From NCBI GenBank assembly GCA_035943235.1, contig DASZCH010000129.1, forward strand, positions 13,229 to 77,228: a DNA stretch of 64,000 nucleotides, written 5' to 3'. This document shows positions 1 to 64,000 of the stretch, piece after piece (the first letter of the stretch is position 1; each line of letters opens with the position of its first letter). The position numbers were made by a program, and so were the translations under genes. This DNA is from Candidatus Acidiferrales bacterium (GTDB lineage Bacteria; Acidobacteriota; Terriglobia; Acidiferrales; UBA7541). Below the pieces are notes generated by a model that was not told the DNA's origin, ran no database searches, and saw nothing but the letters and a program-made list of their open reading frames with translations.

Positions 1-65
1 GTTCTGGATGCATCAGTTACAGGGCGTGAATTCCAAGTTGTTGTTGTGCGCCGACCCGACTCGGC

Positions 66-257
66 TCAGCGCGGAGGTCGGCAAGCTGCTTGGGGATTCC
101 GAGGATGTTCCACATGGAAACTAAAGACGAGAATTCCTGCGTGCCAATCGCATCTTCTCATGCAAGCGACTTGATATGCAGCGGCAAAGCCGTGTTCATT
201 TGGTGCTTGCCAATCGCCGCTCTGCCAAGGCTCCGGGACAGAATCAGGATGGGGCAT
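66..257 (-). pseudogene. Probable decayed remnant of the small nucleotidyltransferase partner gene (paralog of 25827..26378)
   Basis: It starts 14 nt inside the 3' end of the XRE gene 244..939, the same overlap geometry as 25827 vs 25837. Its N-terminus MPHPDSVPEPW resembles MPDETPRAKLPSPW of the intact paralog. Later similarity (LG..I.K...PL.I, GIP....D) appears only in another frame, which is interrupted by a stop. Confidence 0.3.
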
Positions 258-939
258 GAGTCAAGTGTTCGGCGCTGAGGTCCGAAAGCAGATTCCACTG
301 ACGCGCCTCTGGTGTCGGATGCTCTCGCAGCCAATCACGCTCCACTTTGGTCATAGAATCGTGACAATAGGTGTCTTCCTTTACCAAGAGAGATTGCTGG
401 AGCAAGCTCTCTTTCGGTGAAAGATTGTCCGCTCGGCCTTGATCGCTGACTTTCTGTGCCAATTGTCTCGCGAGCGTGACAGTAAACCCGAGGCGATTCT
501 GGCGGTCATGCAACTTGGCGTTTCTCACCAACCAGTTCCAATCGAGGTCGGTGAAGGTGAAGGCCAGCCATGGGAGGCCCTCGACAACGCGCATGTCCAA
601 ATCCGGTTCGTTGAGTGCGGTAAACAGAACTTGCGCCGGGTTGTGCTGCATCCGTCGCACACGATGGAGGTAGGCGAAGCCAGGATAGCCGAGGGCGGCG
701 AGCTCGTCACGCAGCAAGTCATTAGGCGAGGCGGACAGATTCAGCCTATTAGGTAAAGGAAGGGCTGTCGGTGGGACGCTCAGCTTGGTAAGGACGCGCC
801 TCGTCGCCGACCGCGAGAGCCTACGGCGACCGCTCTCAAGCATGGAGAGGTAAGCCTGAGTGATGCCCAGCTTCTTCGCGACCTGCTCCTGAGTCCACCC
901 CTTTTTCCTGCGCGCGTTTCTAAGGTCCTCGCCGGTCAT
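244..939 (-). CDS. XRE-family HTH protein with a ~150-aa uncharacterised C-terminal domain
   Basis: N-terminal HTH: LRNARRKKGWTQEQVAKKLGITQAYLSMLESGRRRLS. Paralog of 25151..25837, sharing motifs GYPGFAY, LPW.A, QN.LGF.V and WNLL.D. Start placed at the internal ATG (937-939), not ORF-track position 999. Confidence 0.85.
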   Translation of the reverse strand: MTGEDLRNARRKKGWTQEQVAKKLGITQAYLSMLESGRRRLSRSATRRVLTKLSVPPTALPLPNRLNLSASPNDLLRDELAALGYPGFAYLHRVRRMQHNPAQVLFTALNEPDLDMRVVEGLPWLAFTFTDLDWNWLVRNAKLHDRQNRLGFTVTLARQLAQKVSDQGRADNLSPKESLLQQSLLVKEDTYCHDSMTKVERDWLREHPTPEARQWNLLSDLSAEHLTHAPS

Positions 940-1121
940 GTTCTTGTGGACGCGTTCCGTCCGACTATGGATTATAACAAAACATGTTATGAAGTTCAAA
1001 GAGTGGTTTAAAACACTATATTTGAAGGCATGGGCTAAGCGAGAATCGCCCTTACTTTCGTCTGGACAAAATATACATTTACTTGTATACTTCCAGACAG
1101 CTTACCGCTATAGTTGCTCAT

Positions 1122-1504
1122 GTGAGCGACGAAACCGAAAAGATCAAGCTCGCGACCGTTGTTTGGGAGGGTGACTCAAGGGAAGTTCTCAAAGCCTTCC
1201 CGGAAGAGGTTACGCAAAACCTGGGGTTTGAGTTATGGCAGCTTCAACAAGGCGAGAGACCCAGAGATTATAGGCCGTTGCCTTCGGTTGGTCCGGGCGT
1301 CTTTGAACTGCGGGATCAAGATGAAAGAGCGCGTGGTATCGGGTCATTTATCTGTCGAGGATCGAAGACGTGATCTATGTTCTCCATTGCTTCGAGAAGA
1401 AAAGTCGCGAGATGCCGAGAAGGGATTTTGAGAAAGCAAAGCAGCGGATCCAAGCCGTGAAGGCGCGATTGGCAGAGGAGAAGAAACGTGAAAAACGCAG
1501 CTAA
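1122..1504 (+). pseudogene. Gp49/DUF891-type HigB-like toxin, frameshifted
   Basis: Frame 0 gives ...VVWEGDSREVLKAFPEEV...GVFELRDQDERA and then runs into junk. The family-typical C-terminus WYRVIYLSRIEDVIYVLHCFEKKSREMPRRDFEKAKQRIQAVKARL continues in the next frame from 1334 to the TAA at 1502-1504. The frame switch lies at about 1329-1336. The GTG start at 1122 is inferred. Confidence 0.75.
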
Positions 1505-1829
1505 CAAACCTACGCATGTAACGCGGGGGAACGTACTCGATGACCTCGGCTTCTCGCCGGAGCATGCGACAGCGCTGAAGTTCAAGGCAGAGCTATACCA
1601 GGCGATTCTGAAGTACTCGGAGAAGTATTCGCAGAGGGAACTGCAAGTGATCCTCGGAGAACCACAGCCGCGTATCAGCGAACTGCTCAACGGGAAGATC
1701 GCGAACAAGAGCGTTGACAAACTGCTTTACTACGCAGGACGCCTGGGCATCGAGGCAAAAGCGAAATTTTCCCAGACGCACAAAGAGGTTGTTGAAAAAG
1801 AGCTTGCGATGGCCGATCTGACGGCCTAG
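1488..1829 (+). CDS. XRE-family HTH antitoxin (HigA-like)
   Basis: Sequence NVLDDLGFSPEHATALKFKAELYQAILKY...SQRELQVILGEPQPRISELLNGK. Its GTG start overlaps the end of the upstream toxin reading frame. Confidence 0.8.
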   Translation: MKNAANKPTHVTRGNVLDDLGFSPEHATALKFKAELYQAILKYSEKYSQRELQVILGEPQPRISELLNGKIANKSVDKLLYYAGRLGIEAKAKFSQTHKEVVEKELAMADLTA

Positions 1830-2037
1830 CTTCCGCTCCGGGAGGCGATGAACTGGCTGCAACCTAACATCGGGTGGATCATGGGGTCAGGACGAAGTTT
1901 GACGTAATCCGCACACCGAGATTTAGACGTGCCAGGGTCGTCGGCTGACGCTACGCCGTGTCTTACGGATGGGGACAACCTCGATCTTTCATCTTCCTCA
2001 GTAGCGGAAGGTTCATTACTTCGGAACGAGAATAGAA

Positions 2038-2370
2038 TCACGCGGTAGCGACAACGCGAAGGTGTCCCTGGCGGCGCGATCGCGGCGCGCGCTTTACGGT
2101 GATTTCAATGTCGCGACCAAGTAGAGTCAGAAAGTGCATGAGCCGTTCAGTCGAGAAGCCCGAAAGCTGACCACGTAAAAGCCGGGAGATTTTTGGTTGA
2201 TCGATCCTCAGTATGTGGGCGGCCCGAGTTTGCGTGAGTCGCCGCATCCGAATGGCCTCGGAAATGCGGATCGCAAGATCGGCTTTTGCGAGACGCTGTT
2301 CGGGGTTGGGCAGGCCGATGTCGGCGAAAACGTTGCCGCTGCCTTCCTCGACCACAATTATCTTCCTCAT
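2038..2370 (-). CDS. XRE-family HTH antitoxin (HigA-like)
   Basis: Sequence NVFADIGLPNPEQRLAKADLAIRISEAI..RRLTQTRAAHILRIDQPKISRLLRGQ. It lies 6 nt downstream of the toxin gene 2377..2763. Confidence 0.8.
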   Translation of the reverse strand: MRKIIVVEEGSGNVFADIGLPNPEQRLAKADLAIRISEAIRMRRLTQTRAAHILRIDQPKISRLLRGQLSGFSTERLMHFLTLLGRDIEITVKRAPRSRRQGHLRVVATA

Positions 2371-2376
2371 TGTCTG

Positions 2377-2763
2377 TTATCCCTTCGGAGCCCCTAGCCA
2401 TCTGGCGTGCTCTTCTTCGGCTCGCTTGAGACGTGACCTGATTAGCTCAATCTCGGGCTTGGGCGTCTTGATTCCAGCCTTTGACTTCTTTTGGAACACG
2501 TGCAAGACATATATGCGACCTGCCAAGCGTACCGTATACACGGCGCGATAAGTATCCCCGGCGTGGTCTCCTATAATCTCCAAAATGCCTGCGCTGCCGA
2601 AGCCCCGCATAGGCTTGGCATCGGCGTGCTTTCCGCCGCGTTGCGCTATGTAGATTGCGTAGCCAATCGCGTCCTTCACGTCTTCTGGAAAGGAAGCGAG
2701 GTCCGCTCTAGTGCTCCCGATCCACACGACCGCCTTGACTCTGGACAATGCCGTCATTTCCAT
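2377..2763 (-). CDS. Gp49/DUF891-type HigB-like toxin (intact)
   Basis: Sequence VVWIGSTRADLASFPEDVKDAIGYAIYIAQRGGKH...YRAVYTVRLAGRIYVLHVFQKKSKAGIKTPK. Same family as the frameshifted gene at 1122..1504. Confidence 0.8.
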   Translation of the reverse strand: MEMTALSRVKAVVWIGSTRADLASFPEDVKDAIGYAIYIAQRGGKHADAKPMRGFGSAGILEIIGDHAGDTYRAVYTVRLAGRIYVLHVFQKKSKAGIKTPKPEIELIRSRLKRAEEEHARWLGAPKG

Positions 2764-3083
2764 ATTATGCCTAAACGAGCATAGGATGCAAGAACTGCTT
2801 CCTGACCGGGCGAATTTAGAGTAACCAGGGTCCTGAATTCACGTATGGAAGGTGTCGGAGCGGAGTTGTTCGGGCAGAGCACCGGAAGCCGATGCGACGC
2901 GCTCTATGGTCAGGGCCCCATAACCTTCAGCCTCTGGCCAGCAGTCGAAAGAGCCCGTTCTCTGCCCTGGCTCAATCTTTGGAGCTGGTAGGCCATTTCG
3001 TTGTTACGCCGTACTTTTGGGTACCGCATTTCAATTGGGCGTTTTGGGCAGGAAATGATGGTTGAACGTCTGCCCTCATTTGG

Positions 3084-3098
3084 GGTAGACTGTCTACC
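3084..3098. promoter_or_regulatory. Perfect 7-1-7 palindrome GGTAGACTGTCTACC abutting the padR-family start codon; candidate autoregulatory operator
   Basis: Read directly from the sequence. The right arm ends 1 nt before the ATG at 3099. Confidence 0.35.
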
Positions 3099-3458
3099 AT
3101 GCCGAGCAACGAAGAAGCAGCCACCAGGCTTGAGCTCATCCAGGGAACACTAGACATGCTGATCCTGCGGACGCTGGTGCTGGGTCCCGCCCACGGACAC
3201 GAGATAGCCAAGCACATTCAGCGGACCACGGACGACGTTTTGCAGGTGGAGCACGGCTCGCTTTACCCGGCGCTCCACCGCCTCAAACGCAGAGGCTGGG
3301 TCAGCGCCAAGTGGGAGACACCCAGGGGCGGTAAGCGCGAATTCAAGTATTACCGGCTCACTTCGGCCGGCAAGAAGCAGCTCCTCGCCGAACACTCCAA
3401 ATGGCGGCAGCTGGTTGCTTCGATTGGTCAGGTGATGGAGCCAGCAAAGGAAGGATGA
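3099..3458 (+). CDS. PadR-family transcriptional regulator
   Basis: Sequence LELIQGTLDMLILRTLVLGPAHGHEIAKHIQ...GSLYPALHRLKRRGWV...EFKYYRLTSAGKK. Confidence 0.9.
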   Translation: MPSNEEAATRLELIQGTLDMLILRTLVLGPAHGHEIAKHIQRTTDDVLQVEHGSLYPALHRLKRRGWVSAKWETPRGGKREFKYYRLTSAGKKQLLAEHSKWRQLVASIGQVMEPAKEG

Positions 3459-3459
3459 A

Positions 3460-6156
3460 ATGGCGATCTGGCGCAGAGTCGAATGGTTGTCCTGGTTTCC
3501 TTGGTATCGTCGCCGGACACGCCATGCTGAACTGGAACGCGAAATGCGCGATCACCTTGAATTGGAAGCTGAAGAACAGCAAGCCGCCGGTCTGTCGGCG
3601 CAAGAGGCGTCTTACGCTGCGCACCGAGCCTTGGGCAACACGCTGAAGATCCAAGAAGATGTGCGTGCGGCATGGGGCTTCCTGTGGCTCGAAACACTCG
3701 CTCAGGACGTCCGCTACGCACTGCGCATGCTGCGCAAGTCTCCGGGATTCACGGTGGTTGCCGTCCTCACTCTCGCCCTCGGCATCGGCGCAAGCACTGC
3801 CGTTTTCAGCTTAGTGGATGCTGTCCTGCTAAAGCCCTTGCCTTTTCCGCATGCCGAAAAAATCGTCTTTCCATGGCGTTTGCCGAAGCGTGGCGTGAAT
3901 CTTGGATTTGCCGTCTATCCCTGGGGCCGGCTCGATTTCTTGTTCTTCTCGCAGCAATCCAGAACCTTTGAAGCTCTGGGCGCTTTCCTGAGTGATTCGT
4001 TCAATCTGACGGACTCAGGCGAGCCGGAGCGGCTGGATGGCCTTCGCGTTTCAGCGGGGTTCTTTCCTTCTCTCGGCGTTTCGCCCGCTTTGGGACGCAC
4101 CTTCACCGATCAGGAAGATCGCCTCGGCAACGAACACGAAGTGATTCTTGGCAGTGCATTGTGGCGGCAAAGATTCGCTTCCAATCCCGAGATTTTGGGT
4201 CACGCCATTGATCTAAACGGCGTTCCCTATATCGTAATCGGCGTGATGCCACCAGGATTTGTTTTTCCCAATTCCCATGAGATGCCCAATGTCTTTACAT
4301 TCGCGCCTCAGACTCAACTGTGGGTTCCTCTCGCCCTCGACCGCCGAAGCACGGCCATTCCGTATGAGTCCGACGAGCTTGCCATCGTCGGCCGCATCAA
4401 ACCTGGCGTCACGATTGCTCAGGCGCAAGCGGACATGGACATAATGGGGAAGCGCCTGGAGAGCGGGAGACGCAATGGAGAAGGATGGTTTAACTCCGCG
4501 GTCACACCGCTCACGCGCCAAGTTGCAGGAAACACTCGCCAACCTCTTTTGCTAATTCTCGCGGCCGTGGGAGTCGTTCTGCTGATTGCGTGTTCCAACG
4601 TTGCGAGCCTTCTTCTCACTCGTTCGCTCAATCGTCAACGCGAATTCACCGTGCGCTCGGCTCTCGGTGCCGGCGCTGCACGTTTGATGCGGCAATTGAT
4701 GACCGAAAGCATCGTCTTGGCGAGCCTGGGCGGAGTAGTTGGAATTTGTTTGGCTGAAGTCATAGTCTACTTCGTGAAGGTTTTCGGTCCTTCTCGTATT
4801 CCGCGTCTTAGCGAAGCCAGTCTCGACATTCGCGTTTTGCTCTTCGCCTTTAGCGTCACTCTCTTCACCGGAGTTCTTTTCGGTTTGGCGCCGGCGCTCA
4901 GTACCACGCGTGAAAATCTTGTGGAATCGCTCAAGGAGGGTGGCCAGCGCGCCGGGTCCAATCTTTCAACTCAGAAAACTCGCAACTCATTTCTTGTTTC
5001 GCAGATTGCTCTCGCGCTCGTTTTGGTTGTCGCCGCCGGGCTTCTAACGCGCACGCTTTATCATCTGCTCGCCGTGAATCCCGGCTTTCGTGGGGAGCAC
5101 TCTCTTACGTTTGAACTTTCCTTGCCGGCCGCAAAGTATTCCGGCCAATCCCACATCGTATCTGTTTATCAAGAGACCCTCCGCAAATTGCGTGCCATTC
5201 CGGGCGTACAGGCGGCCGGAGTTACAGAATTGATTCCGCTCGATGGCGCAACCGAATCCACAGCAATTCGTTTCTCCAACGCCAGACAAGTTACTCCCTC
5301 GAGCCCAGCCTTCGCGAATTACACGATGGTTTCGCCGGGCTACTTTGCCGCTGTGGGAACGCGGATTCTGCACGGCCGCTCATTTCTCGAATCGGATTCA
5401 GCGGATTCTCTTCCTGTCGCAATCATCAGCAGCGCAATGGCTGAAAAGTATTGGCCCGGTCAAGATCCGGTGGGGAAACAAGTCGCGCCCGCGGGTGCGG
5501 CATTTCCGCTTGCCACCATTGTGGGTGTCGTCGCCGACGTCAAGCGTCTTTCGATCCGCGAGTCTCCGCCGCCGGAAATGTATGTGCCGTACACACAAAA
5601 AGTGTGGCCGTCGCTGCTCACGATGGACGTCGTGTTGCGCACGGCACAGGATCCCGGGTCCATCACCGCCAGCGCGCGCAAAGCGATTCACTCGATCGAT
5701 CCGGATTTGCCGCTTTCGAACGTGAGGACGCTTGCGGCCATCGTCTCGAACTCGATGAGTGAGCCGCTGTTCGCGGCGCTGCTCCTCGGAGCATTCGGAG
5801 TGGTAGCGCTGCTGCTCGCCACCATTGGAATGTACGGCGTTATCTCCTACAGTGTGACGCAACGTACGCAAGAAATTGGCCTGCGGATGGCGCTTGGCGC
5901 GCAGCCGCGCAACGTGCTGGAACTCGTCCTTGGCCAGGGTACTCGCCTCGCTATCGTCGGAATTACCGTCGGTCTTGCCGCCGCCTTCGCGACAACGCGT
6001 TTCATGAACGGGTTCCTGTACGGTGTCGGAGCGCTCGACCCGCTCACCTTCCTTGTCGTTTCATTGCTGCTCATGGGCACCGTCCTCCTGGCCTGCTACA
6101 TTCCCGCGCGCCGCGCGATGCGCGTGGATCCAATGGTAGCCCTCCGGTATGAATAA
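3460..6156 (+). CDS. ADOP-family duplicated FtsX/MacB-like ABC transporter permease
   Basis: 898 aa. N-terminus ELEREMRDHLELEAEE...DVRYALRMLRKSPGFTVVAVLTLALGIGA. Two FtsX-type membrane modules. C-terminus YIPARRAMRVDPMVALRYE. Starts 2 nt after the PadR gene. Confidence 0.9.
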   Translation: MAIWRRVEWLSWFPWYRRRTRHAELEREMRDHLELEAEEQQAAGLSAQEASYAAHRALGNTLKIQEDVRAAWGFLWLETLAQDVRYALRMLRKSPGFTVVAVLTLALGIGASTAVFSLVDAVLLKPLPFPHAEKIVFPWRLPKRGVNLGFAVYPWGRLDFLFFSQQSRTFEALGAFLSDSFNLTDSGEPERLDGLRVSAGFFPSLGVSPALGRTFTDQEDRLGNEHEVILGSALWRQRFASNPEILGHAIDLNGVPYIVIGVMPPGFVFPNSHEMPNVFTFAPQTQLWVPLALDRRSTAIPYESDELAIVGRIKPGVTIAQAQADMDIMGKRLESGRRNGEGWFNSAVTPLTRQVAGNTRQPLLLILAAVGVVLLIACSNVASLLLTRSLNRQREFTVRSALGAGAARLMRQLMTESIVLASLGGVVGICLAEVIVYFVKVFGPSRIPRLSEASLDIRVLLFAFSVTLFTGVLFGLAPALSTTRENLVESLKEGGQRAGSNLSTQKTRNSFLVSQIALALVLVVAAGLLTRTLYHLLAVNPGFRGEHSLTFELSLPAAKYSGQSHIVSVYQETLRKLRAIPGVQAAGVTELIPLDGATESTAIRFSNARQVTPSSPAFANYTMVSPGYFAAVGTRILHGRSFLESDSADSLPVAIISSAMAEKYWPGQDPVGKQVAPAGAAFPLATIVGVVADVKRLSIRESPPPEMYVPYTQKVWPSLLTMDVVLRTAQDPGSITASARKAIHSIDPDLPLSNVRTLAAIVSNSMSEPLFAALLLGAFGVVALLLATIGMYGVISYSVTQRTQEIGLRMALGAQPRNVLELVLGQGTRLAIVGITVGLAAAFATTRFMNGFLYGVGALDPLTFLVVSLLLMGTVLLACYIPARRAMRVDPMVALRYE

Positions 6157-6440
6157 ACGCAGAGTACTAAATTCCAACTTAAATACTTTCAAGGAGGAAT
6201 CATCATGAAGGGTTGGCATGTCTTGTGGAGGGCCATCGAGGCAAATTTCAATGCATCGCGTGGTTCGCGAGTGTTTTTGTGGCGTGGCGGAGAATCGATT
6301 GCTCCATTTGCGTAACCGCTACTCCTGCCGTTTTTCGCCTTTTGTTTCGTGCCAGCAATATTGGCAGGCACGACAAACGGATCGTCCCCTTTCCAAAACC
6401 AGTCTCGCATGGAGGCATCATCCATCAGTACGGGCATGGA

Positions 6441-7973
6441 TCAATTTGTGAAACTCAGATGAAATTGTTTAGCGAACGTTCTGAGTTTGCTGGCGCTTTG
6501 TTCGAATGAAGCTAGCGCGACATAGCCATCGGGCCGCACAACATACAGAGCACCGCACTTCAGTCCAGCATCTTTTGTATTATCGCCGAAGGCAAAGGCA
6601 TGGAGAGGCAGGTGAAGTTCGCGACAGGCCGTTTCCAGATCTTTGTCCACCTCGCCGTACACATGTGCTTGCCAATCGAGCGAACGCAAAGGCTCGAAAT
6701 TATCTTCTGCGTGAGATCCCGTCCAGGGAAGACGGTCTCCGCCGTGGACATGGCCGGCAGCTCCCTGGCTAAGCGGACTGTCTGGATAGTGAATGCGCAT
6801 TTGCGAAATCGTGCGAAAGATGGCGTGGCGGCCTAAACTGAAGCGCGTGACGACGCCGAACACCAGAGGCGCGACAATCTTTCTCGTGAATTCGCCTATC
6901 ACTCCTTCGCCAACCAAGCCCGTAAATGCGCGATCGGTCGTGGATACAAGGGACCGTGCAAAGGCGATGCGCTCGGGCTCGTAAGTATTCAGAAGGGACG
7001 GGTCGGCGCGGTTCTGCAGGACGTGCGCTATTTTCCAACCGAGATTGACGGCGTCTCCGATTCCGGTGTTCATGCCCTGACCGCCCGCGGGGCTGTGGAT
7101 GTGGCCTGCATCGCCAACCAGGAACGCACGCCCCACGCGGAATTTGTCGGCGACGCGATGATGGACGCGATAGGTCGAGAACCAATTTACCTGCGCCACC
7201 TTGATATCGAGTAGCGGCTCGACATGGGCGCGCAGGTCCTCAAAGCCAAGGTCCTCGCGGTGCGACAGTTCGGATGGGACGAGGCCGATCAAGCGCTGCA
7301 TTCCACTCGATCGCACCGGAAACATCAACGTGAGAATGTGTTCGCCGAGATTGATATAAAGATCCCGGGAGAACTCGCCCTCGATCTTCACGTCCGCGAC
7401 GTAAAACAGTTGCTCGTAGGTTCCACCGGGAAAACCGACCCGGAGAGTTTCCCGCACACAGCTTCGCGCGCCATCGCAGCCGCAGATATACGCGCTTTCC
7501 GCGTGCTCAACCCGATCTGTATTGTGCTCGATGGTAGCGCGAACACCGTTTTCGCTTTCGGCAAAGCTGGTTAGCTTCGCGCCCCATTCGATTTCACAAC
7601 CAGCATCCTTAAGCTTCCCGATCAAGTACCGTTCATGATCGTCCTGCGGATAAGCGAGGGCGAAGGGATAGGGACTAAGGCCAGCGCCCATGTCCTTGAA
7701 ACTGATGGAGAGAACTTCTCGACTACCACCGGAACTACCCTCCCGTATGTGGGCCGTTTCGGCGATGACGCCTTGGTCGACGACTTCCGCGGCAAGGCCG
7801 TATTGGCCGTAGAATTCGAGTGTGCGCGCCTGAACGACCATTGCACGCGATTGCTCTCCCGGGCCGCTGGCATCAGAAATGAGACGACATGGCACGTTGC
7901 GCCGGATCAGAGCCAGCGCCAAATTTAGTCCGCTCGGGCCAGCGCCAACGATGAGAACGGGAGCCTGTGGCAT
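6441..7973 (-). CDS. FAD-dependent aromatic-ring monooxygenase (PheA/TfdB-like)
   Basis: Motifs VLIVGAGPSGLNLA, CDGARSCVR and GDAGHIHSPAGGQGMNTGIGDAVNLGWK. Start placed at MPQAPV (7973); the ORF-track N-terminal extension looks spurious. Confidence 0.85.
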   Translation of the reverse strand: MPQAPVLIVGAGPSGLNLALALIRRNVPCRLISDASGPGEQSRAMVVQARTLEFYGQYGLAAEVVDQGVIAETAHIREGSSGGSREVLSISFKDMGAGLSPYPFALAYPQDDHERYLIGKLKDAGCEIEWGAKLTSFAESENGVRATIEHNTDRVEHAESAYICGCDGARSCVRETLRVGFPGGTYEQLFYVADVKIEGEFSRDLYINLGEHILTLMFPVRSSGMQRLIGLVPSELSHREDLGFEDLRAHVEPLLDIKVAQVNWFSTYRVHHRVADKFRVGRAFLVGDAGHIHSPAGGQGMNTGIGDAVNLGWKIAHVLQNRADPSLLNTYEPERIAFARSLVSTTDRAFTGLVGEGVIGEFTRKIVAPLVFGVVTRFSLGRHAIFRTISQMRIHYPDSPLSQGAAGHVHGGDRLPWTGSHAEDNFEPLRSLDWQAHVYGEVDKDLETACRELHLPLHAFAFGDNTKDAGLKCGALYVVRPDGYVALASFEQSASKLRTFAKQFHLSFTN

Positions 7974-8492
7974 GGTCTCAACCAACATACGGCAGAGACA
8001 AACAACCTGTCCATAAATTAGGATCTCGGGCACTCGCTCGCCAGATCGCCTACCTTGGGCGCACCGAACCCGACTCCAACAGCTCCTTCTCTTAGTTCTA
8101 ACTGCTAAGGGTTCCAATAAATCGGGGAATCTGGGTTTCGCTCAAAGCCATGATAACTTCGGGGCAGCACAACATGGGAAGCTCCAGTTGCCACAGTGGC
8201 ACTGACTCCGTGTTACCGGAACGAACCGAACCGTCTACCGAACGATGGAAAGGACACAAGAATCGGCGAAACCGCAAATAGAACCCCAGCGCTTATGACT
8301 TCCTTTGAAATGCGGTTTCGTCGTTACGAGCGCGCAAAGTCGAGAAGGGGCTTTCGACGTGTCGCGCACTTCCTTCATCAGGTCACCTTCAATCAACACC
8401 TCACGTCCCTTAACTAGACGCCTGCTGCCGTGTCCCCCACTTGGCCTTCACGGAAAATAATCCTCGGCATCGTTTGTACTTCTCTGTCCGCA

Positions 8493-9962
8493 CTACGGAG
8501 CTCTGTTGTCGTAAGTGGCGGGCAGATTCTTCGGGGCGAAAAAAATTCGCAACGAGTGCTCCGATGCCGGTTCGGTTACCAAGCTGACCATGATCAGGAG
8601 CAAAATACTAACGATTAATCCCGCTTCTACCGGATCAAGTCCCCAGAAATAAGGATGTGCCAGCCGATTCCACGTCAAACATGCGGTGGCTCCGCCAAAC
8701 ATCGAAGCTAGAGCCCCCTCGCGCGTGGCTCGCCTCCAGTTCAGGCCAATGACCACGGGGGCAAAGAAAAAGCTAACTAAAAGCTGCGATGCGAAGATCA
8801 CCACAAAGTTGACAAGGTCCATGCGTCGTAATGCGATGATGACTGGAATAATTCCAAAACACAGGACTGAGAGTCGACCCGCGAGAACTTTCTCTTTTTC
8901 AGTAGCCTGCGGACGGAAAAACTTCACGTAAATATCGTGCGACAGCGCTGAAGCGATTGTAAGCAAAATCGCTCCGCCGGTTCGAGTGAATGTCACCACG
9001 ACAGTAAGTAGTGCCAACATTCCGATCCAGACAGGCAAAATGCTCATCCCCAGCACAGGTGTAGCCAAGTCAGGATCGGGCAGAAAAGGAACGAGCTTCC
9101 GCATCGAAAGCCCAAAGATTAGGACTCCCACAGCAATGATGGCTTGAAATACAAACGAATAGCCAATGGCCAGCCGCGTTACGCGCTTGCTGGAAAGAGA
9201 GTAAATCGCCGAAATCTCGTACGGGGCGCACGCCAGCCCAAGACCGACGGCCAGCGATATGGCGAACAAGTGGCGCGCCGTGAACCAGGATCCTGTTAGG
9301 CGAGAGTCGATTGAATGCAGCGCATATCCCAAAGCATGGAGACCCCCGACCGAGCGCAGTAGAAATGGGACTGCCGTAACGTAAGCACCTATCAGCAAAA
9401 CTGCTTTCAGCATGCCGACATATGCATTGCTGTACATCCCCCCGAGGGTCGTGTAAACGGCGACTGTGGCCGCGACGAGAATGACCGCTTGTGAATATGA
9501 CATACGTGTTATCATACTTATCAGTAGACCGCCTGCTTGATATTGCGCAGAAAGCATAACTGCATAAGCCACCATGATAAGAATCGCGGACACGCCTCGG
9601 AGCGCGAGGCTCTCGAAACGCGCCGCGAAGTAATCTGGCAAAGTGATACCGGCCATCTCACGCATCTTGGGCGCCACGAGAATTGCGGCGATTAACCAGC
9701 CGAACCAAACACTGGTCCACGTCCAAAGAAAACTGATGCCGGAAAAATAATGGAAGCCTACGACTCCGATCGTGGTGCCGGCGCTGATTTGATTGGCCAT
9801 TAAAGTAGCCCCACCGACAATGGGCCCCAAACTCCTTCCGGCAACAAGAAAGCCCGCTTCATCCTTAGTCTTCCGGTAGGTCCACAATCCAATGGCGCAG
9901 ACAACCACCACATATAACCCCGTGATTGCCAGGAACACACGGAGGTGCCAGGAAGGGGTCAC
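8493..9962 (-). CDS. Sodium:solute symporter (SSS family)
   Basis: 489 aa, multi-pass membrane protein. Sequence FLVAGRSLGPIVGGATLMANQISAGTTIGVVG. Confidence 0.85.
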   Translation of the reverse strand: MTPSWHLRVFLAITGLYVVVVCAIGLWTYRKTKDEAGFLVAGRSLGPIVGGATLMANQISAGTTIGVVGFHYFSGISFLWTWTSVWFGWLIAAILVAPKMREMAGITLPDYFAARFESLALRGVSAILIMVAYAVMLSAQYQAGGLLISMITRMSYSQAVILVAATVAVYTTLGGMYSNAYVGMLKAVLLIGAYVTAVPFLLRSVGGLHALGYALHSIDSRLTGSWFTARHLFAISLAVGLGLACAPYEISAIYSLSSKRVTRLAIGYSFVFQAIIAVGVLIFGLSMRKLVPFLPDPDLATPVLGMSILPVWIGMLALLTVVVTFTRTGGAILLTIASALSHDIYVKFFRPQATEKEKVLAGRLSVLCFGIIPVIIALRRMDLVNFVVIFASQLLVSFFFAPVVIGLNWRRATREGALASMFGGATACLTWNRLAHPYFWGLDPVEAGLIVSILLLIMVSLVTEPASEHSLRIFFAPKNLPATYDNRAP

Positions 9963-10007
9963 TTGCGGCGTTCCTCCGAGTTTTCCGCAAATGATCGAGA
10001 GACCATA

Positions 10008-10859
10008 TCAGGCATGAGGAGCAGGCCCGCGAATTTCCGGATCAGACATCGGAGCCGCAGATGCTCGCGCCCATCGAAAATAGAGAACCAGCCACACGAG
10101 TTGAAGCACAAGGAAGGGATATAGCTGTCTTTCTAGAAATGACTGCGTCACCCGATTCGATTGGCCTGCACGACGGGGGAGAGAGACGCCTGCCGGAAAA
10201 TGAAAACGCACGATCGACGGAAGCGCGGGAAAACTGCCAGCCAGTTCGTCGGATCCCTGCACTACTTCCATCTGGGGTAGATAAACTGATCCACCCCGAT
10301 AATCCGCCGGCAAATCTAAGCGAATTGTCGCAATCGTCGCCCCACTCTGATCCGAAGACAGGGGCTGTGCCGGCATTGCGATGGGAATACTAGAGTCCTG
10401 GTTAAACAGTTGAATGGCATAACTAACTGTATAATTCCGGAAATTCCGATCGTCATTTTCCGGCTTCAGTATCAGGGAAATCCAAGGTCCTTTCTTCGAC
10501 ATCGCGTAATCGTTGTTGGCGTCGTCCTCTCGGATCGTCATGCGTTGGATTTCAGCCGAAGAATCAGTCAGTAATTGAAACTTGCTGAAGGCAGGGCCAT
10601 GTATGTGGAAGTACCGCTCCCGAACCACTCCTGTGCCGCCCGGTCGAAGCTCAATATGAACCTCCACAAGAGCGACGGCCGTATCACCGGCTGCGCTCCC
10701 GGTGGCTAAGATTGAAAATATGACTAGGATCATGATCCCTAACGCCGCAAGGGAATGCACGATTCGATGCTTGATATCCCTTCTGTTAGGAGCCGCCGGA
10801 GCGTTTAAACGGATCATTCGAAGCCTAACGGGACACTGTTTTCCGCTATGCCGAAGCAT
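10008..10859 (-). CDS. Hypothetical membrane-anchored protein (one TM near each end)
   Basis: Long ORF in operon position between the aminotransferase and the symporter. No recognisable motif. Start uncertain (10859 or 10817). Confidence 0.45.
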   Translation of the reverse strand: MLRHSGKQCPVRLRMIRLNAPAAPNRRDIKHRIVHSLAALGIMILVIFSILATGSAAGDTAVALVEVHIELRPGGTGVVRERYFHIHGPAFSKFQLLTDSSAEIQRMTIREDDANNDYAMSKKGPWISLILKPENDDRNFRNYTVSYAIQLFNQDSSIPIAMPAQPLSSDQSGATIATIRLDLPADYRGGSVYLPQMEVVQGSDELAGSFPALPSIVRFHFPAGVSLPRRAGQSNRVTQSFLERQLYPFLVLQLVWLVLYFRWARASAAPMSDPEIRGPAPHA

Positions 10860-10871
10860 GATTGAACAGAA

Positions 10872-12191
10872 TTATAGCCGTTGTGACCTGGCAACTGCCT
10901 CTAGACCTGTCCGCATCGCTGCCAACAGAAATTCTGCTTCTGCATCCCCGTGTGCGGCGCTAAGAGCGTGGTGTTGAATGTAATTCGGGGCACAAAGGAC
11001 CCTGTTTTCGGTAAGAGCTCGCACAAACACCTGGTAGGCTTTTGCATCCGACTTCAATATTTCACGGTAGTTCGTCGGCGCAGTTTCGGTGAAATACCAA
11101 TGAAAATGCCCTCCGCCACCGACCATTTTCACGGCTACTCCAAGTGTTTTCGCGATGCCTTCAAACTCCTGACGCATTTGGAGCAGCCGCTCATTTAATC
11201 GACGCACTACGGTTCCATCGGAAATCGTTTCCAATACTGCCGAACACGCGGCCAGCGAAGCTTGATGAGAATTAAAAGTACCAACGAATGCATATCGATT
11301 ACGGGTCGGCCCGTCCGGCGCCATCAGGCTCGCCCGGCCCGCGACGGCAGCAATAATGAAACCATTCCCAAGAGCCTTGCCGAATATTGATAAATCCGGC
11401 GTAACCCCGTAGAACTGTTGGGCGCTGCCTTGGACCAGCCGAAAGCCCGTGAGCAGTTCATCAAAAATGAGCACGATGCCCAGCTCGTGAGTGAGGCGTC
11501 GCAAACTCTGCAGGTAATCTTTCCGAGCTGGAATCCAACCGACGTCAATCATGATTGGCTCCACAACGACCGCAGCAAGACGGTGGGCGTTGCTGCGAAG
11601 GAGAACCTCGGTATTCTCAATATCGTTGAACGGCACGACCAGCGTCGAAGCGACTGCAGCGGGATGCAGTCCGGTCGAACCTGCGACTGACGAGGGACAC
11701 GCGGGGTCGCCACCACTCTCGGCATCGGGAAAGGAGCTTACGAAAACAAAATCGGACCAACCGTGGTAGCTTCCCTCCGGTTTCGCAATGTCGTTCTTGC
11801 CGGTATACGCGCGCGCCATCGATATCGCGTGCATGCTGGCTTCCGTACCCGTGTTCGTAAATCTCACTTGCTCTGCCGTGGATATATGTGTGAGGAATTG
11901 CTCGGCAGCGACAATGCTGAGTTCGCCTTCCAGTCCCGCTCCCAGTCCCGTTTCGATTTGCCGCTGCACCCGCCGCGATACGTCGGGATGTGCATGCCCC
12001 AGCATCACGGCGCCATTACCCATGATGCAATCCAAATACTGATTGCCATCGGCGTCGACAACCCAAGCTCCGTGGGCGCGCGCAAAGTAATGGGGATGAG
12101 GAACACGAACTCGAGAGTCTGAATGAGTTCCTCTTGGTACGATACCGACTCCGCGCTTATAGAGCTTCTCGGATTGATCCACAATTTCCAT
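10872..12191 (-). CDS. Class-III PLP aminotransferase (glutamate-1-semialdehyde aminomutase-like)
   Basis: Motifs TNTGTEA, GSYHGW, FDELLTGFR and SIFGKALGNG (PLP lysine). ATG at 12191 is preceded by AAGGA. Confidence 0.85.
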   Translation of the reverse strand: MEIVDQSEKLYKRGVGIVPRGTHSDSRVRVPHPHYFARAHGAWVVDADGNQYLDCIMGNGAVMLGHAHPDVSRRVQRQIETGLGAGLEGELSIVAAEQFLTHISTAEQVRFTNTGTEASMHAISMARAYTGKNDIAKPEGSYHGWSDFVFVSSFPDAESGGDPACPSSVAGSTGLHPAAVASTLVVPFNDIENTEVLLRSNAHRLAAVVVEPIMIDVGWIPARKDYLQSLRRLTHELGIVLIFDELLTGFRLVQGSAQQFYGVTPDLSIFGKALGNGFIIAAVAGRASLMAPDGPTRNRYAFVGTFNSHQASLAACSAVLETISDGTVVRRLNERLLQMRQEFEGIAKTLGVAVKMVGGGGHFHWYFTETAPTNYREILKSDAKAYQVFVRALTENRVLCAPNYIQHHALSAAHGDAEAEFLLAAMRTGLEAVARSQRL

Positions 12192-12199
12192 GTTGTTCC

Positions 12200-13174
12200 T
12201 TAGGAGTCCCACGATGTTGCTGTGGAAAGATCTCCAACCATAAATGCGTAATCACCGGGATTGACGCGAGACGTGTAATTCCTTGAGAGGACCAGAATGT
12301 TGTTTTCAAAGGGGGTGTAGAGCGTCTCGAGAGTCTCGAATGAGTATGGACTGATAATCTCTGCGAGTTTGTGTTGGCCCAAAAGGATTTCTCCGGGAAT
12401 CAGAGGCCTTTGCGGGACACAGAGCCCTCCCGCACGCGGTCGAATGACCCGGAGTTTGCGCATCAATAATTGCCCAGCAAGCTTTTCGACTTCACCAGAA
12501 AGTGCTCCAATGTAACGGAGCATGTTAATGACACCGCGAACGCTGCGGGAAACATGATCTCTCTGATCCACGTATCCGCCACCTAATTCGACAACAGTTG
12601 TAGGAATCTTTCTCCCCGTAGTAAGACCGGCCGTCGTGCCCGGATAGATCGGGCTCGGCGCATAGAGAAGCTTAGAAAGAAACGCTCGAGAAAGGCCTTC
12701 ATCGTTCAGTAGGTAACAGTAATCCACAAGGGGAAATGTACCCCCGGCATGAAGATCAATGTAATAGTCCAACTTTCCTAGGAACTGTTCGTCGATGGCT
12801 GCAGCCAGTTGTTCGCTGAACCAGCCGTCCCGAACACCAGGGAAAAGGCGATTCAAGTCGAGCATGTCGAGAGGCGTATTTCGTGACAGGCTTTCAAAGG
12901 CCAACGGGTTGGCCACGGGCATTAGCCATAGGCTTCCTGAAAGTGTTGTTGGATCGAGCGAGTTCCACAACTCCTGAACAACTTGTACTCCAACGATCTC
13001 ATCTCCGTGAATTGTTGCAGAAATGCCGATTTTGGGCCCCTCGCGATTGCCTTTCACGACCAAAACAGGCACGGACAGGTTAAAGCCACTTGCAAGTGTT
13101 GCGACCTCAATCGCATGCTGCTCCCGGAATTCTCCATCTTTGGCAATAGGTCTGGTCCTTGCATTCTGGTTCAT
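12200..13174 (-). CDS. Succinylglutamate desuccinylase/aspartoacylase (AstE/AspA) family deacylase
   Basis: Sequence GISATIHGDEIVGVQVVQELW, then ..DLHAGG. Start placed at MNQNART so it does not overlap the IclR gene. Confidence 0.8.
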   Translation of the reverse strand: MNQNARTRPIAKDGEFREQHAIEVATLASGFNLSVPVLVVKGNREGPKIGISATIHGDEIVGVQVVQELWNSLDPTTLSGSLWLMPVANPLAFESLSRNTPLDMLDLNRLFPGVRDGWFSEQLAAAIDEQFLGKLDYYIDLHAGGTFPLVDYCYLLNDEGLSRAFLSKLLYAPSPIYPGTTAGLTTGRKIPTTVVELGGGYVDQRDHVSRSVRGVINMLRYIGALSGEVEKLAGQLLMRKLRVIRPRAGGLCVPQRPLIPGEILLGQHKLAEIISPYSFETLETLYTPFENNILVLSRNYTSRVNPGDYAFMVGDLSTATSWDS

Positions 13175-13208
13175 TGGATTCCTCGCGTTCGCACAACCCG
13201 CTCTTGCT

Positions 13209-13985
13209 CTATGAATCCTGTTCCGGGTACGAATCGCTGAAGCCGACTCCGCTGAGAGCTTTGTGTAGGATTCCCACAATTTCGTGAATTCTCTTGTTCG
13301 TCATTCTTGGCGCCAAAGCCGACACAGAAATTGCCGCCAACATCCCGTTGGCTAATATCAGCGGCACGGCCACACATTTCGCTCCCATCTCCAGTTCCTG
13401 ATCATCAATCGCCATCCCTTGACGGCGAATATTTATAATCTCTTGCCTTATCCTTACGGCATCGGTTAACGTAAATTCTGTTCTCTTTTTCAACTGGGTT
13501 CGGCACAAGTATGTCTCAATGCTTTTCCTGTCGAGCCCGGCAAGAATGGCCTTTCCTGCCGCCGTACAATAAAGCGGAACGCGACGATACTTCGTGAAAA
13601 CTTGTGCGCCATGCTTGCCCTCCACGCGCTCGAGTAGAACTCCCTCAAAGCTTTCTCGGAAAGTGAGAGAGACAGACTCTCCGGTTTGTTCGGCGACTCG
13701 ACGCATCGCTGGCAACAAGCGCTCGGAAAGATTGAATCGGCTCATGACCATGCTTCCGAGGTTAAATAGCTTCAACGTAGCTTGATAGTGTTCCGTATAC
13801 CGGTCCTGGCTAACGAAACCGAGAGCCATCAAGGAACGTAAGAAACGATGTACCGTGCTTGGTGCAAGCCTGAGTGTCCTCGAAATCTGCGCAAGCGGCA
13901 TGGGAGCGTCAGAAAAAGCCAGCAGCTCAAGCAACGCGAATGCACGGGAAACTGAATTGAGCGGAACCAGCTTTTCATTCTCCAT
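13209..13985 (-). CDS. IclR-family transcriptional regulator
   Basis: Sequence SVSRAFALLELLA...MPLAQISRTLRLAPSTVHRFLRSLMALGFV. The C-terminal effector domain is present. Start could also be 14114. Confidence 0.85.
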   Translation of the reverse strand: MENEKLVPLNSVSRAFALLELLAFSDAPMPLAQISRTLRLAPSTVHRFLRSLMALGFVSQDRYTEHYQATLKLFNLGSMVMSRFNLSERLLPAMRRVAEQTGESVSLTFRESFEGVLLERVEGKHGAQVFTKYRRVPLYCTAAGKAILAGLDRKSIETYLCRTQLKKRTEFTLTDAVRIRQEIINIRRQGMAIDDQELEMGAKCVAVPLILANGMLAAISVSALAPRMTNKRIHEIVGILHKALSGVGFSDSYPEQDS

Positions 13986-14149
13986 ATCGCGGTGCGATTC
14001 GCGCTTTAACTTCGCGGCCTGCAATCTATTCGCAGATTTATCCCGATTTGAAATTATCGCGTCCCTGATATCCCCATTTGCGGCTGCTATCGGGGATACT
14101 CGTTCGATTGACAAGCAAATGTTATCCGCAATTCGGGGGCATCTTCATT

Positions 14150-17100
14150 TCAAAAAATATACTTCAGGGCAAATTGAATAATTCTCGGATTACTGACGGT
14201 CGTTGTAATGACGCCAAAAGTGCTTGGCGTTGCGAATTGCGCTGTCGGCTGTCCAAAATTCGGCGTGTTGGTAAGATTGAGAAATTCGGTGCGGAACTCC
14301 AATCTCGACGCTTCAATGACGGGCATCGGAAACGATTTCGCCACCGAAAAATCGAGGTTGTGCTGAGCCGGACCGTTCAGGAAATTTCTCGAACAATTTC
14401 CAAAATCTGTTCCATTGAACAACGGTGTCGGCAGCGCGAATCCCGCGGGGTTCAAGAAGCCGTTGAGGCGGCTCTCGACTGACCCCGAAGTCTCGGCGGG
14501 TAGACCCGTACAATTCGCGAAACCGCTCCGGCCGTAGATGGTACCTGATCGAGAATCTGTTACCGAAAATGGCGATCCAGATTGCAATAACAGAATTCCG
14601 GCCATGGTCCATCCACCAAGAGTCCCGCGCAGGAGTCGATTGGCATCCTTGAAGGCTGGAGAATCGTATACGAAGCTCAACACGTAACGGTGCGTGCGAT
14701 TGTAATCTGCCGGTCCGTATGCCCTATCAGGAAACAATTGATTGCCAGACAAGTTAGAGGCATCAAGAGCCGATAATCCAGCGCCTTGGCTGGATTGTAG
14801 GTCCAGCGCCCTCGACCACGTATAGCTGGATTGGAACTGCAGGCCACGGCTGAATCGCTTGGTCAGTCCAACCTGCAGTGAATTGTAATTTCCATCCTGA
14901 ATTGGTTTCCACTCCGCCACTCCAGAGCTCAATCCCAGGTAGGTCCGCCGACTTTGGACGTTGGCAACGGTCGTTGTTGTCAGGCCATTCACGGGGTTCT
15001 GCGGCGTTGCTATCAATGGTTGGTTATACCCTATGCCGAGAGGAATGCGAGACGACATCGAGCCCACATAGGCAACATCCAGCACAAGATCATTGCGCAG
15101 TTCCGTCTGTACCCCCAATGTGTATTCCTGGGAATAAGGACTCCTGAAATCATTGGGATCGATTGACTGGATCGTAATCGAATCGGTCGGCAGTCGAGGG
15201 ACAAAATCGGGAAACGCAGAGGCGGGCGGCAGAGCGGGATTAAAGGGATTCTGAAACGTCGCCGCCATGTTGGCCACTCCAGACCGAGAAACGGTCAGCG
15301 TAAAGGGCGTATTCTGGACCAACTCCAAAGGATATTGGGCAGAATTCCTCTCGTAATAAATGCCGTAACCGGCGCGCACTACCACTCGTGAGATTCCAAA
15401 TGGGCGCCAAGCCAATCCCAACCTCGGCGCGAAGTCCTTATAGTCTTTTTGCCAGATAGACGTGCCCGGAAGCTTTGTGACACCGTCGGGCACGATCCCG
15501 GGGAAGTTCGACGCCACGAGAAGACCAGTTAGCGTGCCGCCAGCAGGTGGGTTTGGAACCGCTAGCGCCGGATCAAAGTTGCTTAGTCGACCTTGGTTGT
15601 CGCTGGGCGGACCATAGAACTCGTAGCGAACGCCAAGATTGACGGTCAGGGAGCGAGAAACCTTTATGTCATCTTGCACATACCACGACCAGTTGATATA
15701 TCGTTCTCCTTTTTGGAATCGGCCCGCGACCGCCTGAGAAGAACTGACGTTGCTGAAGTTTGAACCGTTCTGGGCAGCGCTCATTCCGAGGAGAAAGTCC
15801 GGGAAAGTCTGAAAAGTAATCTGTCCAAGCGCGCGTGTTTGAAGTTCAGTATTTAGTTGATCCCTTTCAATTTGTCCACCCATCTTCAAGTCATGTCGAC
15901 CTAAATTGTAACTCACGGCGTCCTTGTATATAAAAGTGTCCGTGGCCTCTCTAAAAAGAGGCTGTTGCGTACCCAAGCTGAACAAGCCACTTACACCAAT
16001 CATCGGAATCGGAGCAAGCCCGGTTGGGGGTGTAATGCCGACGTCTGAATTTCCGACCGGCGCGTCGATGACACGCTTGCCGGCAAACCGCACGAAACCG
16101 AAGCTAGCTTGGTTCGTGAAATTAGAACCAAGCGCATAGGTGTGAGACAAAACCAACATTATGTTATGGTCGTTCTCAGATTGCCCGAATCCTGGGAGGT
16201 TCGAGCCTCCCAACGACAAGGCGAAGGGTGCCGATAGCGGGTCGCTCGAGTAAAAGAATCGGCCGCTCACCTCTTGTTTTGAAGTGATGCTGTGATCTAA
16301 ATTGATGCTGTATTGGTTCTCGGCGAATACAGCCGGGATAGAGAACGAAGATTCCCCCACTCCGGTTCCCAGAATCGTCTGGGGAGTGGGAATCAGATAG
16401 TTCCCGTTGGGCAATTTGAATTGAAGGAGTTTGAGTGCGACAGGATTGATGTTCGAGCCATCTGCCGCGACCGCGACGCCACCTTGTTGGCCTGATAGGC
16501 CTCCGAACTCTGCACCTAATGCCGATGCAGAACGATCATCTGTTAGGGGAGGTAGCAAGACAGTGCTGGCGCCGAAAGAAGAGTAGCCATTCCGCTCGCG
16601 TGTCCCTTGATAGGACAAAAAGAAAAACGTTCTATCTTTGCGAATCGGGCCTCCAAAAGTAAAGCCGAACTGATTGTGATCAAGCACAGGCCTAGGTTGC
16701 CCATTCTTGTTGCGAAAGAAGGCATTCGCGTTCAGTGCCGTATTTCGGAAAAATTCCCACGCGTCTCCGTGAAAGCTATTGCCGCCACTCTTACCTACAA
16801 TGTTCACATTTGCGCCGGCGCTCCGGCCTGAACTAGCATCGTACATTCCTGTCTGTACTTTGAACTCTTCAAGTGAATCTGGAGCGGGGATTGCCAAGCC
16901 GACTTGGGGGCCGAAGCCAGCTGCAGAATTCTCGGAGAGATTGTTAGCGTCAACTCCATTGAATTGAAAGTTGTTGTAGCTGGTTCTTATTCCATTGGAT
17001 GATACGTTCTGATTGTTCTTGCCCAGTTGTCCTGCATCTGGCAATTCCACCGCCACTCCGGGCGAAAGCGCCAAAATCTGGGTGAAGTTACGATTCGCCA

Positions 17101-17542
17101 GGGGCAAGTCCGCCATTTCGCGAGCAGTCACTACCCTGCCGAGAGTTGTATCGGTCGTTTGGAGTAAGTCCGGCGTTCCCGATACGCGAATTTCGGAGCT
17201 TGTCGCGCCCACTTCCAGCGCGATGTTGGTCACCGCCGTTTCCGTTACCACCACCACAATACTCGTTATTGTTTTCGTCCGAAATCCAGGCGCCGACACC
17301 GTCACAGTATAATTTCCGGGAGGCAACAGACTGACCTGGTAATCTCCGTCACTACCCGACCGAAGGGTACGGACTAGCTGCGTGCTGGTATTTGTGACCC
17401 CGACCACCGCGCCGACGATCGCGGCACCCGACGGGTCTACAATTGTACCGGTGATCGCACCGGTCCCAGACGTCTGCCCCATCGCACCGCTTCCAACAAA
17501 CAGCAGAATAGCCCACGCGAACAAAACATGTCTTCGACGCAT
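14150..17542 (-). CDS. TonB-dependent receptor with N-terminal CarboxypepD_reg domain
   Basis: Signal peptide MRRRHVLFAWAILLFVGSGAMGQ. Sequence GAITGTIVDPSGAAIVGAVVGVTN...GDYQVSLLPPGNYTVTVSAPGF. ~1100-aa barrel ending ...FALKYIF. Confidence 0.85.
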   Translation of the reverse strand: MRRRHVLFAWAILLFVGSGAMGQTSGTGAITGTIVDPSGAAIVGAVVGVTNTSTQLVRTLRSGSDGDYQVSLLPPGNYTVTVSAPGFRTKTITSIVVVVTETAVTNIALEVGATSSEIRVSGTPDLLQTTDTTLGRVVTAREMADLPLANRNFTQILALSPGVAVELPDAGQLGKNNQNVSSNGIRTSYNNFQFNGVDANNLSENSAAGFGPQVGLAIPAPDSLEEFKVQTGMYDASSGRSAGANVNIVGKSGGNSFHGDAWEFFRNTALNANAFFRNKNGQPRPVLDHNQFGFTFGGPIRKDRTFFFLSYQGTRERNGYSSFGASTVLLPPLTDDRSASALGAEFGGLSGQQGGVAVAADGSNINPVALKLLQFKLPNGNYLIPTPQTILGTGVGESSFSIPAVFAENQYSINLDHSITSKQEVSGRFFYSSDPLSAPFALSLGGSNLPGFGQSENDHNIMLVLSHTYALGSNFTNQASFGFVRFAGKRVIDAPVGNSDVGITPPTGLAPIPMIGVSGLFSLGTQQPLFREATDTFIYKDAVSYNLGRHDLKMGGQIERDQLNTELQTRALGQITFQTFPDFLLGMSAAQNGSNFSNVSSSQAVAGRFQKGERYINWSWYVQDDIKVSRSLTVNLGVRYEFYGPPSDNQGRLSNFDPALAVPNPPAGGTLTGLLVASNFPGIVPDGVTKLPGTSIWQKDYKDFAPRLGLAWRPFGISRVVVRAGYGIYYERNSAQYPLELVQNTPFTLTVSRSGVANMAATFQNPFNPALPPASAFPDFVPRLPTDSITIQSIDPNDFRSPYSQEYTLGVQTELRNDLVLDVAYVGSMSSRIPLGIGYNQPLIATPQNPVNGLTTTTVANVQSRRTYLGLSSGVAEWKPIQDGNYNSLQVGLTKRFSRGLQFQSSYTWSRALDLQSSQGAGLSALDASNLSGNQLFPDRAYGPADYNRTHRYVLSFVYDSPAFKDANRLLRGTLGGWTMAGILLLQSGSPFSVTDSRSGTIYGRSGFANCTGLPAETSGSVESRLNGFLNPAGFALPTPLFNGTDFGNCSRNFLNGPAQHNLDFSVAKSFPMPVIEASRLEFRTEFLNLTNTPNFGQPTAQFATPSTFGVITTTVSNPRIIQFALKYIF

Positions 17543-17716
17543 GTTCCGTATCCTCCGTAATACGCCACGATCAGAACTCAGATACATGAAATGACACTTC
17601 ATTTCTTGCTCTTCGGTGACATCGGTCTCAATCGCTATCGTTTAGATCTGTCTTCCTTCGAGCGCAGGCACAGACCTGCCTGACGCAAGGCCGATCTCTA
17701 TCGGCGGTAAATGTCT

Positions 17717-20700
17717 TCACCGAATCGTCATTGCATTCGCTCGCTTCAAGATATTGTTGACCTCGGGTGCATCTCGGTTCTCAAGCTTTTCAAGCCGACC
17801 CGAAACTCGGGCCAGAGACAGCTTCAATTCGGCGAACTTGGATGTCTGAATTTCCGTTGGAGCCGCGGTGGAGGATTCAAGCGTATACAAGAGAAAAGTA
17901 AGTTGAACTGGCACATTGGGAGGAATACGCCCGCCGTCAAAAGATTTGATGTCGGGGTTAGCGAGAAGACCATGGAGCTCTTCCATCTGCTTCGCAAATA
18001 AATCTACCGATTTTCGTGCTTCCTCGGCGAGAGGAGGAGCCCCTGGCCTTTTCCGGGACTCGAGAGTTGGCATCCAGGACGCCTCGAATGCTTCGAAATT
18101 CTTCTGTTCCTGAATCGACTTTTGGTAGAGATCATACGCATCCATCATGAGCCTGTCGTGCTTGGAGCGATCTAAGGCACTGATGTGAATCTTCGGATCA
18201 TCTACGACTGATAGCTTTGTCGTATCCTGCCGCACACCCAGCGATATCTTGACTGTGTAAGTCCCGGGCTCAACCCTTGGACCGAGTACGGCGTTATAGA
18301 AAAATCCTTCATATGTCGACCATTTTTGTAACTCCGTAGGTTCCACAATGGTGGGATACCGCAGGTCCCAGCCGACGCGATTGATGCCCTGATTGGCCGG
18401 ACCCTCGAGCTCTCGGACGACATTCCCTTTTTCGTCTAGAATGGTGATTTTCACGTGCTGACTCGTTTTAGGCTCGTCCATCAGGCAGTAGTCAATCAGA
18501 GCCTCGGCAGGATTTGGACCAATGTAGACCTGGTTACCGAGGAATCCGTTCGTTTCATCGACTATTCGCCACGCTGTCGAAGGCCGGAGGTTGAATAAGT
18601 GCAGACCAGGGCTGGCCTCGGATTTCAATTCCTCGAGCGGTCGAATGTCGTCGAGAACCCAGAACGAGAGCCCGTAGGAAGCGACTATCAGATCATGTTC
18701 TCTGGGCTGGATTTGGATATCGTGGATGGAAACATTCGGCAGGCCATATCGCAGATGTTTCCAACTGGCACCCTGGTCGAATGAAACGTAGCCTCCAAAC
18801 TCGGTTCCCGCAAACAAGAGCTCCGGGCTATACGGATCCTCGCGAATCACATGAATAATGTTGGGCTCCGCAATACCCTCCTTAATGGGAGTCCAAGACT
18901 GTCCGAAGTCCATGGTTCGGAATGCATAGACGTGATAATCGTTCTTGTTCGACCTGTCAAAGGTTACATATGCAGTCCCTTGAGCAAAATGCGAAGCCTC
19001 GATGCGACCCACCCAGCTACCTTTGGGAACCGGAACATTCTCGACCACGCTCGTCCACGTCTTCCCCCCATCGCGAGTCACGTGCAAAGCTCCGTCGCCG
19101 CTGCCCACCCACAGCAAACTCGCATTGATCGGCGATTCACTGATTGCAGTAAGGATGTCCGAACGGCGAAATCCTGCTACGGATCGACTTCCTTTTCCAA
19201 CCGTCAGATCACCACTGATTTTGGTCCAACTATCGCCCCGATTTGTCGACTTGAAAACAAAGTTCGCACCCACGTACAGAGTCTTATGGTCCTGCGAAGA
19301 AACCACAAATGGAGCATCAAAGGGCCAGCGAAAAGCCGGCTCTCCCGCTGCTGGCTGAGGCTGTAGAGAAGCCGACTCGTGAGTTGACAAGTTGCGCCGG
19401 TATAGAGATCCGCTCTGCGCTTCCGCGTACACGATATTGGAATCGGTCGGATCAGGCGTCGTGTATACGCCATCTCCGAGAAGCAACCGAAACCAATCTT
19501 CGCGCGTAATTCCCCACCGGGACCGGTTTCGACTGGCTCCGCACCAATCTCCGTTGTCTTGCATCCCGCCACAGATGTGATATGGAGTTGCGTTGTCGTA
19601 ACCCAACTCGTAGAACTGGCCGACAGGAAGCGTGTCGACGAACTCCCAGTGGTGCCCCCGGTCGTGCGTGATCCACACTCCCCCGTCATTTCCCGCGATC
19701 ATGAGCCGGGAGTCGCTCGGATCGATCCACATCGAGCGAAAGTCAAAGTGAACGTTTTGAACTATTCCGCCCCACGAAGTCCCGCCCAGGTCCTGGTCGA
19801 ATGTTTTGCCGCCGTTGGCTGAAAAGAACAGGCGCGTGCTAAGAACCCATATCCTCTGGTCGTCATTCGGATCAACGATGATCCGACCGAAGGAACGGTT
19901 CGGGTTGCCCATCTTGACCCACGTCTCTCCCGAGTCTTCACTTCGGAAAATTCCGCCATCTGTGTGCTCGACGCGTGCGTAAATGATGTTTGGATTCTTG
20001 CGATAAACAGCGACGGAGATGTGCGCCGTGTCTCCTCCCTTCTCGTAGGGCAGTCCCCTTGTCAGCTTTTTCCAAGTGGCTCCACTGTCAACCGACTTGT
20101 ACAAAGCACTCTTGCCGCCTCCGCCCGTGAATCCGGGCCCTGAAGTAGTGAGACCGGATTGCGGTCGACGTCCTTCGAATACCGACACGTAGAGCACATT
20201 CGAATGCGCCGGATCGGATGCCATGTCCCAAACGCCCGTGTCGTCATTGATGAACAGTATCTTGGACCATGTTTTGCCTCCATCCGTGGTCTTGAATAGC
20301 CCGCGCTCTTCATTGGGTCCGGATGAATGTCCCAACGCCCCCACATAAACGACGGCGGGATTTTTTGAATCGATGATGATGCCCGTAATGCTTTGCGTGT
20401 CATCGAGTCCCATGTGAGTCCAAGTCGCGCCAGCGTCGGTGGACTTATAAACACCGTTGCCCCAGTTGGACACGGGGCCACCAGTTCCGACCCACACAAC
20501 CGAAGGATTCGAAGCTGCTATAGCGATTTCTCCGATTGCCAAGACCGGTTCTTTCTGGAACACGGGCCGAAAAGTGATCCCGCCATCTGTGGTTTTCCAG
20601 ACACCGCCTGTCGCCGCCCCGCAATAGAAAGTATCAGGATCGCTCGCTACCACCGCCAGCGCTGAAACACGCCCCCCCTGACCTGCGGGACCGATCGGGC

Positions 20701-20890
20701 GGAACGCAAAACCATCCTGAATAGACTGATTGTCGGGTTGCCCGGGATGTGCAAGCTCCGTGGCCTCGATGTTCCGCTCATCAGACGACGGGCTTGTCTG
20801 GCAAAATACGTTCGCCCCGCCGACAAGAACCAAACACAGCGAAAAAAACAACGTGCGAACGATCACTGAACCAGGCGACGCTGCATTCAT
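17717..20890 (-). CDS. Exported BNR/Asp-box repeat (sortilin/VPS10-like) beta-propeller protein
   Basis: Signal peptide, then more than 10 Asp-box motifs (TTDGGITF, STDAGATW, TTDGGKTW, SVDSGATW, SEDSGETW, TRDGGKTW, ...). Paralog of 37343..40537. Confidence 0.85.
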   Translation of the reverse strand: MNAASPGSVIVRTLFFSLCLVLVGGANVFCQTSPSSDERNIEATELAHPGQPDNQSIQDGFAFRPIGPAGQGGRVSALAVVASDPDTFYCGAATGGVWKTTDGGITFRPVFQKEPVLAIGEIAIAASNPSVVWVGTGGPVSNWGNGVYKSTDAGATWTHMGLDDTQSITGIIIDSKNPAVVYVGALGHSSGPNEERGLFKTTDGGKTWSKILFINDDTGVWDMASDPAHSNVLYVSVFEGRRPQSGLTTSGPGFTGGGGKSALYKSVDSGATWKKLTRGLPYEKGGDTAHISVAVYRKNPNIIYARVEHTDGGIFRSEDSGETWVKMGNPNRSFGRIIVDPNDDQRIWVLSTRLFFSANGGKTFDQDLGGTSWGGIVQNVHFDFRSMWIDPSDSRLMIAGNDGGVWITHDRGHHWEFVDTLPVGQFYELGYDNATPYHICGGMQDNGDWCGASRNRSRWGITREDWFRLLLGDGVYTTPDPTDSNIVYAEAQSGSLYRRNLSTHESASLQPQPAAGEPAFRWPFDAPFVVSSQDHKTLYVGANFVFKSTNRGDSWTKISGDLTVGKGSRSVAGFRRSDILTAISESPINASLLWVGSGDGALHVTRDGGKTWTSVVENVPVPKGSWVGRIEASHFAQGTAYVTFDRSNKNDYHVYAFRTMDFGQSWTPIKEGIAEPNIIHVIREDPYSPELLFAGTEFGGYVSFDQGASWKHLRYGLPNVSIHDIQIQPREHDLIVASYGLSFWVLDDIRPLEELKSEASPGLHLFNLRPSTAWRIVDETNGFLGNQVYIGPNPAEALIDYCLMDEPKTSQHVKITILDEKGNVVRELEGPANQGINRVGWDLRYPTIVEPTELQKWSTYEGFFYNAVLGPRVEPGTYTVKISLGVRQDTTKLSVVDDPKIHISALDRSKHDRLMMDAYDLYQKSIQEQKNFEAFEASWMPTLESRKRPGAPPLAEEARKSVDLFAKQMEELHGLLANPDIKSFDGGRIPPNVPVQLTFLLYTLESSTAAPTEIQTSKFAELKLSLARVSGRLEKLENRDAPEVNNILKRANAMTIR

Positions 20891-20986
20891 GTGACTCCCC
20901 CCTTGGCCGAAGTCGACGATTCGTCCATCACGATCAAGGCATGGAACGCGGCCATCAGGATTCGTGGTTCACGCTAATTCCACTAG

Positions 20987-21604
20987 ATGGAATATAATTC
21001 CATTATTAAGCACGAGCTTTATGCGTTCCCGCCGAGCGATTGTCAAGCTCTTTTTGGGACCAATAATTCGACCGCTGATTTCCGTGATGACGAGGCTCAC
21101 CGCCAGATCGAAATTGACGATCGGGTCATGCAGGTTGTGGCGCTCCAAGCTCCCATGGCTGTTGACCTGCGGTTCATCCTTTGCGCCTCGCGGATCAACA
21201 ACGACCTGGAACGCATCGGCGATCAGGCTGTCAACATCGCCCAATCTGCTCTGCGAATTCTTCGTCACCCTCAAGTCAAGCCGTATGTCGATTTGCCCCG
21301 CATGAGCGAGTTAGCGGAGGGCATGGTTCGTGAGAGTCTGAACGCGCTCGTTCATCGCGACGCTGATCTCGCCAAATCTGTATTGCTACGCGACGATGAA
21401 GTCGATCATTTGCGTGATCAGATTTTCCGCGAACTATTGACCTATATGATGGAAAACTCCGCCGTCGTCTTTCCCGCTTTCGAGCTTGTTCTAATCACAA
21501 AAAATCTGGAACGCATCGGGGATCACGCCACGAATATTGCGGAAGACGTTATCTACATGGTGGCCGGTCGTGACGTGCGTCACTTGGCCGCCGACCGCCG
21601 CTGA
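20987..21604 (+). CDS. phoU: PhoU-family phosphate signalling protein, N-terminus atypical or possibly 5'-truncated
   Basis: Two PhoU repeats: LQAPMAVDLRFI...NDLERIGDQAVNIA and ...KNLERIGDHATNIAEDVIYMV. The first ~30 aa do not resemble PhoU helix 1. Confidence 0.75.
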   Translation: MEYNSIIKHELYAFPPSDCQALFGTNNSTADFRDDEAHRQIEIDDRVMQVVALQAPMAVDLRFILCASRINNDLERIGDQAVNIAQSALRILRHPQVKPYVDLPRMSELAEGMVRESLNALVHRDADLAKSVLLRDDEVDHLRDQIFRELLTYMMENSAVVFPAFELVLITKNLERIGDHATNIAEDVIYMVAGRDVRHLAADRR

Positions 21605-22020
21605 GTCCTCAAGCTTGTGGGCAGGCTTTATCCAGAATCTGCATAACGCCTAAATCATATTTCCTGAACGATTGTACGAGCGTATATTCGCGCACCTATG
21701 CGCATGTGGAGAATCATTGCTGCCGGCGCACCGGCCTGACGTTCGGAGCTGGCTTGCAAATCGCCGCCACGCATTTCCACACCAGCAATCACAATGGCAT
21801 CTTTTCAGTACGCATTCCGTTCTGAAATGCTGCCATGCTGCACCGTTCTTCGCGGATTCGACGGGTGGCAATTGCGATGGATATTAGTGAGTATTTGTTC
21901 CCTGTCGCGGGGTCGCGGCTCACTGGAATAACGGTGAGAGCCTTCCAGGGCTCATACCAAAACTAATCCAGAAATCCTTATCGCCGGTCGTGAAGTCGAT
22001 TTTAGCCCTTGACAGGCATT

Positions 22021-22038
22021 AGAGTATGGTCGTACTCT
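22021..22038. promoter_or_regulatory. Candidate TetR operator AGAGTATGGTCGTACTCT, overlapping a putative promoter
   Basis: TTGACA at 22009-22014, an 18-bp spacer, then TACTCT at 22033-22038. The tetR ATG (22045) lies 7 nt downstream, so the mRNA may be leaderless. The same core recurs at 22648..22665. Confidence 0.45.
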
Positions 22039-22044
22039 TATGAC

Positions 22045-22629
22045 ATGCGATACTCGCTCGAACACAAAGCGCAGAACCACGAGAGCATTCTTTCCGTGGC
22101 TGCTCGCTCTTTCCGCGAGCGCGGCGGTGACAGCAGCGGCATCGGGACGGTGATGAAGAAGGTGGGCCTCAAAAAAGGGGGCTTCTACCGGCATTTTAAG
22201 AGCAAGGATGATCTGTTCGTCGAAGCGGTGGCGCGGGCGCTCGACGAGACGGGCAGGGGCATGGTAGAGGTTGCCAAGTCCGCGCCCGAAGGTCAGGCTC
22301 TGCGGGCGATCATCGAACGCTATCTAAGCGCGGGCCACGCCAATTCGCCGGGAACCGGTTGCGTGCGCGCCGCCCTCGGGCCGGAACTTGCACGGAAACC
22401 GGTGGCCGTGCGGAGAAGGATCGAGGCGTTGTTGGAAGCGTATCGTGAGCGGCTACTGCCATTCATGCCTGGTCAGACGCGAGAAGAGAAACTGATGAAG
22501 ATCAGGTTGTTGTTCCCCAGCATGGCGGGAGTGTTGATGATGGCCCGGGTCATTTCGACCCCTGAAAGGCGCGGGCAGATCTTGATGGAGGCGAGGAACT
22601 TCTTTGTAAAGTGCTTCACTGAAGGGTGA
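22045..22629 (+). CDS. TetR/AcrR-family transcriptional regulator
   Basis: Sequence ILSVAARSFRERGGDSSGIGTVMKKVGLKKGGFYRHFKSKDDLFVEAV. Confidence 0.85.
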   Translation: MRYSLEHKAQNHESILSVAARSFRERGGDSSGIGTVMKKVGLKKGGFYRHFKSKDDLFVEAVARALDETGRGMVEVAKSAPEGQALRAIIERYLSAGHANSPGTGCVRAALGPELARKPVAVRRRIEALLEAYRERLLPFMPGQTREEKLMKIRLLFPSMAGVLMMARVISTPERRGQILMEARNFFVKCFTEG

Positions 22630-22640
22630 AAATTTTTTGT

Positions 22641-22670
22641 CCCAAAAGAGTACGGTCGTACTCTTTTGGG
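22641..22670. promoter_or_regulatory. Perfect 14-2-14 palindrome CCCAAAAGAGTACG-GT-CGTACTCTTTTGGG; second copy of the TetR operator core
   Basis: Read directly from the sequence. It lies between the tetR stop (22629) and the start of the downstream gene (22711). Confidence 0.5.
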
Positions 22671-22710
22671 AAAGCTAAACAATGCCAAACTGAATCGAAA
22701 GGATAACCCG

Positions 22711-23463
22711 ATGAAATTCATGATCCTCTTTCTTATGGCAGTGCTTCCCGCGGCGTGCGTAGCGCAATCACAGTCCGGCGGCGCCTCAGGCGTGCCCAGC
22801 GTGGCTATACCTAAACCCAACGCCGTGCTGGTCATTGAAACTCCCAAGAGGGGTGTAACCCCTCAACAGATCATAGCCCTCATAGAAGAAGAGGTTCGGG
22901 CAACTGTGAAGCTCTACCTCGACGGGAAAATCCGCGAGTGGTATTCGCGCGGCGATGGCAAGGGCGTCATCTTCCTGGTCGACGCGAAGACCGAGGACGA
23001 GGCACGAACCATTATGGAAACGCTGCCCCTCGCGAAGGAACAGTTGATCGATCATGAGTACATTCCTGTGGGACCCTTGATGCCATTGAGGACATTGATG
23101 GGCGCGGGACCGCAGACCGGGCGGGCGATCGGGGCGAAACAGATCGCTCCAGAGGATCTACGGAAGCTCGTCGACAAGAACACGAAGACTTTGATTATCG
23201 ATGTCCGGGATCCTGACGCATTCGAGAAAGAAACCATCAAGGGTGCCATCAACATCCCCCTCGTTCAGCTAGAGGCGAAGTTGAGGGACATTCCCAAAGA
23301 CACGACGCTCGTGTTTACCTGCAATACAGGAATCCGAAGCTCGGAGGCTGCGAAGCTCGCCGAACAGGCTGGATTCAAAACCGCCACATTTTGTCCGATC
23401 AATGAGTGGAAGGAAAAGGGGAACCCTACCGAGGCCGGTGTAAGACGGTCAGCTTCACACTGA
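22711..23463 (+). CDS. Exported fusion protein: muconolactone-isomerase-like alpha+beta domain + rhodanese domain
   Basis: Signal peptide MKFMILFLMAVLPAACVAQ. Central domain ...LYLDGKIREWYSRGDGKGVIFLVDAKTEDEARTIMETLPL... C-terminal rhodanese LIIDVRDPDAFEKETIKGAINIP...FTCNTGIRSSEAA, which contains the active-site Cys loop. Confidence 0.75.
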   Translation: MKFMILFLMAVLPAACVAQSQSGGASGVPSVAIPKPNAVLVIETPKRGVTPQQIIALIEEEVRATVKLYLDGKIREWYSRGDGKGVIFLVDAKTEDEARTIMETLPLAKEQLIDHEYIPVGPLMPLRTLMGAGPQTGRAIGAKQIAPEDLRKLVDKNTKTLIIDVRDPDAFEKETIKGAINIPLVQLEAKLRDIPKDTTLVFTCNTGIRSSEAAKLAEQAGFKTATFCPINEWKEKGNPTEAGVRRSASH

Positions 23464-23566
23464 ATTACAAGGACCAAACCAAATCATCCCCGTGGAAGGA
23501 CGAGGCGAAAGTGCAAACGCAAGCTCTGGTTCAAATCCCTCATCGATTCGGCGAAAGGAGGCAGCA

Positions 23567-24280
23567 ATGTCGCTCATCGTCATTGTGATTATGGTCCAGG
23601 CGGTGTCCTCGACGCTGGCCTGGCTCGGCTTCTATGTCGGTATTCGCGCTTTGCCCGGCGCGAGAGCGCGTCAGTCGCGCTGGATCACCGGCTCGGCGGT
23701 GGTTGCCGCCGCATGGCTCGTCGGTGTGTTCCTGCTCGGCGCAGCGGGAAATGACGTGCTGCCTCTGCTCATCCCGATGGCGCTCGTCGCGACGCTGCTC
23801 TTGGGCTATCTCCTGCTGCTGTCGCCGACATTTAGCCGCATCGTCGCCGCCGTGCCGCAGCACTGGCTCATCGGCATCCAGGCCTTCCGTATCCTGGGAG
23901 CCGTATGGCTGGTCCGCTATTTCACGGGTGGGCTGCCCGGCCTCTTCGCGCTGCCGGCCGGCATCGGCGACGTCGCGACCGGGTTGCTCGCGCCCTTCGT
24001 TGCCTACGCGTGGTATAGCGGTAAGCCCTATGCCCGCAGCGCCGCGATCGCGTGGAACCTATTCGGCATGGCCGATCTTATCAATGCCGTGGTGCTAGGG
24101 ACGCTGACCAACGGCGGCCCGGGCGGCATCGTCTTCCCGCTTCTGCTCATTCCGGCCTACGGCGTGCCGCACTCGCTCCTCATCCACTCGTATTCACTGA
24201 TCGGCCTGCTGCGCAAAACATCGCAACAGCCACGGCGCGCAAAGTCAATCCATTACGAAATGAACTCGGCTCGCGCATGA
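23567..24280 (+). CDS. Hypothetical integral membrane protein
   Basis: GGAGG RBS 6 nt upstream of the ATG. Multi-TM. Weakly paralogous to 24378..24890 (FRILG../FRFIGL.., GIGDV../AYGDI..). Confidence 0.6.
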   Translation: MSLIVIVIMVQAVSSTLAWLGFYVGIRALPGARARQSRWITGSAVVAAAWLVGVFLLGAAGNDVLPLLIPMALVATLLLGYLLLLSPTFSRIVAAVPQHWLIGIQAFRILGAVWLVRYFTGGLPGLFALPAGIGDVATGLLAPFVAYAWYSGKPYARSAAIAWNLFGMADLINAVVLGTLTNGGPGGIVFPLLLIPAYGVPHSLLIHSYSLIGLLRKTSQQPRRAKSIHYEMNSARA

Positions 24281-24377
24281 GCGTCACACGCGCCGTGCAG
24301 GATCAATGCGGTTTATTCGGAGAGGCATGGCCATATCAATGGCTGGAATTCTAAACAAGTAAAAAGGAGGGATCACC

Positions 24378-24890
24378 GTGCCACAACAAATGATCTGGTT
24401 TTTCGTGAGTATCGTATTCAGCTTGATCGCATGGGGGATAATCACCGCTCGATATATCTGGCCCCAACTCCGCATGCGGACACGGGCCGATGCTCTGCGG
24501 CCTTTGCTCACCCTGCACAGCTTCCGCTTCATAGGGTTGGCACTCTTGGTTCCCGGCGTGGTGTCACCCGATCTGCCGCGTGCCTTCGCGCATCCAGCGG
24601 CCTATGGGGACATCATCGCGGCGATTCTTGCGTTGCTGTCGCTGCTACTACTCCCCAGTGTGGCTGGCCTTGCCGCGACATGGGTTTTCAGCCTTTGGGG
24701 TACAGCCGATCTCCTCAACGCTTTCTACCAGGCCGCTCACTCTGGAATGTTGGCGGGGCAGTTGGGAGCCGCATACTTCCTCCCGACTGTTATAGTGCCG
24801 CTGCTTTTGATTACGCACGGGCTCGCTTTCCGAATTCTTCTGCAACAGCAACCCCAACCTGCAATGCAAAAGAGCCGGAATCTAGCATGA
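24378..24890 (+). CDS. Hypothetical integral membrane protein
   Basis: AAGGAGG RBS before a GTG start. Multi-TM. Confidence 0.6.
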   Translation: MPQQMIWFFVSIVFSLIAWGIITARYIWPQLRMRTRADALRPLLTLHSFRFIGLALLVPGVVSPDLPRAFAHPAAYGDIIAAILALLSLLLLPSVAGLAATWVFSLWGTADLLNAFYQAAHSGMLAGQLGAAYFLPTVIVPLLLITHGLAFRILLQQQPQPAMQKSRNLA

Positions 24891-24953
24891 GCCTGCGATC
24901 TGCATCACATACAGCACATAAAGCTTAGAGCCACAGTTGGTTGTCACAGATTG

Positions 24954-25124
24954 TCACAGTAGCGGCTGGTAGTATTTGGTGGGGTCCGTCGGCCCTGTGC
25001 CGACCTCGCTGACCAGGCCCTTATCTACCAGCAACTTCAAATCGCGTTGGAGCGTTCTTCTGTTCACTTTCAGTTCCTCTTCGGACGTCGAGGAAGAAGC
25101 CAATGTGATCCCATTGACAAAATA
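24954..25124 (-). pseudogene. C-terminal winged-helix fragment of a larger gene (Fic/AAA-type regulator tail)
   Basis: The frame reads ...[42 protein letters not shown]. It is open for only 56 codons and has no plausible N-terminal domain or start. Confidence 0.4.
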
Positions 25125-25150
25125 TTACAAGTCTGTTATAAATTGGCATT

Positions 25151-25837
25151 ATGAAATCACAGGAACTCAAGCAGGCTCGCCAGCACAGAAGCTGGACGCA
25201 GGAGGCCGCAGCTAGCCGCATGGGGGTAACCCAGACCTATTTGAATCTGCTTGAAAATGGGAAACGGCGGTTGACACCTCGGGTGGTTCGCCGGGCCGTT
25301 TCTGTCTACGGCCTGTCGCCGGAGGTTCTTCCCCTTGAAGAGGATTTTGTGCCAGCCCGGACAACCGATGACCAATTAGTGGAGTGGTTGGCGAGACTCG
25401 AATATCCGGGTTTCGCTTACTTCAAAACGCATACCGCAAGGAAGAACCCTTATGAGGTGCTGCTTACGGCATTGGGACAGACGAGTCTCGATGGCCGCGT
25501 GGCGGAGGCCTTGCCGTGGGTAGCGATGAAGTACGCGCGGCCGGAGACATGGCTGGTTGAGACTGCCCGGAAATTCAATCTTCAAAACAAACTGGGTTTT
25601 GTCGTTAGGCTTGGGCGGCGTGTGGCCGAGAGTCATGGAGACGACACCAGATTGAAGGAACTCGGCAAGCTCGAAGAGATGCTTGAGGAGAGCCGTCTTG
25701 CGAAAGAGGGTTTTTTCTATCGTCCCCCCATGACCGAGAAAGAACGCGAGTGGCTTTCGAAGAATCGAACCGCCGACGCGGTACACTGGAACCTGCTCGC
25801 GGACATGCGGTCGGAACAGCTTTCCTATGCCCGATGA
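25151..25837 (+). CDS. XRE-family HTH protein with uncharacterised C-terminal domain (putative antitoxin/regulator)
   Basis: Sequence LKQARQHRSWTQEAAASRMGVTQTYLNLLENGKRRLT. Its C-terminal domain is shared with 244..939. Confidence 0.85.
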   Translation: MKSQELKQARQHRSWTQEAAASRMGVTQTYLNLLENGKRRLTPRVVRRAVSVYGLSPEVLPLEEDFVPARTTDDQLVEWLARLEYPGFAYFKTHTARKNPYEVLLTALGQTSLDGRVAEALPWVAMKYARPETWLVETARKFNLQNKLGFVVRLGRRVAESHGDDTRLKELGKLEEMLEESRLAKEGFFYRPPMTEKEREWLSKNRTADAVHWNLLADMRSEQLSYAR

Positions 25838-26378
25838 AACGCCCCGCGCTAAGCTCCCTTCACCGTGGAACGACTTCCTCGGAGAGATCGACAAAGCGTT
25901 AGAAAAACCGCTCGAAATCCACTGCATCGGAGGTTTTGCGCTCGTCTACTATTACGGGATTCCGCGCACAACCGGCGATATCCACTACTACACGGCTGTG
26001 CCCGCAGACCTCAATTTAGAAGAAATGACTGGCCATGATTCCGACCTGCATCGCAAGTATAAGATCTATCTTCATCGAGTTACGGTCGCAACTCTGCCTG
26101 AAGGGTACGAAGAGAGACTTTCGGAAATGGCGAGTGGACAGTTCGAACGGCTCAGGCTTCTCGTGCCCGACCCCTACGACTACATTTTGTCGAAGTTGCA
26201 GAGGGCGGGGTTGAAGGATTCCGACGACGCCTTGTATTTATTCCGAACGAGAAGGCTAAAAAGCGAAATCCTTCGAGAGCGGTATCACCGGGAATTGAGG
26301 GATTATCTGATTGGCCCGCTCGAACAGCATGACGGGACTTTGGAGCGCTGGATCGAAATTTTCGAATCAGCGGGTTGA
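25827..26378 (+). CDS. Small nucleotidyltransferase-fold protein (DUF6036-like), putative toxin partner
   Basis: Overlaps the upstream gene by 11 nt. Minimal NTase-like motif IHCIGGFALVYYYGIPRTTGDIHYY (GG..x..GD.H). Confidence 0.65.
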   Translation: MPDETPRAKLPSPWNDFLGEIDKALEKPLEIHCIGGFALVYYYGIPRTTGDIHYYTAVPADLNLEEMTGHDSDLHRKYKIYLHRVTVATLPEGYEERLSEMASGQFERLRLLVPDPYDYILSKLQRAGLKDSDDALYLFRTRRLKSEILRERYHRELRDYLIGPLEQHDGTLERWIEIFESAG

Positions 26379-26580
26379 CCCTGCTCCAAGTTCGGCGCTC
26401 TCGCATGAATCGATGCCAGGAGTCGCGTGACATAGTGCACGACGGAAGGCTACTGGCACTCAGGTAGCACCAGCAAATTATCTGTCCACACGCGATCTGC
26501 GTATGTTTGGACGAATTTGACGCCGTTTCCGTGTTCCTTGTACCTACCCTAGCTTAATTTCCTGCCGAGTCGCGAACGTA

Positions 26581-26850
26581 GGCCACACCTATACGTTTTC
26601 GGTCGATGGTTCAGAGCTTTTCGCCGTCACTGAAGATCAAACGGTTTATCTTCTGAACCTGAGCGAATCGAAGGCGAATTGAGAGTAAGGCCCAAACGAT
26701 TCGCACCCATGGTCACTGCCACATCGAGATTCATGGCCCACTTCTCTTCGGGGGATCGACCTGCGCGTGATTTCCTGTCCATGGGGCATCCTGTTGGGAG
26801 GCCCTGATTCTACCTAACTGCGGTGTCCAGTTTTAGAGGGGTGCACTACA
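26581..26850 (+). repeat. Left copy of a ~260-270 bp direct repeat (partner at 60861..61128)
   Basis: 26593-26850 aligns without gaps to 60871-61128, with 8 mismatches in 258 nt counted by eye. It contains the last ~29 codons of a beta-propeller-like ORF (..FSVDGSELFAVTEDQTVYLLNLSESKAN*) plus 168 nt downstream, and ends sharply at ..GGGGTGCACTACA. Confidence 0.9.
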
Positions 26851-26923
26851 CGAGTGAACCGCGAACTCCTAGTTAAAATTCCGATTTCGGAAGGATGTTG
26901 TGAACCCATACCTCCGATTTCGA

Positions 26924-28492
26924 TTAGAAAGTATATCCCACTCCAAACAGCGGCGAAGCGCTTGATCTGAGCCCACCGTCATCCAGTCTGACAAGAACGT
27001 TGGCAGTAAAAACCAGTCTCGACACCTTGGGAAATGGGCGTGCCTTGAAGCCCATCGACGCGTTCGTAATGTTATAAGACGAGTTCGGGTGGGTTTGCAG
27101 GGAGTTTAGCGTCACTGTAGGGGGGGTTGCGTCCGCAGTACATGTCCCGCAATTTGCAAGAAACTGCTGTGGCGTAACACTTACGGTTTCGGTTCCAAAA
27201 ACCCGCTGTCCGACGATATCAAAATCTCCCGTCAACCATCTAGTTACCCTTGCGTCCGCTCCGGCGGTATAGACGAAATCATTCGGAATGCTCCCTCTTG
27301 TGCCCGTCGTTAGGTCACCCGCGGTAATCGAATTCGTGTTCGTCTCGTAGCCGACAAGCACGTGAGGAGAAATCCGTGCACGGTAGGAAAAGACAAAAAA
27401 CGGCCTGACGCCGTATGATCCGGATCCGAGATAGTTTAAAGCATCGCCAGTCGGAAAACGCACGTCTACACCTACGGCTATACCGGCCCGTTCGCCTTCC
27501 CATGCATTCCACTTCACTCGGGCAACGACATCGCTAATACCGGTCGCCGAATTTTGAGGCACGCTGCCGCTTCCCGTGAAGTTGAAATCCGGAAAAGTAT
27601 GCATCAAGCAGGAGGGATCAAGTCCGGTGACACCAGACGAAGGGCTTGTATTCGGGCAATTCTTGAACAAGTGAAAAAAATAAGGAGCTCCATTGGTATT
27701 CGTCAGGTTTTGGTTATGTACCGTCGCGTCGGAACTCCCCGGAGTAGGTACAATAAATCCGCTGGTACCAGGAACGATCGTGTCCTGAGAAGTCAAATTC
27801 ATGTTGACATCTTCGATGGGAACTACAATTGAGACATCGATGCGATTGGTGAGTCCAAATGTTACATAAGACGTATATTGCTGAACCTTAAGATGGATCG
27901 AATTTACCGTATCTATTCGATCGCGAATAAACCCACAGCCATTTAGATTTTGACCACTCGCGGAATTAATTGAACAGTTTATGGGCGCAAATGGTACAGG
28001 TGGCGAGTTATCACGATCGTCGTCTGTGTGGATAAAAACAGCCGGGAAATTGTGCAGATTTACGCCATCGATTTTGTTGAAATCAAAATACTGATAGCTG
28101 AATCCGACGAATAAGCGATGGCGGCCGACAGTTTCCGCGCGCTCGCCAAGGATCGGGCCCAAACTGTCTGTGCTAGTGACGAACGTTTTGAGAGATGGAT
28201 CGTAAGTGAGACTGAACCCGGACGAGGGAGAGGCGAGCGGTAACAGGTTTGTTTGACGGCCTATGTCCTCCGTCAGAGGCTTTAGCGTAGTCCCGAAGTC
28301 GCTAAGGAAGTGAAACGGATGCCCCCCGACCGGGAACAGAACGCTCTGGAAGGCATTCACTGCGCCATATTCCTGCGGAATCACGCAAGCTAACTTGCTG
28401 CCCGAGTTTGGCATCGAGCAGGGACCCTGCGCGAAGGCACTGGAGTAACCCATAACCGCAAAGAGAATTGAGAAAACGGCGCGCTGCAACAT
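26924..28492 (-). CDS. Putative outer-membrane beta-barrel protein
   Basis: Signal peptide MLQRAVFSILFAVMGYSSAFAQG. Alternating beta-strand pattern. C-terminal ..FGVGYTF. Confidence 0.65.
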   Translation of the reverse strand: MLQRAVFSILFAVMGYSSAFAQGPCSMPNSGSKLACVIPQEYGAVNAFQSVLFPVGGHPFHFLSDFGTTLKPLTEDIGRQTNLLPLASPSSGFSLTYDPSLKTFVTSTDSLGPILGERAETVGRHRLFVGFSYQYFDFNKIDGVNLHNFPAVFIHTDDDRDNSPPVPFAPINCSINSASGQNLNGCGFIRDRIDTVNSIHLKVQQYTSYVTFGLTNRIDVSIVVPIEDVNMNLTSQDTIVPGTSGFIVPTPGSSDATVHNQNLTNTNGAPYFFHLFKNCPNTSPSSGVTGLDPSCLMHTFPDFNFTGSGSVPQNSATGISDVVARVKWNAWEGERAGIAVGVDVRFPTGDALNYLGSGSYGVRPFFVFSYRARISPHVLVGYETNTNSITAGDLTTGTRGSIPNDFVYTAGADARVTRWLTGDFDIVGQRVFGTETVSVTPQQFLANCGTCTADATPPTVTLNSLQTHPNSSYNITNASMGFKARPFPKVSRLVFTANVLVRLDDGGLRSSASPLFGVGYTF

Positions 28493-28704
28493 GGAGTGCT
28501 CCCCTTCAGTGACTGGAAGTGTAGCCGGTCTTGCTCCTTTGTCAAGGCGAGGACATGTTTTCCGAATTTGCGGTGCATATGCCGGGCCAAGACTGTCACG
28601 TCCGCTACGCGACGGGGCTTTCCTCACTCAGAACGAGATGGGGTCACCACTTTGGCGCAAAGATAAAGAATGAGGTGGGCATGCAGTCGATCAACGAACG
28701 TAAT

Positions 28705-31194
28705 CTACCGAACGTCTGTAAGCATCCAAACGCCGTTCTTCTTGACCAGTTGAAACTTCCAGGAGGCCTCTGATTTCTTCGCCGTTTTTCCCGCCTTCGA
28801 AGTGTACTGCTGCTGCGACTCGGCGGAAACTGTAGCTGTCGCTCCGTCTGGACTCACGTTCACAGTTTGATTGACGATTTGCATGGTTATCACGCTTGCG
28901 TCTGCGAACGAACGCTTGTAGCCATCGTACGTCTTTTGAGGAATGGTCGGCCAAACCTGCCTGAGTTCATCGGGATTTCTTTCTTCGAACGCCCGAAAGA
29001 AAGTTTGCACCACAGTGCGAACCGCCGTTTCATCCGCAGCCCTCGTGCCCTGCGTCTCCCGTTTCGCTGGGGGAGGCGGCAAAACGGCGGCTGGAGGTTG
29101 ATTCAATGCGTTCAACTTGGCGGTGATATCACCAACGCATTTTTGCGCTTCGTCGGCGTGAGGTCCGTTCTGTGTGAACGATTGCATGGATTCACGGGCG
29201 GATGCCAGTCCGCTCTTGTCGGTCCCCGCTAGGACCTGCTGACATTTCCGAGAAGCAGCCTGGAAGGCGAGTCCGAACCGCTGCGACTGCGCGCGAGCTT
29301 GGATGTCGGAAATTGACGATTGAATGCTATTGACGTAACTCTGCGCTTCAGCTGACTTGGGGCCTCCGCTATTTACGAGCGCCTGGAATTTGGGCTGCAA
29401 AGCCTTCAGCTGCTGAACGGATGAATCGTCATCACCCTGCTTCAATTGATTGAATTGACTCTCAAGCTGGCTTAGTCGATCCCCTTCGGATTTTTCAATT
29501 TCACCGTTCAACTCGCTCGCATCGCCGCCGCTCTGCTGAAGCTGCGCACTAAATTTTCGGGCTGACTCGATATCACCCTTTTTGAGAGACTGGCGCGCTT
29601 CTGTAAGCTGTTTGCCCTGCTGCTTCAATTTGGGGATGACCTCGGTGAGATACCTTTGGGCGTCCTCGCGGTGCACGCCTCCATCCGGCAATGCCTGCAC
29701 CTGTCTCAACTCAGCCTCGGCTTGTGCGAACTGCTTCGCGCCTATATTGCCGACCGCTTGCTGCCACAGCTGCGCCTCATGCTGTCGAAGCTGTCGAAGC
29801 TGTGCGTTCCTCATCGATTCTTCGATTTGTCCGCGCATTGAATGAAGGGTAGGAGTAAGAGGACCGTTTAAGTTTTCGGCGTCGAGGACCGTCTGGCGAG
29901 CCTTCTCGAGATCGTTGGCCGCTACGAGTTTCTCTGCAGCGACCATTGCATCACGCTGCTTGACCTCCAGCGGATTCGCCGGAGGAAGAACAACCGCGGT
30001 CTTTGTGACGGCGACTTCGGGAACTTTAGGCGGCGGAGTGTGCGGCCAGAGGAAATACTCAGCTGACACGGCAGCGGCTAACAACACGAGCAGGATAAGA
30101 ACGGCAGTGCCCATCGCGGTTTTCGTGCGCCACCAGGGCTCGGGGACGGCCGCAGCAATCTGGGGAGTCGAGCTTGCTGCGGGCGTGGATGGAGTCGACG
30201 GCGGCGCGACCATCATCGGAGCCGTCGGATTCATTGCCATCGACGATGACAGGGCGGCCTCATCGGCTTGATCCTCCACTGCTGTGATTACAATGGTTTT
30301 GCCGGAGCTGAGCTGCCGCGCAAGGCGTTTCAGATCCCCCCGGAGTTCAGCTGCGCTTTGGCACCGCAACTCGCGGTCCTTCTCGAGCGCCTTGTTAATG
30401 ATTTCTTCGAGTTTGCGCGGGACTTCGGGGTTCAAGCGCACGGGAGCAACGGGTGCTCGATTCAGAATCGCGTCGAAGATAACAGCGGACGTTTCGCCGC
30501 GAAAGGGCAGCGCGCCCGTCGCCATTTCGTACAAGACTGCGCCAAAGGAAAACAAATCCGTGCGCGCGTCGAGTTCTTTCCCGCGTGCCTGCTCCGGAGA
30601 CATGTAGGCAACAGTCCCCATAGCCGTGCCCGGGCTGGTCAACTGCTCCTCGGGAACAGGTGCTGTCTCTTTTGTGGTAGTGAAGTCCGATGCTAGCGCG
30701 AGAATCTGGGCTGACCTTGGCTGAGCGGTAAGCTTCGCCAGGCCGAAGTCCAGAATCTTGGCGTGGCCGCGCTGGGTTACGAAAATGTTCGCCGGCTTTA
30801 TGTCCCGGTGGACGATTCCTCGCGAGTGAGCCGCGTCAAGTGCATCAGCCAACTGAACTCCCAAATCCACGATTTGTTCGATGTCCAGGGGCCTGCGTTG
30901 GATCATGTGCTTGAGCGTTTTGCCTTCGAGCAACTCCATGGCAATGAAATGACGGCCGTTTTTTTCGTCGATTTCATAGATCGTGCAGATATTGGGGTGG
31001 TTGAGCGAGGACGCTGCAAATGCTTCCCGCTGAAATCGTTCGCGAGCGGCAGGATCTTTTTCCAATTCTTCCGGAAGGAACTTCAGCGCGACGTGGCGGC
31101 GAAGGTTCAGATCCTCGGCTTCGTAGACAATACCCATGCCGCCGCCACCGAGCGCACTGAGTATGCGGTAATGCGAGACCGTCGTTCCGATCAT
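28705..31194 (-). CDS. Hanks-type Ser/Thr protein kinase with TM segment, long coiled-coil region and C-terminal NTF2/SnoaL-like domain
   Basis: Kinase motifs [31 protein letters not shown] and YMSPEQ. TM segment [15 protein letters not shown]-terminus [24 protein letters not shown]...[17 protein letters not shown]. Confidence 0.9.
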
Positions 31195-31391
31195 GGCGTC
31201 CTTAGCGAGGAATGCCCGGCTGAACTAAGGCCGTAGGCAATAGGAGTCTATGACAGAGGCTGCCAATTTCCAAGATTCGGAATGCGACAATGTGGGCCGC
31301 GCACGCGGCGTATGGGCGGTCATTTACGTATTCCTCTAGAGCGTGCGTCTCGCCGCTCGGCCCACGTCGATTCCGCACGAGTCCGATGGAA

Positions 31392-31553
31392 TCAATCTCC
31401 AGTAGCAGCCCGGCCGTGCAGCGTAAGTAAGCTGGACAATGCCGGACGGGAAACCTGAAGCGCAGCGGCGGCTGCCGTCACTGAGAGGCCGGCAGGGGCG
31501 ATGATCTCCGTGCGAATAAAATCGCTGGGATGAGGGGGGTTCTTCATGGGCAT
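31392..31553 (-). pseudogene. higA: Truncated HigA-type antitoxin (53 codons)
   Basis: MPMKNPPHPSDFIRTEIIAPAGLSVTAAAAALQVSRPALSSLL.. matches the N-terminal two thirds of HigA-family antidote proteins. It then stops early at TGA 31392-31394. Confidence 0.55.
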
Positions 31554-31572
31554 GTTGTTTGCTCCTGTTGTT

Positions 31573-31656
31573 CTAGTGATAGTCTTCCAAATTTAGATCG
31601 CAAATTTCGTGCTCCGCTGTGTCAATGCGAAACGTTAACCGGATTAGTGGTGTGCG
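31573..31656 (-). pseudogene. higB: C-terminal remnant of a HigB (killer protein) toxin
   Basis: The frame reads RTPLIRLTFRIDTAEHEICDLNLEDYH*, the family-typical ..W/LR.TFR......D....DYH end. An in-frame TAG lies immediately upstream, and there is no start codon. Confidence 0.4.
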
Positions 31657-31904
31657 CTAGACTGCCCGGGCAGCGTCCAGGATGCTATGTAATTAAGACT
31701 AACAAGATGATACGCCTCCTCATAGTCTTGATTACGGCGACGGCCTTCGTCTATTGGCTTCTCAGGCGGCGAGCAAAGCAGCAAGGCAAAACGGAAACAT
31801 TTAATGGTTTGTAGCGCAGTCCAGTCTCCTCTTCTCTCGGGGCAGGTGGAAGGGATAGCGTATTCTTATGCGTTGACAAGGAGGTTTTGCTGTATCACTA
31901 TAAA

Positions 31905-31979
31905 GGTACAAACAATAGCTAAATGTAATCCTAAAGAGATACAAACCTCCATAATTAGTCTTTCTATAGAGGTACACAA
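31905..31979 (+). promoter_or_regulatory. Three direct repeats rGrTACAmAm spaced exactly 33 bp apart, upstream of the mobile mystery protein A gene
   Basis: GGTACAAAC at 31905, GATACAAAC at 31938 and GGTACACAA at 31971. AT-rich region with TTGACA at 31873-31878. The last repeat ends 10 nt before the ATG at 31989. Confidence 0.35.
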
Positions 31980-31988
31980 AGAGGCGTT

Positions 31989-32444
31989 ATGAAACCTGAA
32001 TACAGAGAAATGAGACAGCGCCAATTATCGAAAAGCCTCGCGGCATTTGAAGTTGCAAAAAGCAACCCACGCCCACAGCTCGGCTGGCTCCGTGCCATCC
32101 GGGAAGCGTTGGGGCTCACCCTGAATCAAGTAGGCAAGAATTCGCGGACGACACGACAGCGGATCAAGAGTTTCGAGGATGCTGAACGGCAAGATCGGAT
32201 CACGCTTGCTAGCCTTCGCAGGGTTGCTGAGGCTATGGGATGCGAACTTGTCTATGCAATCGTCCCCAAGTCAGGAACCATTGTCGAACTTGCCGAGAAG
32301 GAGGCCCTAAATGAAGCCACAAAGCGGGTACTTGCTGTTGAACACACCATGGCGCTGGAGAACCAAGCCCCAGGAGATGTAAATGAGACAATCGCCGAGG
32401 AAACGAAGCGACTACTTAAACGGCCAAGATCGCGAGCCCGATGA
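31989..32444 (+). CDS. Mobile mystery protein A (XRE-type HTH)
   Basis: Sequence PRPQLGWLRAIREALGLTLNQVGK...RQRIKSFEDAE..DRITLASLRRVAEAMGCELVYAIVPK. Its stop overlaps the downstream start (ATGA). Confidence 0.85.
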   Translation: MKPEYREMRQRQLSKSLAAFEVAKSNPRPQLGWLRAIREALGLTLNQVGKNSRTTRQRIKSFEDAERQDRITLASLRRVAEAMGCELVYAIVPKSGTIVELAEKEALNEATKRVLAVEHTMALENQAPGDVNETIAEETKRLLKRPRSRAR

Positions 32445-33043
32445 TCAACATCTCAAATCTCAATCTGTCACCTGGGAATACACCTCTCGAACCCGACGAA
32501 TTGGCTCAACTAATCCCTAGTCTGGCAACCAAGGGCGAACTCGATGAATGAGAACGAAAAAACATCATCGAAGCACACGAGTGGGCCCTAAATCCCCGAC
32601 GCGTAAAGGCCAGCAATCCATTTACCGAGCCTTATCTTCGTGAACTTCACAGAAGAATGTTTGATCGCACCTGGAAATGGGCTGGTACGTATCGCCATAC
32701 CGAGAAAAACATCGGAGTCCTCGTGCATGAAATCAGAAATCGAATCCCCGCACTCCTTGGAAACATTCGTTATTGGGTGGATCACCAGACCTTCCCTGCA
32801 GACGAGATAGCAATTCGCTTTCATCACGAATTGGTTGGCGTTATTCACCCATTCCCGAACGGAAACGGAAGGCATGCCCGCCTTCACGCCGATGTCATCG
32901 CGGTGAAACTCGAAAGGCCAGAATTTACGTGGGGCCAGAACAGTATCGTGGGCACTGGCCCTGCGCGTGAAGCTTACATAAGAGCCCTACACGCAGCGGA
33001 CAACGGTAACATTCAAGAATTACTAAAGTTCGCTCGCTCTTAA
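32441..33043 (+). pseudogene. Mobile mystery protein B (Fic-domain protein) interrupted by an in-frame TGA
   Basis: The frame from ATG 32441 reads MINISNLNLSPGNTPLEPDELAQLIPSLATKGELDE-TGA(32549-32551)-ERKNIIEAHEWAL...LHRRMFDRTWKWAGTYR...HPFPNGNGRHARL (Fic motif). Family-like sequence is present on both sides of the stop. Confidence 0.8.
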
Positions 33044-33761
33044 CGCAGGAGCCATGTTGGGGCACCATGCATCCATGGGAACAACGCAGTCATAAGCAAA
33101 AGACTTCTCCGTCGCGCACAAGCTAGAAGCGTTCTGAGGAATGCTCGGGGCGGCGGACACAAACCGGATCGTTATCTGGACGCAGTTCAATTATTAAGCA
33201 GAAACCAATGCCGGCGATGGTCAACAGACGAGTGGCGCGTCGTTCGAAATGAAATCGCCCGCTCACTCTGAGGGCAGCCGTAATCCGGCATGTCACTGAG
33301 GTTTAAAACCGCTGTAACAGCGCTGTAACACGGATAACCCAGACGGCAAATTGAGGACCTGGAACCGAGAGATGCTATCGTTGTCTGCCTGCTCCTTTTA
33401 TCTTTTGCGGGATACCTTACGAACGAGGTTCGAATTGAGGACAGTTTTGCACACTAGTTCTCTGAGAGTCCACGTCGAAGCGTGGAGTGCTAGCCCCAAA
33501 GAGCTCCCCCCTCGGCGGTCCGCGTGGCTATTCGTCTGACGGATGCCTTTTATCTATACAATTCATTGGACAGCTAACATTGAAACAGCCAGTATTGCGC
33601 CAGTTTTCGCGTTCCAGCGACCACTTGGGGCAGGGTCGCTCTCAATGGGTTCCTTTTTACGGAAAAAATGGCGGCCGCGCCGGCTTGAGGGCGTAGCGAG
33701 AAGCGGCAAGCTAACGGCGGGGCGGAAGCTCCCCGAAGAATGGCTAGGGAGGAAGACACCA

Positions 33762-36700
33762 ATGAAAACGAATCTGCGAAAGGCCAGTTGGAGGTTGCTC
33801 TTGATGATGGTGGCGGTGTCGGCGGGCTTGGCGATTCCTGCCCGCGGACAGACTAGCCCCTCGACTGGGGCGATTCAGGGCTTGGTGCAAGATCCAAGCG
33901 GTGCAGTTGTTTCTGGCGCTGCGATAGCCCTGGTCAACCCTACCTTGGGTATAAACCGCACAGTTCATTCTGCCTCGGACGGTACCTTCCTGTTCGCTCT
34001 CCTCCAGCCAGGCAGCGGATATGAAATCACGGTTGAGCATTCCGGCTTTCAGAAAGCAAGCGTCTCCAACGTGGCTGTTAACGTTACACAGATCACCGCC
34101 GTTAATGTCCGCTTGGTGGTGGGCAGCGTAACCCAGCAAGTCGTTGTCAGCGGCGCAGCCACTCCCATCCATACATCGGATGCGACGCTCGGCAACACCC
34201 TGACGTCGAGAGTTATTGAGAGCATCCCGCTGCCGACGCGCGATGTTCTGGATATTTTGGCAACGGACGCGGGAGTGGTCTCGCAGTTGACCTCTCCGGC
34301 CGCAACAATCCTGCAGGGCTCGGAGGCCATGTTCGTGGGCGGAAATCGCGCCACATCCAACAACTATATGGTCAACGGGATCGATGCGAACAATTTCGAA
34401 TTCCACACTTTGGCAACAGGGATCGTCCCCATTCCCAACCCGGATGCCGTCGAGGAGTTCCGGACAGAGACCAGTCTGTACGATGCCAGCACAGGATTTA
34501 GTGGCGGGGGCAATATCGTCCTCGTCACGCGGCGCGGCACGAATAAATACCACGGAACGGCATACGAATTTCTGCGCAACACGGATATGAATGCCAATGA
34601 CTTCTTTTTTAATGCCGCCGGAAAGCCGCGTCCAGTCATGCAGCAAAACCAATTTGGATTTTCCATGGGAGGCCCGGTGCCCAAAGCGCCGAACACCTAT
34701 TGGTTTTTCAATTACGAAGGGCAGCGTCAGCGTAACGGTGTCACCGGCGCGGCGACAGGACTGCTTCCCGTGCTCCCCGACGATCGAAGCTCCGCTTCTC
34801 TGGCATCACTCTATAACCTTCCCCAAAACGCCATCGATCCGGTGGCAATCGCCATCCTGAACGCCCCGGGGCCTTACGGCGGGAAACTCTTCCCCAGCGG
34901 TTCAGGCGCGCCACAAGGGGAACTCGGATCATTTGCGTTTTCCTCCCCTGCGCAACTGAATAGCAATCAATACAACGCCCGCATCGATCACAGCTTTGGG
35001 ATCGGTGGCGTAGACAACCAGTTCAGCGTTTCTTACTTCGCGAATCCCGATACGTTCACAAACAGCAGCGGCGCAAACGGAAGCACGATTGGCCAGCCCT
35101 ATCAATACCTTCTCCAAAACGAGACACTCTCAGTTCAGGATACGCAAACGATCCGCCCGGACCTGCTGAACAGCATCAATGTGGGATTCACATACAACAA
35201 ACGGGACATTGGGGCGATCCGCCCGCTGACGCTGAACGATTTTGGAATGACGCGGTTTAATTCTTCGATTATCGACCGGGGCCCCAATTTTTCCTTTTCG
35301 GACCAGATGAATTGCTGCGGCGCTAGCGTTTCTGTGGGTGAGACGCAGCACAACGAATCGCAGGATTTCCGGGATATGCTGTCCTACTCTCATGGCGTGC
35401 ATTTCTTCCGTTTCGGCTTTGAAGCGCGCACCCAGCAGTTCAATTTCGGCTCCCCGCTCGATCCTGGCTCGCTTTTCTTTCAGGGCGGCCTGGCCGATGC
35501 GCTCTACGGCCCGCCGAGCGATCCCAATGCCGATCTTTCCATTCGTGATTTCCTCGTCGGGGCGCCTTTTTTCATCAGCATTGGCAGCGGACTGAACGAT
35601 TTTGAGTACCGCGCCCATGATTTTGGGCTCTTCGGTGAGGACGATTATCACTTGACGAGTCGGCTTACCTTGAATCTTGGTTTGCGCTGGGATTATTTAG
35701 GGAATATCAGCGAGAAGCATGATTTGATCTCGAATTTCGATCCCTCCTTGCTAACCCCGCTGGCCATGCAAACCGGCGGCCCGGGTCTGCAGGACGGATT
35801 CGTGATTCCCTCCGGTGCCCCGAGGTTTGGTACTCCCGGAGTCTCGAAATCCACTTACAACAACCAGCCGCTCAAGGATTTCGAGCCGCGAGTCGGTTTT
35901 GGACTCGACGTGTTGGGGAATGGCCGGCTGGCGCTCCGCGGCGGATTCGGCTTGTATTTCTCTCGGATTGGGCCTTTTGGCCTGCTGCAGAGCATCAGCA
36001 ATCCGCCTTTTGCGCTGAGCACGGCGATTGTCAATACCTCACAGGCACAGATCCTCTCTGATCCGTTCCCCACTCTTCCGCTCCCAAGCCAGTTTCCTAT
36101 CTTCACGCCCTTTCCGCAGCTCACTTCCCTCAACCCTGACGGCTCGCCCAATTTTACGGGTCCACAGTTGAATGTCATTGAGTTGCAGCGCGACGCGCAC
36201 CCGCCGTACACCGAACAGTGGAACCTGACAACGGAATACGAATTCGTTAAGGGCTGGACCATACAGGTCGGCTACATGGGTTCCCACGGCATTCACCTTC
36301 AGGATTTCCAAGGCTTGAACAACGCTCTGCTGCGCAATGCCAACAATCCTGGCCCCTCGGGTCTGGACGTGAATTCCGCGCAGAATCGGGAATCCCGTGT
36401 TCCCTACGCGGGCATCAGCTCGACGGGAATGCTGGCGCTCACGGACGCGGGAGCTTCGAGCTACAACGCTCTGCTTGTCACGCTGAGTCACGAGTTTTCT
36501 CGCGGCCTGTTTCTCAAAGCTGCCTACACCTTTTCGAAAACCATCGACAATGTACAAGCACAGGCAGGTTTCGAACCCACTATCGGTCCAAGCGGAAATC
36601 AATTTCTCCCGCAGCTCAATCGAGGCATCTCCAATTTCGATGTCCCGCATCGCCTGGTGCTCACCTACGTCTACGACATCCCGGGACCCAGAAGCGGATG

Positions 36701-37277
36701 GCAAGCCGCCCTTCTGAATCACTGGACTTTGTCGGGGATCACCACGCTTCAATCCGGCTTCGCGGGAGAAATCGATCAGTTCACCGCGGGAAACTCCCTG
36801 TCGGGAACCGATGGATACGGCATCCTGACACCGGGTTGCGCGCTCGTGAATGGAGGCAATGCAAGCGCCCACACACGCAATTACCTCAATAGCTCTTGCG
36901 TATCGACGACCGCTGCGCTTCTGAGCGGAAGCACGTTCGGCCCGTTGTCTCCCTTCGAGGGACCTGGAAACCAGACCTATACGATCGATCCGAGCAACCC
37001 CGCAGCTATCGGCTATCTGCAAGGCCCATCCACTCGGGGCGCATTTTTTGGCCCGTTCGAGACGCGCTGGGACATGGCCCTGGCCAAAACTATTCCCCTG
37101 CGGGAGCTCGGCGAGCAGGGAAATTTACAGTTCCGCGCCGAAGCCTTCAAAATTTTCAATACACCGATCTTCAGCAATCCGCACAGCGTGGCCGGATTGT
37201 CGAGCTTCGGGAGAATTACCAGCACAATCGACAACACTGGCCGTCAATTGCAGCTGGCGGTTCGGCTGAACTGGTAA
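33762..37277 (+). CDS. TonB-dependent receptor with N-terminal CarboxypepD_reg domain
   Basis: GGGAGGAAG RBS. Signal peptide MKTNLRKASWRLLLMMVAVSAGLAIPARGQ. Sequence GAIQGLVQDPSGAVVSGAAIALVN... Ends ..QLAVRLNW. Paralog of 14150..17542. Confidence 0.85.
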   Translation: MKTNLRKASWRLLLMMVAVSAGLAIPARGQTSPSTGAIQGLVQDPSGAVVSGAAIALVNPTLGINRTVHSASDGTFLFALLQPGSGYEITVEHSGFQKASVSNVAVNVTQITAVNVRLVVGSVTQQVVVSGAATPIHTSDATLGNTLTSRVIESIPLPTRDVLDILATDAGVVSQLTSPAATILQGSEAMFVGGNRATSNNYMVNGIDANNFEFHTLATGIVPIPNPDAVEEFRTETSLYDASTGFSGGGNIVLVTRRGTNKYHGTAYEFLRNTDMNANDFFFNAAGKPRPVMQQNQFGFSMGGPVPKAPNTYWFFNYEGQRQRNGVTGAATGLLPVLPDDRSSASLASLYNLPQNAIDPVAIAILNAPGPYGGKLFPSGSGAPQGELGSFAFSSPAQLNSNQYNARIDHSFGIGGVDNQFSVSYFANPDTFTNSSGANGSTIGQPYQYLLQNETLSVQDTQTIRPDLLNSINVGFTYNKRDIGAIRPLTLNDFGMTRFNSSIIDRGPNFSFSDQMNCCGASVSVGETQHNESQDFRDMLSYSHGVHFFRFGFEARTQQFNFGSPLDPGSLFFQGGLADALYGPPSDPNADLSIRDFLVGAPFFISIGSGLNDFEYRAHDFGLFGEDDYHLTSRLTLNLGLRWDYLGNISEKHDLISNFDPSLLTPLAMQTGGPGLQDGFVIPSGAPRFGTPGVSKSTYNNQPLKDFEPRVGFGLDVLGNGRLALRGGFGLYFSRIGPFGLLQSISNPPFALSTAIVNTSQAQILSDPFPTLPLPSQFPIFTPFPQLTSLNPDGSPNFTGPQLNVIELQRDAHPPYTEQWNLTTEYEFVKGWTIQVGYMGSHGIHLQDFQGLNNALLRNANNPGPSGLDVNSAQNRESRVPYAGISSTGMLALTDAGASSYNALLVTLSHEFSRGLFLKAAYTFSKTIDNVQAQAGFEPTIGPSGNQFLPQLNRGISNFDVPHRLVLTYVYDIPGPRSGWQAALLNHWTLSGITTLQSGFAGEIDQFTAGNSLSGTDGYGILTPGCALVNGGNASAHTRNYLNSSCVSTTAALLSGSTFGPLSPFEGPGNQTYTIDPSNPAAIGYLQGPSTRGAFFGPFETRWDMALAKTIPLRELGEQGNLQFRAEAFKIFNTPIFSNPHSVAGLSSFGRITSTIDNTGRQLQLAVRLNW

Positions 37278-37342
37278 TTGGGTGGGGGAGTGGAGGCACC
37301 GTCGCTCCTTTTTCTTCCTGGCGAGTGAAGGAGATCAAGATC

Positions 37343-40300
37343 ATGACTAAGTGTGTCAACTCAGTGTGTATCGCCTCGTTGGCTCTCACCTGCTTGCTTT
37401 TTGGCGGGGCTTCGCTCGCCGCGCGGACCGTGCCGCCCAATTTTTACGACAGCATGCAGTGGCGCCTCATCGGCCCCTTTCGAGGCGGTCGCGTGGAAGC
37501 GGTGACGGGGATCCCTGGCAATCCGCTCGTCTACTATTTTGGTTCAGTTGCCGGCGGCGTGTGGAAAACGGTGGACGGAGGCCACACGTGGCTGCCGCTG
37601 TTCCAAAAAGAGCCCGTTTCCTCGATTGGCGCCTTAGCTATTGATCCTTCCGATCCGGAGGTAATTTACGTCGGCACCGGAGAGGCCTGCCCTCGTGGCG
37701 ATATGTCCTTCGGCGATGGTGTTTACAAATCTTCGGATGGCGGAAAGACCTGGTCAAACTTGGGCCTGCACGATACACGGCACATTGCCAAGATCATCGT
37801 GGATCCGCGAAACCCGGAGATAATCTATGTCGCTGCGCTCGGCTCAGTGTATGGGCCAAGCGAAGACCGCGGAGTGTTTCGTTCCAATGACGGAGGAAAA
37901 ACCTGGCAAAAAGTGCTTTTCCACGATGCCAGCACGGGGGCCATTGATCTGGCGATGGACCCACACAATCGACATGTACTCTTTGCCGCCCTCTGGCAGG
38001 TTCGACGAAAACCCTGGGATTTTACCAGCGGCGGTCCAGGAAGCGGACTCTACCGCTCAACGGATGGAGGGGATCATTGGACAGAAATTAAAGGCCATGG
38101 TCTTCCTGTCGGCGTGCTCGGCCGGATCGGCGTCAGTGTGGGCGCTCAGTCGAATCGGATTTATGCCATCGTTGAGGCGAAAGATGGCGGCCTTTACCGT
38201 TCCGACGATGGGGGGACAAACTGGAATCGGGTGAACGGAAGCTGGGATTTGCGCGGCCGCCCCTGGTATTACTCCCATATTTTTGCCGATCCCAACCATG
38301 TTGATGAAGTCTATGTCTTTAGTTTCGGGGCGTATCGCTCAGTGGATGGGGGAAAGACGTTTGCTGCGCTTTACACGCCGCACGGAGATTACCACGCACT
38401 GTGGATTGATCCTCGGGACTCCCGGCGGCTGATTGTGGGAAATGATGGCGGTGCCACGATTTCGGTCGATGATGGGACGAGCTGGACTACAGAAGACAAC
38501 CAACCCACGGGCCAGTTCTACCGCGTAGCTACGGACAATCGATTCAACTACTCTCTTTACGGATCCCAGCAAGACCGGGGAACCGTTGCCATCACCACGA
38601 GGAGCGATGAGGCCCTTATTAGTCAGAACGACTGGTTTTCGGTTGGGGGAGGCGAGAGCGGATTTGTTCTGCCTTCGCCTCTCAACTCTGACGTTGTCTA
38701 TGCGGGAAGCCTGTATAGCACGTTCACACGCTTTGACCGAGGCGCCGCGCAATCGCGGGATATCTCACCTTGGCCTCTCAATGAACTGAATCTTCCCGCG
38801 AAAGATGCCCGCTATCGCTTCGGGTGGACTGCTCCGATGCTGATCTCCCCGCATGACCCGCACACCCTGTACATTGGGGCGCAGGTGCTATTCAAGACTC
38901 GGGATGAAGGCAAGACCTGGGATGTCATCAGCCCCGATCTGACGCGAAACGATAAATCGAAGCAGAATTCTGCTGGTGGCCCGATCACCCAGGACAACAC
39001 GACAGTCGAATACTTCGACATGATTTCCACACTCGCGGAGTCCCCGCTCCAATCGGGACTGATCTGGGTGGGAACGGACGATGGATGGATCCAGGTCACA
39101 CGAGATGCCGGTAAAAGCTGGGTAAACGTCACCCCGAAAGGAATGCCGGAATGGAGCCTCGTGAGTATGATCGAGCCGTCTCGCTTTTCTGTCGGTACGG
39201 CCTATGCCGTAGTCGATGACCATCAGCTCAATGACTTTAGGCCGCACGTTTATCGCACTGCCGATTTCGGCCGCACCTGGTTATCTATCACGGAAGGTTT
39301 ACCGGCCAATTCGTACGTGCATACCGTGCGCGAAGATCCAGCGCGGCGAGGCTTGCTTTACGCAGGAACCGAAACCGGAGTGTTTGTCTCTTTCGACGAT
39401 GGGAGTCACTGGCAATCTCTTCAACTGAACCTTCCGACGGTGCCGGTGTATGACGTCATGGTTCACGAAAATGATCTGGCCGTAGCCACGCATGGACGTG
39501 GTTTCTGGGTTCTCGACGACCTAACCCCCTTGCGGCAGGCCGCAGAAGCTTTGGCGAGCACCGGTTTTTATCTCTACCGACCCGAGCCCGCCTATCGCGT
39601 GCGCGGCAATAACTTCTATGCGACCGTCTCTTCGGGTTCGCCCAGCAGCCCTGTGGCGGGACAGAATCCTCCTGCTGGCGCCATACTCGACTACTATCTC
39701 ACGGCACAGCCTCAGACATCCGCCAAGCTTGAGATCGTTGACGATAAAGGAAGAATTGTCCGGGAGTTCGACCTGCATTCGGCTGCGGTCTCGGCAAGCG
39801 GAAAGCAAGTGCTCATCAGTGCAGGCGCTGTGACCCTCGCGGACGGCCAGGAGTATGGGACTGATCCCACAGTGCACCGCGGCCTCAACCGCTTCGTCTG
39901 GGATCTGCTATACCAAGGGAACGAGAGTAGCCCCAGGGGCATGAGAGTCCCCGAGCCGCTGGTAGTACCGGGGAATTACGCGGTGCAACTCACCGTCGAC
40001 GGCAAAACTCAGAAGCAGCCGCTCGTGGTGCGCGAGGATCCTCGGGTCCAGGTTTCTCTCGCAGATCTGCAGGCGCAATTTAACCTGCAGAGCAAGATTG
40101 CCGATCGTTTGCAAGAGGCCGCAGTCGCTGTTGCTGAAATGAAGCAGGTGCGTGGTGAGCTTCTGGCTCTCGGCAAGCGAATGGATGCATTGGGAAGTCC
40201 AGAGAAACTTACGAAAGCCCTCGACAGCGTAGAGAGCAAAACTGAAGATGCGCAAAGATCCATCACAGGCTGGAAGGCGGCGGGCGATGGTTATGCGTTG

Positions 40301-40537
40301 AACTATCCGCCGGCATTAGATGACCAGATCAATTGGCTGTTCATGTTTGCTGGAGCAGGCGATGGAGCACCCGGGCAGCCATTTCTCGATTTGTACGACC
40401 AGCTAAGTCGCGAACTGGCAGCTGACCTGCGCCGCTGGCATGAAATCAAGGCTGCCGATCTTGTTCAGCTCAACGAGTTAATTCGAGAGAACAAGATACC
40501 TGCGATCGGCGCCTTCACTCCTCCACCGAGCCATTAA
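37343..40537 (+). CDS. Exported BNR/Asp-box repeat (sortilin/VPS10-like) beta-propeller protein
   Basis: GAAGGAG RBS. Signal peptide MTKCVNSVCIASLALTCLLFGGASLAA. Asp-boxes TVDGGHTW, SSDGGKTW, SNDGGKTW, STDGGDHW, SDDGGTNW and others. The ORF-track start at 36896 lies inside the upstream gene and was rejected. Confidence 0.85.
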   Translation: MTKCVNSVCIASLALTCLLFGGASLAARTVPPNFYDSMQWRLIGPFRGGRVEAVTGIPGNPLVYYFGSVAGGVWKTVDGGHTWLPLFQKEPVSSIGALAIDPSDPEVIYVGTGEACPRGDMSFGDGVYKSSDGGKTWSNLGLHDTRHIAKIIVDPRNPEIIYVAALGSVYGPSEDRGVFRSNDGGKTWQKVLFHDASTGAIDLAMDPHNRHVLFAALWQVRRKPWDFTSGGPGSGLYRSTDGGDHWTEIKGHGLPVGVLGRIGVSVGAQSNRIYAIVEAKDGGLYRSDDGGTNWNRVNGSWDLRGRPWYYSHIFADPNHVDEVYVFSFGAYRSVDGGKTFAALYTPHGDYHALWIDPRDSRRLIVGNDGGATISVDDGTSWTTEDNQPTGQFYRVATDNRFNYSLYGSQQDRGTVAITTRSDEALISQNDWFSVGGGESGFVLPSPLNSDVVYAGSLYSTFTRFDRGAAQSRDISPWPLNELNLPAKDARYRFGWTAPMLISPHDPHTLYIGAQVLFKTRDEGKTWDVISPDLTRNDKSKQNSAGGPITQDNTTVEYFDMISTLAESPLQSGLIWVGTDDGWIQVTRDAGKSWVNVTPKGMPEWSLVSMIEPSRFSVGTAYAVVDDHQLNDFRPHVYRTADFGRTWLSITEGLPANSYVHTVREDPARRGLLYAGTETGVFVSFDDGSHWQSLQLNLPTVPVYDVMVHENDLAVATHGRGFWVLDDLTPLRQAAEALASTGFYLYRPEPAYRVRGNNFYATVSSGSPSSPVAGQNPPAGAILDYYLTAQPQTSAKLEIVDDKGRIVREFDLHSAAVSASGKQVLISAGAVTLADGQEYGTDPTVHRGLNRFVWDLLYQGNESSPRGMRVPEPLVVPGNYAVQLTVDGKTQKQPLVVREDPRVQVSLADLQAQFNLQSKIADRLQEAAVAVAEMKQVRGELLALGKRMDALGSPEKLTKALDSVESKTEDAQRSITGWKAAGDGYALNYPPALDDQINWLFMFAGAGDGAPGQPFLDLYDQLSRELAADLRRWHEIKAADLVQLNELIRENKIPAIGAFTPPPSH

Positions 40538-40547
40538 CCCGAGCAGC

Positions 40548-41876
40548 TTAGTACGCGAATGGATTATCCGGGAAGGTCAAAACGGGGCGATGCCCTCCGG
40601 CGAGCGCATCGCTGAAATGCAGGAGCCACATACCGATCCCGGAAGCTCCTTGCATATACCCGGTTTGCGCAACCGCAATATCCGGGCGGACCCGGGTTTC
40701 CACCTGCACCCAGCGGTACCGTTTGCCGTCCTCCTCAGCCAGTGCGAGGAGTTGTTCGCCGCCCTTCTTGGCCGCCCTGAACCATCTGCGATCATGAGTG
40801 ACCAGAAAAGCATCGTAGAGAAACTCCGATTCGGCCGCAATCCCGCAGCACATGCTAACGTTATGCCAAACACCTGGAGTGACCGCCTTTGCCGGGCCTC
40901 CGTTGGCTACGACGGCTTCCGCACATTTCTCCACGAGATCCCGCCATTGCCGATCACCAGTCGCCTGGTAGAGTCTATAGAATAGCCGTGCTGTTCCGGC
41001 CGGTCCGTGACACCAGCCCAAGTAAAAAAGATCTTGGTGCTCGCTATCGTGGTAGATCATGCAGTAGCGGTCATTCAGGTCGGCGATGGACAGTAAGTAC
41101 TTCGCGCCAGCAAGCGCCGCATCGAGGAACTTCTTTTGGCCTGTGGCCTGGTACAGCGTAGCTAAGAAATAAGAAACACCGGCCGTGCCGTGCGAGAAAT
41201 TGGGCATCTCCCGAGGATAGCTCGGATCCATCATCCACATCAGGCCGTCTTGTTTTCGCTGAGCGGTCGCGATCAAGAAATCACCGGCGCGCGCCGCGAG
41301 CTGTTTTGCTCCCGGAGCCTGGAGGTGGTCGGCGGCCCAAAGCAGGAAGAGGCCGGTGCCGCTCGAACCCGCGATGATGTCAGTGACATCGTTCCATTTG
41401 GCCCCTGTGGGTGTCATTTGCGCGCGTTTTTCCAGCCAGCGCACGCAAAGGAGAGCGCCGTCGCGATAACGGGTGTCATGCGTAATCAGGTACGCTTCCC
41501 CGAGCGTGAAGCCAGAACCGGCGAGGCCTTCATACAATCCGGTCCCATCTTTCTCGGAAATCGATACAAGAAGAGCGTCAGCTCCCTTCTCGCCCTTTTC
41601 CAGGAAATCCAGGTCCTGCGTGTAGCGATAGGCTTCAAGAAAAAACAGAATTGGACCTGGAGTGCCAGCATACAGCGTAGTGTTAACACTCTCCGGATTT
41701 CGAGGGTCCGCAGGCCAGACGATCCCATTCCCCCTGTTCGAGCCGTTTTCCTCGATCCAGTGCGCCGCCCCAATGGCTGCTCGCTGGTACGCGTCTCGGG
41801 TTCGTCCTCGCGCCCCCCAGGAAATGGAAAGCGCGGCGCAAGCCGCCACTGCTGCAATTCTCAAATGCTTGCTCAT
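40548..41876 (-). CDS. Exported LanC-like (lanthionine synthetase C-like fold) protein, paralog 1
   Basis: N-terminal signal-like segment MSKHLRIAAVAACAALSISWG. LanC-type G-rich repeat motifs GLAGSG, GSSGTG, NFSHGTAG, GWCHGPAG, MCCGIAAE and GASGIG. Confidence 0.7.
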   Translation of the reverse strand: MSKHLRIAAVAACAALSISWGARGRTRDAYQRAAIGAAHWIEENGSNRGNGIVWPADPRNPESVNTTLYAGTPGPILFFLEAYRYTQDLDFLEKGEKGADALLVSISEKDGTGLYEGLAGSGFTLGEAYLITHDTRYRDGALLCVRWLEKRAQMTPTGAKWNDVTDIIAGSSGTGLFLLWAADHLQAPGAKQLAARAGDFLIATAQRKQDGLMWMMDPSYPREMPNFSHGTAGVSYFLATLYQATGQKKFLDAALAGAKYLLSIADLNDRYCMIYHDSEHQDLFYLGWCHGPAGTARLFYRLYQATGDRQWRDLVEKCAEAVVANGGPAKAVTPGVWHNVSMCCGIAAESEFLYDAFLVTHDRRWFRAAKKGGEQLLALAEEDGKRYRWVQVETRVRPDIAVAQTGYMQGASGIGMWLLHFSDALAGGHRPVLTFPDNPFAY

Positions 41877-41928
41877 GGAGTTCGCTCCTCGGCACGAACC
41901 GTTCGGACTTTCTGACCCCGCAGCGTTC

Positions 41929-43326
41929 TCAGTAAGGGAACGGGTTATCAGGAAATCGGATGACAGGCCGGTGTTGTCCGGCGAGCGCGGCGTTGAAATG
42001 CAGCAGCCACATCCCTATCCCCGAGGCCCCCTGCATATAGGACGTTTGCGCAATGGCATAGTCTGGCCGAACGAAAGTTTCGACCTGCACCCAGCGGTAT
42101 TCTCCATCACGCACATCGGCTCTCCGCAGTAAGTCTTCACTGCCTTCTTTGGCCGCCTGGAGCCATTTGCGATCATGCGCAACCAGATAAACATTGTAAA
42201 AAAACTCCGCCTCGCCGGCCGTGCCGTCGCAGATGCTGACGTTGCGCCATACGCCCGGATTCGGGATTTGCTTGGGCTGGCCTTGGCGCCAAACCGTGAG
42301 CGTCCTGGCCGATCCCGATGGTATGGTCGTAAAAGCCTTCTCTGGCCCACCAAAAATCCGTGTGGCTGCCGCGCACTTTTCCACTAATTCCAGCCACTTC
42401 GGCTGTTTTGTAATTTGATAAAGGCGGTAGAAGAGTGCGGCGGTTCCCGCCGGGCCGTGCGCCCAATCGAGATAAAAGAGATGCGTGTTGTGATTGTCAT
42501 GATAGACGAGGAAATACCGATCTGAGGAATTGGCGATCGCGATCAGGTGCCTGGCGCCTTTGCGCGCGGCGTCCAGAAACTCCTTGCGACCGGTGACCTG
42601 ATAAAGCGTAGCCAGAAAATACGCCACTCCAGCCGTGCCGTGACAGAAATTCGGCATCTCGAATGGATAGCTGTTGTCCATCATCCACTTGAGCCCGCCC
42701 CCGGGTTGCGGCTGGCCAAGCCGAATCAGATGTTCACCAACCCGCATGGCCAAGGCACGGGCCTCCACCGCCTGGAGGTGGTCGGCCGCCCAAAGTAGGA
42801 ATAGGCCTGTCCCGCTCGCTCCGCTAATGATATCCGTGACCTCATTCCACTTGCTTCCATCCGCAGTATTCGTCGCCTTCGCCTCAATCCAGTGCAGGCA
42901 CTGCAGCGCACCTTCCCGATACTTGGCATCGCGAGTGATCAAATAGGCCTCGCCCAAGGTGAAACCAGAACCTGCGAGACCAGTGTACAGACCTGTGTCG
43001 TCATTCTTGGAAATGGAGGCGAGGAGCGCATCGGCTCCCTTGCGCGCCTCTTCGAGGTCCGCGCGATTTCCCGTGTAACGGTAGGCCTCCAGGAAAAAGA
43101 GAATCGGGCCGGGAGTGCCGGCGAAGAGAGTTGTATTCATACTCTTGGGGTCTTCGGGATTGGCGGCCCAGACGATTCCCGAATTCTTGGCTGTGCCGTT
43201 CATGCGGAGCCACTGCGCCGCTCCGAGAGCCGCTTTTTCATAAGGGGAGTCCGCAGCTTGCGCGGGAAGAGTGGAAACCATCAGAACGATTAGGAAGACT
43301 GCGACGCCTTGGAGCAGATGTTTCAT
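41929..43326 (-). CDS. Exported LanC-like protein, paralog 2 (degenerate metal-ligand motifs)
   Basis: Signal peptide MKHLLQGVAVFLIVLMVSTLPAQA. Roughly two-thirds identical to paralog 1 by eye. Motifs NFCHGTAG, DWAHGPAG (Cys lost) and ICDGTAGE. Extra ~24-aa insertion TTIPSGSARTLTVWRQGQPKQIPN. Confidence 0.7.
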   Translation of the reverse strand: MKHLLQGVAVFLIVLMVSTLPAQAADSPYEKAALGAAQWLRMNGTAKNSGIVWAANPEDPKSMNTTLFAGTPGPILFFLEAYRYTGNRADLEEARKGADALLASISKNDDTGLYTGLAGSGFTLGEAYLITRDAKYREGALQCLHWIEAKATNTADGSKWNEVTDIISGASGTGLFLLWAADHLQAVEARALAMRVGEHLIRLGQPQPGGGLKWMMDNSYPFEMPNFCHGTAGVAYFLATLYQVTGRKEFLDAARKGARHLIAIANSSDRYFLVYHDNHNTHLFYLDWAHGPAGTAALFYRLYQITKQPKWLELVEKCAAATRIFGGPEKAFTTIPSGSARTLTVWRQGQPKQIPNPGVWRNVSICDGTAGEAEFFYNVYLVAHDRKWLQAAKEGSEDLLRRADVRDGEYRWVQVETFVRPDYAIAQTSYMQGASGIGMWLLHFNAALAGQHRPVIRFPDNPFPY

Positions 43327-43350
43327 TAATCCACCTCCGCTGCACTGCTG

Positions 43351-45516
43351 CTATTTGTGAAAAACCAGCCGGCCGTTCTTGACGACGGCGACGATGTTTC
43401 TCAAGCTCTTGATGGACGCAAGCGGGTCGCCGTGAACGACGATGATATCGGCGCGACGGCCCACTTGGATTGTGCCGAAATCATCTCCTCTGCCCAGCCA
43501 AGAGGCCCCACTCCCAGTCGCCGCTCGGATGATCTGCTCACGAGGAATACCGGCCTGCTCGTAGGCCTCCAGTTCATCAAAGAGGCTGCCGTCGTCGGTG
43601 CCTGCTAAGAGAGGTACTCCCGCGGCCACAGCATTGTGCACGAACTGCGACATCCGTCCGTAGCTCTGCTCCCAAGTGGCAACTTCCTCGAGACTGAGTT
43701 CTTTACGCAGGGAAGGAGCGGGAGACTGGATCGACAAGGTCGGGTCAAAGCCAATTTTCGCCCGCGACATGCTGGCAATCAATTCCTGGGCGCGAGCGCC
43801 GTTGGGATCGATGTTTCGCCAGTCCGCTTGCATTCGCGCGACGAGGTGCCATGCAGCATCGAGAGTGCGGTCAGCTCCTTGCGGCTGGGCGCTCGCGGGA
43901 AGAAATTCCGGCCATACGCGGATGTGGTTGAGACCGTCGATTCCGGCGCCGATGGCTTCGGTCCAGCTCGTCCTCACTCCGATGTGTCCGGTGACCCGCA
44001 GGTGGTCTCGATGCGCAGCCTCGATCACGGCCCTGAGGACTTCCGGCTTCAGCAGAAAGTAAACCTTCAACAGATCCACACCCTGAGCCTTGAGCGAGTC
44101 AACCAGGGGCTTGGCTTGTTCTGCCTGGTTGATCTGGACCGCAACCATCGGATGGTAGGTTCCGAATCCATCAATCAATGGCCCAGCGGTGTAGATGTCC
44201 GGACCCGGCTCGAGACCCAGCGCGATGGCTTCCTTGAAGTTTAAGCTATCCGCCAGATCCGCTCCCGGATCTCGAATGCAAGTAATGCCCCGGGAAAGCA
44301 AGCGGGAGCCGCCAAAAGCGTCCCAGAAATGGTAGTGGTTATCCATCAGGCCGGGAAGAACTGAATCACCTTGCGCATCGAAAACCGGAATGCCGGCAAT
44401 ATCACCGGGGCGGAACGCCCCATGCTGAATCTTGACAATGCGCCCTCCACGAATGAGGACGCTCGCATCAGCAATCGGCGGACGGCCTGTACCATCGATC
44501 AAATGGGCATGGATGACCAGGAGATCGGAGGGCCATTGCGGTGGAACTTGGAACGCCACGTGAAAAGGAATCGGCGCGAGCGCTCCGCTAGAAATATCCA
44601 GGCGGTAGAGTTTGCGGGCTGCGCAAACGATCAGGCTGTTCGCGTCTGGTCCGAACGTGATTTGTTCATCCTGATATGCGCTGCGGAAGACCACTCGAGG
44701 TTTTCCGCCGCCCTCCGCCTGGTCGACACGGATCTCGTCTGCCCCGTTGCCGGTCTCCACGTACGCGACTCGCACTCCATCTCGGCTCCATGCAACGCTC
44801 GTATCGTCGAAGGGAGTGTTTGTAAGGCGGACCGCCCGCGTCTTCTCGACGTCCATCATGTAGAGATTTGCGCCGCCATAAAGCCCCGAGGTCAGAAGCA
44901 GGCGCTTCCCCGAAGGCGACGGCGCAAAAGACCACTCGTGCCACCCGCGAGTCTCGGTAATCTCTTCCGGTGCGCCTCCGCTGGTGGGGATCTTCCAAAT
45001 ATGGGCATCGCCTTGACCATGGCGCACCGTGAAGAAAATGTCGCCCCCCGCAGGGTCATAGGCGATTTGGCCGATCACTCCATCAGTTTCATAAACGACG
45101 GCCCAAGTCCCGACTGGGATATCGTAGACCACCAGATAACTGTGATAGTCCACCTCATGCGAAAACGCCAGAAATGCGCCATCGGGCGACCAAGCAGGGA
45201 AGCGGTCCCACCCGATACCTGATGAAATTAGTTGTCCCGTACCGCCGGCAGCAGGCAAGAGACAGATCCTACCCAGCACGCTGACGGCAATCCGGGTTCC
45301 GTCGGGGGACATGGCCGGGTCTCTCGCGCCATGGTCGACGACCACCGATCCTGGTCCGGCCCAAAGCGGTGGGGCAAAAAAAGCCACAGAGATCACCGAG
45401 AGAACAATCCCGAGAAATCCAGACAGACCGACCGGAAGAAAGCGCAGCCACAAACTCCCGGAATTATCAGAGCCGACGATAGAGCTTGAGCGGGAGCTGC
45501 AGAATTTGGATCTCAC
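43351..45516 (-). CDS. Membrane-anchored/exported TolB-like PD40 beta-propeller fused to a metal-dependent amidohydrolase
   Basis: N-terminal TM segment. PD40 repeats (MSPDGTRIAVS, WSPDGAFLAFS, PSPSGKRLLLTS, WSRDGVRVAYV). Amidohydrolase motifs VLPGLMDNHYHFWD, ..VTGHIG and ..LAGTDDG. Confidence 0.8.
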   Translation of the reverse strand: MRSKFCSSRSSSIVGSDNSGSLWLRFLPVGLSGFLGIVLSVISVAFFAPPLWAGPGSVVVDHGARDPAMSPDGTRIAVSVLGRICLLPAAGGTGQLISSGIGWDRFPAWSPDGAFLAFSHEVDYHSYLVVYDIPVGTWAVVYETDGVIGQIAYDPAGGDIFFTVRHGQGDAHIWKIPTSGGAPEEITETRGWHEWSFAPSPSGKRLLLTSGLYGGANLYMMDVEKTRAVRLTNTPFDDTSVAWSRDGVRVAYVETGNGADEIRVDQAEGGGKPRVVFRSAYQDEQITFGPDANSLIVCAARKLYRLDISSGALAPIPFHVAFQVPPQWPSDLLVIHAHLIDGTGRPPIADASVLIRGGRIVKIQHGAFRPGDIAGIPVFDAQGDSVLPGLMDNHYHFWDAFGGSRLLSRGITCIRDPGADLADSLNFKEAIALGLEPGPDIYTAGPLIDGFGTYHPMVAVQINQAEQAKPLVDSLKAQGVDLLKVYFLLKPEVLRAVIEAAHRDHLRVTGHIGVRTSWTEAIGAGIDGLNHIRVWPEFLPASAQPQGADRTLDAAWHLVARMQADWRNIDPNGARAQELIASMSRAKIGFDPTLSIQSPAPSLRKELSLEEVATWEQSYGRMSQFVHNAVAAGVPLLAGTDDGSLFDELEAYEQAGIPREQIIRAATGSGASWLGRGDDFGTIQVGRRADIIVVHGDPLASIKSLRNIVAVVKNGRLVFHK

Positions 45517-45519
45517 GAC

Positions 45520-45936
45520 CTAGCCTCGGACGACCTGGATGGTGACAGAAACTTCCGCTGTGGGTCGCAGCGACGCAGCCACGCTGCAGTACTTGGCATT
45601 CGAGAGCTCGACTGCTTGCCTCACGGCATCTTCAGAGAGATTTGGGCCTTTCAGGACATGATGGACTCGGATAGTTTCATAAAAGCGAGGAGCTTCCTGA
45701 CGGCGCTCACCTTGAACCTCAATCCGATAGTCGGTTACGTGCTCGCGCTTCTTAGCGAGAATATCGACAACGTCCGAACCCATGCATCCTCCGATCGCGA
45801 GCAGCAGCAACTCGATCGGCGTTGGCGCCGAACTTCTTTCGCTGTTGGTCTCCATAACCAGGGCCTGCCCGCCCGGACCGATCCCCACAAAGAAACCGTT
45901 GCCGCCGTAGTGCACGGTAGCGTTGATCTCTGCCAT
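45520..45936 (-). CDS. OsmC/Ohr-family peroxiredoxin-like protein
   Basis: 138 aa. Sequence ELLLLAIGGCMGSDVV and ...AKYCSVAASL (two conserved Cys). Its stop is 3 nt from the next start. Confidence 0.85.
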   Translation of the reverse strand: MAEINATVHYGGNGFFVGIGPGGQALVMETNSERSSAPTPIELLLLAIGGCMGSDVVDILAKKREHVTDYRIEVQGERRQEAPRFYETIRVHHVLKGPNLSEDAVRQAVELSNAKYCSVAASLRPTAEVSVTIQVVRG

Positions 45937-46097
45937 TCTGCTCTCCTTACCTGATGTTAGGGTTGATGGACGACGTGACGAGCGTATAATGTGGGTTCCT
46001 ACACTAGCTGTCCAATGAATTTGATAGATGAAACCTATGCTTCTTAGGAAACGGTTCGGGCGCGCATCGTAATAGCGGGTGAATCCTCAAGGAGGTT

Positions 46098-47117
46098 TTG
46101 ATGGAGTTGCGCCAGATCGAAATTTTTAAAATGCTTGCCGAGGAACTGAACTTCACGCGAGCCGGCAGAAGGATCCACTGCGTGCAGTCCAACGTGAGTG
46201 TGCAGATACGCTCTCTTGAGAAAGAATTCGGAGTCCAGTTATTTGAGAGATTAGGTCAGAAGGTGCGTCTGACAGCTCAGGGGCAAACGTTCCTACCATA
46301 TGCAGAACGCATTTTACGGTTGATACAGGAAGCCGCCGCAGTCACCAGAGGTGGTGAGAATCCGGCAGGAACTTTGATCATCGGCATGCCGGAATCCGTG
46401 CTCACCTATCGTCTGCCGCCCGTACTTCAAGTCTTTCGGGGGAACTGGCCGCACGTCGAACTGGTCTTTCGCGGAATCAGCTCCCTTGAGCTCATTCCCT
46501 GCTTGGAGCGCGGTGACCTGGATCTCGGGCTGGTCATCGATGATGCGATCCGGATCCCGGGAATTCATGCAGAGGTCTTGTGCAACGAGCCGTTAGTGCT
46601 AACTGTGCAGCCTGGACATCCGCTTTTGCGCGCGCCGATTGTTCAACCCGAGGATCTCGGATCCTATACTTTTCTGCTTACGGACCAGGGTTGCGCTTAT
46701 CGCTCTAAACTTGAGACGGCGCTGGCGCGCGTGCACGTTCGGCCAAGGACGGTCATGGAATTTACAAGCGTTGAAGCGATTAAGCAATGCGCTGCTCTGG
46801 GGATGGGAATCGCCTGTCTGCCCAAGATTGTTGTGGAGCGTGAGCTCGCTAGTAACAAACTGGTTGTTCTTCCAGCAGCGAGTTTCGAACTGACGATGAA
46901 TACGTTGGCGGTCTGGCATCGGGACAAATGGATCTCCCCAGCGATGAAGGCCTTCCTTTCGCTGATCCGGTTGCACCTGGGCAGTGCATCTATTTCTAAT
47001 GTCCCAACAAAAAGTCCGGCGACGGTCATTGACGGACGGAAGCCTGCAGCCGGTGCCGTGGGAAAGAGCTGTGAAGCCCGGATGACTTCTGGGAGACACC
47101 GCGGAGTCGCACCGTAG
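46098..47117 (+). CDS. LysR-family transcriptional regulator (divergent from the osmC operon), with an atypical ~40-aa C-terminal tail
   Basis: Sequence LRQIEIFKMLAEELNFTRAGRRIHCVQSNVSVQIRSLEKEFGVQLFER. The tail SASISNVPTKSPATVIDGRKPAAGAVGKSCEARMTSGRHRGVAP does not resemble LysR family sequence. Confidence 0.85.
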   Translation: MMELRQIEIFKMLAEELNFTRAGRRIHCVQSNVSVQIRSLEKEFGVQLFERLGQKVRLTAQGQTFLPYAERILRLIQEAAAVTRGGENPAGTLIIGMPESVLTYRLPPVLQVFRGNWPHVELVFRGISSLELIPCLERGDLDLGLVIDDAIRIPGIHAEVLCNEPLVLTVQPGHPLLRAPIVQPEDLGSYTFLLTDQGCAYRSKLETALARVHVRPRTVMEFTSVEAIKQCAALGMGIACLPKIVVERELASNKLVVLPAASFELTMNTLAVWHRDKWISPAMKAFLSLIRLHLGSASISNVPTKSPATVIDGRKPAAGAVGKSCEARMTSGRHRGVAP

Positions 47118-47264
47118 CTTTTGCTCGGACATCAGTCCATCGTCTGGTTTCAGGAATACCAACGCGACCCGAGCGGGAAAGACATCCTCGAAACGCTGCT
47201 CACCTATAACCGCGAGGACTGCATAGCCATCAAGTCGGTCGAAGAATGGCTGAGGCAACTCTAG
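47118..47264 (+). pseudogene. C-terminal fragment of a RecB-like/TM0106-type nuclease
   Basis: Directly after the lysR TAG, and in the same frame: LLLGHQSIVWFQEYQRDPSGKDILETLLTYNREDCIAIKSVEEWLRQL*. The YN.EDC.A....WL tail is typical of that family. There is no upstream body. Confidence 0.35.
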
Positions 47265-47381
47265 GTCCTTGGGAGTGTTCGAAAATCCATGGGTTGGGAG
47301 CCCCTAAGCGTCTTTTTTAGCGTTTACATATAACGATAAATATATATTGACAAACGATATGCCCTAAATTAGTGTGAAAGT

Positions 47382-47861
47382 ATGAAAAAAACCTCAACAA
47401 CATTCCTTCAGGTGGTTATTGTGCTCATCGGCGTTGTGGCGCTGGCCATTATGATCCGGTTCCCCTGGACCGAGGGGAGAGCCGCAAACTTGGACCTGTT
47501 GCATATTTACGCTGATCCATTCCTGGCGTATGGGTACCTAGCGTCTATCGCATTTTTTGTTGCCCTGTATCAAGCGTTCAAACTACTCGGATATGTCGGG
47601 CAAAACAAAGCATTCTCTCTCAACTCTGTGAAGGCTTTGAGGACCATAAAATATTGCGCAATTGTACTGAGCATTTTAATTGCGATGGCAGGACTATATA
47701 TAAGGATATTTCATGCTAAAGATGACGATCCGGCGGGTTTTCTTGCCATGTGTATTGTCACTGCCTTTATTTCTATCGTGATCGCCACTGCGGCGGCCGT
47801 GTTTGAAAGGATTCTGCAGAATGCCGTCGATATGAAGTCTGAGAACGACTTAACGGTATAA
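47382..47861 (+). CDS. DUF2975-type membrane protein
   Basis: Four TM segments. AT-rich relative to neighbouring sequence. Canonical pairing with the downstream YozG-like HTH gene. Possible promoter: TTGACA 47347-47352, 17 bp, TAGTGT. Confidence 0.7.
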   Translation: MKKTSTTFLQVVIVLIGVVALAIMIRFPWTEGRAANLDLLHIYADPFLAYGYLASIAFFVALYQAFKLLGYVGQNKAFSLNSVKALRTIKYCAIVLSILIAMAGLYIRIFHAKDDDPAGFLAMCIVTAFISIVIATAAAVFERILQNAVDMKSENDLTV

Positions 47862-47868
47862 ATGCCCC

Positions 47869-48072
47869 ATGGCGATCATCATTAACATCGACGTCATGCT
47901 GGCAAAGCGAAAAATGAGTGTCACCGAGCTTGCCGAGAAAGTCGGCATCACGATGGCAAATATTTCCGTGCTGAAAAACGGGAAGGCAAGGGCGATCCGG
48001 CTATCGACCTTGGAGGCGATTTGCAAGGCGCTTGGTTGTCAGCCCGGAGATATTTTGGAATACAAGAAATAG
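47869..48072 (+). CDS. Small XRE/YozG-like HTH transcriptional regulator
   Basis: Sequence IIINIDVMLAKRKMSVTELAEKVGITMANISVLKNGKARAIRLSTLEAICKALGCQPGDILEY. Confidence 0.85.
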   Translation: MAIIINIDVMLAKRKMSVTELAEKVGITMANISVLKNGKARAIRLSTLEAICKALGCQPGDILEYKK

Positions 48073-48199
48073 GCACTCGGTTGCGCCGGCAAAAATATTG
48101 AGGAACTATATGCAAGGCTACTCTGATTTTTTGAGGGCGTCGGAAATCGTGGTAACCCGACTGTGCACGAAGTGTGCACGAATCGAAGGTTTTGAGGGT

Positions 48200-48350
48200 A
48201 TTGGGGTTAGCTTTTGAGCGAAAGCAGATTCTCCGATTTGTTGTAAACGCTAGCAGTTAAAGTGAGCGAGGCGGCTGTTAGAAGCGACTCGCGCGCTTTG
48301 CAAGAAGGGTCGCACTAGCGATAGAGCGCCTGCCTGCTGAGCAGGTGGTC
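48200..48350 (+). repeat. Imperfect direct repeat flanking the AbiE cassette (copy A)
   Basis: The core ATTGGGGTTAGCTTTTGAGCGAAAGCAGAT (48200-48229) recurs at 50066-50096 with one substitution and a 1-nt indel. Weaker colinear similarity follows (TTGTAAA, TAAAGTGA, GCTGAGCAGGTG). Confidence 0.6.
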
Positions 48351-48377
48351 TCCCATTTCTGAATTTGATTGAAATCT

Positions 48378-49295
48378 TTAGCACCAGGGCCCGCACGGTT
48401 CCCAGCGTTTAGCGAACGGACTGCCGTCGAGCAAAGCCGTTGCGACGGGCGTCAAGAAACGCTTTACGTTTTCGACTACTTCCTTGAGTTCGGTCTTCGT
48501 AACGTATGTCGCGTTTCTGGTACAGAATGCGGTCCACTGCTTCTTCTTATCCGTGTCGTTATAGAACTCGGGTGTGAAAGCGACTGGGGTGCCGGCGGCC
48601 GGTAGCTCAGTTCCGCGTCGCTCGAATGTTTTGCGGATCGCTTCGCCAAGCATTTTGCCGTCGAAATCGAGACTCCGCGAAAGAGCTTCAAGATCATAGA
48701 AGTCTTTCATTCGGCTGTTGGCGATCCCGAGCTTAACTATGGCCTCGAATTTTTCCGCGACAACCGTTTCCTTGGGATAGGTGAGAAGGCGAGGATTGGA
48801 TGCCGCTAGTAGCGTGGGATATTCAGTTTCGATGGGTGGGGGAGTTACGACATCTCCGAATCCGATATCGGTCTGAATCGGAATACGCGCGCGCTCAAGG
48901 TACGCCGTGAATGTCACGCGCACGCCTCCCTAGTCGGCGTCCTCGGTGATGCGCTCGGCTTTGACCGACCCAGCGTCGAAGGTTAAGCCATCAGGTTCAA
49001 CTTCAGTGGCGCAAAGTTCCTTGAAGATCGCCACGAAACGTTCGGGGGAATTGTCGCCCCGTGCGAGGAAATCCGCGTCTCTCGTGGCGCGGTAGGTATG
49101 TTTTGTCCAGAGTTCGAAGAGCAACGCGCCTTTTAGGACGAACGTATTGCGGTGCTTTGAGCGGCTGAGGCGATACAGAATTCTCTCAAGACCGTACTTC
49201 ACGAGAATCAACCCGAAGTCTTCGTTCCGTGAACGAGCCAAGTCGAGCAATTTCTGGCGTACCGAGGCCGCGAGGTTCTTGGGTTCATGCGGCAC
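48378..49295 (-). pseudogene. abiEii: AbiEii/DUF1814 nucleotidyltransferase toxin interrupted by an in-frame TAG
   Basis: The N-terminal part (49295..48933) ends ...KAERITEDAD-TAG(48930-48932). The same frame continues GGVRVTFTAYLERARIPIQTDIGFGDVVTP..., so the two track ORFs (48930..49295 and 48378..48923) are one gene. Confidence 0.8.
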
Positions 49296-49894
49296 TAGAG
49301 CGACTCCAGGTAGGGGCGGATCACTTTCGCAACGCGGCAGACTTTCGCTGCGGCCCAGAGTTGGTCAATGGAAGCCTTCTTGAGCCGTCGAGATTCTTTC
49401 AGAGCCTCGATGGCGACATCGAGTCCGATCTTGTAGCGGAACTTAAAGCAATCAGCGACAGTCTTGGCAGGCGTAAAAACGCGGATGACTCGGCCAGACA
49501 CATGATGTTCAGACGCTCCGAACTGAAGCGCTGGGCCGGACATGCGAACGAATCGAACTGGCGGAGACGAAATTGTGGGAGCCCAGGCTTTGTGGCCGAT
49601 GGCCATCCACACTTCGCGCGGAGATTGGGTAGTGAGGTTGTGAAATCGGAGTGCGGAGAGCAGGCAAATAATGCCTTGGGTGACCTGATACGATGCTTCG
49701 ACAAGCGATGCGTGTTCACTGGGAGAAAATCCCGGTGACGTGTATAGGCCACGTGCAATTTTTTCGAGTTGCCCCTGGCGAGCCAGCCGGGACAGATAGG
49801 TCCGCGGGACGCCGAGCTGAGCTGCATCGGCGGCAGTAATGATCTGGCGTTTGGTGGCCAGATTGCGAAGTTTGTCGGCTTTGGATTTGGGCAT
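49295..49894 (-). CDS. abiEi: AbiEi-type (type IV TA) antitoxin/transcriptional regulator
   Basis: Sequence ITAADAAQLGVPRTYLSRLARQGQLEKIARGLY..., followed by the C-terminal AbiEi domain. Its stop abuts the toxin start. Confidence 0.8.
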   Translation of the reverse strand: MPKSKADKLRNLATKRQIITAADAAQLGVPRTYLSRLARQGQLEKIARGLYTSPGFSPSEHASLVEASYQVTQGIICLLSALRFHNLTTQSPREVWMAIGHKAWAPTISSPPVRFVRMSGPALQFGASEHHVSGRVIRVFTPAKTVADCFKFRYKIGLDVAIEALKESRRLKKASIDQLWAAAKVCRVAKVIRPYLESL

Positions 49895-50065
49895 GCGGAC
49901 GCCTCGACACTACTGTACCAAGTCCTCGGCAGATGTAAACAAGTGCCTAGCAATTGTAGCATACTCATGCCTAGGCATTGTGACATGCCCTCACTGGCAT
50001 CCTGGTCCACAATGGTGACGTTGTGTCGTGTGTCAGAATTGTGTCAAAACCCTATGTGTTTTGGT

Positions 50066-50190
50066 CATTGGGGTTAGCTTTCGAGCGAAAAGCAGATGCC
50101 CCAAGTTATTGTAAAGAAACGATAAAGTGAAGGAAGCAACGGAAAGTTTAGAGAGGTCTCGGCGGCCGCTGAGCAGGTGCTCTACAAGCC
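50066..50190 (+). repeat. Imperfect direct repeat flanking the AbiE cassette (copy B)
   Basis: See 48200..48350. Confidence 0.6.
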
Positions 50191-50292
50191 TGTAAAGATG
50201 CCTTCTCCAAAGCTCCCGCATCCGAAACAAATCCAGCTACTTTGCAGTCGTGACCGAATCCACTGTGAGTTTATCGGCGCTGAGCTTTCCGG

Positions 50293-50589
50293 TCAGCGCG
50301 ACCTTCCGCCAGCGTACTTGTAGAGTTCGGGAGAATGGCCGCTCAGGTTATAAACCTTGTTTCCAACGACTAGCGCATAGCTTTGTCCAGCCTTCACGCA
50401 CATACGCGTGCAATCCGCAGCGCTCATGCCTTTCATGCGGTGGTGCGCCCCGCATACCGCGTCGCTCACAACACCTGTTAGAGTGGCTTCTGTTCCAGCG
50501 CACTGAGCGCGAACGCCGGAGCCGAGAACAGCAAATGCAACTGCCGATGCAAACAGCATTCCTCGTTGTACGTGTCGAGGAATCCTCAT
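50293..50589 (-). CDS. Small exported Cys/His-containing protein at the 3' end of the cus operon; apparent 3' frameshift
   Basis: GGAGGAAGC RBS. Signal peptide MRIPRHVQRGMLFASAVAFAVLGSGVRAQ. Sequence CGAHHRMKGMSAADCTRMC. After ..YKYAGG the protein-like continuation KVALTGKLSADKLTVDSVTTAK* lies in another frame and runs to TAG 50237-50239. Confidence 0.5.
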   Translation of the reverse strand: MRIPRHVQRGMLFASAVAFAVLGSGVRAQCAGTEATLTGVVSDAVCGAHHRMKGMSAADCTRMCVKAGQSYALVVGNKVYNLSGHSPELYKYAGGRSR

Positions 50590-50662
50590 GTTTAGCTTCC
50601 TCCTTTTGTCGCGATAACAGATACAATCAGCACGGCAACCTCGTGCATCTGGCGTTACAGGT

Positions 50663-53600
50663 TCAATCGCCCTTTCCTTCCTGATTGCTTCGGAGGGTGC
50701 CGCGACGCAGAGCACGCTCTTTAAGCTGTGCAAAGAGAATCGGGACAAGAATCATCACAGCAATAGTGGACGTGACCATGCCGCCTACGATTGGCGCGGC
50801 AATCGGCTTCATCACATCGGAACCGATTCCCGTCTCCCAGAGGAGCGGACCGAGGCTCCCGATAACGGCGAAAACGGTCATTAACTTTGGCCTGAGGCGG
50901 AGCACGGCTCCATCAATAGTTGCAGCTTCGATGTCTTCGTGTTTCAGCGGGCTTGCCAAAGCCAAGCGTGCGTTGAGAGTTTCGTGAAGATAAACGATCA
51001 TCACAACCGCTGTTTCGACAGCAATCCCAAATAAATCGATGTAGCCGACCGCAACAGAGACGCTGAAGTTATAGCCCAGTATCACCTGAAGGAGCAGCCC
51101 ACCGATCAAGGCGAAGAAAGCTGGGAAAAATAGCATCGCGGATTCCGCAACGGAATGGAAGGTCATGTAAAGCAGTAAAAAGATCACGAAAAATACGATG
51201 GGCAAGATCAGTTCGAACCGTTTTTTGGCCCTGAGTTCGAATTCATATTCGCCTGCCCATTGGTAGGTGTAGCCCGCTGGCAACGCCAGCTTTTGCCGCA
51301 GCACCTCATCGGCCTTTTGGACGAATCCGCCGTAGTCATTCGTGTTCAGGTCAACGTAAATATAGCCGGTGAGCGCGCCATCTTCGTCGCGGATCATAGC
51401 GGGGCCGCGCGAGAACGAAACGGTTGCAACTTCGGAGACGGGTATTTGCGCGCCTGAGGGCGTGGCAATCAGAACTTGCTGCAACTCTTCGAGATTGTCT
51501 CGGAAATCTCGATTATAGCGGACGTTGATTGGATACCGCTCGCGCCCTTCAATATTTTCAGCGATATCCTCGCCGCCCATGCCCGATTCAACCGCGCGCT
51601 GCACATCGGAAACCGTGAGTCCATAGCGAGCGGCGACTTCGCGGTTGACGGCGACGTTGATGTAGAAGCCTTGAGAAACGCGCTCTGCGAAGATGGACCG
51701 CATTTCCGACAGGCCGGAGAGAATCTGTTGGATTTTCGCGCCAACCTCCTGGATGCCTTCGAGAGAAGGCCCCTGAATCTTCATGCCAAGGGGAGTCTTG
51801 ATCCCGGTTAACTCCATGTCGAGGCGGTTTTCGACCGGCATCGTCCACGTATTTGAAAGTCCTGGGAACTGAAGCTTCGCGTCCATCTGTTGAATTAGCT
51901 TTTCGTACGTCATCCCGTCGGGCCACTGGCTGCGGGGCTTGAGCATAATTGTTGTGTCGTACATGTCGAGAGGTGCGTTGTCCGTCGCGCTGTCGGAGCG
52001 GCCCACGGTTCCGAAGACGCTCTCGACCTCCGGAAACGTCTTGATAATCCTGTCCTGTTCTTCAAGCAGTTGGGATGCTTGGCCAATCGAAATGCCGGGC
52101 AATGCGGTCGGCATATACAGTGCGGAACCTTCGAAGAGCGGCGGCATGAATTGGTTGCCGATCCTCCGTGCAAGCGGGATGGTGAGGGCAAGACAGATGA
52201 GCGCAACAACGATGGTCGTTTTGCGAAAACGAAGGCACGATCTCAAAATCGGAAGGTAAATGGCTTGCGTGATCCGCGAGACCGGATTCTTTGCTTCAGG
52301 CCGAAGCCGTCCTCGGATAAGCAGCGGCATGAGGACGGGCACGAGCGTGATGGCCAGCACGGAAGAGAATGCAATCGCCAGCGTCTTCGTCCACGCGAGC
52401 GGCTTGAACATCCGGCCTTCCTGTGCTTCGAGCAAGAAAATCGGCAAGAACGAAACAACGATAATAACCAGCGAGAAGAAGAGCGCGGGACCCACTTGCT
52501 GCGCAGCCGCAAGCAGGACGCTGCGGCGCTCGCTGCCGCCGATGCGCTGCGCGGCGGCGGAAGCCTCGCTCGTCCGAACTGTCGAACCGTTTTCAGCCTC
52601 GTCAAATCGGAGTTCCTGCTGATTGGGAGCGCGATTCTGCCGTTCGGCCAAACGCCGGTACCCGTTCTCGACCATCACAATAGCGGCGTCCACGAGCACT
52701 CCTATGGCGAGTGCTAGTCCTCCTAGCGACATGATGTTGTTCGATACATGGAGGTAGTACATCGGAATGAAGGACGCAACGACCGCGATCGGTATGGTGA
52801 GAATGGGAATCAAAGCCGAACGGAAATGCCAGAGAAATACGATAATTACCATGCTAACTACTATGGCTTCCTCGATCAGATCGCGTTCCAGCGTGTGAAT
52901 CGAGGCTTCGATCAGACCGGAGCGGTCGTAGCCCGAAACGATCTCGATGCCCTGTGGCAAGGAGCCTTTGATCTGCGCCAGCTTTTGCTTCACTCCGTTG
53001 ATGACCGTGAGGGCGTTCATCCCGTAGCGCATCACAACGATTCCGCCTACGGTTTCTCCGTTCCCATTCCACTCCGCGACGCCTTCTCGAATGTCCGGCC
53101 CAAACGAGACTGTTCCCAAGTCGCGTATCAACACCGCTGTGCCGTTCTTCGTTGCCACAGGAACATCTTCCAGATCGTTGAGCGAGCGAAGATATCCGAG
53201 GCCCCGAATCATGTATTGAGCGCCGCCCAATTCGAGCAATCGTCCGCCAACTTCGTTCGTGCTCGCACGAACGCGCTCGATCACGGTTGAAAGGGGGATG
53301 TTGTAAGCGCGGAGTTTGTCCGGGTCTAAGTTCACCTGATACTGGCGAACGAATCCGCCGATGCTCGCAATTTCGGCCACGCCTGGTACGGTTTCAAGTT
53401 GATATCGCAGGTACCAATCTTGAAGGCTGCGCAAATCCGCCAAGCTGTATTTATGCGTGTGGTCAACCAGAACATATTCGTACACCCAGCCTGCGCCGGT
53501 CGCGTCCGGGCCGATGGCCGGATGTACGCCTCCCGGCAACCGTCCTTGGATTTGCTGCAAGTATTCCAACACCCGCGAGCGCGCCCAATAGAGATCCGTG

Positions 53601-53899
53601 CCGTCCTGAAAAACGACAAAGACGTAGGAATCGCCAAACATCGTTTGGGCCCGCACGGCCTTGACGCGGGGAGCGGCCAAAAACGTAGTAACGAGAGGAT
53701 ACGTTACCTGGTCCTCGATGATATTCGGCGGCTGGCCTGCCCAGTTGGTGTGGATGATTACTTCCACATCGGAGATATCGGGCAGCGCATCCAGCGGAAT
53801 TCTTCGCATAGCCCAAAGCCCGGCAAGTACAAGTAAAGTGACGGCGGTGAACACAAGGAAGGTGTTCCGCGTGCACCACTGGATCAGCCGTGCGATCAC
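50663..53899 (-). CDS. cusA: CusA/CzcA-family heavy-metal efflux RND permease
   Basis: 1078 aa. Sequence MIARLIQWCTRN...PLDALPDISDVEVIIHTNWAGQPPNIIEDQVTYPL...GPDATGAGWVYEYVL. Confidence 0.9.
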   Translation of the reverse strand: MIARLIQWCTRNTFLVFTAVTLLVLAGLWAMRRIPLDALPDISDVEVIIHTNWAGQPPNIIEDQVTYPLVTTFLAAPRVKAVRAQTMFGDSYVFVVFQDGTDLYWARSRVLEYLQQIQGRLPGGVHPAIGPDATGAGWVYEYVLVDHTHKYSLADLRSLQDWYLRYQLETVPGVAEIASIGGFVRQYQVNLDPDKLRAYNIPLSTVIERVRASTNEVGGRLLELGGAQYMIRGLGYLRSLNDLEDVPVATKNGTAVLIRDLGTVSFGPDIREGVAEWNGNGETVGGIVVMRYGMNALTVINGVKQKLAQIKGSLPQGIEIVSGYDRSGLIEASIHTLERDLIEEAIVVSMVIIVFLWHFRSALIPILTIPIAVVASFIPMYYLHVSNNIMSLGGLALAIGVLVDAAIVMVENGYRRLAERQNRAPNQQELRFDEAENGSTVRTSEASAAAQRIGGSERRSVLLAAAQQVGPALFFSLVIIVVSFLPIFLLEAQEGRMFKPLAWTKTLAIAFSSVLAITLVPVLMPLLIRGRLRPEAKNPVSRITQAIYLPILRSCLRFRKTTIVVALICLALTIPLARRIGNQFMPPLFEGSALYMPTALPGISIGQASQLLEEQDRIIKTFPEVESVFGTVGRSDSATDNAPLDMYDTTIMLKPRSQWPDGMTYEKLIQQMDAKLQFPGLSNTWTMPVENRLDMELTGIKTPLGMKIQGPSLEGIQEVGAKIQQILSGLSEMRSIFAERVSQGFYINVAVNREVAARYGLTVSDVQRAVESGMGGEDIAENIEGRERYPINVRYNRDFRDNLEELQQVLIATPSGAQIPVSEVATVSFSRGPAMIRDEDGALTGYIYVDLNTNDYGGFVQKADEVLRQKLALPAGYTYQWAGEYEFELRAKKRFELILPIVFFVIFLLLYMTFHSVAESAMLFFPAFFALIGGLLLQVILGYNFSVSVAVGYIDLFGIAVETAVVMIVYLHETLNARLALASPLKHEDIEAATIDGAVLRLRPKLMTVFAVIGSLGPLLWETGIGSDVMKPIAAPIVGGMVTSTIAVMILVPILFAQLKERALRRGTLRSNQEGKGD

Positions 53900-53900
53900 G

Positions 53901-55460
53901 CTACATCCCTCCGGCTGCGCTGACGCTCAGTTGCTTGCTGCCGATGGTTTTTCCATTCTTCTGGGCAAGGATGGTTACCTGCCATGTTCCCCCGCTTCCA
54001 AGCTGGCCTGATTCCCCGTAATTACCGCCTGCCTTGTCGGTGAGAGTTACAGTCGTGCGCATCGCCGCCATGCCCATCGCCGGCATTGCCGGCATGAAGA
54101 ATGTGACGGTCACTTGCGCACCCGAAACCGGGGAACCGTTCGCGCTCGTTAGCTTCACGCGAAATACATTGCTGCCCTTGTGGGGAGGATTGGGACTGGA
54201 GCTGAATTCGATATTCGTCTGCGGGGCATTTATGGCCGCTGCTGCGCCAGCACCGGGCGGAGGCGGAACGAACGAGCCGAGTGCAGCCTGAAGCTGGCTC
54301 TCCGAATCGATCAGAAAGTTCGCTGAAGTTGCAATGCGCTCGCCCACTTTCAATCCCTTCAGCACGATAAAATCGTCACCCACACGCGCGCCAAGTTCCA
54401 CATCACGAGGGTCCAGATAGCCGTCGTCACGATCCACAAAAGCGATGCTGCGCGTGCCGGACTGCAAAACTCCGCTCGCAGGAATTACCAAGCGGCGGCC
54501 CATCGGAATCCTGAGCGTAACGTTGACAAACATGCCGGGTGTGAGCAAAAGCTCCGGATTCGAAAACACAATTCGCACGTTCGCAGTTCGTGTATTCATG
54601 TCCACGTTGGGATAAATGAAATCCAGGCGGCCATGAAAAGTTCGAACCGGATAGGAATCCACGGTGAGTTCGGCGGGATCGCCAACTTTAATTCTTCCTA
54701 GATCATTCTGGAAAACTTGGGCCTGTACCCAAACGGTTGAGAGATTGGCTATCGTGTAGAGGCGCGTCTCAGGTTGAACCGTCAGGCCGGGGACTGCATT
54801 ACGTTCGGTTACATAGCCGGTTGCTGGAGAATCAATTTCGAGTTCCTGCTGCACACGGCCTGTTGTTTCGAGCCTAGCGATCTCCTTTTGCGGAATGCCC
54901 CATTGGCTGAGCCGTTCAACTGCGGCAGTCACAAGGGATGCAGCACCGGTTGCGACGCCGGGAACCGTGCTGCGCGACACTTCCTGCTGGTTCTGCTTGG
55001 CGACCAGGTACTCGCGCTCAGTCGCCACAAGATCCGGACCGTAAATCGTGAACAATGGCTGCCCTTTGTGGACGTACTGGTAGGCAGCATCGACAAAGAC
55101 GTGCTGGATATAGCCTGAAAACCGCACCTGAACGTAGGCTAACTTTGCCTCGTCCACCGCTACGTTTCCCGTCGTGCTGATTTCGTCAGTTACGGATTCC
55201 CGCTGGACTTGACCGAACTTGACGCCGATGCTTTGCAGCCTTTGCGCCGAGATTTGAACCGGAACCAGGCGTGTCTCCTGCGGAGTCGCTGCGGAGCTTC
55301 CTGAGTTCGAAACGGGCATTTGCGCGGCTGAATCGGCGCTTTGCGCATGAACGGTGGCCTTCGAGTTTGCGGTGCGATAGTGGAGCCAGCCCAATACTAA
55401 AAGCGCGACGAGTGCTGCATTTCCCGCCAAGGCCCGGATGAATCCCGTGTAGGTTTTCAT
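53901..55460 (-). CDS. cusB: Efflux RND periplasmic adaptor (CusB-like) with a C-terminal YtkA/FixH-like Met-rich domain
   Basis: MFP core: VRFSGYIQHVFVD...GQPLFTIYGPDL. C-terminal ~110 aa: NIEFSSSPNPPHKGSNVFRVKLT...VTFFMPAMPAMGMAAMRTTVTL...WQVTILAQKNGK. Confidence 0.85.
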   Translation of the reverse strand: MKTYTGFIRALAGNAALVALLVLGWLHYRTANSKATVHAQSADSAAQMPVSNSGSSAATPQETRLVPVQISAQRLQSIGVKFGQVQRESVTDEISTTGNVAVDEAKLAYVQVRFSGYIQHVFVDAAYQYVHKGQPLFTIYGPDLVATEREYLVAKQNQQEVSRSTVPGVATGAASLVTAAVERLSQWGIPQKEIARLETTGRVQQELEIDSPATGYVTERNAVPGLTVQPETRLYTIANLSTVWVQAQVFQNDLGRIKVGDPAELTVDSYPVRTFHGRLDFIYPNVDMNTRTANVRIVFSNPELLLTPGMFVNVTLRIPMGRRLVIPASGVLQSGTRSIAFVDRDDGYLDPRDVELGARVGDDFIVLKGLKVGERIATSANFLIDSESQLQAALGSFVPPPPGAGAAAAINAPQTNIEFSSSPNPPHKGSNVFRVKLTSANGSPVSGAQVTVTFFMPAMPAMGMAAMRTTVTLTDKAGGNYGESGQLGSGGTWQVTILAQKNGKTIGSKQLSVSAAGGM

Positions 55461-56824
55461 TTCTGCGCTCCTTCATCCTGCAAGTGGATTCCGGTGAGTT
55501 CTCCAATGCGGGCCAGCGCACTCTCACGGTCAGCGAAACTCTGCCAGTACTGCTCGTCCAAATTCAGAACGTCCATAAACGAATTCAAAAGCGTCTGAAA
55601 ATCAGAACGATTGTTCTGGTAGGCGACGATGCCAGCCTGGAATTCGGCCCGCGCTTGCGGAATCAGTCCTTCGCGGTAAATCTTGAGTAGGTCGGCGGTT
55701 TTCTGCGCGGTGTCGTAATCAACCCGAAGCTCCGAGGCAACCTGTTGCGACTGGGCTTCGAGGTCGCTGCGAGAACGATCCAAATCTATTTCGGTCTGCG
55801 CCAGTTCCGCGTGAAGTTTGGCGCGATGAATTGGAAGTGACACTCCGAAAGTAAGCATGTAATAAGCGCGATATTGTTCCGGGTCCGTTCGCTGCCACAT
55901 GTACTGCAAGCTGAAGTCGGGCCGAAAGTCCTTATGAGCTAGATCAACCTGGAGTTTTTCGCGCTGGACTATTTCCTGATCACCGGAAATTTCCGGGTTC
56001 TGCTTTTGTGCCGCCGCCAGAAGTTCCTCAAACGTTTGTGAAAGAGGCGTTTCGGATATTTCGGCTGGCTCGATATCCGGTGAACTCTGCGACCGATTCA
56101 GTAGTTGCTTTAATTGCGCCTGCGCCTTCGCGGCTTCGAGATGTTGCATGGTAATTGTGCGCAGGAGTTTCGTTTGCTCAAGCTGTGCTTGCAAAATATC
56201 TTGCTGGTTGCCCATTCCTGAGCGGTAACGCGCGTCGGCTGCCTTTTCGACCTGCCCCAACAATTGACCGTCGCTCTGAAGAATTCCAAGCGTTTTGGAA
56301 AGATAGACAAGCTGGAAATAGGCTGTCTTGACCCCGGCTAGAACAGAGCGACGGACCGCTTCATATTCTTGTTGTGCGACACCGGCATCGCGCTTCGCAA
56401 TTTCACCCTTGAGTTTGAGCTTTCCGGGATACGGCAGGTCCTGCGAAACGCCGAGGCCGATATAAGCAAAGTTGCTATTTGTGTAGCCAGCGAACGGGCG
56501 CGGGCTGCCGACTGTGAACTCCTGCACCACGGCCTGCGGATCGGGCAAGGCCGAAACCTGCGGTGGTACTTGTTTCGCGGATTCCCAACTCTGGCGTGCT
56601 GCCCGAACTTGCGGGTTATTCCGCTCAGCCTCATTCAACAAACCTTGCAAGGAAACGGTTGTTTCCGGGCGCGAGTCAGTCTGCGCGCTCATGACCTGCT
56701 GAGCCGAGACCGGCTGCTCTTGAGCCAAAATGACCGGAGAGAATGAGAGAGTGGCATATGCGAGGTTGATGATTGGAATCAAAAACAGATAATGAAGCGG
56801 CTTATTGCCGCGCAAGGCGGACAT
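55457..56824 (-). CDS. TolC-family outer membrane efflux factor
   Basis: Two TolC-type repeats (LNEAERNNPQVRAARQSWESAK...; LLAAAQKQNPEISGDQEIVQ...). 4-nt overlap with the adaptor gene. Start at MSALRGNK, with a GGGAGGAAG RBS. Confidence 0.85.
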   Translation of the reverse strand: MSALRGNKPLHYLFLIPIINLAYATLSFSPVILAQEQPVSAQQVMSAQTDSRPETTVSLQGLLNEAERNNPQVRAARQSWESAKQVPPQVSALPDPQAVVQEFTVGSPRPFAGYTNSNFAYIGLGVSQDLPYPGKLKLKGEIAKRDAGVAQQEYEAVRRSVLAGVKTAYFQLVYLSKTLGILQSDGQLLGQVEKAADARYRSGMGNQQDILQAQLEQTKLLRTITMQHLEAAKAQAQLKQLLNRSQSSPDIEPAEISETPLSQTFEELLAAAQKQNPEISGDQEIVQREKLQVDLAHKDFRPDFSLQYMWQRTDPEQYRAYYMLTFGVSLPIHRAKLHAELAQTEIDLDRSRSDLEAQSQQVASELRVDYDTAQKTADLLKIYREGLIPQARAEFQAGIVAYQNNRSDFQTLLNSFMDVLNLDEQYWQSFADRESALARIGELTGIHLQDEGAQK

Positions 56825-56943
56825 TTCTTCCTCCCGAAGAGACCATTGTTGAGCGAAATATTGGACCCGCACTTCGAATGAGAAGGCGCGAATTAGGGAC
56901 ACATACGGCGGGCGTGCGCTGGAGGCACACGCGTAGAGGCGGT

Positions 56944-57294
56944 CTAGATCAGGAGGGAGGAATGAAGGGTGTACAGTTCGGGCGGTGAATGCTGCGGCGC
57001 CGGCACGGTTGGCGAAGGCTCTGGAGCGTAGGCGAGATGCTCCGCGATGGGCGGATACTCAATCGCCGCGACTGCCGGACTGTGTAGCGAAGCGTGGTGA
57101 CCGGGCAACATGGCGCGTGCCTGCGTCGAAACCATGTTCTTGCAGCATCCCTGATTGTGGTTCGCAGGCGTGCAAGGCATAGATTGGCAGCACTGCATCG
57201 CTGCCGGGTCGCCATTGATGGCAGCCATGCACTCGCCGATTTGCAGCGAAGCCAAGGCAAGCATCGCCGCCACGAAGAATAGTCGCTTCACCAT
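56944..57294 (-). CDS. Small exported Cys/His/Met-rich protein heading the cus operon
   Basis: Signal peptide MVKRLFFVAAMLALASLQ. Sequence GECMAAINGDPAAMQCCQSMPCTPANHNQGCCKNM...PGHHASLH. No family recognised. Confidence 0.5.
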   Translation of the reverse strand: MVKRLFFVAAMLALASLQIGECMAAINGDPAAMQCCQSMPCTPANHNQGCCKNMVSTQARAMLPGHHASLHSPAVAAIEYPPIAEHLAYAPEPSPTVPAPQHSPPELYTLHSSLLI

Positions 57295-57628
57295 CGCATC
57301 CACTCTAAGGCCCACCGACTGTGCGGGTCAAGCCGCGCGGTCGTGGGGAATTCGATATGATTACTGAGCGACTTGCCTGATCCACCTCTGCCAGTCTTCG
57401 GGCATTCTTCCTCATTTCCACCCCATCGGCGGCAAGCAATACCTAAAGCAGCTCCCCATCGGATCGACGATTTACGGCAAGCCGCGCAAGTGCGATTTTC
57501 TCGTAATCAATCGCCCGCAGTTCCCCGATGACCTAATCATCGAATGCAAGTGGCAGCAATCCAGAGGCTCAGTTGACAATCCACTGCGCTTGATCTCAGA
57601 AACTTCGCAGTTCGGACGCCGAGTCCGC

Positions 57629-58018
57629 CTAACCCAAGTATTTCTTCAAGGGCTCCCAATACATTCGCGGCCATCCACCGTCAAGGTGGTCACGATGCTC
57701 AGCAGCAAACCCAGAGTGGTCGAGGAAGAGGCGAGTCCCGGAGCCTTGCTTCTGCAGCTCGAATTTGACGATGGAATAGACGCCCTCGGGCCACATCGCG
57801 ACGTGCCACGCCTGGACGATTCGGCGATTAGGTACAAGCTCGATCATTCGCCCCGTAATTTGCCCACCGAAGCATTTGAACGCGCCACCTGCTCCCGGTT
57901 CGATTTCTGCAGGAATACCGCCTGAAAACGCGGAGAACTGCTTCGAATCGGTCAACGCTTCGTAGACTCGCTGAGGGGTGGCCGCAAAATCAACTTCCTG
58001 GTGGATGGGTTCAGACAT
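57629..58018 (-). CDS. SRPBCC/AHSA1-domain protein
   Basis: Sequence IHQEVDFAATPQRVYEALTDSKQFSAFSG...GRMIELVPNRRIVQAW......LFLDHSGF. Start placed at MSEPIHQ. Confidence 0.8.
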   Translation of the reverse strand: MSEPIHQEVDFAATPQRVYEALTDSKQFSAFSGGIPAEIEPGAGGAFKCFGGQITGRMIELVPNRRIVQAWHVAMWPEGVYSIVKFELQKQGSGTRLFLDHSGFAAEHRDHLDGGWPRMYWEPLKKYLG

Positions 58019-58204
58019 TGGCGATCGCTCCGGTTCGCAATTTTGATTTTTGAGTTTGTCTCGACCGCTCCGACTTGGAGAGGCAGTCTGGACAAAGGCG
58101 GTATGATTGGAGCGTATTGCAAGAATATGTTCAAGATCATATTTTAGACTCCAGACTGAAGAACGTACCAGCGTCGCTGAAAGCGTAAGGGAGGCTTTGG
58201 ACTG

Positions 58205-58858
58205 ATGCCCTATCCAAAAGGTCATTACGAGCAGACCAAGCAGAAAATCATCGGAAGCGCTCGACGGTTATTCAATCGCTTCGGATTCGACCGCGTGTCG
58301 GTCAACGCAATCATGAAAGACGCCGGTCTCACGCGCGGAGCGTTCTATAGTTATTTCCGTAGCAAAAGCGATCTCTATGCTGAAGTTTTGGAATGCTTCT
58401 TCACCGATCCGGGTTGGAGCAACTCCTGGAAGGGAGTGCACATTGACTTGAGGGCCGCCGACATCGGGCCTCAGATCGTTCGGGCCTATCTGTCTCGACA
58501 GCATCTAGAGAACGTCGCTAATTCGTGTCCGATGGTTGCGTTGCCAAGCGACGTGGCGCGGAGCGGGCCGAGCGCGAAAAAAGCCTTCGAAAGAGTGCTC
58601 AAAGCGATGGTCCGTATACTAGAGCGCGGCTTGCAAAGCGGAAAACACTCTCGTCACACGGCCGCTCAAGCGGTCGCCGCCTTGTGTGTTGGCGGCATGG
58701 TGACGGCACGCGCCGTCGACGATCACAATTTTGCTGACAAGCTGCGGAAGGCCTCCATGGCTGTCGCGCTAAAACTCGGCGGTTGGGGGAACGGCCCCAA
58801 TTCGAAATCAAATGGATCCAGGCGTGGTGCAAGAGCCGTTAAGGATTTGTCGACATAA
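58205..58858 (+). CDS. TetR/AcrR-family transcriptional regulator
   Basis: Sequence KIIGSARRLFNRFGFDRVSVNAIMKDAGLTRGAFYSYFRSKSDLYAEV. Confidence 0.85.
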   Translation: MPYPKGHYEQTKQKIIGSARRLFNRFGFDRVSVNAIMKDAGLTRGAFYSYFRSKSDLYAEVLECFFTDPGWSNSWKGVHIDLRAADIGPQIVRAYLSRQHLENVANSCPMVALPSDVARSGPSAKKAFERVLKAMVRILERGLQSGKHSRHTAAQAVAALCVGGMVTARAVDDHNFADKLRKASMAVALKLGGWGNGPNSKSNGSRRGARAVKDLST

Positions 58859-59071
58859 CCCAGTGCCGAAGTGACACCTTCCGCGTTGCTGCTGCCATCA
58901 TGGCGAAGTTGCTAGACCATCCGGCAGAGGCGTGGCCTCCTGGCGCTTGAGCCACGTACTACAAATTGATTGTGGGTTGGAGGCGAGAAGGGATCGAATG
59001 ACCATGATAAGGGCGGCGCCAGCTCTGTACGTACCCGTCGCAAGGGCGGCCCGATATTTTATGCATTCGAC

Positions 59072-59797
59072 CTATATTTTTTGTGACGGACTCGACCTGA
59101 GATCGTTTTCGTTGAGCCTCCACCCTCGAACCAGAAGCCAAAGAGGGAGAAGGAGTTCCGTAAAAGAGACAGCAAACAGAAATCCAAGCCGCGCATTCGG
59201 ATAAAAGTAAGGCTGCATCGAATTCACCACCCAAACGAAACCGTCCAGCACGAGTAGTACACCAAGCAGTTTGGGAATGTACCCCGACCGGTAAATCAAA
59301 TAGCCCAGCAGCCCAAGATGAATTCCGAAAATGAACAGACCCCAGCCGTAATTATACGAGTTCAGCAAGAGGAGTACCTGCGCATGCAGAGGGCCTGCTC
59401 CAAAGACTGGCAGATAAACCGGCGAGTGGAGCACCCGGTACACAGTTAGAAGGTTTGATAAAGGCAAAATAGCGAGTGCGGCGTAGATCAAACGAAACCA
59501 AGCGGTGAGCAGTGACAAGGACCTGTTTACCGGCACCAGCAAAACGTACAGCGCCCAGGCAATGACGATGTCAAGAATGTAAGTAACGAGATAGCAGAGA
59601 ATTGCTGCGGCAAAGAGCTGTCCATGACTAGCGATATTCTGTGAAGTTCGTTCGATGTCGCCCGGAATGATTAGCTTTGGCTTGATATAGAACTCGGCAA
59701 TGGCTACAGGCATGAGGAAGTAAGCAATGCCAGCGACGAGCGAGGCCTGGCGAAGGGTAAGGCCGTGATTCGTAGACAGCGGGCTAGGTGAGCTCAT
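59072..59797 (-). CDS. DUF4386-type integral membrane protein
   Basis: Sequence LRQASLVAGIAYFLMPVAIAEFYI.P.LI..GD...T..NI..H..LF...I..YL. 4-nt overlap with the upstream gene. Confidence 0.65.
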   Translation of the reverse strand: MSSPSPLSTNHGLTLRQASLVAGIAYFLMPVAIAEFYIKPKLIIPGDIERTSQNIASHGQLFAAAILCYLVTYILDIVIAWALYVLLVPVNRSLSLLTAWFRLIYAALAILPLSNLLTVYRVLHSPVYLPVFGAGPLHAQVLLLLNSYNYGWGLFIFGIHLGLLGYLIYRSGYIPKLLGVLLVLDGFVWVVNSMQPYFYPNARLGFLFAVSFTELLLPLWLLVRGWRLNENDLRSSPSQKI

Positions 59798-60453
59798 CCT
59801 TCGCTCCTGGACGGCTTTGAAGTGGCCGACCGCACAAACTTCATAAAGTCAGAATCAGCCAGACGAGATGGGTGCACTTCGGAGCCCAAGCCGAAGAACC
59901 GGCAGAAGCTCATGATTAGCGGGCGCCACCGGCCCGGATCGATGTGCGGCCGCGGCCCATCTCCGACGAGCAGCGCTTCGTCCACGTGCAGCCGGACAAT
60001 GTGCACCTCGAAGCAATTGGCCGACACATTCTTCCCGAAGGGCCGCCAATCATGAATGATGGCCTCCATCTGGATGGGACATTCTGCGACACGCGGCGGC
60101 AAAACCTCCAACGAAGCCAGTGGCGTGAATCCCGCAAGCCCGAATTTGTCGCTCTCATACCGATAACCCCAGCTCAGCTTCTTCTCGGGGACTGGGTTCC
60201 TGCCGGTCGTGAGCGCCAAACGATCGACTTGGCTGACCTGGTCCTGGCTAGGCAGATTTATGACGCATTGTCGCGTGCGAATAAGATTCTCGGAAGTTCG
60301 ACCCATCGATCCGAGGCCGAGCATGCAGCTCCAGCCGAGCCACCATGCAGAAGACATGGGCGCAAGGTTCGCGCTGCCGTCTTCATTAATGCTGGAGATA
60401 AGGGCGACGGGAGTCCCGAAGTAGAGGATAGTCGGCTCGATGCTCCTGTGCAT
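59794..60453 (-). CDS. Flavin reductase-like (FMN-binding split-barrel) protein
   Basis: Sequence TPVALISSINEDGSANLAPMSSAWWLG...CVINLPS. Confidence 0.75.
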   Translation of the reverse strand: MHRSIEPTILYFGTPVALISSINEDGSANLAPMSSAWWLGWSCMLGLGSMGRTSENLIRTRQCVINLPSQDQVSQVDRLALTTGRNPVPEKKLSWGYRYESDKFGLAGFTPLASLEVLPPRVAECPIQMEAIIHDWRPFGKNVSANCFEVHIVRLHVDEALLVGDGPRPHIDPGRWRPLIMSFCRFFGLGSEVHPSRLADSDFMKFVRSATSKPSRSEG

Positions 60454-60537
60454 CTCGCCACCTTAGCGGCTATTGACCACAGCAATCTATCCGTTTCTTG
60501 CGCTCAAATTCGGGCCAATCCGCGCCGCCGTCTTTAA

Positions 60538-60960
60538 ATGTGGGTTGTTCGCTCAATCTTCTACTTCGCGAATGTGGATGAGGCCGCCGAGTCCATCCCG
60601 GTTTTTGCGGAGAGGGATAAGCTTCGCTGGGGTCCGGGTAGGGACAGCCATGAGATCGCGACCATTGGGTTGATTGGACATTGCCAAGCAGGGCCTTCAA
60701 GTGCATGGTGCAGGAAAATCACAGGCCGCCTCTTTGGCACCGGGCAGGCCGCATCGGACGCAGGCAAAGAGGTCGCTCTTCGGAATGGCATCGGCACTGT
60801 GCAGATTTATAGTTTGGCTACCGCCAGGCAGATTGAAACCCTCACATTCGGTAAGCCGTTGGCCTATTACACGTTTTCGGCCGATGGTTCAGAGCTTTTC
60901 GCCGTCACTGAAGATCAAACGGTTTATCTTCTGAACCTGAGCGAATCGAAGGCGAATTGA
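60538..60960 (+). pseudogene. Probable 3' remnant of a WD40/beta-propeller-like gene
   Basis: Only the last ~55 aa look protein-like (..GIGTVQIYSLATARQIETLTFGKPLAYYTFSADGSELFAVTEDQTVYLLNLSESKAN*). The 3' end is part of the 260-270 bp repeat. Confidence 0.35.
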
Positions 60961-61128
60961 AAGTAAGGCCCAAACGACTCGCACCCTTGGTCACTGCCAA
61001 ATCGAGATTCATGGCCCACTTCTCTTCGGGGGATCGACCTGCGCGTGATTTCCTGTCCATGGGGCCTCCTGTTGGGCGGCCCTGATTCTACCTAACTGCG
61101 GTGTCCAGTTTTAGAGGGGTGCAATACA
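60861..61128 (+). repeat. Right copy of the ~260-270 bp direct repeat (partner at 26581..26850)
   Basis: See 26581..26850. Ends at ..GGGGTGCAATACA. Confidence 0.9.
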
Positions 61129-61465
61129 TGTGTTTGCATGGCGTGCCCTGTAGTACCCGCTGGCAACCTGTTTCATCTGAGGACGTATGAGAGGTTTGCG
61201 GGTTAATTCCCGAAGTAGCGACAGTGCTGACCGGAAGGCTCGAAGGGATACGAGGCACCAACAGCGTTTAACTTATTCTCAAGTTGGGAGGAGCGAAATT
61301 CCCTGAGAAAAGCTTAGAAAATTGCAACTGCGGCTACCACACAATTCTTCACATCGCGGGTACGAGGATTGCTACACTCCGCGGATGCCCAGAAGAATCG
61401 TAGCGATAGCATTACCCGTGAAGGCGCACACATAAGTCTTCGCGCGGGGCGTTCTTTGATACGTT

Positions 61466-61822
61466 TTATGTTTCCCTCTTGAATGTGACGGTGACACTAG
61501 CTTGGACCCCCGCTTCAGCGATGAACGCGAGTTTACCCTTAGCCGTGAAACCGAGAGAAATTTCAACACTATCGAAACGCACTCCCTTGGGAGCTCTCGT
61601 AAAAGCATTTTCTAGGATCTGTTCGACCTGACCTGACACCTTTTCAAAATCTTTCTTCACATCGCCTACGGACCTGCCGAAAAGTGTCCCCGGTGTATTG
61701 GAACCAAACAGATGCAATTCCACCTCACCGGCCTTCGCGACTGGCTTCTCACCCTGAAAAACAATAATGTCACGATCTTCGATGTTGGCTTTAGGCATCA
61801 TGGATTTCGTTTTACGTTTCAT
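61466..61822 (-). CDS. Trypco1-like (trypsin co-occurring domain 1 / CU044_2847-like) small protein
   Basis: GGAGG RBS 6 nt upstream of ATG 61822. 118 aa. The C-terminal FDSVEISLGFTAKGKLAFIAEAGVQASVTVTFKR matches the family pattern (..EV.VEFG..L....G..I.......V.V.W). Located 29 nt downstream of a trypsin-like protease gene. Confidence 0.65.
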   Translation of the reverse strand: MKRKTKSMMPKANIEDRDIIVFQGEKPVAKAGEVELHLFGSNTPGTLFGRSVGDVKKDFEKVSGQVEQILENAFTRAPKGVRFDSVEISLGFTAKGKLAFIAEAGVQASVTVTFKRET

Positions 61823-61851
61823 CGACCGCCTCCATTTCTTAGGGAAATCTC

Positions 61852-62838
61852 TCAGAGCAGCAGCTCTAGAGCTAATGTTTCGGCAGCTTGCCCCAAGTGC
61901 TGGCAAAAGCCTTCCTGTTGGTCGTTTGCGAGGCTTGTAACACTCCCCATGTAAATGCCCACACCCTCGGCATTAGCGTTGAGAACGAGGCTACCAGAAT
62001 CACCGGGCTTCCCGGGATTCGCTAGAAAGACGCGGAGTGGAATCGTGTAATGTAACGAGCCCCTGCTGGGAGTAACTTCGATGACTTTCGTTTGAAAAAT
62101 TCCCGACTCACGGCCATAAACCTGAACATCAGTCCATTGGGCAATGTGAGTCTGCGCGACAAAATGATGCAAATGAGACGGCAATAGAGTGCGAGGCACT
62201 TGTATCAGAGCTGCATCAATTCCCTCCGGGGCGAGATCTAGGAGTTTACCAAGGCCTTTCGTCAGCGGTACGGGATTGCCTAGAATTCGCTGACCGACCA
62301 CGTGCTTGGCTGTCACCAGCCCTACCTTCTTTTGGAGGCTTGGTTTCAAGCTCCTTGCCCAGCAAGCAGCTGTGCCATTCGCGGGATGGATTTGCGGCAA
62401 TTGGTGAAATTCCCAGCGAGATGGCCTGATAAACGCGGGGAACTGAAGGTTCCCGATCTTCACGCTAAGATCCGTTTGAGGCTCGACAAGAAGAATTTCA
62501 TCAAGTTCCGGGACGCCAGGAGCGGTGTATAGCAAAGCAGCGAAAGCATCCTTTTCATATTCGGGATCCGCGAACCCGTAGGTCACCATCTCTAGACCGG
62601 CTACGCTGCGACCAATTCTTTGCTCTTCGAACGCTTTCTGAAGCGCAATGGTCCATAGGATCGCGCGCTGCTCATCCTCTGACTGCTCTTCAATCTGTTC
62701 TCGCAGACGCGCGTAAAGATCACGGTCGCCGCCAAGCTCCTGCGGAGCTGGCAACCTCGATGGCAGTAGATCCAAGCCTTGGCTTTTTTCAAAGTTCATA
62801 ACAAGCCTCACTACGGGTCGGGTTAGGTTGGACTCCAC
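61852..62838 (-). CDS. Trypsin-like serine protease with an uncharacterised ~150-aa N-terminal region
   Basis: Catalytic triad motifs in the canonical order: GLVTAKHVVG (His), GIDAALIQV (Asp), GKPGDSGSLVL (Ser). Start could also be 62799 (MNFEKSQ). Confidence 0.8.
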   Translation of the reverse strand: MESNLTRPVVRLVMNFEKSQGLDLLPSRLPAPQELGGDRDLYARLREQIEEQSEDEQRAILWTIALQKAFEEQRIGRSVAGLEMVTYGFADPEYEKDAFAALLYTAPGVPELDEILLVEPQTDLSVKIGNLQFPAFIRPSRWEFHQLPQIHPANGTAACWARSLKPSLQKKVGLVTAKHVVGQRILGNPVPLTKGLGKLLDLAPEGIDAALIQVPRTLLPSHLHHFVAQTHIAQWTDVQVYGRESGIFQTKVIEVTPSRGSLHYTIPLRVFLANPGKPGDSGSLVLNANAEGVGIYMGSVTSLANDQQEGFCQHLGQAAETLALELLL

Positions 62839-62904
62839 GCACCTGTTACGAAGGCAACGCCAAACACTCGCTCACGGCAAACGAAATGTATGAACATGTA
62901 CAAA

Positions 62905-62925
62905 GGGCCGCTTTGCGAGCGGCCC
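62905..62925 (-). terminator. Rho-independent terminator after the PilZ gene
   Basis: On the minus strand: GGGCCGCT-CGCAA-AGCGGCCC (8-bp GC stem) followed by TTTG. It lies 21 nt after the PilZ stop. Confidence 0.5.
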
Positions 62926-62945
62926 CCCAGCCCTTTAAGCGGCAT

Positions 62946-63179
62946 TCAGCCGAATGAAGCGCAGCACCTCGCTTCCAGCACGGTGATAGTTGCTTCGTTG
63001 TGGCTAATCGTGAGCCGCACCTCTGTGTCTACCGATAAGGTGCTCATCGTATCCAAATAGCAGCCAACTGTACTCACGTCGGACGTTCGCGCTTTGAGTC
63101 GCGCCTCTGTTCGCACATCAATTAGCTCCGCAGACGCTATTAGAGGGCGTCGCGGAGCGCGTCGGTTTTCCTGTGTCAT
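62946..63179 (-). CDS. PilZ-domain protein (single domain, short)
   Basis: RRAPRRPL (RxxxR) and DVSTVGCYL (D.S..G) motifs. Confidence 0.7.
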   Translation of the reverse strand: MTQENRRAPRRPLIASAELIDVRTEARLKARTSDVSTVGCYLDTMSTLSVDTEVRLTISHNEATITVLEARCCASFG

Positions 63180-63248
63180 TGGCTCTAAGATATAAAGGGT
63201 GAGAAGACTACCATAAAATATAGGGTCTTAATATCACGCCCTTCACGG

Positions 63249-63491
63249 ATGGCGAACAAAGGGCGAACATGTTATCTTCTCGTAGTGATGCTCTCAGATA
63301 CGATGAGCGAGGCCGACTTGCAAAAGCTGACGAATGATCTTGCCCTTCTCAGTCCGTACACGGTGCGCGAGTTCTATCGAGAAAAACTAGAAGCCTGCCG
63401 CTTGCAACCTGGGACGGACAAACTGCCAGCCCCTCGAATAATCCAACAACTTGTCGTAGCGTGGAGACTGCTTAGGAAATGGCAGGCATGA
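63249..63491 (+). CDS. Hypothetical protein
   Basis: ORF only, no recognisable motif. The true start may be the internal MSEADLQK. Confidence 0.3.
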   Translation: MANKGRTCYLLVVMLSDTMSEADLQKLTNDLALLSPYTVREFYREKLEACRLQPGTDKLPAPRIIQQLVVAWRLLRKWQA

Positions 63492-63495
63492 ATCC

Positions 63496-63594
63496 ATGTG
63501 CAACCGCTACCGCTTGACTCACGCTCAACGCTACCTCGCTGAACGCTTCCAGGCATGGGATGACTTTGATGGAGCAGACGCACTTCAACGATGA
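63496..63594 (+). pseudogene. N-terminal fragment of an SOS-response-associated peptidase (SRAP/YedK-like)
   Basis: The ORF begins MCNRYRLTHAQRYLAERF.., which is the SRAP hallmark MC.RY/F.L. It stops after 32 codons, and no RYNIAP-type continuation was found in any frame. Confidence 0.4.
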
Positions 63595-63918
63595 GCGGTG
63601 GCGAAAATTTCGGTCGTCACACAGTGCCCTCTAAGCACAGCCGGATGCCGCTATCGTTTGCGAGTGTCTCGTCTCAGTTGCGATTACTTCTACGGCAGGC
63701 CGAGTCACACTCGAAGTGATTGCGGGATAGCTTCCGGGTAGCCGACAATCTGGGAGTAACTGCGTCGCGGAAGCAGTTCAATTTGTGGCCGACGGCACCC
63801 AAGCCATGCCATCCACGCCCTTCGTGAGCCGAATGGGCTCTTCCAGTTTCCAGGCCTTAAGATTTAGGATCTCTGTGCGCTCGCCTGGGTTTGTCGGTGA
63901 GGACGGAGACGGAAGTAC

Positions 63919-64000
63919 CTACTCGTATCTCAGGGCGACCATGGGATCGACACGCATCGCGCGGCGGGCGGGAACGTAGCAGGCGGCGAGGGCCACGAGA
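63919..64000 (-). CDS. 3' end of a second ADOP/FtsX-family permease (partial, runs off the window)
   Basis: The reverse translation ..LVALAACYVPARRAMRVDPMVALRYE* is nearly identical to the C-terminus of 3460..6156. Confidence 0.8.
   Translation of the reverse strand, partial: LVALAACYVPARRAMRVDPMVALRYE

Follow-up and report, generated by a model that had tools for sequence, protein, structure and literature searches.

A two-gene serine protease and Pepco/Trypco1 module of Acidobacteriota with no sensor gene beside it: a candidate protease-activated toxin system

Death effectors that are licensed by a protease are turning out to be a recurrent theme of bacterial immunity. To our knowledge, those that have been characterised all hang on a large dedicated sensor, for example a STAND ATPase. 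The window considered here (the whole 64,000-nucleotide stretch of DNA that was analysed) encodes a stand-alone trypsin-like protease and, immediately downstream, a small Trypco-type protein. Kaur et al. (2020, eLife e52696) described peptidases as N-terminal effector-type domains of conflict systems, and Trypco1 and Trypco2 as co-occurring partners of unknown role. The original prediction knew of no experimental function for Trypco proteins; this is outdated since the work on the Pepco group (Evans et al., 2025 preprint, 10.1101/2025.11.14.688446), although the protein tested is of the Trypco2 type and not of the Trypco1 type. The toxicity of SsPepco with SsAvs4 requires the catalytic Ser and Pepco. 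SsPepco forms SDS-resistant barrels of 9-10 subunits that are activated when cleavage after Ile97 takes off an unstructured C-terminal tail of 20 aa. Once truncated, Pepco is lethal to E. coli by itself, and a nuclease effector can take the place of the Pepco-protease pair (10.1101/2025.11.14.688446).

Both genes are found on the minus strand at the positions first given to them (ORF reading of the window, Table 1). The 328-aa protease ORF and its TAKHV, DAALI and GDSGS motifs are as predicted, but the true start is more likely the internal ATG than the GTG, giving 315 aa, because a GAGG precedes this ATG and database homologues, including the 100%-identical P0001, begin at MNFEKSQ. For the 118-aa ORF, the coordinates, the spacing and the separate GGAGG site were all verified. 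In relatives the two genes overlap by 4 nt at one extreme and lie roughly 70 nt apart at the other, and the arrangement read from the sequence is consistent with a shared transcript.

Table 1. Positions in the window of the gene pair and of features within and around it (catalytic residues in 328-aa numbering).
Feature	Position	Strand	Details
GC-rich hairpin, between PilZ stop codon (62946) and protease gene	62902..62928	-	11 pairs; whole 66-nt segment -24.7 kcal/mol
Protease ORF, extended form	61852-62838	-	328 aa from GTG at 62838
Protease ribosome-binding site GAGG	62806..62809	-	6 nt upstream of ATG 62799; sequence reading
Protease gene	61852..62799	-	315 aa from ATG; begins MNFEKSQ
Protease N-terminal region	62389..62799	-	residues 14-150 in 328-aa numbering
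Protease domain, two beta-barrels	61855..62388	-	triad, Peptidase_S7, fold matches
Catalytic His179	codon 62302-62304	-	in LVTAKHVVG
Catalytic Asp208	codon 62215-62217	-	in GIDAALIQ
Catalytic Ser281	codon 61996-61998	-	in KPGDSGSLV; Ser268 in 315-aa numbering
Intergenic spacer, protease stop to small-gene ATG	61823..61851	-	29 nt; sequence reading
Small-gene ribosome-binding site GGAGG	61829-61833	-	6-nt spacer to ATG
Small Pepco/Trypco1-family gene	61466..61822	-	118 aa
Near-invariant motif G96-K-L-A-F-I101-A-E-A-G105, hairpin tip	61508..61537	-	Ile101 codon 61520-61522

The small protein matches Pfam Pepco PF24393 (39.6 bits, cut-off 27), Pfam Trypco1 PF19493 (27.5 bits, cut-off 24.6) and NCBIfam CU044_2847 (25 bits, cut-off 23), and has no match to Pfam Trypco2. 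The proposed Trypco1-type identity thus passes the profile-HMM check, with all three scores above the curated cut-offs; an identical 118-aa product is named CU044_2847 family protein by NCBI. In the AlphaFold2 monomer model (pLDDT 67), a Lys-rich N-terminal tail (1-18) and two short strands are followed by an amphipathic helix (52-73, helical hydrophobic moment 0.46-0.63) and a long amphipathic beta-hairpin (81-116), whose strands 81-93 and 105-116 alternate in polarity. A C-terminal tail is absent: the protein ends 2 residues beyond the last strand, and the tail past the last profile position measures 0-4 aa in 99 of the 120 family members. The hairpin tip, with pLDDT below 50 in this model, carries a near-invariant motif in which F100 and A102 are invariant and L98, I101, A104 and G105 at least 90% conserved (105 sequences). 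Of 92 matches to the motif, 87 have Ile at position 101, followed by 16-17 residues, and this Ile is a candidate cleavage site as judged from the sequence. The 17-aa peptide downstream of Ile101, which would be the product of such a putative cut, reads AEAGVQASVTVTFKRET. When PDB sequences were searched with the Pepco profile, all matches were at chance level, and Foldseek of the monomer model, which is of modest confidence, returned noise from the PDB (best E above 1); an oligomer is probably needed for a structural search of this protein.

The protease has the His-Asp-Ser order on a double beta-barrel fold that defines chymotrypsin-fold (clan PA) serine proteases. The triad is invariant in 27 homologues and essentially so in 96 sequences. 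Pfam Peptidase_S7 matches the region around the Ser (24 bits, cut-off 20); profile searches of PDB sequences otherwise gave weak matches, to Spl and SGPB. The AlphaFold2 model (pLDDT 87.7, pTM 0.87) finds its best Foldseek match in rice NAL1, over the whole length (E = 2e-9, TM 0.52-0.53, 381-403 columns, 328-aa query). NAL1 is absent from the profile searches of PDB sequences, with 27- and 96-sequence profiles and up to E = 10. Next after NAL1, the C-terminal half matches alpha-lytic/SGPB-type proteases over ~190 alignment columns, the closest structures being alpha-lytic protease, SGPB and NAPase, and matches to Spl and DegS further support the clan PA fold. The N-terminal region had been described as about 150 aa with no recognised domain. 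Indeed, no family in Pfam, NCBIfam or PADLOC matches it, but with the start moved to the ATG its length is ~137 aa, and its fold is like that of the NAL1 N-terminal and ATP-binding domains, since the model aligns with NAL1 from end to end. It consists of helices (21-72) followed by a four-strand sheet with one helix (82-144), packed against the protease domain as one unit; conserved residues on this side of the protein are W62, G88, F99, P152 and G155 (27-sequence alignment). NAL1 binds ATP in its N-terminal domain, the ATP-binding domain being described as four strands plus a helix, and is active only as a cage-like hexamer (PMC12012508). The equivalent region here is a candidate oligomerisation or sensing domain. 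Inspection by eye found no signal-peptide-like or hydrophobic segment in either protein, and a Pfam profile search found no NTPase domain inside the protease. The gene product is, from these features, a probable cytoplasmic serine protease of chymotrypsin fold, whose N-terminal region is NAL1-like by its model. Its family comprises 501 clusters at 50% identity, and the best 150 of the 501 representatives are mostly 300-330 aa long, full-length proteins of about 310 aa that stand alone.

Both genes are under strong purifying selection, with dN/dS of about 0.04 against one relative of roughly 85% protein identity. They are therefore not chance ORFs, a reading that dN/dS and conservation together reject. 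Among the informative non-redundant loci (Acidobacteriota and Syntrophorhabdus), 21 of 25 carry the small gene directly downstream of the protease gene, and the two proteins co-diverge (Mantel r = 0.92, a value reached by 0 of 2000 permutations). A real acidobacterial gene pair, probably an operon, of a serine protease followed by a Pepco/Trypco1 protein is confirmed. The four loci that lack Pepco have the same protease family with other partners: CHAT-metallophosphoesterase-CHAT in three (L016, L030 and L033) and a caspase plus an alpha/beta-hydrolase in one (L005). CHAT and caspase/hydrolase pairings of these proteases are also listed by Evans et al. (10.1101/2025.11.14.688446) and Kaur et al. 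(e52696). Across 27 non-redundant neighbourhoods, whose flanks vary widely, neither an NTPase gene nor any other is a recurrent neighbour of the pair, and the same survey found no conserved transporter next to it. The survey of homologues thus bears out that the pair is kept without an NTPase, and with variable flanking genes and no recurrent NTPase the notion of a minimal, self-contained module holds. Some homologues lie in defence islands. One copy sits between inverted IS copies, and others are beside SIR2-HerA, PLD, Fic/AbiE, CHAT or caspase genes. Still others (L010, L019 and the P. ailaaui-type locus L045) have metabolic or regulatory neighbours; the module is also present in the NCBI record that bears the name Pseudacidobacterium ailaaui, whose contig of 3.69 Mb points to an isolate genome. 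Neither protein has a match in PADLOC-DB 2.0 at E up to 10, a scan of viral contigs found no relatives, and PHROGs gave one weak match, to the protease.

At the locus itself, the upstream gene was correctly taken to encode a PilZ protein (23.3 bits, cut-off 22.5). The good terminator claimed between it and the pair is partly borne out: the hairpin is real and strong, but its U-tail is short and weak and a consensus terminator scan did not call it. Possibly this hairpin ends the PilZ transcript and leaves the pair as its own unit. The pair does lie beside the right copy of a repeat, predicted at 260-270 bp and found to be a 266-nt direct repeat (26590-26855 and 60868-61133, 96% identical), whose right copy stops 333 nt short of the small ORF. 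A mobile island bracketed by these repeats and carrying the module was considered and rejected: the pair is situated outside the stretch between the two copies, and there is no tRNA gene in the window. The argument from an accessory or defence context is weak here, as the neighbours in the window (PilZ, a MacB/FtsX permease, TetR, a flavin reductase and RND efflux) are ordinary chromosomal genes.

How, then, might two proteins work as a module? In analogy to the single member of the Pepco group that has been examined by experiment, we lean, by a small measure, towards a self-contained protease-effector module in which the protease cleaves Pepco to give a membrane-permeabilising toxin. The small protein would be assembled beforehand into an oligomeric, inert beta-barrel, in which the partner protease would make a cut at one particular site. 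Cell death or growth arrest would follow, during phage infection for instance; pore formation and an anti-phage role are thus inferred from the analogy. With no NTPase or other sensor gene beside the pair, the trigger would either reach the protease, by way of its N-terminal domain or its state of oligomerisation, or work on the Pepco oligomer directly. The analogy transfers a mechanism across families grouped by the literature and not by homology, because SsPepco matches Pfam Trypco2 (PF19631) only (65.6 bits) and an hhalign comparison of the window Pepco family (alignment A2) with SsPepco is not significant (probability 0.15%). By this comparison the SsPepco cleavage site could not be mapped to a position in the window protein. 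The protease family, compared by hhalign with the SsAvs4 protease domain, has generic similarity around the His and Asp and is not detectably close beyond the shared fold, so nothing is derived about P1-Ile specificity. As the family ends 0-4 residues after the last strand, an activating cut, if any, would fall elsewhere than in SsPepco, and the conserved Ile101 at the hairpin tip makes a different cut site conceivable.

The other readings concern the roles of the two proteins. The protease might itself be the effector, degrading cellular or phage proteins, with Pepco as a regulator, adaptor or inhibitor that restrains it or recruits its substrates. Peptidases were first treated as effector-type domains (Kaur et al., 2020, e52696), NAL1 is a substrate-degrading cage protease (PMC12012508), and tight co-divergence suits a binding partner as well as a substrate. 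This reading is nonetheless rather unlikely, considering that truncated Pepco kills E. coli unaided and the pair can be exchanged for a nuclease effector (10.1101/2025.11.14.688446), that the amphipathic helix and hairpin of the window Pepco are what one would expect in a membrane-active protein, and that in relatives the Pepco slot is filled by enzymes already proposed as protease-activated effectors. Somewhat less likely again is a housekeeping or stress-response module, in which a NAL1-like cage protease and a small substrate or cofactor of its own would serve regulated proteolysis, envelope stress or development. The metabolic or regulatory neighbours in the window and at L010, L019 and L045 would suit it, as would the negative PADLOC result, the lack of viral copies and the developmental role of NAL1 in a eukaryote (PMC12012508). 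Against it stand the patchy distribution with flanks that differ between relatives, the one copy between inverted IS copies and those beside SIR2-HerA, PLD, Fic/AbiE, CHAT or caspase genes, and a small-protein family whose defining trait is its link to conflict systems.

Alpha-lytic protease, SGPB and NAPase are synthesised with large N-terminal pro-regions. Since these are the closest structures other than NAL1, the N-terminal region could be read as a pro-domain that chaperones folding, like that of alpha-lytic protease, and the pair as making a secreted protease or a bacteriocin-like product. However, inspection by eye finds no segment resembling a signal peptide in either protein, no conserved transporter adjoins the pair, and the N-terminal region is packed with the protease as one unit (pTM 0.87) that aligns with NAL1 along its whole length, which makes this reading very improbable indeed. 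A bolder form of the preferred toxin-activation reading takes the NAL1-like protease as both sensor and executioner. Its N-terminal four-strand domain (the equivalent of the NAL1 ATP-binding domain), or a trimer-to-hexamer assembly, would answer an infection or stress signal, for example a nucleotide, and the two proteins would be an autonomous suicide switch in which the tail-less Trypco1-type Pepco is activated by a hairpin-tip cut after Ile101. This proposal is a long shot. If it were true, the cut at Ile101 would be a licensing geometry unlike the tail removal of Trypco2 proteins, and a corollary would be an origin of plant NAL1 within this family of bacterial conflict-system proteases.

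Bacterial suicide or anti-phage modules whose toxin, a pore former, is switched on by a protease are already known; the pair here would be a minimal variant without a separate sensor gene. A Pepco toxin with a 315-aa protease alone would be a minimal system in which to ask how such a module stays off and what switches it on, and the mechanism, so far tested in Trypco2, would be extended to Trypco1 proteins, a branch that lacks the cleavable tail. Furthermore, the plant yield gene NAL1 gains a set of bacterial structural counterparts, and the Pseudacidobacterium ailaaui record may offer a cultured host for experiments.

Compared with known systems, the protease and rice NAL1 (PDB 8PMG, 8PN2, 7Y77) have the same order of parts: helices at the N-terminus, next a domain of four strands plus a helix, and last the chymotrypsin-fold domain that holds the His-Asp-Ser triad. 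The likeness rests on predicted fold, with a structural-alignment identity of about 15%; NAL1 is longer (458-aa construct) and is a plant developmental regulator without a Pepco partner, whereas the window protease has one. As in the described Pepco-protease modules (Kaur et al., e52696; Evans et al., 10.1101/2025.11.14.688446), a small Pepco-group protein adjoins a trypsin-like protease, and the pair acts as an exchangeable module. The described partners carry or flank sensors (STAND/Avs4, VMAP-MoxR-vWA ternary systems, FGE, peptidoglycan-binding domains), while the window protease is a stand-alone protein of 315 aa with no conserved sensor gene nearby. Likewise, in NTPase-centred conflict systems (STAND/Avs, VMAP-MoxR-vWA) the NTPase is fused or adjacent, but here it is present neither in the protease nor as a recurrent neighbour. 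SsPepco is of the Trypco2 type, its gene precedes that of its protease, and its charged, Pro-rich, unstructured C-terminal tail is removed by a cut after a conserved Ile, in contrast to the tail-less Trypco1-type protein encoded downstream. Like SsPepco, the latter is predicted to have an amphipathic helix and amphipathic strands able to form a barrel (monomer model, pLDDT 67). Bacterial gasdermins with their proteases, EACC1-caspase, and zymogens of the MBL or alpha/beta-hydrolase kind follow the same proposed logic of a latent toxin beside an activating site-specific protease. The fold of gasdermin-type and other licensed effectors is unrelated to Pepco, and gasdermin and EACC1 form oligomers once cleaved and not before, while Pepco is reported to assemble ahead of cleavage.

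Both members of the minus-strand pair are genuine protein-coding genes, each with a dN/dS of ~0.04 when set against a relative whose proteins are roughly 85% identical; dS is saturated in this comparison. For the protease, the ATG is probably a better start than the GTG, judging from the sequence: an identical database protein (P0001, 315 aa, 100% identity, 'Candidatus Acidoferrales' MAG) begins MNFEKSQ at this position, and family members without the N-terminal extension also begin at its equivalent. Residue numbers here follow the 328-aa frame from GTG. The TAKHV, DAALI and GDSGS motifs claimed in the original prediction are all present, and His179, Asp208 and Ser281 are invariant in a 27-sequence alignment; across an alignment of 96 distant representatives, each is either invariant or conserved to at least 90%. 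The small ORF follows the protease stop codon by 29 nt, with GGAGG 6 nt 5′ of its ATG. Its product had been called Trypco1-type from a C-terminal β-rich segment, correctly: it exceeds the curated thresholds of Pfam Pepco (PF24393, 39.6 bits vs. 27), Pfam Trypco1 (PF19493, 27.5 bits vs. 24.6) and NCBIfam CU044_2847 (25 bits vs. 23), and NCBI already has the identical protein annotated as a CU044_2847 family member.

Loci were drawn from one genome per species, from metagenomes and by exact-protein look-up, and scanned with profiles of both proteins. Among 27 protease loci, non-redundant at 90% identity, the Pepco gene lies directly 3′ of the protease in 21, the two genes overlapping by up to 4 nt or lying as far as roughly 70 nt apart; it is missing in four, and two are uninformative (one contig end, one fragment). 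Hosts include Acidobacteriota (Silvibacterium, Alloacidobacterium, Pseudacidobacterium, Acidobacteriaceae MAGs) and Syntrophorhabdus. The pairwise divergences of protease and Pepco are strongly correlated (Mantel r = 0.92, a value as high in 0 of 2000 permutations). Clustering of all neighbouring ORFs revealed neither an NTPase nor any third gene common to more than close relatives. Flanks are highly variable, and the loci show that the pair moves between genomic contexts. Locus L009 (1-9981) places an 85%-identical homologue within a defence-type island, where a PLD-family gene (623 aa) stops 20 nt short of the protease gene. The same island also holds SIR2_2 plus DUF87/HerA, along with a 121-aa ORF ahead of a 617-aa FGE-sulfatase-domain protein; these last two may be a second protease-effector-type pair. 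In L014 (the same place as L006, on the Acidobacteriota MAG chromosome OY969112.1), inverted IS-like copies flank the pair on either side, in what looks like a composite transposon carrying the protease-Pepco module. Fic/AbiEi and a Trypsin_2-TPR gene occur near the pair in L015, and three loci (L010, L019, L045) have it among plain housekeeping genes. Locus L047 (5313-6327) contains a 108-aa Pepco gene without a full-length NAL1-like protease upstream, together with an opposite-strand ORF of roughly 170 aa that matches the protease weakly and only in the GDSG region; the arrangement here may be an alternative one or a product of degradation. On three short metagenome contigs (L039, L040, L042) only protease residues 111-269 match, at 70-78% identity, and the genes there may be fragmentary or chimeric.

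Loci without Pepco carry other partners. In L016, L030 and L033, one sub-branch of the protease family, the protease is the final gene of a CHAT-metallophosphoesterase-CHAT-protease operon, in which a small ORF, the metallophosphoesterase and the CHAT protease are followed by the translationally coupled NAL1-like protease. This order may point to a cascade of two proteases that has another effector. In L005 (4994-9199, Alphaproteobacteria MAG), a caspase-family gene (Peptidase_C14) and an α/β-hydrolase gene (a weak match) precede the protease, and a 93-aa ORF with no family match overlaps its end in Pepco's place. Pairings of proteases with these effectors have already been published elsewhere, and the protease family therefore acts as an interchangeable half of protease-effector modules.

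The catalytic-serine surroundings (Peptidase_S7, 24 bits) are the only region of the protease known to sequence libraries, and a PADLOC search with it gave no match. Its AlphaFold2 model is confident (pLDDT 87.7, pTM 0.87). Rice NARROW LEAF 1 (NAL1) ranks top in Foldseek against the PDB (8PMG, 8PN2, 7Y77; E = 2e-9, TM 0.52), with alignments of ~380-400 columns spanning the entire query; the next matches (α-lytic protease, SGPB, NAPase, Spl, DegS) cover only ~190 columns each. Three domains make up NAL1: the N-terminal one, an ATP-binding one of non-canonical type that has been described as having four strands and a curved helix, and the serine protease; only when assembled as a hexameric cage is it active (PMC12012508). 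Profile searches of PDB sequences with the protease family did not recover NAL1, and the resemblance is confined to structure. The family comprises 501 clusters at 50% identity (E ≤ 0.001), 371 of them at E ≤ 1e-10. Most of the best 150 of the 501 are 300-330 aa long and match the profile end to end; among ten longer members scanned, one has an extra Trypsin_2 domain, one has pentapeptide repeats and the other eight have no recognisable additional domain above threshold. Two viral structures in BFVD match nearly the whole model, A0A7S9XDX3 from Virus NIOZ-UU157 (449 aa, TM 0.50) and A0A0N9MU75 (318 aa, TM 0.48); viral contigs yielded no sequence relative of the protease.

The names Trypco1 and Trypco2 date from 2020, when both were described next to trypsin-like peptidases of NTPase-centred conflict systems, each excluding the other (PMC7159879). 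The earlier statement that they have no known experimental function is out of date, as Pepco, equated with Trypco1 and Trypco2, has been reported to be a latent pore-forming toxin (Evans et al., bioRxiv 10.1101/2025.11.14.688446). The Streptomyces subrutilus protein, SsPepco, forms SDS-resistant β-barrels of 9-10-mer; the trypsin-like domain of the adjacent Avs4 cleaves it after Ile97, taking off a 20-aa tail, and a 2-kDa fragment is seen. Toxicity depends on the catalytic serine, the N-terminal amphipathic helix is also required, and truncation exactly at Ile97 gives a construct that kills E. coli (bioRxiv 10.1101/2025.11.14.688446). SsPepco, with its sequence from the supplementary table of the same study, is a Pfam Trypco2 member (65.6 bits) without a hit to Pfam Pepco or Trypco1, and profile comparison gave no significant similarity to the window Pepco family. 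In both proteins the helix and the strands are amphipathic, and both come with a partner protease. The SsPepco cleavage site lies in an unstructured, charged, Pro-rich extension, ~12 residues past the last strand; unlike SsPepco, the window protein stops two residues past its last strand, and tails measure 0-4 residues in 99 of the 120 relatives that are matched through to the end of the profile. SsPepco's activation geometry cannot apply as such to the window protein. A profile search found 259 relatives of the latter, and the motif G-K-L-A-F-I-A-E-A-G (residues 96-105) is near-invariant in a 105-sequence alignment of the family. In the AlphaFold2 monomer model (pLDDT 67), this motif falls at the hairpin tip, a poorly predicted part, between strands in which hydrophobic and polar residues alternate. 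Near-invariant Ile101 at this exposed tip is a candidate cleavage site: of 92 motif matches, 87 have Ile here, and the 16-17 residues after it approximate the size of the 2-kDa SsPepco fragment. Cleavage might instead fall in the Lys-rich N-terminal extension, which is present in the window protein and not in SsPepco.

In the window, the pair's surroundings are not a defence island. A strong hairpin with a weak U-tail lies upstream on the minus strand, and the ~600 nt downstream lack a convincing gene and include the right copy of a 266-nt direct repeat. Given this lack of a defence island, and because the two repeat copies do not enclose the module, the accessory-context argument of the original prediction is weak for the window. 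The right repeat copy overlies the 3′ end of a β-propeller-like ORF fragment (60538-60960), each copy contains a 51-aa minus-strand ORF, and an independent contig (L008) appears to stop within the right one. No tRNA gene is present in the window. An attachment-site duplication, a MITE-like element and a gene remnant are candidates for the repeat. Tandem LanC-like (lanthionine synthetase C-like) paralogues (40548-41876 and 41929-43326) account for direct repeats D2 and D3 of the repeat scan. A 72-nt inverted repeat (6084-6155 and 63920-63991, 81% complementary) has its left arm at the 3′ end of an 898-aa ORF (3460-6156) and its right arm at the expected end of the MacB/FtsX-type permease gene of L008, which runs off the window end on the minus strand; that the two genes are paralogous permeases is only a guess.

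Coordinates of the pair, its neighbours, compared loci and predicted protein segments
Feature	Position	Strand	Remark
Protease ORF	62838 (GTG) to 61852	minus	sequence
Protease ATG start	62799	minus	GAGG 6 nt upstream of ATG
Small ORF (Pepco)	61466-61822	minus	118 aa
PilZ gene	upstream of pair	minus	
MacB/FtsX-type permease	window edge, upstream of pair	minus	identified from overlapping contig L008
Flavin reductase, DUF4386, TetR, AHSA1, RND efflux operon	beyond ~600-nt stretch downstream of pair		
266-nt direct repeat	26590-26855 and 60868-61133		96% identical, sharp boundaries, copies 34.3 kb apart
Inverted unit copies, L014	7517-8578 and 11933-12994		263-aa ORF and DDE_3 transposase fragment each
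Conserved operon, Pepco-less	L016 3516-9014; L030 2762-7954; L033 2673-7942		
Protease: helical segment, then four-strand sheet with one helix	residues 14-150		AlphaFold2 model
Protease: double-barrel protease domain	residues 151-328		AlphaFold2 model
Small protein: Lys-rich N-terminus, disordered	residues 1-18		AlphaFold2 monomer model
Small protein: two short strands	between N-terminus and helix		AlphaFold2 monomer model
Small protein: amphipathic helix	residues 52-73		AlphaFold2 monomer model
Small protein: single long hairpin	residues 81-93 and 105-116		AlphaFold2 monomer model

On balance we lean, at slightly better than even chances, towards a self-contained protease-Pepco suicide module, in which a pre-assembled Pepco barrel, once licensed by the protease, would permeabilise the membrane. 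Given that no other gene is conserved alongside the pair, the trigger would act on the protease itself, either on its NAL1-like N-terminal region or on its oligomeric state. That the protease is instead the effector, with Pepco as regulator or adaptor, seems unlikely. The housekeeping surroundings in several genomes, window included, speak for a regulated-proteolysis module outside conflict, which we consider rather improbable even so. A pro-domain or secreted-protease system has very little probability, given that signal-peptide-like or hydrophobic segments are apparently absent, as judged by eye, and that the protease model is compact and NAL1-like.

The Pepco-protease pair is a known kind of system, with a mechanism demonstrated in one branch. 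The pair in the window differs from known systems in its minimal architecture without a sensor, in a partner protease family that is unannotated and NAL1-like by predicted fold, and in a tail-less effector of the Trypco1 type.
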